Assembly: GCA_028713935.1 (NCBI GenBank) | Contig: JAQTNI010000001.1 | Span: forward strand, 1 to 32,000 | DNA from: Candidatus Iainarchaeum sp. | GTDB taxonomy: Archaea > Iainarchaeota > Iainarchaeia > Iainarchaeales > GCA-2688035 | DNA length: 32,000 nt | Reading direction: 5' to 3' | Shown here: positions 1 to 32,000 of the stretch, in pieces | Layout: each line of letters begins with the position of its first letter | Numbering within the stretch: the stretch's first letter is position 1 | Position numbers and translations under genes: made by a program | Notes under the pieces: model-generated | Seen by the model: the letters and a program-made list of their open reading frames with translations, nothing else | Told to the model about the DNA's origin: nothing | The model's database searches: none

Positions 1-172
1 TGTGGTCCCTTACAAATTTTTTGAATTCAGGGGAATATGCAAGAAAGCGCTTTCCGCCTGGCTTGCCAGACAATCTTGCGCCTCTTTTTTGCTTTAAATC
101 AATGCTTTCAGGCCTTGGTTCAGTTGCTTTTTTTCCTGCAAACAACTCTCTGAAAAACCGCGGAAGCCTCAT
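1..172 (-). CDS. hypothetical protein, N-terminal part only (runs off the left edge)
   Basis: ATG at 172-170, one nt after the stop of the upstream same-strand gene. The frame stays open for 57 codons to the window edge (MRLPRFFRELFAGKKATEPRPESIDLKQKRGARLSGKPGG...). No recognisable motif. Confidence 0.3.
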   Translation of the reverse strand, partial: MRLPRFFRELFAGKKATEPRPESIDLKQKRGARLSGKPGGKRFLAYSPEFKKFVRDH

Positions 173-173
173 G

Positions 174-1133
174 TTACACACCTTTTGGTTTCCATAATTT
201 GTAGAGGCTTGAAAACTCTTCTCTCCTGCCAGCAATTCCAAGCTCGCTGTACATCTGCACTGCAAATCCTTCAGGTGAGAAAACTCCTTTTTCAGTAATT
301 ATTCCTTTTACAAAATGCGCAGGAGTAACGTCAAAAGCAGGATTTTTTATTTCCACTCCTTTCAACTTTTTTTCCCAGACTTCTGCAGAAGGCCTTTCTT
401 CTATTTCTTCAGGAATTCCTTAATAGCTCATTGGCTCAAAGCAATGAGAAGAACTTGCAACAAAATGCGGAACATCCTCTTTTCCCGCAACAAGCGACAA
501 TTGTGCAGTGCCGATTTTGTTTATAACGCTTCCCTCGCTGAGCACAGCATCAGCCCCGGTCAACAGCATGTCTGCCTGGTACATGAAGCGCGAAGCAGCT
601 GAATCAACAATCATTTTTACTTTTATGCCTGCCTTTGCAAGCTCTGTTGCAGTTATCCTGCCCTGGAAAAGCGGCCTTGTTTCTGTTGCAATCACATATT
701 CTATTTTGTGCCTTGCTTTTTTCAGAATTTCTTCCACTGTGTGCGAATGGCAATGCGTGAAAATAATTGCATTGTGCGGAATTAAATTTGCCCCGTATTC
801 CGCAATTGCCTTCATTGCTTCTGCCCTGTTTTTTTCATAATCAGAAGCCGCTTTTATTGTTTCATGTTTTATTTCTTCAAGTTTCTGGCTTTGAATTGAA
901 GCCGCTTTCAGGATTATTCTTACCGCAGTCCTTGCTTCCGGTTCTGTCGGCCTTGCAATTATCAATTCGTGGGCCGCTTTTTCCATTTCCCGCCTGAAAG
1001 CAATAATTGTCCTTGCCCTGCTCTGTTCAGCGCTTTTTTTTAACGCAAGCACAATTGCCTTTCTCACATTGCTTTTGCCCTGTATATGCAGGCTTTTAAG
1101 TTCGCGCACTGTTTTCAGGATTTCTTTTGACAT
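174..1133 (-). pseudogene. aIF-2B alpha/beta/delta family / ribose-1,5-bisphosphate isomerase-like gene interrupted by one in-frame TAA (420-422)
   Basis: ORFs 420..1133 and 174..365 are in the same frame. Reading through gives ...[54 protein letters not shown]. The family hallmarks are present ([35 protein letters not shown]...IITE) and are split across the stop. Confidence 0.8.
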
Positions 1134-1349
1134 TCAGACCTTTCCAGGAATACTATTTGTTGTTTCCCGTATTTATTTTTTCCCTCTATGTAGTGTGGCA
1201 AGATTTATATTCCTTTTCAATTAGGAATATGCTATTGTTAATTAATTTGAAGGAATTAATTTCTTGCCTTCACGATGTCAAGCAGAGAAACATTGAAGCA
1301 ATATTTGACTGCTTGAAATCGTGTTTATCTTATTGAAGTTGTTGAAGGG

Positions 1350-2498
1350 GTGTTTATGGAAAGCGTGATTAAAAAAGCAATTGCCCGTGCAAAATCAAAT
1401 ACCGGTGCAAAAAGAACTGACGGGGAAAAGGTTTCAAAAACCCCGAAAACCGATGAAGAGCTTGTAAAATTATTGGAAGCCTCGCAGGCAAAAATCAAGG
1501 TAATCGGGGTTGGTGGCGGCGGCTGCAATACAATTGAAAGAATGACAGAAGTGAAAATTGCTGGCGCAGAGACTTTTGGAATTAACACTGATGCACAGGA
1601 CTTGTTAAGCACGCTTTGTGACAAAAAAATTCTTATTGGGCAAGAGCTTACAAGAGGCCTTGGTTCTGGCTCTGACCCTACTGTCGGGGAAGGCGCAGCA
1701 AGGGAAAGCCTTGAAGAGCTTGCAGACTCTTTGCAGGGAACAGACCTTGTTTTTATTACCTGTGGAATGGGCGGCGGAACAGGAACAGGAGCAACCCCAG
1801 TAATTGCGGAAATTGCAAAAGAAATGAAAGCCCTTACAATTGGCGTTGTTACTTTGCCTTTTACTGTTGAAGGAAGAAAAAGAATGGAAAACGCAATGTA
1901 CGGCCTTAGCAATTTGAGAAAGCATGCCGATACAGTAATAGTCATTCCAAATGACAAAATCTTGGAAATAGCGCCTGACTTGCCAGTGAATGCTGCTTTC
2001 AAGGTTGCTGATGAAGTTTTGACAAATGCTGTAAAGGGAATTACTGAAATGGTTACAAAACCAGGCCTTATTAACCTTGATTTTGCTGATTTGAGGACTA
2101 TTCTTCAGAGAGGTGGAGCAGCAATGATTGGGCTTGGAGAATCAAGAAGCTCTGAAGCAGGAGAAGCAAGGGCACTGGAAGCAGTTGAAAAAGCCCTTAC
2201 AAGCCCTTTGCTTGATGTTGACATTAGCGATGCAAACCGTGCCCTGGTTAATGTCATTGGCGGAAGCGACATGACTTTGAGGGAAGCGGAAATGATTGTT
2301 GAAACTGTTTCAGCAAAAATCAGTGACAATGCCCATATTATCTGGGGCGCAATGATTGATGATACAATTCCAAAAAACCAGATTCAGGCAATGATTGTAA
2401 TTGCAGGCGGAAAATTCCCCTATCTTGACAATTCCGACGGAGTGCTTCTCAGGGAAAAACCAGGCGGAGAAATTGATTTGGGAATAAAATTCACCTGA
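1350..2498 (+). CDS. ftsZ: cell division GTPase FtsZ
   Basis: VIGVGGGGCNTIERM, NTDAQDL and the tubulin signature GMGGGTGTGATPVIAEIAKE are present. The start is GTG 1350 or ATG 1356. Confidence 0.95.
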   Translation: MFMESVIKKAIARAKSNTGAKRTDGEKVSKTPKTDEELVKLLEASQAKIKVIGVGGGGCNTIERMTEVKIAGAETFGINTDAQDLLSTLCDKKILIGQELTRGLGSGSDPTVGEGAARESLEELADSLQGTDLVFITCGMGGGTGTGATPVIAEIAKEMKALTIGVVTLPFTVEGRKRMENAMYGLSNLRKHADTVIVIPNDKILEIAPDLPVNAAFKVADEVLTNAVKGITEMVTKPGLINLDFADLRTILQRGGAAMIGLGESRSSEAGEARALEAVEKALTSPLLDVDISDANRALVNVIGGSDMTLREAEMIVETVSAKISDNAHIIWGAMIDDTIPKNQIQAMIVIAGGKFPYLDNSDGVLLREKPGGEIDLGIKFT

Positions 2499-2521
2499 AA
2501 TTAATTTGAATTCGGGTTTTA

Positions 2522-2553
2522 GGGTTTTTACCAATGCTTTAAAAACCTTTTTT
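2522..2553 (+). terminator. hairpin plus T6 tract downstream of ftsZ
   Basis: GGGTTTTT (2522-2529) pairs with AAAAACCT (2541-2548), overlapping the T6 run at 2548-2553. Oligo-T is the usual archaeal termination signal. Confidence 0.35.
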
Positions 2554-2614
2554 AACAGTTTTTTTGTATTAATCGCTGCTTACTTGCTTGCAAATGCAAT
2601 CAATGGTTTTTTTT

Positions 2615-2824
2615 ATGGTTCAGTTTAATTTTGGCTTGAGAGAAAAACTTTTTTCCTTTCTGGCTTCTTCAAAAAGAGTGCTTGTAATTGCAAAAAAGCC
2701 CTCGAAGGATGAATTCATGGCAATGATAAAAGTCACTGCAATCGGCATAATAATAATTGGCGTAATAGGGGTTTTTGTGCAATTATTTTTTGTCCTTACG
2801 GGAATTGGATTTGCAAAATTATAA
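2615..2824 (+). CDS. secE: preprotein translocase subunit SecE (Sec61 gamma)
   Basis: Small ORF lying between ftsZ and spt5, as in the conserved archaeal arrangement. KKPSKDEF is followed by a single TM helix, VTAIGIIIIGVIGVFVQLFFVL. The start is uncertain (TTG 2588, or ATG 2594, 2603 or 2615). Confidence 0.75.
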   Translation: MVQFNFGLREKLFSFLASSKRVLVIAKKPSKDEFMAMIKVTAIGIIIIGVIGVFVQLFFVLTGIGFAKL

Positions 2825-2854
2825 TTTTTAACAAATTTGGATTAGGTTTTTTTT

Positions 2855-3295
2855 ATGTTGTTTCCGGTTCGCACAACTGTTGGGCAAGAAAGCCTTGTAG
2901 TTGACATTTTGAGCCAAAAAATCAAGGTTGATGCCCTGCCTGTTTACAGCATTGCAGTCATTCCAGGCCTCAAAGGGTATATCCTTATTGAAGCTCAGGA
3001 TGAATTGAATGTAAGAAATGCAATTGCAGGCGCCCCCCACATCAAGGGCCAGGGAATTGTAAAAGGCTCTGTTGACATCAAGGAAATAGGTGTTTTGCTG
3101 GAATCAAAGCCCTTAATGAAATCCATTAAGGAACATGATAAAATTGAAATTATTTCCGGCGCTTTCAAGGGAGAAAAAGCAAGAGTAATGCGCGTAAATG
3201 ACGCAAAAGAAGAAGTTGTTGTAGAGCTTTTAGAAGCGGCAGTGAAAATTCCCGTTACATTAAAAGCGGAAAACATAAGGGTCTTAAAAGAATAA
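2855..3295 (+). CDS. spt5: transcription elongation factor Spt5 (NusG)
   Basis: NGN-type N-terminus (VYSIAVIPGLKGYILIEAQ) and a KOW motif (IEIISGAFKGEKARVMRV). The position upstream of L11 is conserved. Confidence 0.9.
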   Translation: MLFPVRTTVGQESLVVDILSQKIKVDALPVYSIAVIPGLKGYILIEAQDELNVRNAIAGAPHIKGQGIVKGSVDIKEIGVLLESKPLMKSIKEHDKIEIISGAFKGEKARVMRVNDAKEEVVVELLEAAVKIPVTLKAENIRVLKE

Positions 3296-3318
3296 AATTT
3301 TTAGGTTTGGTTATCTAT

Positions 3319-3786
3319 ATGCCCGATATAAGTGTTTTGGTTGAAGCTGGAAAAGCAACTGCAGCAGCCCCCTTAGGCCCTGCTTTAGGCCCTCTTGGAG
3401 TGAACATTGGCCTTATTGTTGCACAAATCAACGAAAAAACAAAGTCTTTTTCAGGAATGAAAATTCCAGTAAAAATTTCCATTGACTCCAAAAAAAATTT
3501 TGAAATTTCAGTTGGAAGCCCTCCAACAAGCGCCCTGATTAAAAAAGAAGCAGGCCTTGAAACAGGAGCAGCAAACCCAAAACAGCCTGTTGGCAATATT
3601 TCAATGGAACAGGTTGTAAAAGTCGCAAAAATGAAAATTGATTCTTCTGGCTCAGTAAAGCTGAAATCAGTCGCAAGAGAAGTAGTTGGAGTCTGCGACA
3701 GCATGGGCATTACAATTGAAGAAAAAAAAGCAAGGGAAATCCAAAAAGAAATAAAAGAAGGAAAATTCGATTCAATTCTTGAATAA
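3319..3786 (+). CDS. rpl11: 50S ribosomal protein L11 (uL11)
   Basis: VLVEAGKATAAAPLGPALGPLGVNIG is the uL11 N-terminal signature. ATG 3319 is preferred over TTG 3307. Confidence 0.95.
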   Translation: MPDISVLVEAGKATAAAPLGPALGPLGVNIGLIVAQINEKTKSFSGMKIPVKISIDSKKNFEISVGSPPTSALIKKEAGLETGAANPKQPVGNISMEQVVKVAKMKIDSSGSVKLKSVAREVVGVCDSMGITIEEKKAREIQKEIKEGKFDSILE

Positions 3787-3801
3787 CTTATTGCTAATTT
3801 T

Positions 3802-4221
3802 TTATTTTGCTCTTTCTGCTTTGCCTCTTTGTTTTGCAATTCTGTTTAATCTCTTTGTGGTATTTCTGTCATATCTGCGTTCGACGTCCCTGTTCATAAT
3901 AGGAGTATTCCCAGAGCCAATATTGGAAAGAGTTCTTCGGGTAGTCATAACTCTATCGCCTGGACCTAAGAATAAAGAGGTTGCTTTTTTGTCCCCTGCT
4001 ATGTAAACCTTTTCTGGATCATAGGTTCTTCTTTCGGCGTTGGCCGGCCGAACCATTTGCCTTGACCATTGTCTACGGCCAGTGTTCACTCCCCGAAAAG
4101 TTGCTGGTATTGTCTTGCCTGTAACTTTCAATCGCATCCAATTTATTCTTTGCCCTGTTGTCAGGGTTTTTCCAACCCGCCTTCTCTGCTTTTCTCTCTG
4201 GACTGGGCGTGTTATACTCAT
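3802..4221 (-). CDS. hypothetical arginine-rich basic protein (139 aa)
   Basis: A 140-codon open frame in an AT-rich genome, with an ATG start. Its composition (about 26 Arg, many Thr, Gly and Asn, no Cys) differs from the Lys-rich neighbours. I recognise no motif. It lies antisense within the L11/L1 cluster. Confidence 0.5.
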   Translation of the reverse strand: MSITRPVQREKQRRRVGKTLTTGQRINWMRLKVTGKTIPATFRGVNTGRRQWSRQMVRPANAERRTYDPEKVYIAGDKKATSLFLGPGDRVMTTRRTLSNIGSGNTPIMNRDVERRYDRNTTKRLNRIAKQRGKAERAK

Positions 4222-4404
4222 AAAATCACCGGATAGATAATTATTGCCTAAGTTTTTAAGCTTTTCCGATTACTTTTTGTGTATATTAATTGGTTTTGTA
4301 AGTCTCTTTTTGAGACCGCAACTACCGCTTTTGGGATTGTTCAATTTGCACCTTGCAAATTGTTTCTTTTCCAACCTTTTTAAGGGCAGAATTGCTGGGC
4401 AATT

Positions 4405-4462
4405 GCGTTTTTCCTTGAAAAACGCTTCTTTTCCCGAGGCTTTTCTTTCCAAGAAAAGGCTC
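4405..4462 (+). repeat. double-hairpin element, copy C (in the L1 leader)
   Basis: Hairpin 1 is GCGTTTTT-ccttg-AAAAACGC (4405-4425). The linker is TTCTTTTCCC (4426-4435). Hairpin 2 is GAGGCTTTTCTT-tcc-AAGAAAAGGCTC (4436-4462), with one G-G mismatch (4439/4459). The architecture matches the copies at 26278 and 26548. Confidence 0.7.
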
Positions 4463-4479
4463 TGCGGGAGGTTTTTTGA

Positions 4480-5139
4480 TTGAACAAGAATGATTTTTCA
4501 GTTGCACTGCAGAAAATGCGCGATTCAAGCAAGCAGAGAAAGTTTACACAGTCAATTGAGTTAATGATTAATCTCAAAGGCCTGGATTTTAAAAAAGCAG
4601 AGAACCAGCTTGACCTGAAAGTCGTAATGCCTTTTGCCACTGGAAGAACCAGGGGAAAAGTCATTGTTTTTGCAAAAAGCAAGAGTTTTGCGGATGAAAT
4701 AAAAGGCAAGGCTGACAGAGTAATAATGGAATCCGATATTCAGGGCTTGACAAAAAAGGATGTTTCCCAGATTATTGAGGCTTTTGATGTTTTGCTGGCT
4801 GAAGGCCCAGTAATGCTTACTATTGGAAAATTTTTGGGGCAACAGCTTGCGCCAAAAAACAAGATGCCCCGCCCTATTCAGCCAAATGTTTCCCAGATTG
4901 AAAGCGCTTTGTCTGAAATGTCTTCTGTTACAAAGGTGACAAACAAAAAGGGAAAGCCAATGCCTGTTATGCAGGTTGTGATTGGCAATGAAAAAATGCA
5001 GAACGAGCAGTTGTCTGCAAATGCCTTTGCTATTTTTGACGCTGTCCTGAATGCTGTTCCCGGAAAAACCCAGAGCATTAAATCTGTTTTTTTGAAGGAA
5101 ACAATGGGCCCTTCAATAAAAGTTGGTGAGAAAGAATGA
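4480..5139 (+). CDS. rpl1: 50S ribosomal protein L1 (uL1)
   Basis: TTG start 8 nt after GGGAGG (4466-4471). QRKFTQSIELMINLKGLD, VVMPFATGR and DVLLAE are typical of uL1. Confidence 0.93.
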   Translation: MNKNDFSVALQKMRDSSKQRKFTQSIELMINLKGLDFKKAENQLDLKVVMPFATGRTRGKVIVFAKSKSFADEIKGKADRVIMESDIQGLTKKDVSQIIEAFDVLLAEGPVMLTIGKFLGQQLAPKNKMPRPIQPNVSQIESALSEMSSVTKVTNKKGKPMPVMQVVIGNEKMQNEQLSANAFAIFDAVLNAVPGKTQSIKSVFLKETMGPSIKVGEKE

Positions 5140-5927
5140 AGCGCCATATTTTGAAATGGAAACAGGCCCAGTTTTCTGAATTAAAGAAAATTGCTTCGCA
5201 GTACAAGGTAATTGCAATTGCGGATTTGACAAATTTTCCAGCAGATTTGTTTCAAGGGGTAAGAAAAAAATTGCAGGGAAAGGCAATTGTGCGTGTTTCC
5301 AAGACAAAGGTAATCAAAAAGGCTTTGGAAGAGGCAAATTTGAAGTCAACTGAATTGATTCCTGTTGTAAAGGGAAGCGTTGCAATTATTTTTACTGACA
5401 TGGATTCTTTCGAGCTTTATGGCTTGCTTAAAAGAAACAAGGGAAGTGTTTCCGCAAAAGTCGGTTCCATTGCGCCCGCGGATATTGTTGTTCCTGCAAT
5501 TGACACTGGTTTGCCTCCTGGCCCGGCGCTTTCTGATTTGAAGGCAGCAGGCCTTGAAGTGAGGGTGCAGGGCTCTACAATTGCAATTGTAAAGGACAAG
5601 GTTGTTGCAAAAAAAGGCGAGGCAATAACAAAGCCTGTTGCTGGAGTGCTTGCAAAGCTTGACATCAAGCCAATAAAAGTCGGCCTGAATATTGTTGCGT
5701 GTTATGAGAATGGCCAGTTGTTCCTGCCAAAGGTTTTGGACATTGATTCTGAACAGGTTTTTGCGCAGATTATGAAGGCTGTGCAGAGCGCAGTGAATTT
5801 GTCAGTTGAAATTGTTTATCCTACAAAGGAAACAATTGAATTGATTATTGCAAAGGCTGTAAGGCAGGCAAATGCAATTGATGCCTTGGCAAAGGCAAAA
5901 CAGCCTGCGGAAGAAAAAAAGGAATAA
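5136..5927 (+). CDS. rpl10: 50S ribosomal stalk protein P0 (uL10), short form of 263 aa
   Basis: ATGA overlap with rpl1. uL10 N-domain present ([37 protein letters not shown]). Position between L1 and P1 is as expected. Confidence 0.9.
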
Positions 5928-5961
5928 TTTTATTTTTTATCAAAAAAAAAGAGGTGAAAAA

Positions 5962-6264
5962 ATGGAGTATGTGTATTCGGCCTTATTGCTGCATTCGGCA
6001 AAAAAAGAAATTTCTGAAGATGGGCTTTCCCATGTCCTGAAAGCAGCCGGCATAACAGCGGATTCCACAAAAATAAAGGGCCTTTTGTCAGCCCTGAAAG
6101 AAGTGAACATTGACGAGGCAATCCAGAAAGCTGCAATGCCAGTGGCAGTTGCTGCAACAGCAGTTGAAGCCAAAACAGAAGAAAAAGGCGCAAAGGAAAA
6201 GGCACAGGAAGAAGCCAAATCCGAAGAAGCGGCAGCAGAAGGCTTGAGCTCATTGTTCGGGTAA
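5962..6264 (+). CDS. rpl12: 50S ribosomal stalk protein P1 (aL12)
   Basis: ATG 5962 after [23 protein letters not shown] is followed by an Ala/Glu-rich linker and the C-terminal stalk tail EGLSSLFG. Confidence 0.93.
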
Positions 6265-6390
6265 AGCCTTCTCTTTTTTTTATTTTTTAAAAATGCCTTG
6301 TTTTTCCCACATTGCAAAAGCATTTGCTTTTGCGATGCGTCACAAAGCCCTGCTTTGCAACGAGGCTTTTGAAAGCGAGCATTGCGAAGC

Positions 6391-6426
6391 ATTTTTCCCA
6401 AGGCTTTTTGCCTTGCAAAAAGGCTT
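6391..6426 (+). repeat. degenerate copy D of the hairpin-2 module
   Basis: The linker-like ATTTTTCCC (6391-6399) is followed by AAGGCTTTTTGC-ctt-GCAAAAAGGCTT (6400-6426). This has the same 3 bp + G-G mismatch + 8 bp layout as copy C, but with a compensated stem sequence. Confidence 0.5.
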
Positions 6427-6736
6427 TTGCGAGCGCTTCAAAAGGCTTTTGCCTAATTTTAAATATTTAAACCAGCCTTAATTTTCACGCGTTACCAGGT
6501 TAAATATTGGCTTTTATATTCCAGAGGCAATAATTATTTTGGCATTGGTTTTTTTCAGGCTCACCGAAAAAAACATTGTACTCAGGCAACTGGAGGTGGT
6601 TGGTAGCGTTTCAGCGGCAACCATTTTTTGCGATTGTTTGATTGACTAATGCCAGCTGCAGGGGAAATTGCTTCCTTGTTTTGGAACGTCCTTCCCAGGC
6701 GAAACTGGTTTAATCTCTGTATGAGAAATAGTCTCC

Positions 6737-6758
6737 AAAAAAAAGCAATTCCCTGCAG
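6737..6758 (-). terminator. oligo-T terminator for the 6763..7374 gene
   Basis: On the minus strand the stop codon is followed, after a 4-nt gap, by CTGCAGGGAATTGC and then T8 (complement of A8 at 6737-6744). Confidence 0.35.
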
Positions 6759-6762
6759 TACT

Positions 6763-7374
6763 TTATTTTTGAATTTTTTTCAGGATTGCCATGTTGAGTT
6801 CAAAAACTGAACTATAGCGAGCTGCTCTTGCTGTCAGCTGATTTGCTGTCAGCCAAATTGGGTCATTAGGTTGTGCTTGCCTTCTGATTCCTTGCCTTCG
6901 CAGGTCCCCCGCTTCTTCAAATGCCCTTCGGTAGTTTTGCCGAGCCTCTTGGGCAAGCATTACGGCTTGTTTTGCTTTGGATTCAAGAAAAGATTTTTCT
7001 TTTATGGCAATGTCCAGGGTTTCCTCGCCCGGAAGCGCTGGAATCTTCATTTTTTTCAACTCCCGAGGCGAATTTGTGCTTCTGCCAAAATAATCAACTG
7101 AGGTTTTTTTTGCCAGAACTGGTTTTTTTCTGTTAATTGGTTCCTTTAATAATGGTGACTGTCGGAATCGAGAAATTTGTTCTTCTGGCAAGCCGCATTT
7201 TAAGGCAACCTGGGCATCTGTTAATCCGGGTTGCTGAAGCAGCTTAAATGCCCAGGCAATTTTTACTTCCTTTGGCTGTGTTGTGATGTCTGGATTTTTT
7301 GGCAAGACTTTTCTTTTTATTTTTCGCATAATTGCCATTTTAACCGCCTTGTTTTTTACTTTCAGCCTTTCCAT
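6763..7374 (-). CDS. hypothetical protein with an HTH-like segment (203 aa)
   Basis: Long ORF with a 13-nt overlap onto the upstream nucleotidyltransferase gene. LTDAQVALKCGLPEEQISRF looks like a helix-turn-helix. The C-terminal half is rich in Arg and Gln. No family recognised. Confidence 0.55.
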   Translation of the reverse strand: MERLKVKNKAVKMAIMRKIKRKVLPKNPDITTQPKEVKIAWAFKLLQQPGLTDAQVALKCGLPEEQISRFRQSPLLKEPINRKKPVLAKKTSVDYFGRSTNSPRELKKMKIPALPGEETLDIAIKEKSFLESKAKQAVMLAQEARQNYRRAFEEAGDLRRQGIRRQAQPNDPIWLTANQLTARAARYSSVFELNMAILKKIQK

Positions 7375-8081
7375 TCTTTCTGGGCTTTTGAGTATCTTTC
7401 AAAAGTGTCTGTGGGAAACCATTGGCCTTTGAATTCTTTTCCGAATAACTTTCCAAGGGCAGCTATTTTTGGAAAAGTTTCTTTTTCAATTGAAACCTTT
7501 CCTTCAGGAATTAGGCTAAAAATTTTGTTGGAAAGAATATATGCTCCGGAATTTATCAATGCCGGCTTGTTCAAAGAAGGGTCTTTTTCAGTGAAGGCGA
7601 GGATTTTTTCTCCTTTCATTTCAACGCTTCCAAAGTCCCTTGCATCTGCAATTTTTGTCAGCGCAATTGTTGCTATTGCGGAATTTTTTTCATGGGTTTC
7701 ATTCACTGCCTTGAAATCAACATCTTTTACTTCGTCGCCGTTCATCATTATGAATTTTTCTTCTTTCCCAAAAAATTCTTCTGCAAATTTAAGGGCGCCT
7801 GCTGTTCCCAAAAAAGTTTCTTCCACATTGTAAAAAATTTTCAGGCCAAAAGAATCTCCGTTTTTAAAAAAAGTTTCAATTTGCCCGTGCTTATAGCCTG
7901 TTGCAAGGACAATTTCTTCAACACCGAATTTTTTGCACAATTCAATGTTCCACTGCAAAATTGGCTTTCCAAGAACAGGGAGCATTGGCTTTGCGGTTTC
8001 AAGAGTCAATGGCCTTAATCTTTCCCCAAGGCCGCCTGCAAGAATAAACGCTTTTTTTATGCCAAGCTTCATTTCAACCAT
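7362..8081 (-). CDS. sugar-1-phosphate nucleotidyltransferase (NTP_transferase family)
   Basis: AFILAGGLGERLRPLTLETAKPMLPVLGKPIL is the N-terminal pyrophosphorylase loop. GDEV, INSGAYI and a WFPTDT-type C-end are also present. Confidence 0.85.
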   Translation of the reverse strand: MVEMKLGIKKAFILAGGLGERLRPLTLETAKPMLPVLGKPILQWNIELCKKFGVEEIVLATGYKHGQIETFFKNGDSFGLKIFYNVEETFLGTAGALKFAEEFFGKEEKFIMMNGDEVKDVDFKAVNETHEKNSAIATIALTKIADARDFGSVEMKGEKILAFTEKDPSLNKPALINSGAYILSNKIFSLIPEGKVSIEKETFPKIAALGKLFGKEFKGQWFPTDTFERYSKAQKEWKG

Positions 8082-8132
8082 TGTATTGGTAATTAAAATG
8101 TTTTTTAATGGTTTGGCGCAATTATTCTTCAG

Positions 8133-8996
8133 GTGATTTTTCTGCCTTTTGTGGGATTAAGCTCAAGTTATTTTGCTTTCCAAAACTTTTCAGTTTATGA
8201 TTCAGTTAAGCGCATAAGCGACCTTGGATTTTCAACTGTGGAGCTCGGTGCAGCGCATTCTTTTGAAAAAGGCATTTCGCAAACCCTCCGCAAAATAAAA
8301 AAGGATTTTCCAAAAATGAATTTTACTGTCCATGGAATGTTTCCCCCGCTGAAAGAACATCATTGGTTTAACCTTTCACTTGGCATTTCCAAAAAAAACA
8401 AAAAAATTTTTTCTGACATGTTTAAAGCCGCAGAACTTGTCGAGGCAATGTGCGTCACTGTGCATCCTGGCTATCTTTCAAAAGCAATTTTCAGGAACAA
8501 AATGGGAATGGATTGCGAAAAAGAAGGCAGCCCTATTTCAAAGGAAAAGGCATTAAGGGGGGTTTGTTCCGCAATTGATTTTGCTATGCAGCTCAGCGAA
8601 AAAACAGGCATTGGCTTTGGCATTGAAAACGTGCCACAGATTGTCTTCAAGCCCGCGATTTATTCCGCAAAAGATTTTCAATTGCTTTTTGCAAAATTTT
8701 CAAAAGCAGGGCTGCTTTTTGACATGGGCCATGCGCTTGCGGAAACCCGCCTTGGAGAAATCCTTTCATTTAAGAAAAAAATAATTGAAATGCATGTGCA
8801 TTACAGCAGGCCAAAACAAGGCGCGCCAAGGAGAGATGAGCATTTGCCCCTCCCTTCCGAAGAAGCAATTGCTTTCATGAAAACAATTCCCCAAATAAAA
8901 AAAATTCCCCTGATTTTTGAGCACGGCACAAGCACAAGTGAACAGCAAATCCTTGAAGAAAAAAAATTGCTTGAAAATTTTTTGAAAAAAATTTGA
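8133..8996 (+). CDS. sugar phosphate isomerase/epimerase, xylose-isomerase-like TIM barrel
   Basis: The motif series VELG, VTVHPGY, GIENVP, FDMGHA and MHVHY...DEHLPL is typical of the AP-endonuclease-2/xylose-isomerase-like barrel. GTG start. Confidence 0.7.
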   Translation: MIFLPFVGLSSSYFAFQNFSVYDSVKRISDLGFSTVELGAAHSFEKGISQTLRKIKKDFPKMNFTVHGMFPPLKEHHWFNLSLGISKKNKKIFSDMFKAAELVEAMCVTVHPGYLSKAIFRNKMGMDCEKEGSPISKEKALRGVCSAIDFAMQLSEKTGIGFGIENVPQIVFKPAIYSAKDFQLLFAKFSKAGLLFDMGHALAETRLGEILSFKKKIIEMHVHYSRPKQGAPRRDEHLPLPSEEAIAFMKTIPQIKKIPLIFEHGTSTSEQQILEEKKLLENFLKKI

Positions 8997-9001
8997 TTTT
9001 G

Positions 9002-10177
9002 TTATTTTTGCCAGGCTTTTTTGTAGGCTTCCCTGAATGGCACTCCTTTTTTTGCAATTTCCAGTGCTTTTTGCGCTGCAAAAATTTCCGGTGTCAATGC
9101 ACTTTCTGTTTTTTGCTTGTTGACCTTGATTTTTGCGATTACAATTGCCATTGCATTGATTGACGCTTTTGTTGTTTCAAAGCTTTCAATAAGCGGTTCT
9201 TTTGCCAGCTGAAAATCCCTGTTATAACCAGATGGCAGGGAATGGATTATTGAAAGAGTTTTGAACAAGCCTGCCTCCACAACTGCGCTTTTTGCCCTGA
9301 TCAGCTCCAGAACATCGGGATTATTTTTTTGCGGCATTATTGAGGAGCCAGTGCAGATTTCTTTCGGCAGTTTTATAAAGCCAAATTCCGCTGTTGAAAA
9401 AAGCAGCAAATCAGTTGCAAGCTTGTTCAAATCAAGCATTATCTGCACCAGGGCAAAAATAATTGTGCTTTCAAATTTGCCCCTGCTGTTCTGGCAGAAA
9501 ACAGGGTTTTTCTGGGTTTTTTCAAAGCCAAGCAGTTTTGTTGTAAGTTCCCTGTCAATTTTGAATGGCAAGCCATATCCCGCTGCTGAACCCAAAGGGT
9601 TCTGATTAATGGTTTTTTTTGCAAATTCCAGGGTTTCCAAGTCACTTTCAAGGCTTTCAGTAAAAGAATCCGCCCAGAGCCCAAAGCTTGAAGGCATTGC
9701 CTTCTGCATGTGGGTATAGCCAGGCATTTTTATTTTTCCAAATTTTGTGCAAAATTTTTTTAATTCCCGGATTAGTTTCAGCACTGTTTTTTTTGTTTCT
9801 GAAATTTCTTCTTTGGCATACAGGCGGATTGCAACAAGCACCTGGTCGTTTCTGCTTCTTGCAGTGTGAATTTTTTTTCCCGCGGTCCCAATTTTTTTTG
9901 TCAGATAATTTTCAATTGCAGTGTGGCAGTCTTCATCCTCTTTTTTTATTATAAATTTTCCTTTTTCAGAAAGAACAATTATTTCTTTCAGGGCTTTTTC
10001 CAGCTTTGGCAATTCCTGCTTGTTAAAAATCCCGATTTTTTTAAGCATTTTTGCATGGGCAATGCTTGCAATTGCGTCAAATTTTACAATCTTCAAATCA
10101 AGCAAATAATCATTGCCGACTGTAAATTCTTCAATTGCCTTGTCTATCCTTCCAGAATCTTTCTGCCAGAGCTTCAA
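9002..10177 (-). CDS. argH: argininosuccinate lyase (short, 391 aa)
   Basis: HTARSRNDQV, MPGYTHMQKAMPSSFGLW and the fumarate-lyase signature GSSIMPQKNNPDVLE are present. The protein ends 8 residues after GVPFREAY. Confidence 0.9.
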   Translation of the reverse strand: MKLWQKDSGRIDKAIEEFTVGNDYLLDLKIVKFDAIASIAHAKMLKKIGIFNKQELPKLEKALKEIIVLSEKGKFIIKKEDEDCHTAIENYLTKKIGTAGKKIHTARSRNDQVLVAIRLYAKEEISETKKTVLKLIRELKKFCTKFGKIKMPGYTHMQKAMPSSFGLWADSFTESLESDLETLEFAKKTINQNPLGSAAGYGLPFKIDRELTTKLLGFEKTQKNPVFCQNSRGKFESTIIFALVQIMLDLNKLATDLLLFSTAEFGFIKLPKEICTGSSIMPQKNNPDVLELIRAKSAVVEAGLFKTLSIIHSLPSGYNRDFQLAKEPLIESFETTKASINAMAIVIAKIKVNKQKTESALTPEIFAAQKALEIAKKGVPFREAYKKAWQK

Positions 10178-10210
10178 AAAAAACGCCTTTTGATAAAATA
10201 AAAAATAAAA

Positions 10211-11443
10211 TTAAAAAAAATCAATGCCGAGAGTTTTGTTGACACGTGATTCGACTTTTAATGGCAGGGATTTTATTTTCAGAAATCCTGTTGAATCGTC
10301 CTGGTTGAAGGAACCGCCTTTTTCCATTGTGGCAATGTTTTCGTCATACAAACTGCAGGGGCTTTTCCTTCCTTTGATACTTATGTTTCCCTTGTACAAT
10401 TGCAGTTTTACTGTTCCAGTAACTCCTTTTTGCGAGGCATCAACAAAGGCATTCAATGCATGCAGTTCTCTTGAACACCAGAAGCCATAGTAAACAAGCT
10501 CTGCATATTTCGGGCTTAATGAATCTCGCAAGTGCATTAAATCCCTGTCCATTGTAATCCCTTCCAGGTCCCTGTGTGCGGCATACAAAATTGCCATTCC
10601 CGGGCTTTCATAGACTCCCCTGCTTTTCATTCCGACAAACCTGTTTTCAACCATGTCAAGCAAGCCAACCCCGTTTTTTCCCCCGATTTCATTCAAAAAT
10701 TCCAATAATTCAACTGGCTGGATTTGTTTTCCGTTTACCCCTATTGGAAAGCCGTTCTCAAATTCAATTGCCAGATCAGTTGCATTATCAGGGGCATTTT
10801 CAGGCGGAGTGACAATTTCGTACATTTCGCCTGTTGATTCATTCCAGGGCTCTTCCAACAATCCCGCTTCATGGCTGATATGGGCAAGGTTTGCATCAGT
10901 GCTCCATGGCTTTTTAACAGTTGCAACAATCGGAATCCAGTGTTTTTTTGCATAGCCGATTGCTTCTTTTCTTCCGGGAATAGTATCGCGGAATTCTTTT
11001 TCACGCCAAGGCGCTATAATTTTTACATCCGGTTCAAGTGCCTTTGCAGTCAGTTCAAACCTGCACTGGTCATTGCCTTTTCCTGTTGCCCCGTGGGCGA
11101 GGATGTTTGTTTTTTCCTTTTTGGCAATTTCCAGTAATTTTTTTATTATAAAAGGCCGTGCAATTGACGTTCCCAATAAATATTTTCCTTCATATTTTGC
11201 CTCTGCCTTTAAGCACTGGAAAACTCCTTTGCTTACAAACTCTTCTTTTGCATCCAATGAATAAAATTTTTTTGCACCGCTTGCAAGGGCTTTTTTTTCA
11301 AGGTTTGTTTCTTCTTTTTGCCCGACATCCACAAGAGCAGCAATTACTTCAAAATTTTTTTCAGAAAGCCATTTTGCAAGGACACTCGTGTCAAGGCCTC
11401 CCGAATAAGCCAAAACAATTTTTTCTCCATTCCCATTTTCCAT
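10211..11443 (-). CDS. argG: argininosuccinate synthase
   Basis: IVLAYSGGLDTSV, GATGKGNDQCRFE and ENRFVGMKSRGVYE are present. ATG at 11443 is chosen because the 35-codon hydrophobic extension up to 11548 has no homology support. Confidence 0.93.
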   Translation of the reverse strand: MENGNGEKIVLAYSGGLDTSVLAKWLSEKNFEVIAALVDVGQKEETNLEKKALASGAKKFYSLDAKEEFVSKGVFQCLKAEAKYEGKYLLGTSIARPFIIKKLLEIAKKEKTNILAHGATGKGNDQCRFELTAKALEPDVKIIAPWREKEFRDTIPGRKEAIGYAKKHWIPIVATVKKPWSTDANLAHISHEAGLLEEPWNESTGEMYEIVTPPENAPDNATDLAIEFENGFPIGVNGKQIQPVELLEFLNEIGGKNGVGLLDMVENRFVGMKSRGVYESPGMAILYAAHRDLEGITMDRDLMHLRDSLSPKYAELVYYGFWCSRELHALNAFVDASQKGVTGTVKLQLYKGNISIKGRKSPCSLYDENIATMEKGGSFNQDDSTGFLKIKSLPLKVESRVNKTLGIDFF

Positions 11444-11578
11444 AAAACCGCCTGCAAACCAGCAATACAGCAATAGCCGCTTCTGCAATTTAAATACTTG
11501 CCGCCCCAAAAAAGACAAAAAAAACAAGAACTGTCCCAAATAGAACATTTTTTATTTTTTTCCCCGCTAATTATTTTC

Positions 11579-12217
11579 ATGCAGGGGCAAAGCATTGCAA
11601 AGATTGTTTGTTCTTTTGTGGGCGAACGGCCTTTTTTGCGGGAATGCATGAAAAAAGGCCTGATTAATTTTTCCCAGCTTGCAAGGCTGGTTATTTCCGA
11701 GAAAAAGCTTTCAAAGGCAGATTTTGACGCTGTTCTTGTTGCCTGCAGGCGTTGTTTTGAAAAGCTTTCTTTTGGAAAGGAATTCGAATCCAGGATAATT
11801 GCCTTGTTTAAAACAAGCAAGATAGAGGTTAAAACAAAAATTTGCGTTTTTGTTGTTTCAAAAAAAGCCCCTTTTTCAGTTATTTCAAAAATTGTCAGGG
11901 AAATTTCCGAAAAAGAAGAATTGTTTCACATTATCCAGGGCAGCTCCGCAGTTACAATAATTGCTTCCCAGGATTTTTTTGAATTGATAAAAAATTCTTT
12001 GGCCGGGTTTGTTGTTTCAGAAAAATCAGGGCTTGTTGAAATACTTGTCAAGACCTCAAAGGAAATCGAGCAAATCCCGGGTTCGGTTTCTTTCCTTTAT
12101 GGCAGGCTTTCAGAACAAGGAATCAACATTGTTGAAACAGCAAGCAGCTGGACAGACACTCTTTTTGTTATCTCGGAAAAAGACCTTGCAAAAACAATGG
12201 AACTCCTGGACTTTTAG
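11579..12217 (+). CDS. ACT-domain-containing protein (predicted)
   Basis: The C-terminal segment IPGSVSFLYGRLSEQGINIVETASSWTDTLFVISEKDL resembles an ACT fold. ATG 11579 is preferred over the upstream ORF start at 11498. Confidence 0.45.
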   Translation: MQGQSIAKIVCSFVGERPFLRECMKKGLINFSQLARLVISEKKLSKADFDAVLVACRRCFEKLSFGKEFESRIIALFKTSKIEVKTKICVFVVSKKAPFSVISKIVREISEKEELFHIIQGSSAVTIIASQDFFELIKNSLAGFVVSEKSGLVEILVKTSKEIEQIPGSVSFLYGRLSEQGINIVETASSWTDTLFVISEKDLAKTMELLDF

Positions 12218-12735
12218 GTCTGTTTTTTTATTTTTTTGAGGATAAAATCAGGAAGCATGCCTGAATCACTGTATGCCTTTTTTATTTTTTCAGGGAGTTT
12301 TGGAAATTCTTTTATTTTTCTCCTGCAATTTTTTGCCCCGCAATTGCACTGAAAGCCCCATATTTCCTGCCAGTTTATGCCCCAGATTGAATCATCAGTC
12401 CATTCCGTTAAAGAATAATCAAAAGTTATTTCCTCGCCTTTTTTTATGTTTTTAAAGGCAACTAATTTGTCAGATTTGACAATGCAGGAAGTAGGGGAGC
12501 AGGAATGATTTATGTAAATAAAAGGCACTTTTAGTTTCAGGTAAATTTTATCCGATATCTGCAATGGGTCATCAATCCTTGTTTTTCCTTCACTGTAATC
12601 TTTTTTCAGCATTGGTATTGACACTTGTTTTCCCCGCATAATGCAAACGGTTTCGCCTTTTTTTATATTGCACGAGGCGAAGCAACCTCTGCCTTCAATT
12701 TTTGAAACACGAATTTCAATTTTACTTTTTGCCAT
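12214..12735 (-). CDS. SET-domain protein (putative lysine methyltransferase)
   Basis: GRGCFA, INHSCSPT and GEEITFDY are present, with a post-SET Cys cluster CNCGAKNCR. Confidence 0.85.
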   Translation of the reverse strand: MAKSKIEIRVSKIEGRGCFASCNIKKGETVCIMRGKQVSIPMLKKDYSEGKTRIDDPLQISDKIYLKLKVPFIYINHSCSPTSCIVKSDKLVAFKNIKKGEEITFDYSLTEWTDDSIWGINWQEIWGFQCNCGAKNCRRKIKEFPKLPEKIKKAYSDSGMLPDFILKKIKKQT

Positions 12736-12747
12736 ATCCCCACGTTT

Positions 12748-13413
12748 TCAGAGCAGTGCCACTGCTTTTTCCAGGTCTTTTTTGCTGTTTATGTTGAAGT
12801 ATTTTCCCTGGAATGGATAGCCAAACAGCAATCCTTTTTCCGCGAGCCTTGGAAAAAGGTCTTTTTCAATGCCCTGCATTCCTTTTCCAAGGTGCTTGAA
12901 AATCTCGGGTTCAAACAAAAAATAACCCGCATTCACAAGGTAAGAATGTGCCTCGCGCTTTGGCTTTTCAGCAAATTCTGTTATTTTGTTTCCCTGCAGG
13001 ACAGCAACCCCAAAGTCCTTTGGATTGCTTACTGTTGTAAGCGCCATTGTTGCAAGCGCATTGTTTTTCCTGTGGAAAGCAAGCATTTCATTCAGGTTTA
13101 CAGATGCAATTGTGTCTGCATAGGCAACAAGAAAAGTGTCTTTAAGCCGCGGTTTTGCCATGAGCAGGGCATTTACTGTTCCGCTTGGCTTTTCCGCAGA
13201 CAAAAAATCAACTGCAAAAGCCAGGTTTTTTTCCCGCATTTCTTTTTCTATTTCCTTTGCAAAACTGTCAGAATAAACAATGAAATTGTTCACGTTATAG
13301 CCGTTGATTTCTTCCAAAACCCACTGCAGGACAGGCTTTCCCCTTATTTTAACCAGGAATTTTGGCTTGCCATTAAGCAGCAGGCTGCTTTTTTTTCCGC
13401 CGGCAAGGAGCAA
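12748..13413 (-). CDS. sugar-1-phosphate nucleotidyltransferase (NTP_transferase family); the open frame continues upstream to 13563
   Basis: LLLAGGKKS...GKPVLQW, AYADT, FAEKP and NAGYFLFEP are present. The only canonical start is TTG 13413, which sits right at the G-loop. The 50 in-frame codons upstream encode an RHH-like fold (see findings). Confidence 0.8.
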   Translation of the reverse strand: MLLAGGKKSSLLLNGKPKFLVKIRGKPVLQWVLEEINGYNVNNFIVYSDSFAKEIEKEMREKNLAFAVDFLSAEKPSGTVNALLMAKPRLKDTFLVAYADTIASVNLNEMLAFHRKNNALATMALTTVSNPKDFGVAVLQGNKITEFAEKPKREAHSYLVNAGYFLFEPEIFKHLGKGMQGIEKDLFPRLAEKGLLFGYPFQGKYFNINSKKDLEKAVALL

Positions 13414-13680
13414 GGCATTTTTCAGCCTGAAATCGGAGAGGAATTTGCTGAGCAGGTATTCGATTGCCTGGCTCCTGCTCCTGATTGTGATTCCGTCAAC
13501 AAGCCTGTCAACCTGCTTGAGCAGGTCAGCCTTTATTGTAATTGTGACCCTGTCCCTGTTTATTCAAACCGCCCCTTTGGTACAACCATAAAAATTTTCA
13601 TACTTTATCATACTATATATGATTCTATTGTAAATTTAAAAGCCTTTCCAGGCAGACTTTTTTTTTCTTGGAGGGATAAA

Positions 13681-14988
13681 ATGGATATCACTGTTGTTGG
13701 CACTGGCTATGTCGGCCTTGTTGCGGGAACCTGTTTTGCGGATATGGGAAACAGGGTTTTCTGCGTTGACATTGACAGCAAAAAAATTGGCATGCTGAAT
13801 GATGGCAAATGCCCCATTTATGAGCCTGGGCTTGAGCCGCTTATTGAAAAAAATGTGAAGGCAAAAAGGCTTTTTTTCACTACTGACATAAAAAAGGCGA
13901 TTAATGAAACGGAAATTATTTTTATTGCGGTGGGCACTCCGCCAAAGCCGAATGGCGATGCAGACCTCAGCTTTGTGGAGAATGTTGCAAAAACAATTGC
14001 AGAGACAGCCACAGAACCGAAAATTGTTGTTGAGAAAAGCACTGTTCCTGTTGAAACAGGCGAGAGAATTGCAGCTGTCCTGAAACTGTACAATCCGCAC
14101 AATGTTGTTTTTGAAGTAGTAAGCAACCCAGAGTTTTTAAGGGAAGGCTCTGCTGTAAAGGATTTTTTGGTGCCTGACAGGATTGTTATTGGCGCAAGCA
14201 GCGAGCATGCGCGCAAGAAACTGGGCGAGCTTTACTCCCCATTGAAGGCAAAAATCCTTTTTACTGATGTGAAAAGCGCTGAAATAATAAAGCACGCGAG
14301 CAACAGTTTTTTGGCAACAAAAATTTCTTTTATAAATGCAATTGCAGACATCTGCGACAATACCGGGGCTGATGTTAAGCTTGTTGCGGAAGGAATGGGT
14401 CTGGATGCGAGAATTGGAAAATCCTTTTTGAATCCGGGAATAGGGTATGGGGGCTTTTGCTTTCCGAAGGATGTTGAGGCTTTTATCAGGATTGCGGAAA
14501 AAAAAGGCTATGATTTCAGGCTTTTGAAGGAAGTCCAGGAAATAAACCATGCACAGAGAAAAATTTTTGTAAAAAAGATTGAGCAACAGTTATGGAACCT
14601 GAACAACAAGAAAATCTGTGTGCTGGGGCTGGCTTTCAAGCCGAACACTGATGATATGAGGTTTGCCCCTAGCATTGACATTATTAAGATGCTTCAGGAT
14701 GAGGGTGCAAAAATTTTTGCCTATGACCCAGTTGCAATGGAAAGGGCAAAATCTGAAATCAGGGGAATTGAATTCTGCAGCAATGCGTATGCAGCCGCAA
14801 AAGATGCCGAGGCATTGCTTGTTTTGACTGAATGGCAGGAATTTTTGGAACTTGATTTCAAGAAAATCAGGGCTTCAATGAAAACCCATTTCCTTTTTGA
14901 CGGAAGAAACTGCCTTGATTCAAAAAAAATGATTTCTCTTGGCTTTAAGTATTTTGGGATGGGTTCCCAGGGCAATAATTGCCTTTGA
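13681..14988 (+). CDS. ugd: UDP-glucose 6-dehydrogenase
   Basis: ATG 13681 after GGAGGG. ITVVGTGYVGLVAGTCFADMG (Rossmann), NPEFLREG, GYGGFCFPKD (catalytic Cys) and GLAFKPNTDD are present. Confidence 0.93.
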   Translation: MDITVVGTGYVGLVAGTCFADMGNRVFCVDIDSKKIGMLNDGKCPIYEPGLEPLIEKNVKAKRLFFTTDIKKAINETEIIFIAVGTPPKPNGDADLSFVENVAKTIAETATEPKIVVEKSTVPVETGERIAAVLKLYNPHNVVFEVVSNPEFLREGSAVKDFLVPDRIVIGASSEHARKKLGELYSPLKAKILFTDVKSAEIIKHASNSFLATKISFINAIADICDNTGADVKLVAEGMGLDARIGKSFLNPGIGYGGFCFPKDVEAFIRIAEKKGYDFRLLKEVQEINHAQRKIFVKKIEQQLWNLNNKKICVLGLAFKPNTDDMRFAPSIDIIKMLQDEGAKIFAYDPVAMERAKSEIRGIEFCSNAYAAAKDAEALLVLTEWQEFLELDFKKIRASMKTHFLFDGRNCLDSKKMISLGFKYFGMGSQGNNCL

Positions 14989-15749
14989 TGGAAAGGTGTT
15001 TCTTGTTGAAGGCAATTATTCCTGCAGCGGGCTATGCAACAAGGCTTTATCCTTTGACTGAAAATTCGCCAAAGGCACTGGTTACTGTAAGCGGAAAGCC
15101 GATTCTGGAGCACATAATCAACAAAATCAGTCAGCTGCCCTCTGTTGACGGGATTTTCATTGTAACAAACTCAAAATTTTACAAGTGCTTTTCAGGCTGG
15201 TTCGCAGGCTTTGAAAACAAATCCGGAATTCCAATAAAAATCCTTGATGACGGCACAACAAGCAATGAAACAAGGCTTGGGCAGATTGGCGACATACAGC
15301 TTGCCATTGACAGGGAAAAGATTGACAATGAATTGGTTGTTATTGCAGGGGACAACCTGTTCAATTTTTCGCTTTTGCCGGCATTCAATTTTTTCAGGAA
15401 AAAGAAAACAATTGTCAATGCGCTCTGGGACAGCAAAAGCCTTGAAGTCGCAAGGGAACAGGGAATTGCAGTAATTGACAAAAAAAACAAATTTGTGCTT
15501 TTCCAGGAAAAAGACCCAAACCCAAAAAGCACTTTAACTTCCCTTGGAATTTATTTTTTTCCAAAGGAACAGGTGAAGCTTCTCAAGGAGTATCTTGGCA
15601 ATGGCAACAGCCCTGACAAAATGGGTTACTTCATGATCTGGCTTATCCAGAACAGCGTTGTTTTTGGCTATACTTATTATGAAAAATGGTTTGACATTGG
15701 CTGGCATTCGGCCCTTGAAAAAGCGAGAAAAGAATTTGTTCCGGATTGA
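14988..15749 (+). CDS. sugar-1-phosphate nucleotidyltransferase (NTP_transferase family)
   Basis: TGATG stop/start overlap with ugd. IIPAAGYATRLYPLTENSPKALV, VIAGDNLF and GIYFF are present. Confidence 0.8.
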   Translation: MERCFLLKAIIPAAGYATRLYPLTENSPKALVTVSGKPILEHIINKISQLPSVDGIFIVTNSKFYKCFSGWFAGFENKSGIPIKILDDGTTSNETRLGQIGDIQLAIDREKIDNELVVIAGDNLFNFSLLPAFNFFRKKKTIVNALWDSKSLEVAREQGIAVIDKKNKFVLFQEKDPNPKSTLTSLGIYFFPKEQVKLLKEYLGNGNSPDKMGYFMIWLIQNSVVFGYTYYEKWFDIGWHSALEKARKEFVPD

Positions 15750-15818
15750 TTCCAAATTTTTCAATTTTTTTAGCCGACTTTATGTTTTTTAATCAATAAT
15801 GCTGATAAATTGGTTAAT

Positions 15819-16757
15819 ATGCAAAAAATTCTTGTGACAGGCGGGGCAGGGTTTATTGGCTCGGCAACAGCTGATTTTTTGGCTGAAAAAGGATTTGGAA
15901 TCTGCATTGTTGACAACCTTTTTATGGGCAAAAAAGAAAACATTCCAAAAGAAGCTTCTTTTTACAAGGCGGACATAAGAAACAAGGCTTCACTTGAAAA
16001 AATTTTTGCAAAGGAAAAGCCAGATTTTGCAATGCATTTTGCAGCGCACATGAACCTGCGCCAGTCAATAAAAAACCCTTTTTTTAATGCGGGCGTGAAT
16101 GTAACAGGCACGCTTAACCTGCTTGAAGCCTGCAAAAAATTTTCAATTAAAAAAATTATTTTGGCCTCTTCAGGCGGCGCAGTATATGGCGAGCCTCTTG
16201 AATTGCCAGTGCCTGAAAGCCATACTTTGCAGCCGCTTTCCCCTTATGGCGCTTCAAAAATAGCAGTTGAAAAATATGCCTATTCTTATTGGAAAAACTT
16301 CGGCCTTGATTTTGTTGCGTTGCGCTATGCAAATGTTTTTGGCCCAAGGCAGAATCCAAAAAGCGGGGCAGGGATAATTTCAATTTTTTCCGAAGCCCTG
16401 CTGCATAAAAAAAAGCCCTTTATTTTTGGTTCGGGCGAGCAGACAAGGGATTTTGTTTTTTCAAGGGATGTTGCAGAAGCGAATTTTTTGGCGCTTACTA
16501 AAAAAACAAAAAACCGCATTTTTAATATTGGGGCAGGAAAGGAAGTCTCAGTGAACAGGGTTTTTGGGTTGTTAAAAAATTTTTTTGGCTCTGGCAAGGA
16601 AGCCATCAGGAAACCCGAGATAGCAGGCGAAGTTAAAAGGATTTTTCTTGACAATTCACTTGCAAAAGAGGAGCTTGGCTGGGTTCCAAAAACAGGGTTT
16701 GAAGAAGGAATGAAAATTACTGCGGAATGGTTCGTTGAAAAAAACAGGAAAAAGTGA
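15819..16757 (+). CDS. NAD-dependent epimerase/dehydratase, UDP-glucose 4-epimerase-like
   Basis: ILVTGGAGFIGS, YGASK (YxxxK) and NVFGPRQ are present, placing it in the extended SDR family. Confidence 0.85.
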   Translation: MQKILVTGGAGFIGSATADFLAEKGFGICIVDNLFMGKKENIPKEASFYKADIRNKASLEKIFAKEKPDFAMHFAAHMNLRQSIKNPFFNAGVNVTGTLNLLEACKKFSIKKIILASSGGAVYGEPLELPVPESHTLQPLSPYGASKIAVEKYAYSYWKNFGLDFVALRYANVFGPRQNPKSGAGIISIFSEALLHKKKPFIFGSGEQTRDFVFSRDVAEANFLALTKKTKNRIFNIGAGKEVSVNRVFGLLKNFFGSGKEAIRKPEIAGEVKRIFLDNSLAKEELGWVPKTGFEEGMKITAEWFVEKNRKK

Positions 16758-16761
16758 TTTT

Positions 16762-17694
16762 GTGAAAACAATTATTGTTGCGGGCGCGGCAGGCTTTATT
16801 GGCAGCAATCTTTCCGAAAGGCTTTTGAAAGAAGGCAACAGGGTAATAGGAATAGACAATTTTGCCAGCAGTTCAAGAAAAAACATTGAACCCCTTTCGG
16901 AATTTGAAAATTTTTCTTTTTTTGAGCACGATGTGCAGGAACCCCTGGAGCTAGGGGAAAATGTTTCACAGGTTTATAATTGCGCTTCTCCTGCAAGCCC
17001 TATTGATTTTGCAAAAATTCCCATTGAAATTCTCATGACAAATTCCCTTGGAATGAAAAACCTGCTTGATTTCTGCCTGCAAAAAAAAGCACGGCTTCTC
17101 CAGACATCAACTTCAGAGGTTTATGGCGACCCTCTTGTCCATCCGCAAAAAGAATCCTATTGGGGCAATGTAAATCCTCTTGGGGAACGGTCTTGCTACG
17201 ACGAAGCCAAGCGCTTTGCAGAAGCACTGATAATGGCGTACAAGAGAAAATATTCCCTTGAAGTGCGCATTGCAAGGATTTTCAATACTTATGGGCCGAG
17301 AATGAGAAAAGATGACGGCAGGGTAGTGCCCTCCTTCATTGAACAGGCACTGCATAACCAGCCGATTACTGTTTTTGGAGAGGGAAAGCAAACAAGAAGC
17401 TTTTGTTATGTATCAGACCAGGTTGATGGCCTTGTAAAATTAATGAATTCCGGCTTCACTGGGCCTGTTAACATTGGAAACCCAGTTGAAATCACAATGA
17501 TTGAGCTTGCAGAAAAAATAATTGAGCTTGCGAATTCAAAATCAAAGGTTATTTTCAAGCCTCTTATTCATGCCGATGACCCAAAAAAAAGAAAGCCGGA
17601 CATTTCCCTTGCAAAAGAAAAATTGGGCTGGGAACCAAAAGTGCACTGGGAAGAAGGAATGAAAAAAACAATTGAATGGTTCAGGAAAAACTGA
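16762..17694 (+). CDS. uxs: UDP-glucuronate decarboxylase (UDP-xylose synthase)
   Basis: VAGAAGFIGSN, TSTSEVYGDPLVHPQKESYWGNVNPLGERSCYDEAKRFAE, RIFNTYGPRM, DGRVVPSFI and GEGKQTRSFCYV are present. The start is GTG 16762 (MKTIIVAG) or the overlapping TTG 16735. Confidence 0.88.
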   Translation: MKTIIVAGAAGFIGSNLSERLLKEGNRVIGIDNFASSSRKNIEPLSEFENFSFFEHDVQEPLELGENVSQVYNCASPASPIDFAKIPIEILMTNSLGMKNLLDFCLQKKARLLQTSTSEVYGDPLVHPQKESYWGNVNPLGERSCYDEAKRFAEALIMAYKRKYSLEVRIARIFNTYGPRMRKDDGRVVPSFIEQALHNQPITVFGEGKQTRSFCYVSDQVDGLVKLMNSGFTGPVNIGNPVEITMIELAEKIIELANSKSKVIFKPLIHADDPKKRKPDISLAKEKLGWEPKVHWEEGMKKTIEWFRKN

Positions 17695-17753
17695 AAACAC
17701 AAATTTTTTTGCATTTACCTGTTGATTTTTAAATTCTTTTTTCTTATATTTAA

Positions 17754-20132
17754 TTGGTGTTTTTTTTGCTTAAAAAAATGCTTTTTTTGCTCTGCCTTTT
17801 GCTTTTGTCTTCAAGTGCCTTTGCAGTGATATCACACGACTCTCTGAAGGTTTTTGCTGTCACTGAAGACGGGCAGACAGCAATGACTGCAAATCTTGGC
17901 CTTACAATTGAAGCCGGCACAGGAAAAGTCTGGAGCAGTGTTGAGCCTCTTATTGGAACTTCAACGCAGACAACTGAAAAGGCAGCTGTCCAGGTTGCAA
18001 AAAATTATTCTCCAAGCGTTTCTTCTTTTGACTACAAATTTGACATTAACAGCAATGCATCTCTTGTTGACGGCCCAAGCGCGGGCGCGGCAATGGCACT
18101 GCTTACCATTTCAATGCTGACTGACAAGCACATCCCTGAAAATGTCGGGATTACAGGAACAATAACAAATGAAGGGGGAGTGGGGCAGGTTGGCGGTGTT
18201 TTCAAAAAAGCACAGGAAGCAGCGCGCATTGGAATAAAACTTTTCATGATTCCTGCAGGGGAATCAAAGCAGATTATGACTGGGCAAAATGGCGCAGAAT
18301 ATGTCAATCTTGTCGATTATGCGCCTGCAAATTGGGGCATGAAAGTTGTTGAAGTAAGCAATATTGACCAGGTTTTAAAATTCGCATTTTCAGACATCCA
18401 AAGCATTGATGTGAATGCAAACCAGGAATTGCCTGTTTTTGTTCCAAAGCCAGTTTCTGTTTCGGACAATGTTTACAAAATGCATGATTTGACAGAGGGT
18501 TACATAAAAAGGGCTTCAGAAGCGCTTACCCATGCAAGAAAAAGTCTTACAGGGACGCTTTTGAATGATGCAGATGCCACCGAAGCAATGCTTGCAGCAT
18601 TGACAAACGCTGAAAAAAATTTGCAGGACGCAAAAATGCTTTTTGACCAGAACTATTTTTACAGCGCTGCAAACTATGCCTTTTTGGCGCAGGTTGACGC
18701 AATGTTTGTCGATGATTTAAGCCAAAACCCCTCTCTTATTGACCCTTCTTCAACTTTTTTGGATTTGAAGCTGCTTGACCTGAAAAAAGACGCGGGTTCA
18801 CTTGAAAAAGACCTGAATGATTTTGTCCAGATTGAAGGCTGGGAATGGCACATTGCTGCGCAACAGAGGCTTGCCTGGGCAGAACAAAAAATTGATTCCC
18901 TGATAAACAAAAAAACAATTGTAATAAACATTGACGGAACCACTGCAAGTTCCCTTGTGGAATTGCACGATTATGAGTTTGCAGTTGCCTGGCTTTCCGT
19001 TGCAAAAGATTTTTCCTCGCTGGCACAGGAATCAACAAAAAAAGTCCGCTCAAAGCCAATGTTCAATGAGGAAATAAACACTTACATAATCAATGCGGAA
19101 AACAATCTTTCCTCAATTCCGCAGGATTCTTCAGAGGACATAACAAGAAGGATTGAAACAGCCAAAAAATCAAGAGACCTTGGCAGAAGCGCTGCTTCTC
19201 TTTTTGATGCCGCCTCCGCCTTTGCACTGTCAAATGCGGATAATTTCATTAAAAACAAGGACCTGAACACACTGGAAACAGTGTTAAGGCAAAAATCCTC
19301 TGATTTGCAGAAAAAGCTTGACACGAAGGGCAATGGTTTTGTCTGGGCAAGGCTTTATCTTGACCATGCAAATTATTATCTGCAGGGAATTGAATTTTAC
19401 AAGTCAAAAGGCCTGAATGCGCAGGCGCTTGAAATGGCGCAAAGCGGAATTTCAATTGTTTTTCTCTCCGAAGAAATTTTCAATGCGTCTGAAACAGCGG
19501 GAAATTATTATTCCAATGTTCCCGCATCAGACCTTTCAGAAAACATCCGCCCTTTACTGCCGAATTACTTCAATCCCGCGGTTATTGCCGCGCTCATTGC
19601 AGTGATAATCTGCCTTGCCCTGCTGTTGTTTTTCATGCACAGGCAGGCTTCTGCTTCCAACTCGGAAGACAAAAAAATCAGCCTTGAAAAGGCAAAAGCA
19701 AGGCTTGACAGGCTGTTTGCAGACAAAAAAATTTCTTATGAAAAATTCCTTGAAATGAATTCAATACTTGAAAGCAGAAGCAAAGAAATTGATTTGGACA
19801 GGGAAGCATTAAGCCAGACAACTGTAAAGGCAGACAAAATGCGCTTTGAGCTCCAGGCGCTTAAAAGGACTCTTGCAGAGCTTGAAAGGCAGAAAAAATC
19901 AGGCCTGATAACAAAAAAAGACTTTGAAAAAACAGTTTCAAAAATCAATTCAAAATCAGGCTATCTTGAAAAAGCCCTTGTTGAAAGAAAAAAAGACGCA
20001 GCAGCAGAAGAAGCCAAGATAAAGCTTGAAACAAAAGAATATTCAAGCGAAGCAAAAGAAATGTTAAAATCAGGAAAAAAAGAAATCAACCGCAAATGGC
20101 AAAAAGCAAAAAAAACAAAATCCAAAAACTGA
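17754..20132 (+). CDS. secreted, membrane-anchored Lon-type (S16) serine protease with a long helical region and a cytoplasmic coiled-coil tail
   Basis: Signal-peptide-like N-terminus (LFLLCLLLLSSSAFA). Lon proteolytic domain with VDGPSAGAAMALLTIS...ITGTITNEGGVGQVGGVFKKAQEAARIGIKLFMIP. One TM helix (AVIAALIAVIICLALLLFFM, nt 19575-19637). The start codon is uncertain (TTG 17754, GTG 17757 or ATG 17778). Confidence 0.8.
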   Translation: MVFFLLKKMLFLLCLLLLSSSAFAVISHDSLKVFAVTEDGQTAMTANLGLTIEAGTGKVWSSVEPLIGTSTQTTEKAAVQVAKNYSPSVSSFDYKFDINSNASLVDGPSAGAAMALLTISMLTDKHIPENVGITGTITNEGGVGQVGGVFKKAQEAARIGIKLFMIPAGESKQIMTGQNGAEYVNLVDYAPANWGMKVVEVSNIDQVLKFAFSDIQSIDVNANQELPVFVPKPVSVSDNVYKMHDLTEGYIKRASEALTHARKSLTGTLLNDADATEAMLAALTNAEKNLQDAKMLFDQNYFYSAANYAFLAQVDAMFVDDLSQNPSLIDPSSTFLDLKLLDLKKDAGSLEKDLNDFVQIEGWEWHIAAQQRLAWAEQKIDSLINKKTIVINIDGTTASSLVELHDYEFAVAWLSVAKDFSSLAQESTKKVRSKPMFNEEINTYIINAENNLSSIPQDSSEDITRRIETAKKSRDLGRSAASLFDAASAFALSNADNFIKNKDLNTLETVLRQKSSDLQKKLDTKGNGFVWARLYLDHANYYLQGIEFYKSKGLNAQALEMAQSGISIVFLSEEIFNASETAGNYYSNVPASDLSENIRPLLPNYFNPAVIAALIAVIICLALLLFFMHRQASASNSEDKKISLEKAKARLDRLFADKKISYEKFLEMNSILESRSKEIDLDREALSQTTVKADKMRFELQALKRTLAELERQKKSGLITKKDFEKTVSKINSKSGYLEKALVERKKDAAAEEAKIKLETKEYSSEAKEMLKSGKKEINRKWQKAKKTKSKN

Positions 20133-20135
20133 TTC

Positions 20136-23129
20136 TTATTGCACTGCCTGTTCCGCATTCATGGAATCCATTTGTTCCCTTAATTTTAATCCCACTACGC
20201 TGCTTTTCTGCTTGTTTAAAGCAACACCAATTATCTGGCTTGCATTCTGTATCAAAGGGTCGTTATGGGTTACAACAATAAACTGGGATTTTTTGCTCAT
20301 TTCTTTTATCACATTCACCATTTTTGCTGAATTTTCCTTGTCAAGCGCCGCATCTGCCTCGTCAAAAATGTAAAAAGGAGAAGGCTCATAAAGCTGTATC
20401 GCAAAAAGGAACGCAAGCGCAGTAAGAGTTTTTTCCCCTCCGCTCATTGCATCAATATTTTTCATTGACGCGCCTTTGTGCTTTGACTCAATCACTAATC
20501 CCGATTCCAATGGGTTTTCAGGGCTGCTGAGTGACAATTGCCCGAAGCCCCCGAACAATTCCAAAAACATTTTTGAAAAATTCCTGTTCAATTCGTTAAA
20601 GCAGTTCATGAAAAAAGTTGTCCTTTTCACTTCAATTTTCTGCATCAAATCCATTATTGCAAGCTTTTCCTCGTCAAGCTTTGCAAGCTTCTGCCTTACA
20701 TCAATTACTTCCTGCTTCAATTCATTGAAAGAGTCAACTGCCTTCATGTTTATTGCGCCAAGCTCTGCAATCCTTTTTTCAATGTCAATTATGCGCTTCT
20801 GAAGCTGTTTTTCCTCCATATTGCTGATTTTTGGGACATTTGCATACTGTGCAAATTCCTCGCTTAAATCGGAAAGCCTGACTTCAAGCTTTGAATTGTC
20901 AATTTTTATTTCATTTGCCTGCTGCTCCAGCCTTTTGATTTTCTGCTGCAAAGAATTTTTTCTTTCAAAGGAAGCAGAAATTTTTTCGTCAATTCCGCTT
21001 TTTTCCTCAAAAAGCTTTTTGCTTTCCTTTTCTGATTTTTTCATTTCTTCCTGCAGGGAAACAATTGTGTTGCCAAGCAGCCTTATGCTTTCAGCTGTTT
21101 TTTCAATGGCAGCTGACATTTCACTGTTTGCTTTTTTCAGCTGGGAAATTTCCTCTTCAACAATTTTTTTTTCTTCGGAAGAGCGTTCCTTTCCCCTTTG
21201 AAACCCGCTTTTTTTTTGTTCAAGCAGCCCAAGCCTCAATTGAATGTCAGTAATGCTGTTTGCAAGGCTGGAAACTTTTTCAAAGCCAATTTCGGCCTTG
21301 AATTCCCTTGTTTCAATTTCTTTTTCCATTTTTTTTGCTTTTGCGGAAGAAAGAAGAGCCTCGAGTTTTTGTGCTTCCCTTTCCCTTTGTTCAAGTGAAT
21401 CAGCGCAAAGCTCTTTTGCAATCCTGTCTTTTTTTGCGCTTAAAGAAGAAAATTTCTGCTTCAGCTCTGCAAGATTTGCTGTTTCAAATTCCAATTCCCT
21501 CATTATTTCAAAAATGCCTTCAAGCCTTGCTTTTTTTGCATCAAGCTTTTTTGCCTGCTCAGCAAAAATCCCTGATTGCACATTCAGGCCGTTAAGCAAA
21601 TCCTGTTTTTTTTCAACAAGCATTTTCTTTTTTTCAATTGTCAGCCTGCTTTCGCAAACAGGGCAGGAAGCAGCCTGTTTCTGCAGTTCATTAATAGCGT
21701 TTTTTGCCTCGATTATCCTTGATTCGTTTGACTTTGAATCCACAATGCTTTTTTTTATTTCATTTGAAACAATTTTCAGCTCTTCCTTTATGTCAGGGTG
21801 TTCCTGCATTAACTTGTCAAGGCTGTGCTTTTTTTCATCTTTCCTCGTGAACTCGCTTTTTGCCTTTTCAAGCTCTGCGCTTGTTTCCTGCAAGGCAAGC
21901 TTTTCAAATGCAATTTCCCTCTGCAAAGCTGAAATCTCGGCTTTTTTTTCAAACAAAATTTTCTGGGCTTTTGACTCTTCTTCAGCAAGCAAAACAAGCG
22001 CCCTGTCCATTTCCTTCAGAGCGCTTTCTTTTCCCATGCCTTTTTCTTCAAGCTCTTTTTTTCTCTGCCTTAACACATCAAGCTGCCTTTTGAGTTCAGG
22101 CAGCTCTTTTTCAATTGCGGCAAGCTCTTTTTCCCTGTTGTTTTGCTCATTCAGAAAAGCCTTTATTTTTTCTTCCAGATAAAAAATCCTTGAATTGTTT
22201 TTTTCCAGCAAACGCTTCTTGTTCTCGCTGTCCTGCACAGCAAGCATTTTCTCGGCTTTTTTTTCCTCTGTTTTTATTCCAAAATTTGCAAAAGCCTCTT
22301 TGCTGCCGGCAAGAATAAGCCTGTTTATTTCTTCTGAGCGCTCCTGCCATTGCCTTATTTTTGCATCCTCTTCTGAAAACTTTGCCTGCCAGGAATTCTG
22401 TTCTTCGCCAACACTAAAAACCTTGTCAGTGTTTTCCTTTCTCAATGCAGTGATTTTTTCTATTTCAAGGTGCAATGCAGTTGCCTTTACCTGTTTTTTT
22501 TCATCCTGCAATTGCCCAAATTCCATTGCTGCCTGCCTGTCCCTTTCAAGGCTTTGCAGATAATTTTCCCTTTCAGCCATTACTATTGCGGCTTCTTTTA
22601 TGCGCATTTCAACCTTTTCAAGGTTTTTCAATGCCTCTGCTTTTTTTTCGTCAAACTCATGCAGGCCGGCAAGCTCATCGATTATCCGGCGCCTTTCTTC
22701 AGGAGTCATTTCAATCAGCCTTGTTGCATCTCCCTGCACAACAATATTATGCCCGCTTGGCCGGATTCCCAATTCTCCAAGAAGAGAGCTAATCTCATTC
22801 AAAGTTTTTCTCTGGTCATTAAGCCTGCAAATGCTTTTGCCCTGCTTGTCAATCATCCTGCTAATGTCATATTTCTGGTCATTGTGTTTTATTGTCAAAT
22901 CGACTTTTGCATAATTTTCCATTGCGCCATTATTGACAAGCTCTGACAATTTCGCCGCTCTTAATGTTTTAAGCGAAGTAGCTCCCATTACAAACATCAA
23001 TGCATCCAGAATGTTTGTTTTTCCGCAGCCATTGCCGCCCACAATTGCAGTGAAACCATCCGAAAAAGGGATTTCAGCTTTCTTAAAGCTCTTGAAATTC
23101 TTTAAAACAAGTTTTTGGAGTTTAACCAT
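20136..23129 (-). CDS. SMC-family ATPase lacking a hinge, with a CPVC hook motif at the coiled-coil midpoint
   Basis: LKNFKSF...GGNGCGKTN, QGDATRLIEMTPEERRRIIDELAG, MSGGEKTLTALAFLFAIQ, PFYIFDEADAALD and QFIVVTHN are present. About 700 residues of coiled-coil-like sequence lie between the head halves. CPVC is encoded at nt 21654-21665. ATG 23129 (MVKLQK) is preferred over ATG 23141. Confidence 0.85.
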   Translation of the reverse strand: MVKLQKLVLKNFKSFKKAEIPFSDGFTAIVGGNGCGKTNILDALMFVMGATSLKTLRAAKLSELVNNGAMENYAKVDLTIKHNDQKYDISRMIDKQGKSICRLNDQRKTLNEISSLLGELGIRPSGHNIVVQGDATRLIEMTPEERRRIIDELAGLHEFDEKKAEALKNLEKVEMRIKEAAIVMAERENYLQSLERDRQAAMEFGQLQDEKKQVKATALHLEIEKITALRKENTDKVFSVGEEQNSWQAKFSEEDAKIRQWQERSEEINRLILAGSKEAFANFGIKTEEKKAEKMLAVQDSENKKRLLEKNNSRIFYLEEKIKAFLNEQNNREKELAAIEKELPELKRQLDVLRQRKKELEEKGMGKESALKEMDRALVLLAEEESKAQKILFEKKAEISALQREIAFEKLALQETSAELEKAKSEFTRKDEKKHSLDKLMQEHPDIKEELKIVSNEIKKSIVDSKSNESRIIEAKNAINELQKQAASCPVCESRLTIEKKKMLVEKKQDLLNGLNVQSGIFAEQAKKLDAKKARLEGIFEIMRELEFETANLAELKQKFSSLSAKKDRIAKELCADSLEQREREAQKLEALLSSAKAKKMEKEIETREFKAEIGFEKVSSLANSITDIQLRLGLLEQKKSGFQRGKERSSEEKKIVEEEISQLKKANSEMSAAIEKTAESIRLLGNTIVSLQEEMKKSEKESKKLFEEKSGIDEKISASFERKNSLQQKIKRLEQQANEIKIDNSKLEVRLSDLSEEFAQYANVPKISNMEEKQLQKRIIDIEKRIAELGAINMKAVDSFNELKQEVIDVRQKLAKLDEEKLAIMDLMQKIEVKRTTFFMNCFNELNRNFSKMFLELFGGFGQLSLSSPENPLESGLVIESKHKGASMKNIDAMSGGEKTLTALAFLFAIQLYEPSPFYIFDEADAALDKENSAKMVNVIKEMSKKSQFIVVTHNDPLIQNASQIIGVALNKQKSSVVGLKLREQMDSMNAEQAVQ

Positions 23130-23255
23130 AAAAAAATTCACTTTGTAAGAGGCATTAAGGCAATTCTGCCAATAGGTTTCTTAACTGAAAATCTTTTTAA
23201 ATGGATTTTTAAGTTCTGGGGACTTGTTTATTTGGCCTTAAATAAACCTTCCCAA

Positions 23256-23984
23256 TCAGAGAGGCCGTTTTTTTGGTTTATTTTGCTTATTTTTTGCTCT
23301 TTGTTCCGCTTTAAATTTTCTGTAAAATTCTCTATCTTTTTGAGGATATGGTTTTACATTATGCGAATCAATTGTTGTAATGCCTGCTTTCCTAAATGTT
23401 TGAAGATATTGCCGAACCTGCCGCTTGTATTCCCCCGGAGATGAACACGCTCCAAAAAGGAAGAAAAGGGACGGCAAAACGCCAACAGGTTTTGCTTTTT
23501 TTCTTTCAGCGATTCTTTTTAATCTCTTTGCAACCCAAACCCTCCAATTCTCTCCGACCTGTTCAGAAAATAGTTTAAGCTCATTTTGTCTCTTGCGCTC
23601 TCCCTGAATGTGGTTAATATGCAATTCCAGTTTTCCTCCTTGGCTCTGAAGAAAAAAACCAATAGTCGCTATTCTGTGTTGATTATTATCCTGAATGCCT
23701 AATTGAATAGGACATTCCACATGAATTAAGTTTTTTGACAACTTAATTTGAAAAGAACCTACTTTCAGTGGTTTTTGAGCAGCCAAATTTTGAAACAAAT
23801 CACTAGTCAAAAGAGCGCTCGCCAAAGCATCCTGGGATGAAAGAGTTTCTGGGAGCTGCTTCAAAGTCTGTTCACAAACAAAAAAAGAATCAACTGGAAT
23901 TTTTTTTGCCTCTAATTGAGCCAAAACCTCAGTTTGTTCATAGAAGAAATATAAGTTGTGTTCAGATATAAAAATCAATAGCAC
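23256..23984 (-). CDS. hypothetical protein (242 aa) with a basic C-terminal tail
   Basis: Long ORF on the same strand as the SMC-like gene and directly upstream of it. No motif recognised. It ends in a Lys/Arg-rich tail (RKFKAEQRAKNKQNKPKKRPL). Confidence 0.55.
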   Translation of the reverse strand: MLLIFISEHNLYFFYEQTEVLAQLEAKKIPVDSFFVCEQTLKQLPETLSSQDALASALLTSDLFQNLAAQKPLKVGSFQIKLSKNLIHVECPIQLGIQDNNQHRIATIGFFLQSQGGKLELHINHIQGERKRQNELKLFSEQVGENWRVWVAKRLKRIAERKKAKPVGVLPSLFFLFGACSSPGEYKRQVRQYLQTFRKAGITTIDSHNVKPYPQKDREFYRKFKAEQRAKNKQNKPKKRPL

Positions 23985-24041
23985 ACTTCTTTCGCTTAAG
24001 CCCTTATCTATTGAAATTCCAGAAGCTTGTCCAAAAACAGT

Positions 24042-24830
24042 TTATTCCCTGTCAAGGTAATAAAAGGCAAGCGCAAAATTCACAAAAGCAATTTGTATTG
24101 CCCAGAAAACAGCAATAATTATTCCCACTGCTATTTCATCAACAACCAAATCCGACAAAACAGAGCCAATAAAACCGATTATCCCGCTAATTATTAAAAC
24201 AATTATCAGGAATAAAACAGTTGTCCAGAATTTTTTGTCGGAAAATTCCCATGACTTTCCAATTGCAGCCTTTAATTTTTCTCCCCCGCAAGCCATTGCG
24301 GGAATTGTAAAAGCCAGTTTTACAAGAACAAAAACAATTGCTATTGCAAGCAAAAACACCAAAACAAGTGCCCAGATTCCTGCAGAGGGCATTATCAAAA
24401 ACAATATCCAAAAAATTACCATGATAAGCGCAGCCAGCACTATTTCAAATAGGATTAATGAAAGAATCCGGCCTCCCTGTTCAATTGTCTGTGAAACAGC
24501 ACTGCCAATTGAAGGCTTTTTTTCAGACAGCTCTTTTGCATAATTTGAATAAAAAAAGCCTGTCACAGTAACCACTATTAAGGAAACAAGGCCTGCGAGC
24601 AGCAATGGAACAAGGCTTCCAGCATACAAATTAAAAAACTGGAATGGCAATTCGCCTAAGCCCGATTCAGGAATATTCCCCAAAAAAACAGCGTTTATTG
24701 CCAATTCAACAAAAAAATCAATTACCGCAAAAAAAACAACTGCAATGACAGCAGCCGCAGCAAGCCCAGGAACAAGGCAAACAGGGTGCTTTGCAATTTC
24801 CTTAAACCCTTTTGCAAAAACTCCAAGCAA
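24042..24830 (-). CDS. integral membrane protein (about 6 TM helices), function unknown
   Basis: Repeated 20-25-residue hydrophobic stretches (for example VIAVVFFAVIDFFVELAI and ALIMVIFWILFLIMP). It is on the same strand as the two downstream genes. Confidence 0.65.
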   Translation of the reverse strand: MLGVFAKGFKEIAKHPVCLVPGLAAAAVIAVVFFAVIDFFVELAINAVFLGNIPESGLGELPFQFFNLYAGSLVPLLLAGLVSLIVVTVTGFFYSNYAKELSEKKPSIGSAVSQTIEQGGRILSLILFEIVLAALIMVIFWILFLIMPSAGIWALVLVFLLAIAIVFVLVKLAFTIPAMACGGEKLKAAIGKSWEFSDKKFWTTVLFLIIVLIISGIIGFIGSVLSDLVVDEIAVGIIIAVFWAIQIAFVNFALAFYYLDRE

Positions 24831-24896
24831 ACAAAAACACCAGAAATAATAGGAATCTGGAATTTAAAAAACCATGCCCTTTAGGGCGGGAGAATG

Positions 24897-25250
24897 TCAT
24901 TTTTCCTTGTATCCAAATTTTTTGTTGTATTTGTCATGGCTTAAGATATCAAGGACAAAAGCTATTATTTCTATTTGTGTTTCTCCTTCTGTTAAAGCGT
25001 AAAACATTCGCCAATAATTTGGCAAGCCAACCCAAAAAAGATTTTTTATTCCGTATTTTTCCTTGTATTCTTTTGGAATAAGGTGTTTATTTATTGGTTC
25101 GCCGTAATGAATGTTTGCTTTTATCAATTCGACTTTTCTGCCAACTGCTGCCAAAATTGTCTTTTCAATCTTTGAATGTTCTGCTTCTTTGTTCAAATAG
25201 TTGTAAACTTCTTCTGCTTCCGGGGACAATTTTATTCTGACGATTTTCAT
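24897..25250 (-). CDS. putative RelE/ParE-superfamily toxin (117 aa)
   Basis: The size, the 4-nt ATGA overlap with the upstream small wHTH gene and the C-terminal pattern LPNYWRMFYALTEGETQIEIIAFVLDILSHDKY resemble the RelE/YoeB-type ...RxxY...I.I..I..H..Y ending. The assignment is by pattern only. Confidence 0.5.
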   Translation of the reverse strand: MKIVRIKLSPEAEEVYNYLNKEAEHSKIEKTILAAVGRKVELIKANIHYGEPINKHLIPKEYKEKYGIKNLFWVGLPNYWRMFYALTEGETQIEIIAFVLDILSHDKYNKKFGYKEK

Positions 25251-25546
25251 AATTCAAGGCCTTTTGCAATAGCGCGTTTAAGGTTGGCATTAGAATTTGT
25301 AATCCAGGTAATGCCCTTCAAACTCACGGCAATCTTGTTGCTGTCTTCCAAATACTGCAAAACCACTTTAAGGGTGTTATGGTTAACCTGCTTTGGAAGC
25401 CTTCTTTTAAGCTCTGCAATTGAAAGCGCGCTCTCATCAGCCCGCTTCAAAACATTCTCAACCATAATCACTGTATTCAAAGTGGGAGAATGCTCTAATT
25501 TCTGTTCCTTTTGAACCAAAACACTTCTCGACAAAAACATCACCAA
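25247..25546 (-). CDS. small winged-helix DNA-binding protein, putative antitoxin
   Basis: SIAELKRRLPKQVNHNTLKVVLQYLEDSNKIAVSLKGITW looks like a wHTH. It is translationally coupled to the toxin-like ORF. The start is uncertain (GTG 25546 or an internal ATG). Confidence 0.5.
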   Translation of the reverse strand: MVMFLSRSVLVQKEQKLEHSPTLNTVIMVENVLKRADESALSIAELKRRLPKQVNHNTLKVVLQYLEDSNKIAVSLKGITWITNSNANLKRAIAKGLEL

Positions 25547-25605
25547 AAGTTATTAACTAATAAGTAATTAGCACGAAAGAATATAAAAAGGTTTTGGTTA
25601 CTTTA

Positions 25606-25676
25606 TGGACTCGCCGGGAGTTGAACCCGGGTTTCGGCCTTGCGAAGGCCGCTTCTTACCGTTGGAATACGAGCCC
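25606..25676 (-). tRNA. tRNA-Ala (anticodon CGC)
   Basis: The minus-strand sequence GGGCTCG-TA-TTCCAACGGTAAGAAG-CGGCC-TTCGCAA-GGCCG-AAAC-CCGGG-TTCAACT-CCCGG-CGAGTCC-A folds as a cloverleaf. The G3:U70 alanine identity pair is present and the discriminator is A. No CCA is encoded. Confidence 0.88.
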
Positions 25677-25715
25677 TGCTTATAAAATTTGTCCTGAAAC
25701 AATTAAAAATTGCCT

Positions 25716-26207
25716 TTATTGGCTTTTTTTGCCTTGTTGCAGTTCCCATGGAAAAATAATCCAGTTTTCCGTTGTCTTGTAATAATGCACTTTTTGCCTT
25801 GATTGCAGTGAAGAATTTTTGTTTTTGTAATAAATCACTGCAATGTCAATTGTTTTGAGACCTGGAATCAGGGCTTTTGCATTAATGCTGCCAATAATTT
25901 GTTCCATTGTTTTTCCTTCATCAACCAAGTCATCAACAAGCAGTATTTTTTTTGGCTCTGCATTTTCACAGCACCATTTGACATTGGCATCAAAAAAGCT
26001 TTTTTTATCAGGGCAATTGTTTTTGTTATAGCGCTTGGAAACAACAATTCCCAGGGGAAGCTGCAGCAATTCGCTTAACAGTTTTCCCGGAACAAGGCCG
26101 CCTGATGCAATGCAGACAACTGCCTCATAATTGTTTTTTTCAAGTTTTTTTGCCAGATGCCTGCAGGCGGTTTCAATTTCTTTCCAGCTGACTTTAATTG
26201 TGCCCAT
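25716..26207 (-). CDS. purine phosphoribosyltransferase (xanthine-guanine/hypoxanthine PRT-like)
   Basis: VVCIASGGLVPGKLLSE, the PRPP-binding motif KILLVDDLVDEGKTM and a WIIFPWE C-terminus are present. Confidence 0.8.
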   Translation of the reverse strand: MGTIKVSWKEIETACRHLAKKLEKNNYEAVVCIASGGLVPGKLLSELLQLPLGIVVSKRYNKNNCPDKKSFFDANVKWCCENAEPKKILLVDDLVDEGKTMEQIIGSINAKALIPGLKTIDIAVIYYKNKNSSLQSRQKVHYYKTTENWIIFPWELQQGKKSQ

Positions 26208-26277
26208 TGCAAAACACTTGAGCTATTGTTTCAATGTTTCTCTGCTTGACATCGTGCCAGGGCTTTTGCCGAAGGCT

Positions 26278-26331
26278 AGACTTGCGAAGCAAGTCTTTCT
26301 TTCCCTGGGCTTTCTTTTTAAGAAAGGCCAG
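26278..26331 (+). repeat. double-hairpin element, copy A (abuts the tRNA-Trp 3' end)
   Basis: Hairpin 1 is AGACTTGC-gaa-GCAAGTCT (26278-26296). The linker is TTCTTTCCC (26297-26305). Hairpin 2 is CTGGGCTTTCTT-ttt-AAGAAAGGCCAG (26305-26331), with a G-G mismatch at 26309/26327. Confidence 0.7.
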
Positions 26332-26509
26332 TGGGGTTACAGGGATTTGAACCCTGATCAACTGGTCGCTCATTATTTTACCCTGCCTTTTTGTTGTTTA
26401 CCAAAGAAAAATGGTTCTTTTCTTTGGGCAACTTACACTTTCTTTTCTTGCCAAGAAAAGAAAGGGCAGGTCTGGAGCCAGTCGCACTGCCTGGTTATGC
26501 TATAACCCC
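26332..26509 (-). tRNA. tRNA-Trp (anticodon CCA) with a 105-nt intron at the canonical 37/38 position
   Basis: The 5' exon is GGGGTTA-TA-GCAT-AACCAGGCA-GTGC-G-ACTGG-CTCCAG (26509-26472). The 3' exon is A-CCAGT-TGAT-CAGGG-TTCAAAT-CCCTG-TAACCCC-A (26366-26332). The acceptor, anticodon and T stems are perfectly paired and the D stem has one T-G wobble. The mature tRNA is 73 nt. No CCA is encoded. Confidence 0.88.
26367..26471 (-). other. tRNA-Trp intron (105 nt), highly structured
   Basis: A closing stem CCTGCC/GGCAGG encloses two perfect hairpins on the minus strand: CTTTCTTTTCTTG/CAAGAAAAGAAAG and CCAAAGAAAA-gaaccat-TTTTCTTTGG. GACC is repeated at both junctions, so the exact cut sites are ambiguous by 1-2 nt. 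Confidence 0.75.
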
Positions 26510-26547
26510 GTTGGGATAATTGAAGAATTTAAAGTTTTTAAAATCAG

Positions 26548-26605
26548 AGGTTTTGCATTGCAAAACCTTTCTTTCCCAGGGCTTTCTTTTTTAAAGAAAG
26601 GCCTG
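26548..26605 (+). repeat. double-hairpin element, copy B (upstream of the tRNA-Trp promoter region)
   Basis: Hairpin 1 is AGGTTTTGC-att-GCAAAACCT (26548-26568). The linker is TTCTTTCCC (26569-26577). Hairpin 2 is CAGGGCTTTCTTT-ttt-AAAGAAAGGCCTG (26577-26605), with a G-G mismatch at 26581/26601. Confidence 0.7.
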
Positions 26606-26695
26606 CCAAAGTAGCTCACTTGTTGAGTGCATAAAACAACTTTGTTTTGTTGTGTTTTTAAAGATATGGAATTTTTTATTTTTCAAATCCGTCAA

Positions 26696-26706
26696 TTTAA
26701 TATATT
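26696..26706 (+). promoter_or_regulatory. TATA-box-like element for the HerA-like gene
   Basis: TTTAATATATT is centred about 27 nt upstream of the GTG at 26728. This spacing fits an archaeal TATA box driving a leaderless or near-leaderless mRNA. Confidence 0.35.
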
Positions 26707-26727
26707 CTAATTGCGCTACTATTACTG

Positions 26728-29700
26728 GTGTTTGTTTTGGCTGACAAAAAAGGTTCTTCGGAAGCTGGAGAAGAGATTTTTTCAGATGTTTTTGGCGTTG
26801 ACGAGGATGAAAAGCGCGCCAGGGAAAGGCTTGCCAAGGAAACAGCTGAAAAAGAAGCAAAGCAAAAAGCCTCAAAAGGCGAGAAAGAGGAAAAAGAATT
26901 GCCTTCTGAAAAAGAAGAGCCTGAAATTGTTGCCTTGAAGAAAACCCAAAAAAAGCCTGCCCAAAAAATTCCAGTTGAGGCCAAAGCCACTGTTACTGAT
27001 TCTCCCGAGCAAAAGGAATTGAAGCAGAAAATCAAAAAGGTTATTCTGGCAAAGGCAGCAAAGGCCGCTGAAAAGGATTCTGCAAAAATTTTTGACAAGG
27101 AAATTGACATCAAGGAAAAAGGAGTTAAGGAAAAAGAAAAAGAAGAAGAGCCAGAGCCTGAAGAAGAAAACGAAAAAGAAGATTCAAAAGAAATTGTGCC
27201 AAAATTTGCCCTTAATTTTTTGCAGGATTCAGAAGGAAGCGTTTTCATTGGCAGGAAAACAAGTGTTTTCCAGGAATATGGCAATGAAGCAGGCCTGTAT
27301 ATTGGGAATATTGCAGAGCCTTCCTTTGAAGGAAAAAAAGTTTTATTGGATGGTTTAAATCCGCATGTTGTTTTTGTCTGCGGGGCAAGAGGCAGCGGAA
27401 AATGCCTTACTGGAGACACTCTAATTGCGCTTGAAGATGGTACAGTAAAGCCGATAAGAGAACTGGAACATGATAATCAAAAAGTTCTTTCAATGGATTC
27501 TGAAATGAAAATTGTTGCCACTCAAAAAAGCGGTTTTTTTAAAAGGAGAGTAAATAAGATTCTGGAAGTTAACTTAAAAAGTGGCAAAAAGATTAGGTTG
27601 ACCCCTGAGCATCCTTTGTTTACAATGCAAGGCTGGAAGCCTGCGCAGGAGTTGAGAGAAGGAAGCAGAATTGCTGCTGTTAATAAACAGGTTGGGCTTG
27701 GTTTTTCAAGTAGCAGGCAGGAAAGCGTTTGTTATTCTGCCGCAAGGGCAAAATTAATGCAAATTAATTTGCTTAACAAGGATGAGTTGGTGCAAAATGC
27801 TTCTTCAAATATTTTTTGGGACGAAATAACTGAAAAAACAGAATTATCAGGAGAATTTGAAGTTTTTGATATCAGTGTTCCAACACACCACAATTTTGTT
27901 GCAAATGATATTATTGTCCACAACAGTTATCTGCTTGGAGTGCTTGCTGAAGAGCTTGCCTTGAAGAATCCCAATGTCGGCCTTATTGTAATCGACCCTG
28001 TAGGGGTTTTTTGGGGAATGAGGCATCCTAACAAGGAAGAAAAAGAGCTTGAGGCTCTTGCAAAAACAGGCCTTCTTCCGAACGGCCTGAATAATCTCAA
28101 AGTTTTTATTCCAAAGGGAATGAAGGACAAGGTTCCGAAAAACACTTTTGATGCGGCTTTCAGCATGCCTGCTTCTCTTCTAACTGCAGAAGACTGGTGC
28201 CTAACTTTTGGCATTGACAGGTTTTCCCCAAGCGGCCTGCTCCTTGAAAAAGTTTTGCACAAGACAAAGCACGGCTATAAGACAAAAGAAGGAAAATATG
28301 TAAAATCAGAGGATGTTTTTGATTTGGAGGACATTATTGAATGCCTGCATAATGACAATGAAATAAATTCAGCCGAGCTTGGCTATAAGGCCGATTCAAT
28401 AAGGGCCCTTGCTTCCAGGTTTGATGCCGCAAAAGCCTGGGGAGTTTTTGATGAAAGAGGAACTCCTTTGATTGAAATTTCAAAGGAAAACCAGTTGACA
28501 ATTATTGACACTTCTTTTTTGGATGACAATGTTTCCGCGCTAATAATCGGGATTCTTGCAAGAAGAATTCTTGCCGCGAGAAAATTAAGCACTCGCAGGG
28601 AAGCTGCTTCAAAATTCAAGGATGATTCTGTTGAAAACCTAATGGAATTGGGAATCCCTCCCACATGGCTGTTTATTGATGAGGCACACACTTTGATTCC
28701 AAGCGGAAACATGAAAACTCCTGCAAGCAGTGCCCTTGTTGAATATGTGAAGCAGGGAAGGCAGCCTGGCTGCAGCCTTGTTTTTGCAACACAGCAGCCG
28801 AGCGCAATTGACACCCATGTTTTAAGCCAGCTTGACATTATTGTGGCGCACAAGCTTGTTTTTGACGATGACATAAAGGCAGTTTACAAGAGAACTCCAA
28901 CTATTATTCCAAAGCAATACAAGAACAGCAATTTTATCAAAACACTGCCAGTTGGAATGGGAATTGTTGGAGATAGAAGAGAAGAAACCTCGCGCGCTTT
29001 TGTAATGAAAATCAGGCCAAGAATGTCACAGCACGAAGGCAGGGAAGCAGTTACTTCTGAAAGGTCTTCACAGGTTTTTGACAAATCCAAGGTTCTTGCC
29101 CTTGCAATTGGAATGGCTTATGCCCAGATTGAAAGAAAGCCGACAGAAGCCTCTTACATTAGCCAGATTGTCCAGACTCTTAATACAAAATACAAGTCAA
29201 CTTTGCAGCTTTCAGATGTTCTTGATGCGCTTGAAAAAAAAGGCGTCGGAATCAATCCCAAAACTTCTGTTTTAAGCATTCCGGACGAGGAAGCAGAGCA
29301 TGAAGTAGTGGAAGAAGAAGTCCGTGAAACAGAAGAAGAAGTGCAAAAAGAAGTGAAATCAGTTTCACCAGAAGAAAGCATTTCACTAATGGCTTTTCCA
29401 GCCAATCTTCAGGAAGAATCAGCAAGAAGGCTTTTTGACAGGCTGAGAAAGAAAAAAACTCTCGGCTTGTTTGGAAAAGAAGAGCTGATTGAAAAAATTT
29501 CCTTGAAATATTTGCCAATTTTCCATGTTACTTTCAATGTTTTCAATGAAAAAGGCTCTTTCAATATTGCAGAGGCCTATGTTGATTCCCATTCAGGGGA
29601 ATTTTTGAATTTTGATTTTGAACAAAAACAATTTGTTGAATCCCACGGCTTAAGCCTGCTTTCGGAAATGGGCACTTTGGAATCAAGAATCCTGCTTTTG

Positions 29701-30120
29701 CTTTCCGAAAAAAAATCCTCTTTTGAAGACCTTCAAAACAGGCTTGGAGAAGAAGAAAAAAGCATTGAAAAGGCAATTGATTCGCTTATGGAAGCAAATG
29801 CAATTGCGCTTGAACAGTCAAAAGAAAAAGACTGGTTTTTTTTGAAAACAAAAATTGATTTGCCAAAAAGCCCCTTGCATTCCCTGCTTACAAGCGTGAA
29901 AAAACTGCCAGTGGAAGAAATTTCCGCTTCCAATCTTGAAAAGCCGCAGTTTGACAAAACAAAATTCCAGGAGGTTTTTTCAAAAATCTGGGGAAAAGTC
30001 CAGATAAAAAGCATTTCAGAAGTTTTTTTGCCAAGATATGAGGCAATTATCAGGAAACAGGACAATTCAATAAGGGCAATTTCAGTTGACGCCTACTCAG
30101 GAAAAGAAATTGCGGACTAA
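26728..30120 (+). CDS. HerA/DUF87-type P-loop ATPase (FtsK-HerA superfamily) with an intein, a disordered N-terminal region and a long C-terminal extension
   Basis: After intein removal the Walker A reads VFVCGARGSGK|SYLLGVLAEEL. Walker B is WLFIDEAHTLIP, and VFATQQPSAIDTHVLSQLDIIVAHKL is present. Residues 25-160 are Lys/Glu-rich low complexity. Residues 775-1130 match no family I recognise. Confidence 0.8.
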   Translation: MFVLADKKGSSEAGEEIFSDVFGVDEDEKRARERLAKETAEKEAKQKASKGEKEEKELPSEKEEPEIVALKKTQKKPAQKIPVEAKATVTDSPEQKELKQKIKKVILAKAAKAAEKDSAKIFDKEIDIKEKGVKEKEKEEEPEPEEENEKEDSKEIVPKFALNFLQDSEGSVFIGRKTSVFQEYGNEAGLYIGNIAEPSFEGKKVLLDGLNPHVVFVCGARGSGKCLTGDTLIALEDGTVKPIRELEHDNQKVLSMDSEMKIVATQKSGFFKRRVNKILEVNLKSGKKIRLTPEHPLFTMQGWKPAQELREGSRIAAVNKQVGLGFSSSRQESVCYSAARAKLMQINLLNKDELVQNASSNIFWDEITEKTELSGEFEVFDISVPTHHNFVANDIIVHNSYLLGVLAEELALKNPNVGLIVIDPVGVFWGMRHPNKEEKELEALAKTGLLPNGLNNLKVFIPKGMKDKVPKNTFDAAFSMPASLLTAEDWCLTFGIDRFSPSGLLLEKVLHKTKHGYKTKEGKYVKSEDVFDLEDIIECLHNDNEINSAELGYKADSIRALASRFDAAKAWGVFDERGTPLIEISKENQLTIIDTSFLDDNVSALIIGILARRILAARKLSTRREAASKFKDDSVENLMELGIPPTWLFIDEAHTLIPSGNMKTPASSALVEYVKQGRQPGCSLVFATQQPSAIDTHVLSQLDIIVAHKLVFDDDIKAVYKRTPTIIPKQYKNSNFIKTLPVGMGIVGDRREETSRAFVMKIRPRMSQHEGREAVTSERSSQVFDKSKVLALAIGMAYAQIERKPTEASYISQIVQTLNTKYKSTLQLSDVLDALEKKGVGINPKTSVLSIPDEEAEHEVVEEEVRETEEEVQKEVKSVSPEESISLMAFPANLQEESARRLFDRLRKKKTLGLFGKEELIEKISLKYLPIFHVTFNVFNEKGSFNIAEAYVDSHSGEFLNFDFEQKQFVESHGLSLLSEMGTLESRILLLLSEKKSSFEDLQNRLGEEEKSIEKAIDSLMEANAIALEQSKEKDWFFLKTKIDLPKSPLHSLLTSVKKLPVEEISASNLEKPQFDKTKFQEVFSKIWGKVQIKSISEVFLPRYEAIIRKQDNSIRAISVDAYSGKEIAD
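27403..27924 (+). mobile_element. mini-intein (174 aa) inserted in the Walker A loop
   Basis: Begins CLTGDTLIAL (block A). Block B is RLTPEHPLFT. Block F is FEVFDISVPTHHNFVA. Ends DIIVHN, followed by a +1 Ser (block G). There is no room for a LAGLIDADG or HNH endonuclease domain. Excision restores GSGKS. Confidence 0.88.
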
Positions 30121-30130
30121 AAAATTTTTT

Positions 30131-31006
30131 TTACCAAACTTTGTAATCCCAATATTTTCCTTTTTTTGGAGACCTGACAGTTGCAATGTTTTTTTTGTCC
30201 AACAAGTCTATGCTGATTATTTTTGGTGCTTTTGCCATTAACGGCCTGCCCAACACAAGATTCACTGTTTCATGTGCCTGAAGAGTTGCCGTAATATATG
30301 CCCTTTCAGGAGTTATTGCCCAGGTTTGCCTTTCTCCAGACAAATAAAATTTTCCCCACTCTTTATCGGCACCATGGGTTATTGCATATTTTACTCTTTT
30401 GCCCCTTAATTTGTGGTGCAATTTGCCTAATTCTTCGCTTGGAATATCCAAATCAAGGCTTTTTGTAGGAAGATTGAACATTGTTTCATAATCAATGCCT
30501 TTTGGCAGCACAGTTGAAACAAAAGCCCTGTAAGGCGGCCCTCCGGACATTGTAACCACAGGAATTCCTAATTTTCTTGCAACCCTGTGGATTATAACCC
30601 TTGAATACATGTTGTCTATTCCCTGGACTATAACATTGATTCCTTTGAAAGCACTTTCTGCATTTTTTGTGTTTACCATTTCATTCATTACCTCTATTTT
30701 TACAGTCTTTGCAGTTGCATCATTCAAAAACTCGAGCATATTTTTTGTTTTCGGCCTGCCTAATTTTGAATATACTGCAAAAGAATTTCTGTTGAGATTA
30801 GAAAGCTCTAAGTTATCCTGGTCAATTATTCTGATTAGGCCAAAACCAATTCTTGCAAGAACTGCTGCAGCAAGTTCCCCAACGCATCCTTGTCCTGCAA
30901 CACAAATTTTTGCTTTCCTGATTTTTTCCTGTTCTGTTTTTTTGTAGATTCCAAAGTTTCTGTCTCTAATGAGGTAATAAAGCTCTAATTTGTCTTGGCC
31001 AGACAA
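30131..31006 (-). CDS. ThiF/MoeB/HesA-family (E1-like) adenylyltransferase
   Basis: KICVAGQGCVGELAAAVLARIGFGLIRIIDQDNLELSNLNRN is the E1-type Rossmann fold plus the D.D...SNLNR motif. TTG start. Confidence 0.75.
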   Translation of the reverse strand: MSGQDKLELYYLIRDRNFGIYKKTEQEKIRKAKICVAGQGCVGELAAAVLARIGFGLIRIIDQDNLELSNLNRNSFAVYSKLGRPKTKNMLEFLNDATAKTVKIEVMNEMVNTKNAESAFKGINVIVQGIDNMYSRVIIHRVARKLGIPVVTMSGGPPYRAFVSTVLPKGIDYETMFNLPTKSLDLDIPSEELGKLHHKLRGKRVKYAITHGADKEWGKFYLSGERQTWAITPERAYITATLQAHETVNLVLGRPLMAKAPKIISIDLLDKKNIATVRSPKKGKYWDYKVW

Positions 31007-31104
31007 ATTTTCTAATTGCTCACAAGAAAGATTACTGAAAGCGTTTTCTCTTTCTTTTAGCGTTTTCGGATTATTAAATGCCGGAATTTTCTCACCCTAT
31101 CAGG

Positions 31105-32000
31105 TTAGCAGCCCCTATTTTCGCAAATCGCTTTCAAAACTTTTTCAATTTTTTTTGGGTCATGCCTTAACAATTCCTGTTTTGAAGATTTTGTTTTTTT
31201 CTGCGCAGAAGCAATAAGGTCTGTGCCAATTAATTTTGCCTTTATTCCCTGCAGGCAAGGCAAATCGTTTTCCATGAAAAAAGACTGTTCCAAGGCATAC
31301 CTGCGCAGAGTTTCCTTGTTAGGCTTTTTTGTGTTATACACTATAAAATCAAGGCAATTTTTTCCCAGATACTTTTCTATTTCCCTAACCTGCCTTGAAA
31401 GGCAATAGCCATGGGTCTGGTTTACCTGTGTCATTACATTTGCAATGAAAACTTTTTTTGCCTTGCTTTTTTTTATGGCGGAAGCCATTCCTTTTACAAG
31501 CAAATTTGTTATCACGCTTGTAAACAGGCTTCCTGGCCCAATAATAATCAAATCAGCATCCAGAATTTCTTTTTTTGCTTCCGGAAGAATTGTTGCCTTG
31601 TTTGGCTTTAAAAAAACTTTTTTTATTGGGGCTCTTTTTGCAACCTGTTCCGGCTTTAAGTTTCTCTGGATAATGCTGTCTTCGCCGCAAAGCACTGTTC
31701 CATTTGCAAGCAGTGCATGGACATGCACATCCTGCAATGTTGAAGGCAAAACCTTGCCTCTTATTGCAAGAATCTGGGATGCCTGCTTTATTGCCTGTTC
31801 AAAAGAACCGGTTGTTTTTGCAAGCGCTGCAATGAACAAATTTCCAAAAGAATGGTCAGCCAGGACTCCTTTTTCAAACCTGTACCTGAACAAATCCTTC
31901 AAAAGTTTTTCCGAACTGCTTAGCGCAACAAGGCAATTTCTTATGTCCCCTGGAGGCAGGATATTCAAATCTTTTCTTAACACTCCTGAGCTTCTTCCAC
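31105..32000 (-). CDS. YvcK/CofD-family protein (gluconeogenesis-factor / 2-phospho-L-lactate-transferase-like), N-terminus beyond the right edge
   Basis: PPGDIRNCLVALS, HSFGNLFIAAL, IIIGPGSLFTSVITNLLV and ANVMTQVNQTHG are present. The frame stays open to position 32000 (...GRSSGVLRKD). Confidence 0.8.
   Translation of the reverse strand, partial: GRSSGVLRKDLNILPPGDIRNCLVALSSSEKLLKDLFRYRFEKGVLADHSFGNLFIAALAKTTGSFEQAIKQASQILAIRGKVLPSTLQDVHVHALLANGTVLCGEDSIIQRNLKPEQVAKRAPIKKVFLKPNKATILPEAKKEILDADLIIIGPGSLFTSVITNLLVKGMASAIKKSKAKKVFIANVMTQVNQTHGYCLSRQVREIEKYLGKNCLDFIVYNTKKPNKETLRRYALEQSFFMENDLPCLQGIKAKLIGTDLIASAQKKTKSSKQELLRHDPKKIEKVLKAICENRGC

What the first reader, a model, noticed from the sequence alone, without database searches (positions are those of the whole stretch)
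20136..23141. SMC-type ATPase heads joined by a hinge-less coiled coil with a Rad50-style CPVC hook at its midpoint
The head motifs are SMC-type rather than Rad50-type. They include FKSF...GGNGCGKTN, QGDATRLIEMTPEERRRIIDELAG, MSGGEKTLTALAFLFAIQ, PFYIFDEADAALD and QFIVVTHN. Between the two head halves I see only heptad-like K/E/L/Q-rich sequence and no glycine-rich globular hinge. Residues 493-496 of 1001 (nt 21654-21665) read CPVC, within QAASCPVCESRLTIEKKK. This closely resembles the Rad50 zinc hook (CPVCGRELT...). The motif sits almost exactly at the midpoint, where a coiled-coil apex would be. No scpA, scpB or mre11 is present in the window. A protein with SMC heads and a Rad50-type apex would be an unusual architecture for chromosome organisation or defence.
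Basis: partly seen in the sequence, partly recalled or inferred. Interest (0 to 1): 0.72.

Follow-up and report, generated by a model that had tools for sequence, protein, structure and literature searches.

The report
Natural Smc with Rad50-type zinc hook
This archaeal chromosome-folding protein (Smc) has lost its usual globular "hinge" and instead carries the short zinc-binding hook normally found in the DNA-repair protein Rad50, so nature has made the hinge-to-hook swap that was previously only engineered in the laboratory.

Summary
The ORF at 20136-23141 (-) encodes a 1001-aa protein (probably 997 aa, starting at the ATG at 23129). Its ATPase head is SMC-type, it has two long helical arms and no SMC hinge, and CPVC sits at aa 493-496, at the tip of the helical hairpin.

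It is not an artefact. More than 100 relatives from independent assemblies, almost all Candidatus Iainarchaeota (DPANN archaea), share the architecture. C-P-x-C are the only invariant residues in about 550 aa of coiled coil. Arm lengths are held to within ±2 aa.

The apex profile matches solved Rad50 zinc hooks (1L8D, E = 1.4e-12; hhalign probability 97.6%).

In a head-domain tree the hook clade forms a single clade (100% bootstrap) next to hinge-bearing DPANN Smcs. The gene occupies the same chromosomal position as the hinge-bearing smc of close relatives. The extra residues of the canonical proteins all map to window aa 461-503.

My reading is that this is the lineage's own Smc, with the hinge swapped for a Rad50-type hook, and that it dimerises through one Zn2+ held by four cysteines.

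I could not test zinc binding, or whether a ScpA partner, a second smc or rad50-mre11 lies elsewhere in the genome. I found no paper describing this family. I rate it a new variant of a known kind, of moderately high interest.

The parts
20136..23141 (-). smc gene for the hinge-less, zinc-hook Smc. The ORF is 1001 aa from GTG 23141; the probable true start is ATG 23129, giving 997 aa. The stop is at 20136-20138.
   Evidence: P0001 (997 aa, NCBI 'AAA family ATPase', Candidatus Iainarchaeum sp.) is 100% identical.
22647..23141 (-). N-terminal half of the SMC ATPase head (aa 1-165). It holds Walker A GGNGCGKT (aa 35-42, nt 23016-23039), the invariant R61 (identified as the arginine finger from memory of SMC heads, not tested here) and the Q-loop Q136.
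   Evidence: Invariant columns in A1. Beta-rich fold with pLDDT 83-93. Matches to Smc heads in the PDB.
21681..22661 (-). N-terminal arm helix (aa 161-487). It has breaks at aa 199-211 (joint region) and 365-372 (elbow-like).
   Evidence: AF2 secondary structure. R191 to C493 is 300-303 aa in 70 of 73 relatives and 297 aa in the other three.
21585..21710 (-). Rad50-type zinc hook region (aa 478-519).
   Evidence: Pfam Rad50_zn_hook hit. PDB 1L8D at 1.4e-12 with the family profile. hhalign probability 97.6%. AF2 hairpin at pLDDT 94, with 1L8D as the top Foldseek hit.
21654..21665 (-). CPVC motif (C493, P494, V495, C496), inferred to supply two of the four zinc ligands in a dimer.
   Evidence: C, P and C are invariant in 73 of 73 sequences.
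20553..21638 (-). C-terminal arm helix (aa 502-863). It has breaks at aa 615-619 (elbow-like) and at 765-776 and 795-804 (joint region).
   Evidence: C496 to D758 is 261-264 aa in 69 of 73 relatives and 256-259 aa in the other four.
20139..20552 (-). C-terminal half of the head (aa 864-1001). It holds the signature motif MSGGEK (aa 899-904, nt 20430-20447), Walker B FYIFDE (aa 923-928, nt 20358-20375) and the H-loop H959.
24042..24830 (-). Polytopic membrane protein (GPDPase_memb/DUF7847-like). It is the conserved same-strand upstream neighbour of this smc across the clade and may share an operon with it. Its functional link to smc is unknown.
   Evidence: Homologues were found in 56 locus ORFs. 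They lie directly upstream of smc, with gaps of 5-133 bp, in the loci where the position was read.
17754..20132 (+). Lon_C-like membrane protease, convergent with smc and separated from it by 3 bp. It is a synteny anchor, not a functional part.
   Evidence: The orthologue lies in the same convergent position downstream of the hinge-bearing smc of L069/L070 (30% identity over 590 aa, E = 1e-60).

Best explanation
This is the chromosomal Smc (prokaryotic condensin ATPase) of a Candidatus Iainarchaeota archaeon. The central hinge domain and its adjoining coiled coil, roughly 170 aa, have been replaced by a Rad50-type zinc hook of about 40 aa. The SMC head, the joint and the full-length arms are kept.

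Shown here:
- The SMC-type head has every catalytic motif intact.
- Two helical arms of about 330-360 aa each (about 50 nm, inferred) run collinear with those of canonical Smc.
- A helix-hairpin-helix apex presents the invariant CPxC.
- The family forms a single clade, and the gene sits where hinge-bearing relatives keep smc.

Inferred:
- Two protomers each contribute C493 and C496 to bind one Zn2+ tetrahedrally, as in Rad50. This gives a constitutive homodimer whose arms can zip into a rod.
- ATP-driven head engagement and a kleisin (ScpA, encoded elsewhere) close the ring.
- The complex folds and segregates the roughly 1-Mb chromosome as Smc-ScpA(B) does.

The swap probably arose once, by capture of a Rad50 hook segment, near the base of a large Iainarchaeota clade. 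Arm shortening and even loss of the hook followed in nested sublineages.
For: Head identity:
- SMC_prok_A scores 545.7 bits in two stretches, against 139 for the best Rad50 model and 98 for ASRP.
- The best solved relatives are Pyrococcus Smc heads, 8e-94 to 2e-78.
- Foldseek hits are condensin Smc4, P. yayanosii Smc head plus joint, and 4i99 at TMt 0.85-0.87.
- All ATPase motifs are invariant.

Hinge absence:
- There is no PF06470 hit, and seven Smcs from related lineages (those identified are DPANN) give positive-control hits.
- A hinge-bearing relative aligns to TIGR02169 in one stretch at 817 bits. Hook proteins align in two stretches that skip model positions of about 474-673.
- The extra residues of canonical Smcs all map to window aa 461-503.

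Hook identity:
- The apex alone hits only Rad50 hooks in the PDB.
- The family profile gives 1L8D at 1.4e-12, 6ZFF at 3.3e-12 and human RAD50 at 0.005, with noise starting at 0.02.
- hhalign gives probability 97.6%, E = 3.7e-12.
- 33 of 39 members individually hit Pfam Rad50_zn_hook.
- In an exhaustive search of 1.84 billion proteins, every one of the 10 non-family hits I checked has Rad50-type heads.
- The AF2 apex model (pLDDT 94) has 1L8D as its top Foldseek hit.

Selection:
- C, P and C are the only invariant residues in the coiled coil, and arm lengths are conserved to ±2 aa.

Orthology:
- Neighbour-joining tree of the heads: hook clade 100% bootstrap; grouped with hinge-bearing L067/69/70/71 at 96%.
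- The same smc/Lon-like/L12-L10-L1-L11-NusG-FtsZ block is seen in hook, hook-less and hinge-bearing relatives.
- No genome appears twice among the 80 best loci.

Functional plausibility:
- An engineered B. subtilis Smc carrying the P. furiosus Rad50 hook supported normal growth on rich medium (PMC5344682).
- The reverse swap works in fission yeast Rad50 (PMC6969161).
Against: - Zinc binding and hook-mediated dimerisation are inferred, not shown.
- No ScpA, ScpB or other kleisin was found in the 32-kb window or within 6-10 kb of smc in any of the roughly 65 Iainarchaeota loci. By contrast, the Aenigmatarchaeota loci have scpA directly downstream or within about 700 bp of smc. A kleisin partner is therefore assumed.
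- The rest of the genome could not be searched, so a second, canonical smc cannot be strictly excluded.
- A nested subclade has lost the cysteines and about 40 apex residues, yet keeps conserved heads. Apex zinc bridging is therefore not indispensable in every member.
- Homology of so short a module to Rad50, as opposed to convergence, cannot be proven.
- The tree is neighbour-joining on 442 columns, not maximum likelihood.
Confidence: 0.75

Rival explanations
1. It is a divergent Rad50/SbcC-type double-strand-break repair ATPase that works with an Mre11 nuclease, and its head merely resembles Smc.
For: It has a Rad50-type zinc hook at the apex. It has weak Rad50 family hits (139 bits). A HerA-like ATPase lies 3.5 kb away.
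Against: The Rad50 models score 139 bits or less against cut-offs of 700-1087, while SMC_prok_A scores 545.7. Rad50-headed proteins with similar hooks show the opposite pattern: Rad50 at 180-911 bits, and SMC at 58-95 bits or absent from the hits above E = 1e-15. PDB and Foldseek both favour Smc. No Metallophos/Mre11 gene is in the window or in the four relatives' neighbourhoods with precomputed Pfam annotation. The gene is positionally orthologous to a hinge-bearing smc.
Confidence: 0.04
2. It belongs to the archaea-specific SMC-related proteins (ASRP: ClsN/coalescin, Sph1/2). These also combine an SMC-like head with a zinc hook, and act in chromosome compartmentalisation rather than as condensin.
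For: ASRPs are reported to carry a zinc-hook motif in place of a hinge (PMC9389158). NF045487 ASRP gives a partial hit of 98 bits.
Against: The ASRP score is far below its cut-off of 300 and far below the SMC score. A canonical hinge-bearing Smc scores even higher on ASRP (136 bits), so the hit reflects shared superfamily features. The heads group with canonical DPANN Smc, and the arms are collinear with them. The protein is about 1000 aa, while the ASRP model is 593 positions.
Confidence: 0.04
3. It is the ATPase of an SMC-like anti-phage or anti-plasmid defence system (Lamassu LmuB, Wadjet JetC, MADS mad3, Septu PtuA).
For: PADLOC gives mad3 at 179.6 bits and LmuB at 81 bits.
Against: These scores are well below the Smc score and reflect the shared head. 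No partner genes are present, and the neighbours give no PADLOC hits. The gene lies in a housekeeping block that stays syntenic at 36-45% protein identity. No genome appears twice among the 80 best loci.
Confidence: 0.02
4. It is the lineage's Smc, but the CPxC apex is not an intermolecular zinc bridge. It could be only a structural turn, a redox-sensitive disulphide or a metal sensor. Dimerisation would then rely on arm-arm and head-kleisin contacts.
For: A nested subclade of 927-933 aa has lost the cysteines and has no conserved apex motif, yet keeps conserved heads and synteny. The AF2 models are monomers, so they say nothing about dimerisation.
Against: Absolute invariance of C, P and C, together with the Rad50-like flanking pattern (L at -7, L at +4, KK..LL), matches the Rad50 hook over about 70-100 residues, not just the four-residue motif. 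There is no second CxxC in the protein that could complete an intramolecular four-Cys site. Two cysteines per chain is exactly the Rad50 arrangement.
Confidence: 0.12
5. Assembly or annotation artefact: a chimeric contig joins smc and rad50 fragments, or the gene is a pseudogene.
For: None found.
Against: It is a single uninterrupted ORF. An identical protein occurs on an independent Logan assembly. The same architecture occurs in more than 100 independent assemblies, including complete genomes. Purifying selection is strong.
Confidence: 0.01

Closest known systems
[quoted passage not shown] 2017, PMC5344682)
   Same: The design is the same: SMC head and arms joined to a Rad50 CPVC hook as the dimerisation module. 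The chimera supported normal growth on rich medium and showed the same discrete arm-length optima as wild type. Here the arm lengths are likewise tightly fixed. Two natural short-arm variants have symmetric deletions of about 100 aa in each arm.
   Different: This one is natural and ancient, and it is fixed across a large clade. The hook has diverged (about 27% identity to the P. furiosus hook region). Its function has not been tested.
Canonical archaeal/bacterial Smc (TIGR02169; Smc-ScpAB condensin)
   Same: The head, ATPase motifs, joint-like and elbow-like breaks, arm length and chromosomal position are shared.
   Different: There is no PF06470 hinge, so any hinge-specific DNA binding or gating is absent. 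The protein misses the equivalog cut-off (545 against 729 bits), so PGAP names it 'AAA family ATPase'. No scpA is linked to it.
Rad50/SbcC zinc hook (PF04423; PDB 1L8D, 6ZFF, 5GOX)
   Same: A CPxC sits at the tip of an antiparallel coiled-coil hairpin with similar flanking residues. The profile match is at E = 1e-12. The nearest non-family hooks I checked all belong to Rad50-headed archaeal proteins.
   Different: The hook is attached to Smc heads and Smc-length arms. No Mre11 was found in the annotated neighbourhoods.
ASRP family (ClsN/coalescin, Sph1/Sph2; PMC9389158)
   Same: These are archaeal SMC-superfamily proteins with a zinc hook instead of a hinge.
   Different: It is a separate family. 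Here ASRP scores 98 bits against a cut-off of 300, and the heads are orthologous to canonical Smc.
'Hinge-less' SMC cluster of marine Actinobacteria (Sussfeld et al. 2025, PMC12153180)
   Same: SMC-type heads and arms with no hinge domain.
   Different: That cluster is bacterial and explicitly lacks the CXXC motif. It resembles the hook-less Iainarchaeota subclade noted here more than it resembles this protein.

Membership tests
Prokaryotic Smc (condensin ATPase; TIGR02169/TIGR02168) | SMC-type ABC ATPase head with Walker A, Q-loop, signature motif, Walker B, D-loop and H-loop | tested here: met
   SMC_N at 4e-48. SMC_prok_A is the best family at 545.7 bits. Pyrococcus Smc heads at 8e-94. Foldseek TMt 0.81-0.87 to Smc heads. 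Motif residues are invariant.
Prokaryotic Smc (condensin ATPase; TIGR02169/TIGR02168) | Long antiparallel intramolecular coiled-coil arms (about 50 nm) with a head-proximal joint | tested here: met
   AF2 gives helices at 161-487 and 502-863, with paired breaks at 199-211/765-804 and 365-372/615-619. The arms are collinear with hinge-bearing Smcs apart from aa 461-503. The model matches the 5xei head plus joint.
Prokaryotic Smc (condensin ATPase; TIGR02169/TIGR02168) | Globular hinge dimerisation domain (PF06470) | tested here: not met
   No hit at E <= 1. Seven positive controls gave E = 1e-28 to 1e-35. TIGR02169 model positions of about 474-673 are unmatched.
Prokaryotic Smc (condensin ATPase; TIGR02169/TIGR02168) | Score above the curated equivalog cut-off | tested here: not met
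   545.7 against 729.4 (TIGR02169) and 433.4 against 567.35 (TIGR02168). The shortfall matches the missing hinge: hinge-bearing L069 scores 816.9.
Prokaryotic Smc (condensin ATPase; TIGR02169/TIGR02168) | Orthology to canonical smc (phylogeny and gene position) | tested here: met
   In the neighbour-joining head tree the hook clade has 100% support and joins hinge-bearing L067/69/70/71 at 96%. L069/L070 have the same convergent Lon-like neighbour.
Prokaryotic Smc (condensin ATPase; TIGR02169/TIGR02168) | Kleisin partner ScpA (with or without ScpB) bridging the heads | not testable with these tools
   None was found in the window or within 6-10 kb in about 65 related loci. The rest of the genomes could not be read.
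Rad50/SbcC | CxxC zinc hook at the coiled-coil apex (PF04423) | tested here: met
   This protein alone scores 18.3-22.3 bits, below the cut-off of 24.3. 33 of 39 family members hit at E < 0.01. The profile against 1L8D gives 1.4e-12. hhalign gives 97.6%. Zinc binding itself was not tested.
Rad50/SbcC | Rad50-type ATPase head (NCBIfam Rad50 equivalogs) | tested here: not met
   The best Rad50 model scores 139 bits against a cut-off of 700. True Rad50-headed hook proteins score 180-911 bits on Rad50 models, and on SMC models 58-95 bits or not listed above E = 1e-15.
Rad50/SbcC | Mre11/SbcD nuclease partner, usually adjacent | tested here: not met
   No Metallophos/Mre11 hit in the window ORFs or in the annotated neighbourhoods of four relatives. 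The rest of the genome was not testable.
ASRP (ClsN/Sph; NF045487) | Score above the family cut-off and the short ASRP architecture | tested here: not met
   98.1 bits against a cut-off of 300. A canonical Smc scores higher on this model (136 bits).
SMC-like defence ATPases (Lamassu LmuB, Wadjet JetC, MADS mad3) | Best match to a defence model, plus cognate partner genes nearby | tested here: not met
   mad3 at 179.6 bits and LmuB at 81 bits, both below the Smc score of 545.7. The neighbours have no PADLOC hits apart from generic HerA matches 3.5 kb away. The context is housekeeping synteny.

The most novel reading that the evidence does not exclude
Across a large clade of Iainarchaeota, a hinge-less, hook-dimerised Smc is the only Smc. 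If so, SMC-type chromosome folding (loop extrusion) runs in nature with no hinge at all. In one nested subclade it would run with no dedicated apex dimeriser of any kind. Because the hook is of the Rad50 type, it might also allow zinc-bridged contacts between Smc complexes, or mixed Smc-Rad50 hooks. That would couple chromosome folding to break tethering in these tiny genomes.
Probability: 0.15. Interest if true: 0.85.

Novelty: new variant of a known kind. Interest (0 to 1): 0.66.

Why it matters
[quoted passage not shown] Several mechanistic models give it DNA-binding or gate functions. Laboratory chimeras, however, showed that a Rad50 hook can replace the hinge in B. subtilis (PMC5344682), and that a MukB hinge can replace the hook in Rad50 (PMC6969161).

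A whole archaeal lineage that made this swap naturally and has kept it under strong selection gives three things:
- Evolutionary proof that the fold of the dimerisation module is interchangeable.
- A ready-made minimal Smc for biochemical and single-molecule tests of whether loop extrusion needs a hinge.
- A natural series for probing the arm-length rules: full-length arms, arms shortened symmetrically by about 100 aa, and a hook-less form.

There is also a practical consequence. These proteins fail the Smc equivalog threshold and are annotated 'AAA family ATPase'. Automated surveys may therefore wrongly score Iainarchaeota as lacking Smc.

Tried and rejected
- **The 242-aa ORF directly upstream (23256-23984) as the kleisin.** I rejected this. 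It has no Pfam or PADLOC hit. hhalign against a ScpA profile gives probability 0.1%. It has no homologue in any other locus, including that of a relative with 84% Smc identity.
- **Searching for ScpA/ScpB near smc.** I built a profile from Aenigmatarchaeota ScpA found next to their smc. It hit only Aenigmatarchaeota loci and nothing in the window or the Iainarchaeota loci. This says nothing about the rest of the genomes.
- **Literature route to ScpA/Rad50/Mre11 content of Diapherotrites.** I checked the Undinarchaeota/DPANN paper and its supplements, the Forterrea genome paper and the Cavalier-Smith review. None held usable data.
- **Literature search for a prior description of a natural hook-bearing Smc.** Four searches found none. 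This library lacks most subscription-journal papers, so the absence is not proof.
- **Foldseek on the hook-only model.** The top hit is the Rad50 hook, but the E-values are weak (5e-3) because helical hairpins are generic, and prefoldin and Vipp1 score similarly. I treat the sequence profiles as the real evidence.
- **Tracing the donor of the hook.** The nearest non-family hooks belong to Rad50-headed proteins of 750-800 aa from unidentified archaea. I could not assign them to Iainarchaeota, so the donor remains open.
- **Searches left unused.** I ran no further search on ScpA.

Full report
**1. The observation**

The window holds one uninterrupted ORF on the minus strand, 20136-23141, of 1001 aa from a GTG. 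The family alignment and the identical NCBI protein P0001 (997 aa) place the likely start at M5, the ATG at 23129. CPVC is at aa 493-496, nt 21654-21665, and is the only CxxC among the protein's six cysteines.

Pfam gives SMC_N spanning aa 8-979 (4e-48) and no SMC_hinge. It gives a sub-threshold Rad50_zn_hook hit at aa 478-519.

**2. Organism and genomic setting**

The window is archaeal chromosomal DNA. It carries FtsZ, NusG/Spt5, ribosomal proteins L11, L1, L10 and L12, argG and argH, sugar-nucleotide genes, a Lon_C-like membrane protease, the smc, a polytopic membrane protein, a phosphoribosyltransferase, a HerA-like ATPase with an intein, ThiF and CofD.

The closest database proteins are labelled Candidatus Iainarchaeum or Diapherotrites, which are DPANN archaea of the phylum Candidatus Iainarchaeota.

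The neighbourhood is retained in relatives whose Smc is only 36-45% identical: membrane protein, then smc, then a convergent Lon-like protease, then L12-L10-L1-L11-NusG and FtsZ, with the HerA-like gene a few kb away. This marks a vertically inherited housekeeping gene, not a mobile or defence locus. PADLOC matches (mad3 at 180 bits, LmuB at 81 bits) are weaker than the Smc match and have no partner genes.

**3. The head is SMC, not Rad50**

- NCBIfam ranks SMC_prok_A first at 545.7 bits. The best Rad50 model scores 139, ASRP 98 and arcadin-4 34.5.
- The best solved relatives are Pyrococcus Smc heads (8e-94 to 2e-78); Rad50 heads score about 4e-17.
- An AlphaFold2 model built on 73 family sequences (mean pLDDT 78) is matched by Foldseek to condensin Smc4, the P. 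yayanosii Smc head with coiled coil and joint, and the Smc head-ScpA complexes (TMt 0.81-0.87).
- The Walker A, Q-loop, signature, Walker B, D-loop and H-loop residues are invariant across the family, so the ATPase is expected to be active.

**4. The hinge is truly absent and the arms are intact**

The Pfam hinge model finds nothing here. It does find hinges at E = 1e-28 to 1e-35 in seven Smcs from related lineages, among them Micrarchaeota, Altiarchaeales and Aenigmatarchaeota.

A hinge-bearing relative (L069) aligns to TIGR02169 in one stretch at 817 bits. The hook proteins align in two stretches that skip model positions of about 474-673, and so fall below the 729-bit cut-off. That explains the 'AAA family ATPase' annotation.

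In a joint alignment, all residues that canonical Smcs have in excess of this protein fall between window aa 461 and 503; for L069 these blocks are 19 + 36 + 65 + 8 = 128 aa. The arms are otherwise collinear.

AF2 predicts helices at 161-487 and 502-863. They are joined by a short hairpin (488-501) that carries CPVC, with no globular apex. Paired helix breaks lie at the positions expected for an SMC joint (199-211 with 765-804) and at an elbow-like site (365-372 with 615-619).

**5. The apex is a Rad50-type zinc hook under strong selection**

Across 73 relatives (34-67% identical to the window protein), the only invariant residues between about aa 192 and 757 are C493, P494 and C496; L486 is 96% conserved. 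The distances R191 to C493 (300-303 aa in 70 of 73) and C496 to D758 (261-264 aa in 69 of 73) are nearly fixed.

- The apex segment alone hits only the P. furiosus Rad50 hook structures in the PDB.
- A profile of 39 apex segments gives 1L8D at 1.4e-12, 6ZFF at 3.3e-12 and human RAD50 (5GOX) at 0.005. The next hit, a keratin, is at 0.02.
- hhalign against the P. furiosus hook gives probability 97.6%, E = 3.7e-12 over 70 columns.
- 33 of 39 members individually hit Pfam Rad50_zn_hook, with a best E-value of 3e-7.
- The apex-only AF2 model (pLDDT 94) has the Rad50 hook as its top Foldseek match. Hairpin folds are generic, however, and the E-values are weak.
- An exhaustive profile search of 1.84 billion representative proteins found the family first. 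All 10 non-family hits I checked (750-1320 aa) score higher on Rad50 head models than on SMC models. That is the opposite head pattern to this protein.

With two cysteines per chain and no second CxxC, the logical reading is the Rad50 arrangement: one Zn2+ bound by four cysteines from two chains. This is inferred, not shown.

**6. Evolution**

A scan of one genome per species returned about 55 hook-bearing Smcs, nearly all from Iainarchaeota-labelled MAGs, along with hinge-bearing Smcs of other DPANN lineages.

In a neighbour-joining tree of the head domains (442 columns, 200 bootstraps):
- The hook-bearing proteins form one clade (100%).
- That clade groups with hinge-bearing L067, L069, L070 and L071 (96%).
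- The 927-933-aa proteins with neither hinge nor hook are nested inside it (98%).

The hinge-bearing L069/L070 have the same convergent Lon-like protease immediately downstream (30% identity over 590 aa, E = 1e-60). The hook gene therefore sits where the canonical smc sits. No genome contributes two loci among the 80 best.

The simplest history is a single hinge-to-hook replacement in the resident smc, followed in sublineages by two kinds of change. Some lost about 100 aa symmetrically from both arms (L055, L061). Others lost the hook together with about 40 apex residues. The hook-less group shows no conserved apex motif.

**7. How it most likely works**

Shown: an intact SMC ATPase head, full-length antiparallel arms with a joint, and a Rad50-like CPxC hairpin at the apex, all under purifying selection in a conserved chromosomal position.

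Inferred: zinc-mediated constitutive homodimerisation at the apex; ATP-dependent head engagement; ring closure by a kleisin encoded elsewhere; and a condensin-like role in folding and segregating a roughly 1-Mb chromosome.

Experiment makes this plausible. B. subtilis Smc carrying the P. furiosus Rad50 hook supports normal growth and obeys the same arm-length periodicity as wild type (PMC5344682). A MukB hinge can replace the hook of fission yeast Rad50 (PMC6969161).

**8. What could not be settled**

No ScpA, ScpB or Mre11 is in the window. The ScpA and ScpB searches also found nothing within 6-10 kb of smc in any Iainarchaeota locus, and the four neighbourhoods with precomputed Pfam annotation show no Mre11. 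The Aenigmatarchaeota loci, by contrast, have scpA directly downstream or within about 700 bp of smc. The orphan 242-aa ORF upstream is not a kleisin.

The tools gave no access to the remainder of these genomes. The presence of ScpA, of a second smc and of rad50-mre11 therefore remains open. The existence of hook-less orthologues shows that the zinc bridge is not indispensable everywhere.

**9. Comparison with what is known, and novelty**

Known relatives of the idea are:
- Rad50/SbcC hooks.
- The ASRP family (ClsN, Sph), which pairs a zinc hook with an SMC-like head but is a distinct family (ASRP scores 98 bits against a cut-off of 300 here).
- A hinge-less actinobacterial SMC cluster that explicitly lacks CXXC.
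- The laboratory chimeras.

Four full-text searches found no description of a natural, orthologous Smc bearing a Rad50-type hook. The library is incomplete, so this is not proof of absence.

**10. Verdict**

I classify this as a new variant of a known kind: a true Smc orthologue that fails one defining Smc feature (the hinge) and meets one defining Rad50 feature (the hook). Interest is moderately high at 0.66. It is a natural test case for whether SMC motors need a hinge, and it exposes an annotation blind spot.

Noticed in passing
window 26728-30120 (+): A HerA-like ATPase of 1130 aa (DUF87 plus HerA_C) carries an intein (Intein_splicing/Hint, aa 223-399). Homologues lie a few kb from smc in about 20 related loci; those with annotation (1049-1120 aa) show DUF87 and no intein domain. 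No Mre11, Rad50 or NurA is next to it, and it is far longer than a typical HerA.
   Followed up: partly
window 23256-23984 (-): A 242-aa ORF lies between the conserved membrane-protein gene and smc. It has no family hit and no homologue in any of the 86 related loci, including the closest relative (84% Smc identity). It looks like a lineage-specific orphan or insertion, and it is not ScpA (hhalign probability 0.1%).
   Followed up: yes
window 24042-24830 (-); L002 9179-9958, L003 9084-9995, L004 8998-9867: A polytopic membrane protein (GPDPase_memb/DUF7847-like) has homologues in 56 locus ORFs. In the loci where I read the position it lies on the same strand directly upstream of the hook smc, with gaps of 5-133 bp. 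This suggests an operon. No functional link to Smc is known.
   Followed up: partly
L044 5983-8766, L050, L052, L054, L066; P0099, P0102, P0103, P0105, P0115: A subclade nested inside the hook clade (98% bootstrap) has neither hinge nor hook. The proteins are 919-933 aa with 1-3 Cys in total. Window aa of about 461-475 and 491-530 are deleted, and no apex motif is conserved. One member, P0102, is shown to occupy the same syntenic position. How these Smcs dimerise is unexplained.
   Followed up: partly
L055 5980-8382; L061 4949-7321: Two hook-bearing Smcs are only 800 and 790 aa. [quoted passage not shown] This is reminiscent of the discrete functional arm lengths found experimentally for B. 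subtilis Smc.
   Followed up: partly
P0117, P0120 (archaeon GW2011_AR10), L035 1987-6633, L047 2461-6990, L042 3190-6810: Several relatives' smc ORFs are far longer than usual (1206-1560 aa). P0117 and P0120 carry LAGLIDADG homing-endonuclease and intein-splicing domains. Where a CPxC is present (P0117, P0120, L035, L042) it sits at the expected place once the insert is discounted. L035, L042 and L047 are assumed from length alone to carry inserts, and no CxxC was found in the L047 ORF.
   Followed up: no
L072, L073, L080-L085: Aenigmatarchaeota-type Smcs are only 812-837 aa. The two I scanned (L072, L081) have a normal hinge, so their arms are short. scpA lies downstream of smc, directly or within about 700 bp, in seven of the eight loci (not L072), and scpB is also present in five.
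   Followed up: partly
L010 (labelled Chloroflexota bacterium), L040 (labelled Candidatus Falkowbacteria): Two short contigs assigned to bacterial MAGs carry Iainarchaeota-type hook smc genes that nest within the archaeal clade. This is probably binning contamination.
   Followed up: no
P0134, P0137-P0139, P0143 and similar; L087 7216-10346, L088 1-2995: The hooks most similar to this family outside it belong to a large group of Rad50-headed archaeal proteins of only 750-800 aa. In the two loci examined, an unannotated gene of about 242 aa lies directly upstream where Mre11 would be expected. Their taxon is unknown, and they could be related to the donor of the hook.
   Followed up: partly
window 17754-20132 (+): A Lon_C-like protease of 792 aa has a signal/membrane segment and a long K/E-rich C-terminal tail. 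It ends 3 bp from the smc stop codon, in convergent orientation. This tight convergent pairing is conserved in hook, hook-less and hinge-bearing relatives.
   Followed up: partly
window 12214-12735 (-): A small SET-domain protein (173 aa; Pfam SET at 7e-12) lies in this DPANN genome, next to sugar-nucleotide genes.
   Followed up: no

Follow-up and report, generated by a model that had tools for sequence, protein, structure and literature searches.

A lineage-specific two-hairpin repeat family in tRNA introns and at tRNA ends of DPANN archaea

For the bulge-helix-bulge (BHB) tRNA introns of the Thermoproteales, PMC4090602 speaks of 'intron transposition' (Fujishima et al. 2010, cited there). 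Intron positions in the T-loop and the D-arm are known for DPANN archaea and Crenarchaeota, and the splicing endonucleases of DPANN archaea are of broad specificity (PMC3239211, PMC5829648). Similar introns in many tRNA genes, and at non-canonical positions, have to be counted as already known in DPANN. What is found neither in Rfam nor in the searchable literature is the repeat family described here, its occupation of the tRNA-Trp trailer and, above all, a covariation that joins the two arms of a hairpin to a neighbouring linker.

The window, a stretch of 32,000 nt from a Candidatus Iainarchaeum genome, contains a tRNA-Trp gene that a preliminary description, made from the sequence alone, had reported to lie between two copies of a double-hairpin element. 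Both copies were found where they had been placed, on one strand and with the reported succession of hairpin 1, linker and hairpin 2. Copy A (26278–26331, + strand) consists of hairpin 1 (AGACTTGC GAA GCAAGTCT, 26278–26296), a pyrimidine linker that mirrors the 5′ arm of hairpin 2 (TTCTTTCCC, 26297–26305) and hairpin 2 with a G.G mismatch (CTGGGCTTTCTT TTT AAGAAAGGCCAG, 26305–26331). Copy B (26548–26605, + strand) is built in the same way from hairpin 1 (AGGTTTTGCA T TGCAAAACCT, 26548–26568), the linker TTCTTTCCC (26569–26577) and hairpin 2, again with a G.G mismatch (CAGGGCTTTCTTT TTT AAAGAAAGGCCTG, 26577–26605). As claimed, the linker is identical in the two copies, the hairpin 1 sequences are unrelated (AGACTTGC/GCAAGTCT versus AGGTTTTGCA/TGCAAAACCT) and the mismatch is present in both; the two hairpins 2 share the core GGGCTTTCTT...AAGAAAGGCC, and reading of the sequence bears out a compensated change of the closing pair, T-A in copy A and A-T in copy B. 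Chance does not explain these copies, with 0.07 matches expected and two found for a pattern of linker plus 5′ arm, and 0.01 matches expected for the hairpin 2 pattern. With covariance model R1, introduced below, copy A scores 59.5 bits (span 26271–26331) and copy B 68.6 bits (span 26543–26605). A mini-hairpin, GCC-GAA-GGC, precedes copy A at 26268–26276 (+ strand) and reads GCCUUCGGC, with a UUCG loop, in the tRNA sense; the same motif accompanies several members of the family and lies 5′ of hairpin 1 in loci L003, L032 and L049.

The tRNA-Trp(CCA) gene occupies 26332–26509 on the − strand, with exon 1 at 26509–26472, a 105-nt intron at 26471–26367 and exon 2 at 26366–26332. Neither default ARAGORN nor Rfam gathering runs detected it in the window, and it was recovered only with a sensitive, E-value-mode Rfam scan (48.8 bits) and with ARAGORN allowing introns. 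Its intron is made up of repeats of a second, related family, in which the spacer is GGGCAACTTACAC. Copy A had been described as ending one nucleotide from the discriminator base (26332); the gap is 0–1 nt, and hairpin 2 abuts the discriminator directly once the C-G pair is counted. On the other side, an AT-rich spacer with TATA-like boxes (TTTAAA / TTTTAAAAAC; 26510–26547, − strand) is presumed, on a reading of the sequence, to be the promoter of tRNA-Trp; L003 and L054 have it conserved. Copy B follows beyond it and lies, as reported, about 120 nt before a HerA-like gene, which contains an intein. Neither copy interrupts a tRNA gene, A being in the 3′ trailer and B upstream of the promoter.

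Several other readings of the locus were discarded. The + strand segment that starts at 26606 (GCCAAAGTAGCTCAC...), 3′ of copy B, gave no tRNA signal in E-value-mode Rfam scans that would mark a second tRNA or a split-tRNA half, and is poorly conserved in L003. A leader-trailer processing stem pairing B′ with A′ is contradicted by the copies being direct rather than inverted repeats, and is further disfavoured by the compensated closing pair, which favours pairing within the hairpin. No C/D boxes were seen and no Rfam match was obtained that would indicate a box C/D guide RNA in the element or the intron. The loop of hairpin 2 varies (TTG, TCC, GCTTGC), against its use as a TATA box, and pairing of the linker with a purine tract 5′ of hairpin 1 appeared in only a few RNAfold predictions, inconsistently between copies.

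A third copy, alluded to in the preliminary description, proved to be copy C at 4405–4462 (+ strand). It belongs to a variant class, with hairpin 1 GCGTTTTTC CTT GAAAAACGC, linker TTCTTTTCCC and hairpin 2 GAGGCTTTTCTT TCC AAGAAAAGGCTC, scores 60.0 bits with R1 (span 4401–4463) and ends about 5 nt before the Shine-Dalgarno sequence of the rpL1-L10 operon. A decayed copy at 6367–6427 (+ strand; TTTTTCCC AA GGCTTTTTGC CTT GCAAAAAGGC) reaches 28.4 bits and retains both the G.G mismatch and the mirrored linker.

Beyond the window, prokaryotic genomes, one per species, were searched for exact matches to the hairpin 2 pattern. This yielded 51 loci, about 25 of which come from DPANN MAGs labelled Candidatus Iainarchaeum/"ainarchaeum", Micrarchaeota/Micrarchaeia or "archaeon". 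Nearly all of these archaeal matches carry the whole architecture 5′ of hairpin 2, although hairpin 2 alone was the query. An alignment of 35 copies (A1) served as the basis of covariance model R1, which was run over the window and 53 loci with 40 bits as the line for a full-length match. A covariance-model scan was the check that the preliminary description had proposed, and it revealed many copies in addition to those of the window: 41 full-length matches above 40 bits, all archaeal, in 13 DPANN MAGs of the Iainarchaeia and Micrarchaeia. There are several copies per MAG, often at contig ends. Among about 25 bacterial control loci no full-length match exceeded 40 bits; their matches cover the hairpin 2 part only, at 20–35 bits, as expected of chance terminator-like palindromes. 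The partial exceptions, L050 (35.8 bits over the full model length) and L035 (34.3 bits, hairpin 2 part), both lie below 40 bits and look like chance as well. A collection of viral contigs gave no family match, and a viral origin was discarded on this result. In Rfam 15 only tRNA was matched at gathering, and in E-value mode nothing else over 26150–26800 rose above 19 bits against cut-offs of at least 42. No description of the family was found in the searchable literature. The repeat family is previously undescribed and specific to a DPANN lineage, comprising the Iainarchaeia and some Micrarchaeia.

Read on the + strand of the window, the unit is about 55–65 nt long and runs from hairpin 1 through a pyrimidine linker and a CC-N-GG turn to hairpin 2, whose stem pairs a polypyrimidine with a polypurine strand and has a single G.G mismatch close to the base. 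The stem of hairpin 1 is free in sequence, its apex frequently TTGC-N3-GCAA. Some members form tandem arrays, with a period of 51 in L010 and L045 and of 85 in L003, and the copies of L020 and L049 are flanked by direct repeats of 35–37 nt, in which a gene start or a tRNA start is duplicated; assembly contigs break inside the element. In contrast to a MITE, the palindromes are internal and the two ends unrelated, and neither terminal inverted repeats nor a regular short target duplication was seen. No transposase, reverse transcriptase, RAYT or other mobility gene adjoins the copies in the 8-kb MAG loci examined.

The covariation of both hairpins is genuine. In hairpin 2, all 350 cells in the 35 aligned sequences are standard pairs and five of the ten pairs change on both sides; the core pairs are partly imposed by selection of the sequences, while the closing pair, which was in no search pattern, is A-U in 23 copies, C-G in five, U-A in five and G-C in two, and is never unpaired. 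A hairpin 1 stem of at least 6 bp ending at the linker is present in 30 of the 41 copies, compared with 9% of random 32-nt windows from the same loci, and nearly all of these stems differ in sequence between copies. The G.G mismatch is kept in essentially all copies, variants included. At the locus orthologous to ours, L003, hairpin 1 of copy A reads AGGCTTGC ACA GCAAGCCT, with a compensated change from A-T to G-C. The pairing of hairpin 2, the recurrence of hairpin 1 and this compensated change together uphold the earlier proposal of selection on a fold as opposed to chance low complexity. Nor are copies A and B parts of one larger duplicated segment, their hairpin 1 sequences being unrelated.

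About 25 of the 41 copies make up the body of a tRNA intron, whether at the canonical position, in the T-loop or in the D-arm, and inspection of the flanks showed that the sequence beside hairpin 2 nearly always matches, as its reverse complement, the 5′ part of a tRNA. ARAGORN allowing introns placed family copies in canonical introns of tRNAs for Trp (L009), Ser (L016 twice, L049, L029), Cys (L018), Pro (L028 twice, L048), Leu (L032), Gly (L034) and Arg (L041), and flank reading added a copy in a tRNA-Pro-like gene (L014). By flank reading, too, T-loop interruptions after GTTCAAA were identified in L012, L024, L036, L039 (twice), L040 and L021, and D-arm interruptions in L052 (twice), L040 and L027. 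One module is found at position 37/38 in at least seven isoacceptor types and at T-loop and D-arm positions besides, the distribution looked for in a transposed intron. Orientation is fixed, with hairpin 2 first in the tRNA sense; in intronic copies hairpin 2 starts 1–2 nt past the 5′ splice site, with GGCC at intron nucleotide 2–3. Outside introns, copies occupy 3′ trailers (copy A of the window, L003, L016, L032), lie in inverse orientation directly against the 5′ end of tRNA-Gln (L033, L051) or stand just 5′ of the Shine-Dalgarno sequence of a protein gene, as do copy C and L003:3654, the latter before an unrelated membrane protein gene. In every class of location hairpin 2 faces the adjoining exon or gene. 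Hairpin 2 of copy B points to the HerA-like gene and matches the 5′-side rule for that gene, not for the tRNA.

Drawn by hand, a strict 3-4-3 BHB is available for the introns of L028 tRNA-Pro(UGG) and L048 tRNA-Pro, in which nucleotides 32–35 pair with the intron tail and both 3-nt bulges form. The outer helix of these motifs is made of the first nucleotides of the element and the tail, and competes with the base of hairpin 2. The introns of L009 tRNA-Trp and of the window's tRNA-Trp allow a relaxed BHB with three of four pairs in the central helix (also by hand), and at copy A only a helix, 1–3 nt of single strand and a hairpin could be drawn, with no second bulge.

Comparison of related genomes separates copy A from copy B. 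The L003 locus, from Ca. "ainarchaeum" STB_123, is orthologous to that of the window and roughly 90–95% identical across the region. It holds both copies, and its tRNA-Trp is without an intron, the deletion being exact. Three further tRNA-Trp loci (L054, L055, L056) were taken from metagenomes with a pattern for exon 1 only, giving, with the window, L003 and L009, a comparison of six. In all six, a pyrimidine/purine hairpin element occupies the 3′ trailer 1–3 nt past A73. Five of these elements are family-1 variants of differing sequence classes and that of L009 is from the second family; with R1 the trailers of L054 and L056 score 46–48 bits, and that of L055, at only 15.7 bits, was assigned to family 1 by its architecture. 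Most other tRNAs at these loci have plain trailers. Since the trailer element accompanies tRNA-Trp in six of six loci and most other trailers are plain, copy A is a conserved feature of tRNA-Trp in this clade. The intron, by comparison, is absent from L003, L054 and L055, of the second family in the window and of family 1 in L009 and L056, so that close relatives differ both in its presence and in the family that supplies it. Copy B was found in the window and L003 alone among the six, with just its last 10 nt kept in L054, and is a dispensable, lineage-specific copy.

Our preferred explanation, which we hold at a probability of roughly 45%, is that the family constitutes a mobile, splicing-compatible module of intron type, a DPANN counterpart of the transposed BHB introns of the Thermoproteales. 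Such a module would spread at the DNA level into and beside tRNA genes and would be tolerated because the normal machinery removes its copies: the splicing endonuclease would excise those in introns, and trimming of 3′ and 5′ ends would remove those in trailers and leaders. Hairpin 2 of an intronic copy would sit where the outer helix of the BHB belongs. Copy A would be a trailer-resident member, whose register relative to base 73 matches that of intronic copies relative to base 37, and copy B would be an insertion of its own, into the divergent spacer that separates the tRNA-Trp promoter from the HerA-like gene. Mobility is argued for by the presence or absence of the intron and the swapping of families at one orthologous site, together with the many host tRNAs and positions; we infer it, as we do its mechanism, the trimming away of trailer copies and any advantage for the host. 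We also count in its favour the spread of the family among DPANN MAGs, its residence and register in introns, the BHB geometry of two tRNA-Pro introns and the selection on its structure. The tandem arrays and the 35–37-nt flanking direct repeats speak of duplication, and independent confirmation comes from the tRNA-Trp loci that were retrieved with nothing but an exon pattern and yet have the element (46–48 bits). Against the mobile module we count the lack of a linked mobility gene, of terminal inverted repeats or short target duplications and of any match among viral contigs. The splicing rationale does not apply directly to copies A and B, since both lie outside exons. We count against it, too, the occupation of six of six tRNA-Trp trailers by elements of differing classes while other trailers are mostly plain, a pattern more suggestive of a conserved function in cis, or of a hot spot of very specific insertion, than of random selfish spread.

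A cis-acting role in the 3′ processing of pre-tRNA-Trp is the main rival, and a serious one. On this account the element would be a host RNA end module whose hairpin 2, possibly with the linker as a third strand, defines or protects the end of the adjoining functional RNA; it might position 3′ cleavage of pre-tRNA-Trp, block exonucleases or separate the tRNA from a co-transcribed PRTase mRNA, and the intronic copies would be a by-product or a second use. The start of all six tRNA-Trp trailer elements 1–3 nt past A73 while their sequence class changes points this way, the architecture being conserved at an orthologous site, as do the constant direction of hairpin 2 towards the adjacent exon or gene (in trailers, introns, the 5′ leaders of L033, L051 and L055, and copy C before rpL1) and the absence of an obvious promoter between tRNA-Trp and the PRTase gene 125 nt downstream. 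Yet the trailers of most tRNAs in these genomes are plain, and copy B points away from tRNA-Trp and has been lost for the most part in L054. Introns, too, tolerate the module, which argues against a strong processing or termination signal. A BHB-type cut would moreover leave a cyclic phosphate and, reckoned by hand from hairpin 2, would fall after nucleotide 74 and not 73 in most loci; a splicing-endonuclease cut that sets the 3′ end of tRNA-Trp was rejected on the extra nucleotide that this register leaves. As it stands, we consider the end module a possible but somewhat unlikely explanation of the sequences.

The linker introduces a further consideration. The pyrimidine linker repeats the 5′ arm of the hairpin 2 that follows it as a mirror image, reversed without being complemented, and changes when the arm changes. 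Examples of such arm/linker pairs are CTTTCTT/TTCTTTC, CTTTTTT/TTTTTTC, CTTTTCTT/TTCTTTTC (in copy C and others), TTTTTCTT/TTCTTTTT, CTTTTTCTTT/TTTCTTTTTC, CTTTCTTCTTT/TTTCTTCTTTC and TTTCTCTTTT/TTTTCTCTTT. The mirror match extends over the full length in 36 of 43 copies or, counted by arm class, in 11 of 15; when linkers were permuted among the classes, which are related by descent, the mean was 1.9 full matches and none of 100,000 permutations reached 11 (p < 1e-5). Linker length follows stem length, at 7, 8 or 9 nt, and the second family, in the window's tRNA-Trp intron, has the same mirror relation across a 12–13-nt spacer. A linker that copies the arm directly, and could form an alternative Watson-Crick hairpin, matches over the full length in only one of the 15 classes, as against 11 for the mirror, and was rejected.

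Processes of the replication type yield direct or inverted repeats, not mirror repeats, and a fold-back three-stranded structure is for this reason the simplest physical reading of the linker. A mirror repeat stands beside a Watson-Crick partner strand, which is the signature that a fold-back triple helix would have in sequence. In such a fold the linker would occupy the groove of hairpin 2 and contribute one base triple per stem pair, U.A-U and C+.G-C in the pyrimidine (+) sense or A.A-U/T and G.G-C in the purine (tRNA) sense, and at the conserved G.G mismatch a linker C would take over the Watson-Crick pairing. Extended to the whole family, the proposal is of a natural, conserved fold-back triple helix placed against tRNA exon ends and splice sites in DPANN, where it might mark or protect RNA ends or drive its own spread as a DNA structure; in this broad form we offer it tentatively and think it rather doubtful. 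Three caveats attach to it: the CC-N-GG turn is very short sterically, the transcribed sense of most copies is the purine version, which is unfavourable for RNA, and the sequence classes share descent. Attempts to choose the active strand from G-U wobbles or loop motifs gave no decision.

The mirror relation can also be taken at the DNA level, as a cruciform or H-DNA motif on one strand that would be a target of a recombinase, chromatin or replication protein, or a hot spot of recombination and duplication, with RNA structure incidental. A linker that is a mirror repeat of a hairpin arm is the H-DNA signature; hairpin 1 frequently has C-G-closed GNA triloops on the + strand, which form the stable DNA hairpin of the d(GCGAAGC) type; the tandem arrays, and the long duplications on the flanks of some copies, point to slippage or template switching at the element; and assembly contigs break within it. 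It is nevertheless easier to understand at the RNA level why the element keeps one register to splice sites and tRNA ends and one orientation to the transcribed strand, arms of 7–11 nt are short for H-DNA, and the mini-hairpin in the tRNA sense is a classic RNA tetraloop, so that we judge a purely DNA-level motif improbable. Ordinary hairpin/oligo-T terminators or chance low-complexity palindromes are effectively excluded even though hairpin 2 alone matches many terminator-like bacterial sites and has T5–T6 runs on the + strand, because the copies would make poor oligo-T terminators when read in the tRNA sense (copy A has no U runs beyond U3 and U2, where at least five are usual), transcription has to pass through the same module where it lies in an intron, no + strand gene lies upstream of A, B or C to be terminated, and the full architecture, with its covariation, is confined to DPANN.

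The family provides a compact, recognisable unit that can be followed through several intron positions, tRNA ends, mRNA leaders and tandem arrays, and the insertion polymorphisms between close relatives make the question testable in DPANN genomes. The module also accounts for standard tRNA finders missing tRNA genes here and for the assembly breaks at these loci. The three-way covariation of arm, arm and linker is a rare comparative-sequence signature and a credible candidate for a categorically new structural feature. Were the triple helix true, it would add a new class of structured nucleic-acid motif to archaeal tRNA biology, and if base triples form, the element would join the very small number of triple helices that are conserved in nature other than in the RNAs of eukaryotes and viruses.

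Among known systems, the transposed introns of the Thermoproteales, as summarised in PMC4090602, resemble the family in their removal at a BHB, which is predicted for intronic copies here, in their presence or absence between close relatives and in a presumably DNA-level spread. They belong to Crenarchaeota, whereas the family described here is found in the DPANN Iainarchaeia and Micrarchaeia; what is shared here is a defined module of two hairpins, a conserved mismatch and a mirrored linker, it occurs also in tRNA trailers and leaders, in mRNA 5′ regions and in tandem arrays, and one of its sites, the tRNA-Trp trailer, is conserved across genomes. With the introns of ARMAN-2 and other Micrarchaeota, at 59/60 and in the D-arm, our family has in common the superphylum, T-loop and other non-canonical sites, a putative relaxed BHB and many disrupted tRNA genes (PMC3239211, PMC5829648). 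The ARMAN-2 introns discussed in these two papers are short (13–25 nt), with no shared structured family reported there, unlike the introns considered here.

The bacterial REP/BIME and prokaryotic MITE-like repeats are similarly short, multi-copy, hairpin-forming and non-coding, lie in untranslated regions, are sometimes in tandem and show compensatory evolution. The element described here differs from them in being without terminal inverted repeats, a short regular target duplication or a linked RAYT or transposase (in the 8-kb loci), and in its strong targeting to tRNA introns and ends, with fixed orientation to the adjacent RNA. The putative fold-back geometry would resemble H-DNA and the ENE+A of MALAT1/MEN-beta in its pyrimidine third strand, pyrimidine Watson-Crick strand and purine strand and in its mirror symmetry. 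It would differ in that the third strand joins at the base of the helix through CC-N-GG only, in arms of just 7–11 nt and in a transcribed sense that is mostly the purine version, the one less suited to RNA. The MALAT1/MEN-beta ENE+A triple helix ends at the RNase P site before a tRNA-like structure, and the leader-type copies of L033 and L051 are comparable in that their purine arm ends exactly at the 5′ end of the tRNA, the would-be RNase P site.

Two copies of the structured element (hairpin 1, pyrimidine linker and hairpin 2 with its G.G mismatch) lie between direct repeats of 35-37 nt, one at positions 2960-3110 of locus L020 and the other at 2850-3000 of locus L049. One of the flanking repeats is a duplicate of the start of a small CxxC protein gene, covering its Shine-Dalgarno sequence and its first 9 codons, and the other is a duplicate of a tRNA-Ser 5' end. 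These direct repeats could be the footprint of an insertion or duplication mechanism.

The element also occurs in tandem. At the orthologous tRNA-Trp locus of Ca. "ainarchaeum" STB_123 (L003, 2900-3115, viewed on the minus strand) we observed two and a half units of 85 nt. In each unit the motif GTTGTGTTTTTAAAGCTAT, which resembles a promoter, precedes a variant of the element (TTCTTTTTCCC GGGTTTTTCTT TTG AAGAAAAAGCC). The window has a single occurrence of this promoter-like motif, located downstream of copy B at about 26643-26660. In the MAG JAGVNX01, head-to-tail arrays with a period of 51 (L010, 1-100; L045, 2615-2715) continue into the contig ends. Within the window, a degenerate extra half-copy (4338-4400, plus strand) lies directly upstream of copy C. 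It starts with a hairpin (CAATTTGC ACC TTGCAAATTG) and the linker TTTCTTTTCC, continues with the remnant sequence CCTTTTTAAGG and includes another hairpin, AATTGCTGGGCAATT, so that about 1.5 copies of the element precede the rpL1-L10 operon in this intergenic region. Two Logan contigs (L001 and L002), independent assemblies of the same organism that are identical to window positions 25716-26207 and flanks, have their breakpoints within copy A or within tRNA-Trp, as would be expected if the repeat misleads assembly software.

Between copies A and B, the 105-nt intron of tRNA-Trp (26367-26471, minus strand) is composed of a second repeat family, in which a long pyrimidine/purine hairpin is followed by UGUAAGUUGCCC and then by a mirrored purine tract (reversed, not complemented). 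At L009 this second family makes up the trailer of tRNA-Trp, and at L014, L049 and L051 it contributes parts of introns or trailers. The tRNA-Trp genes at L003, L054 and L055 lack the window's intron, and the absence is exact. Beyond copy B lies the HerA-like ATPase gene (26728-30120, plus strand), which encodes DUF87 and HerA_C domains. An intein at residues about 223-399, recognised by its Intein_splicing and Hint domains, interrupts it.

On the other side, 125 nt (26208-26331, minus strand) separate the tRNA-Trp 3' end from the start codon (ATG) of a phosphoribosyltransferase gene on the minus strand (25716-26207). This interval shows no evident TATA-like box, and the two genes may be co-transcribed with copy A in between. 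Among the other tRNA-Trp loci, the 5' leaders at L055 and L056 likewise carry a pyrimidine/purine helix, ending 3-5 nt before G1. At L055 this leader helix is preceded by a mirrored pyrimidine tract, and pyrimidine/purine structures occur on both sides of tRNA-Trp in mirror-symmetric order.
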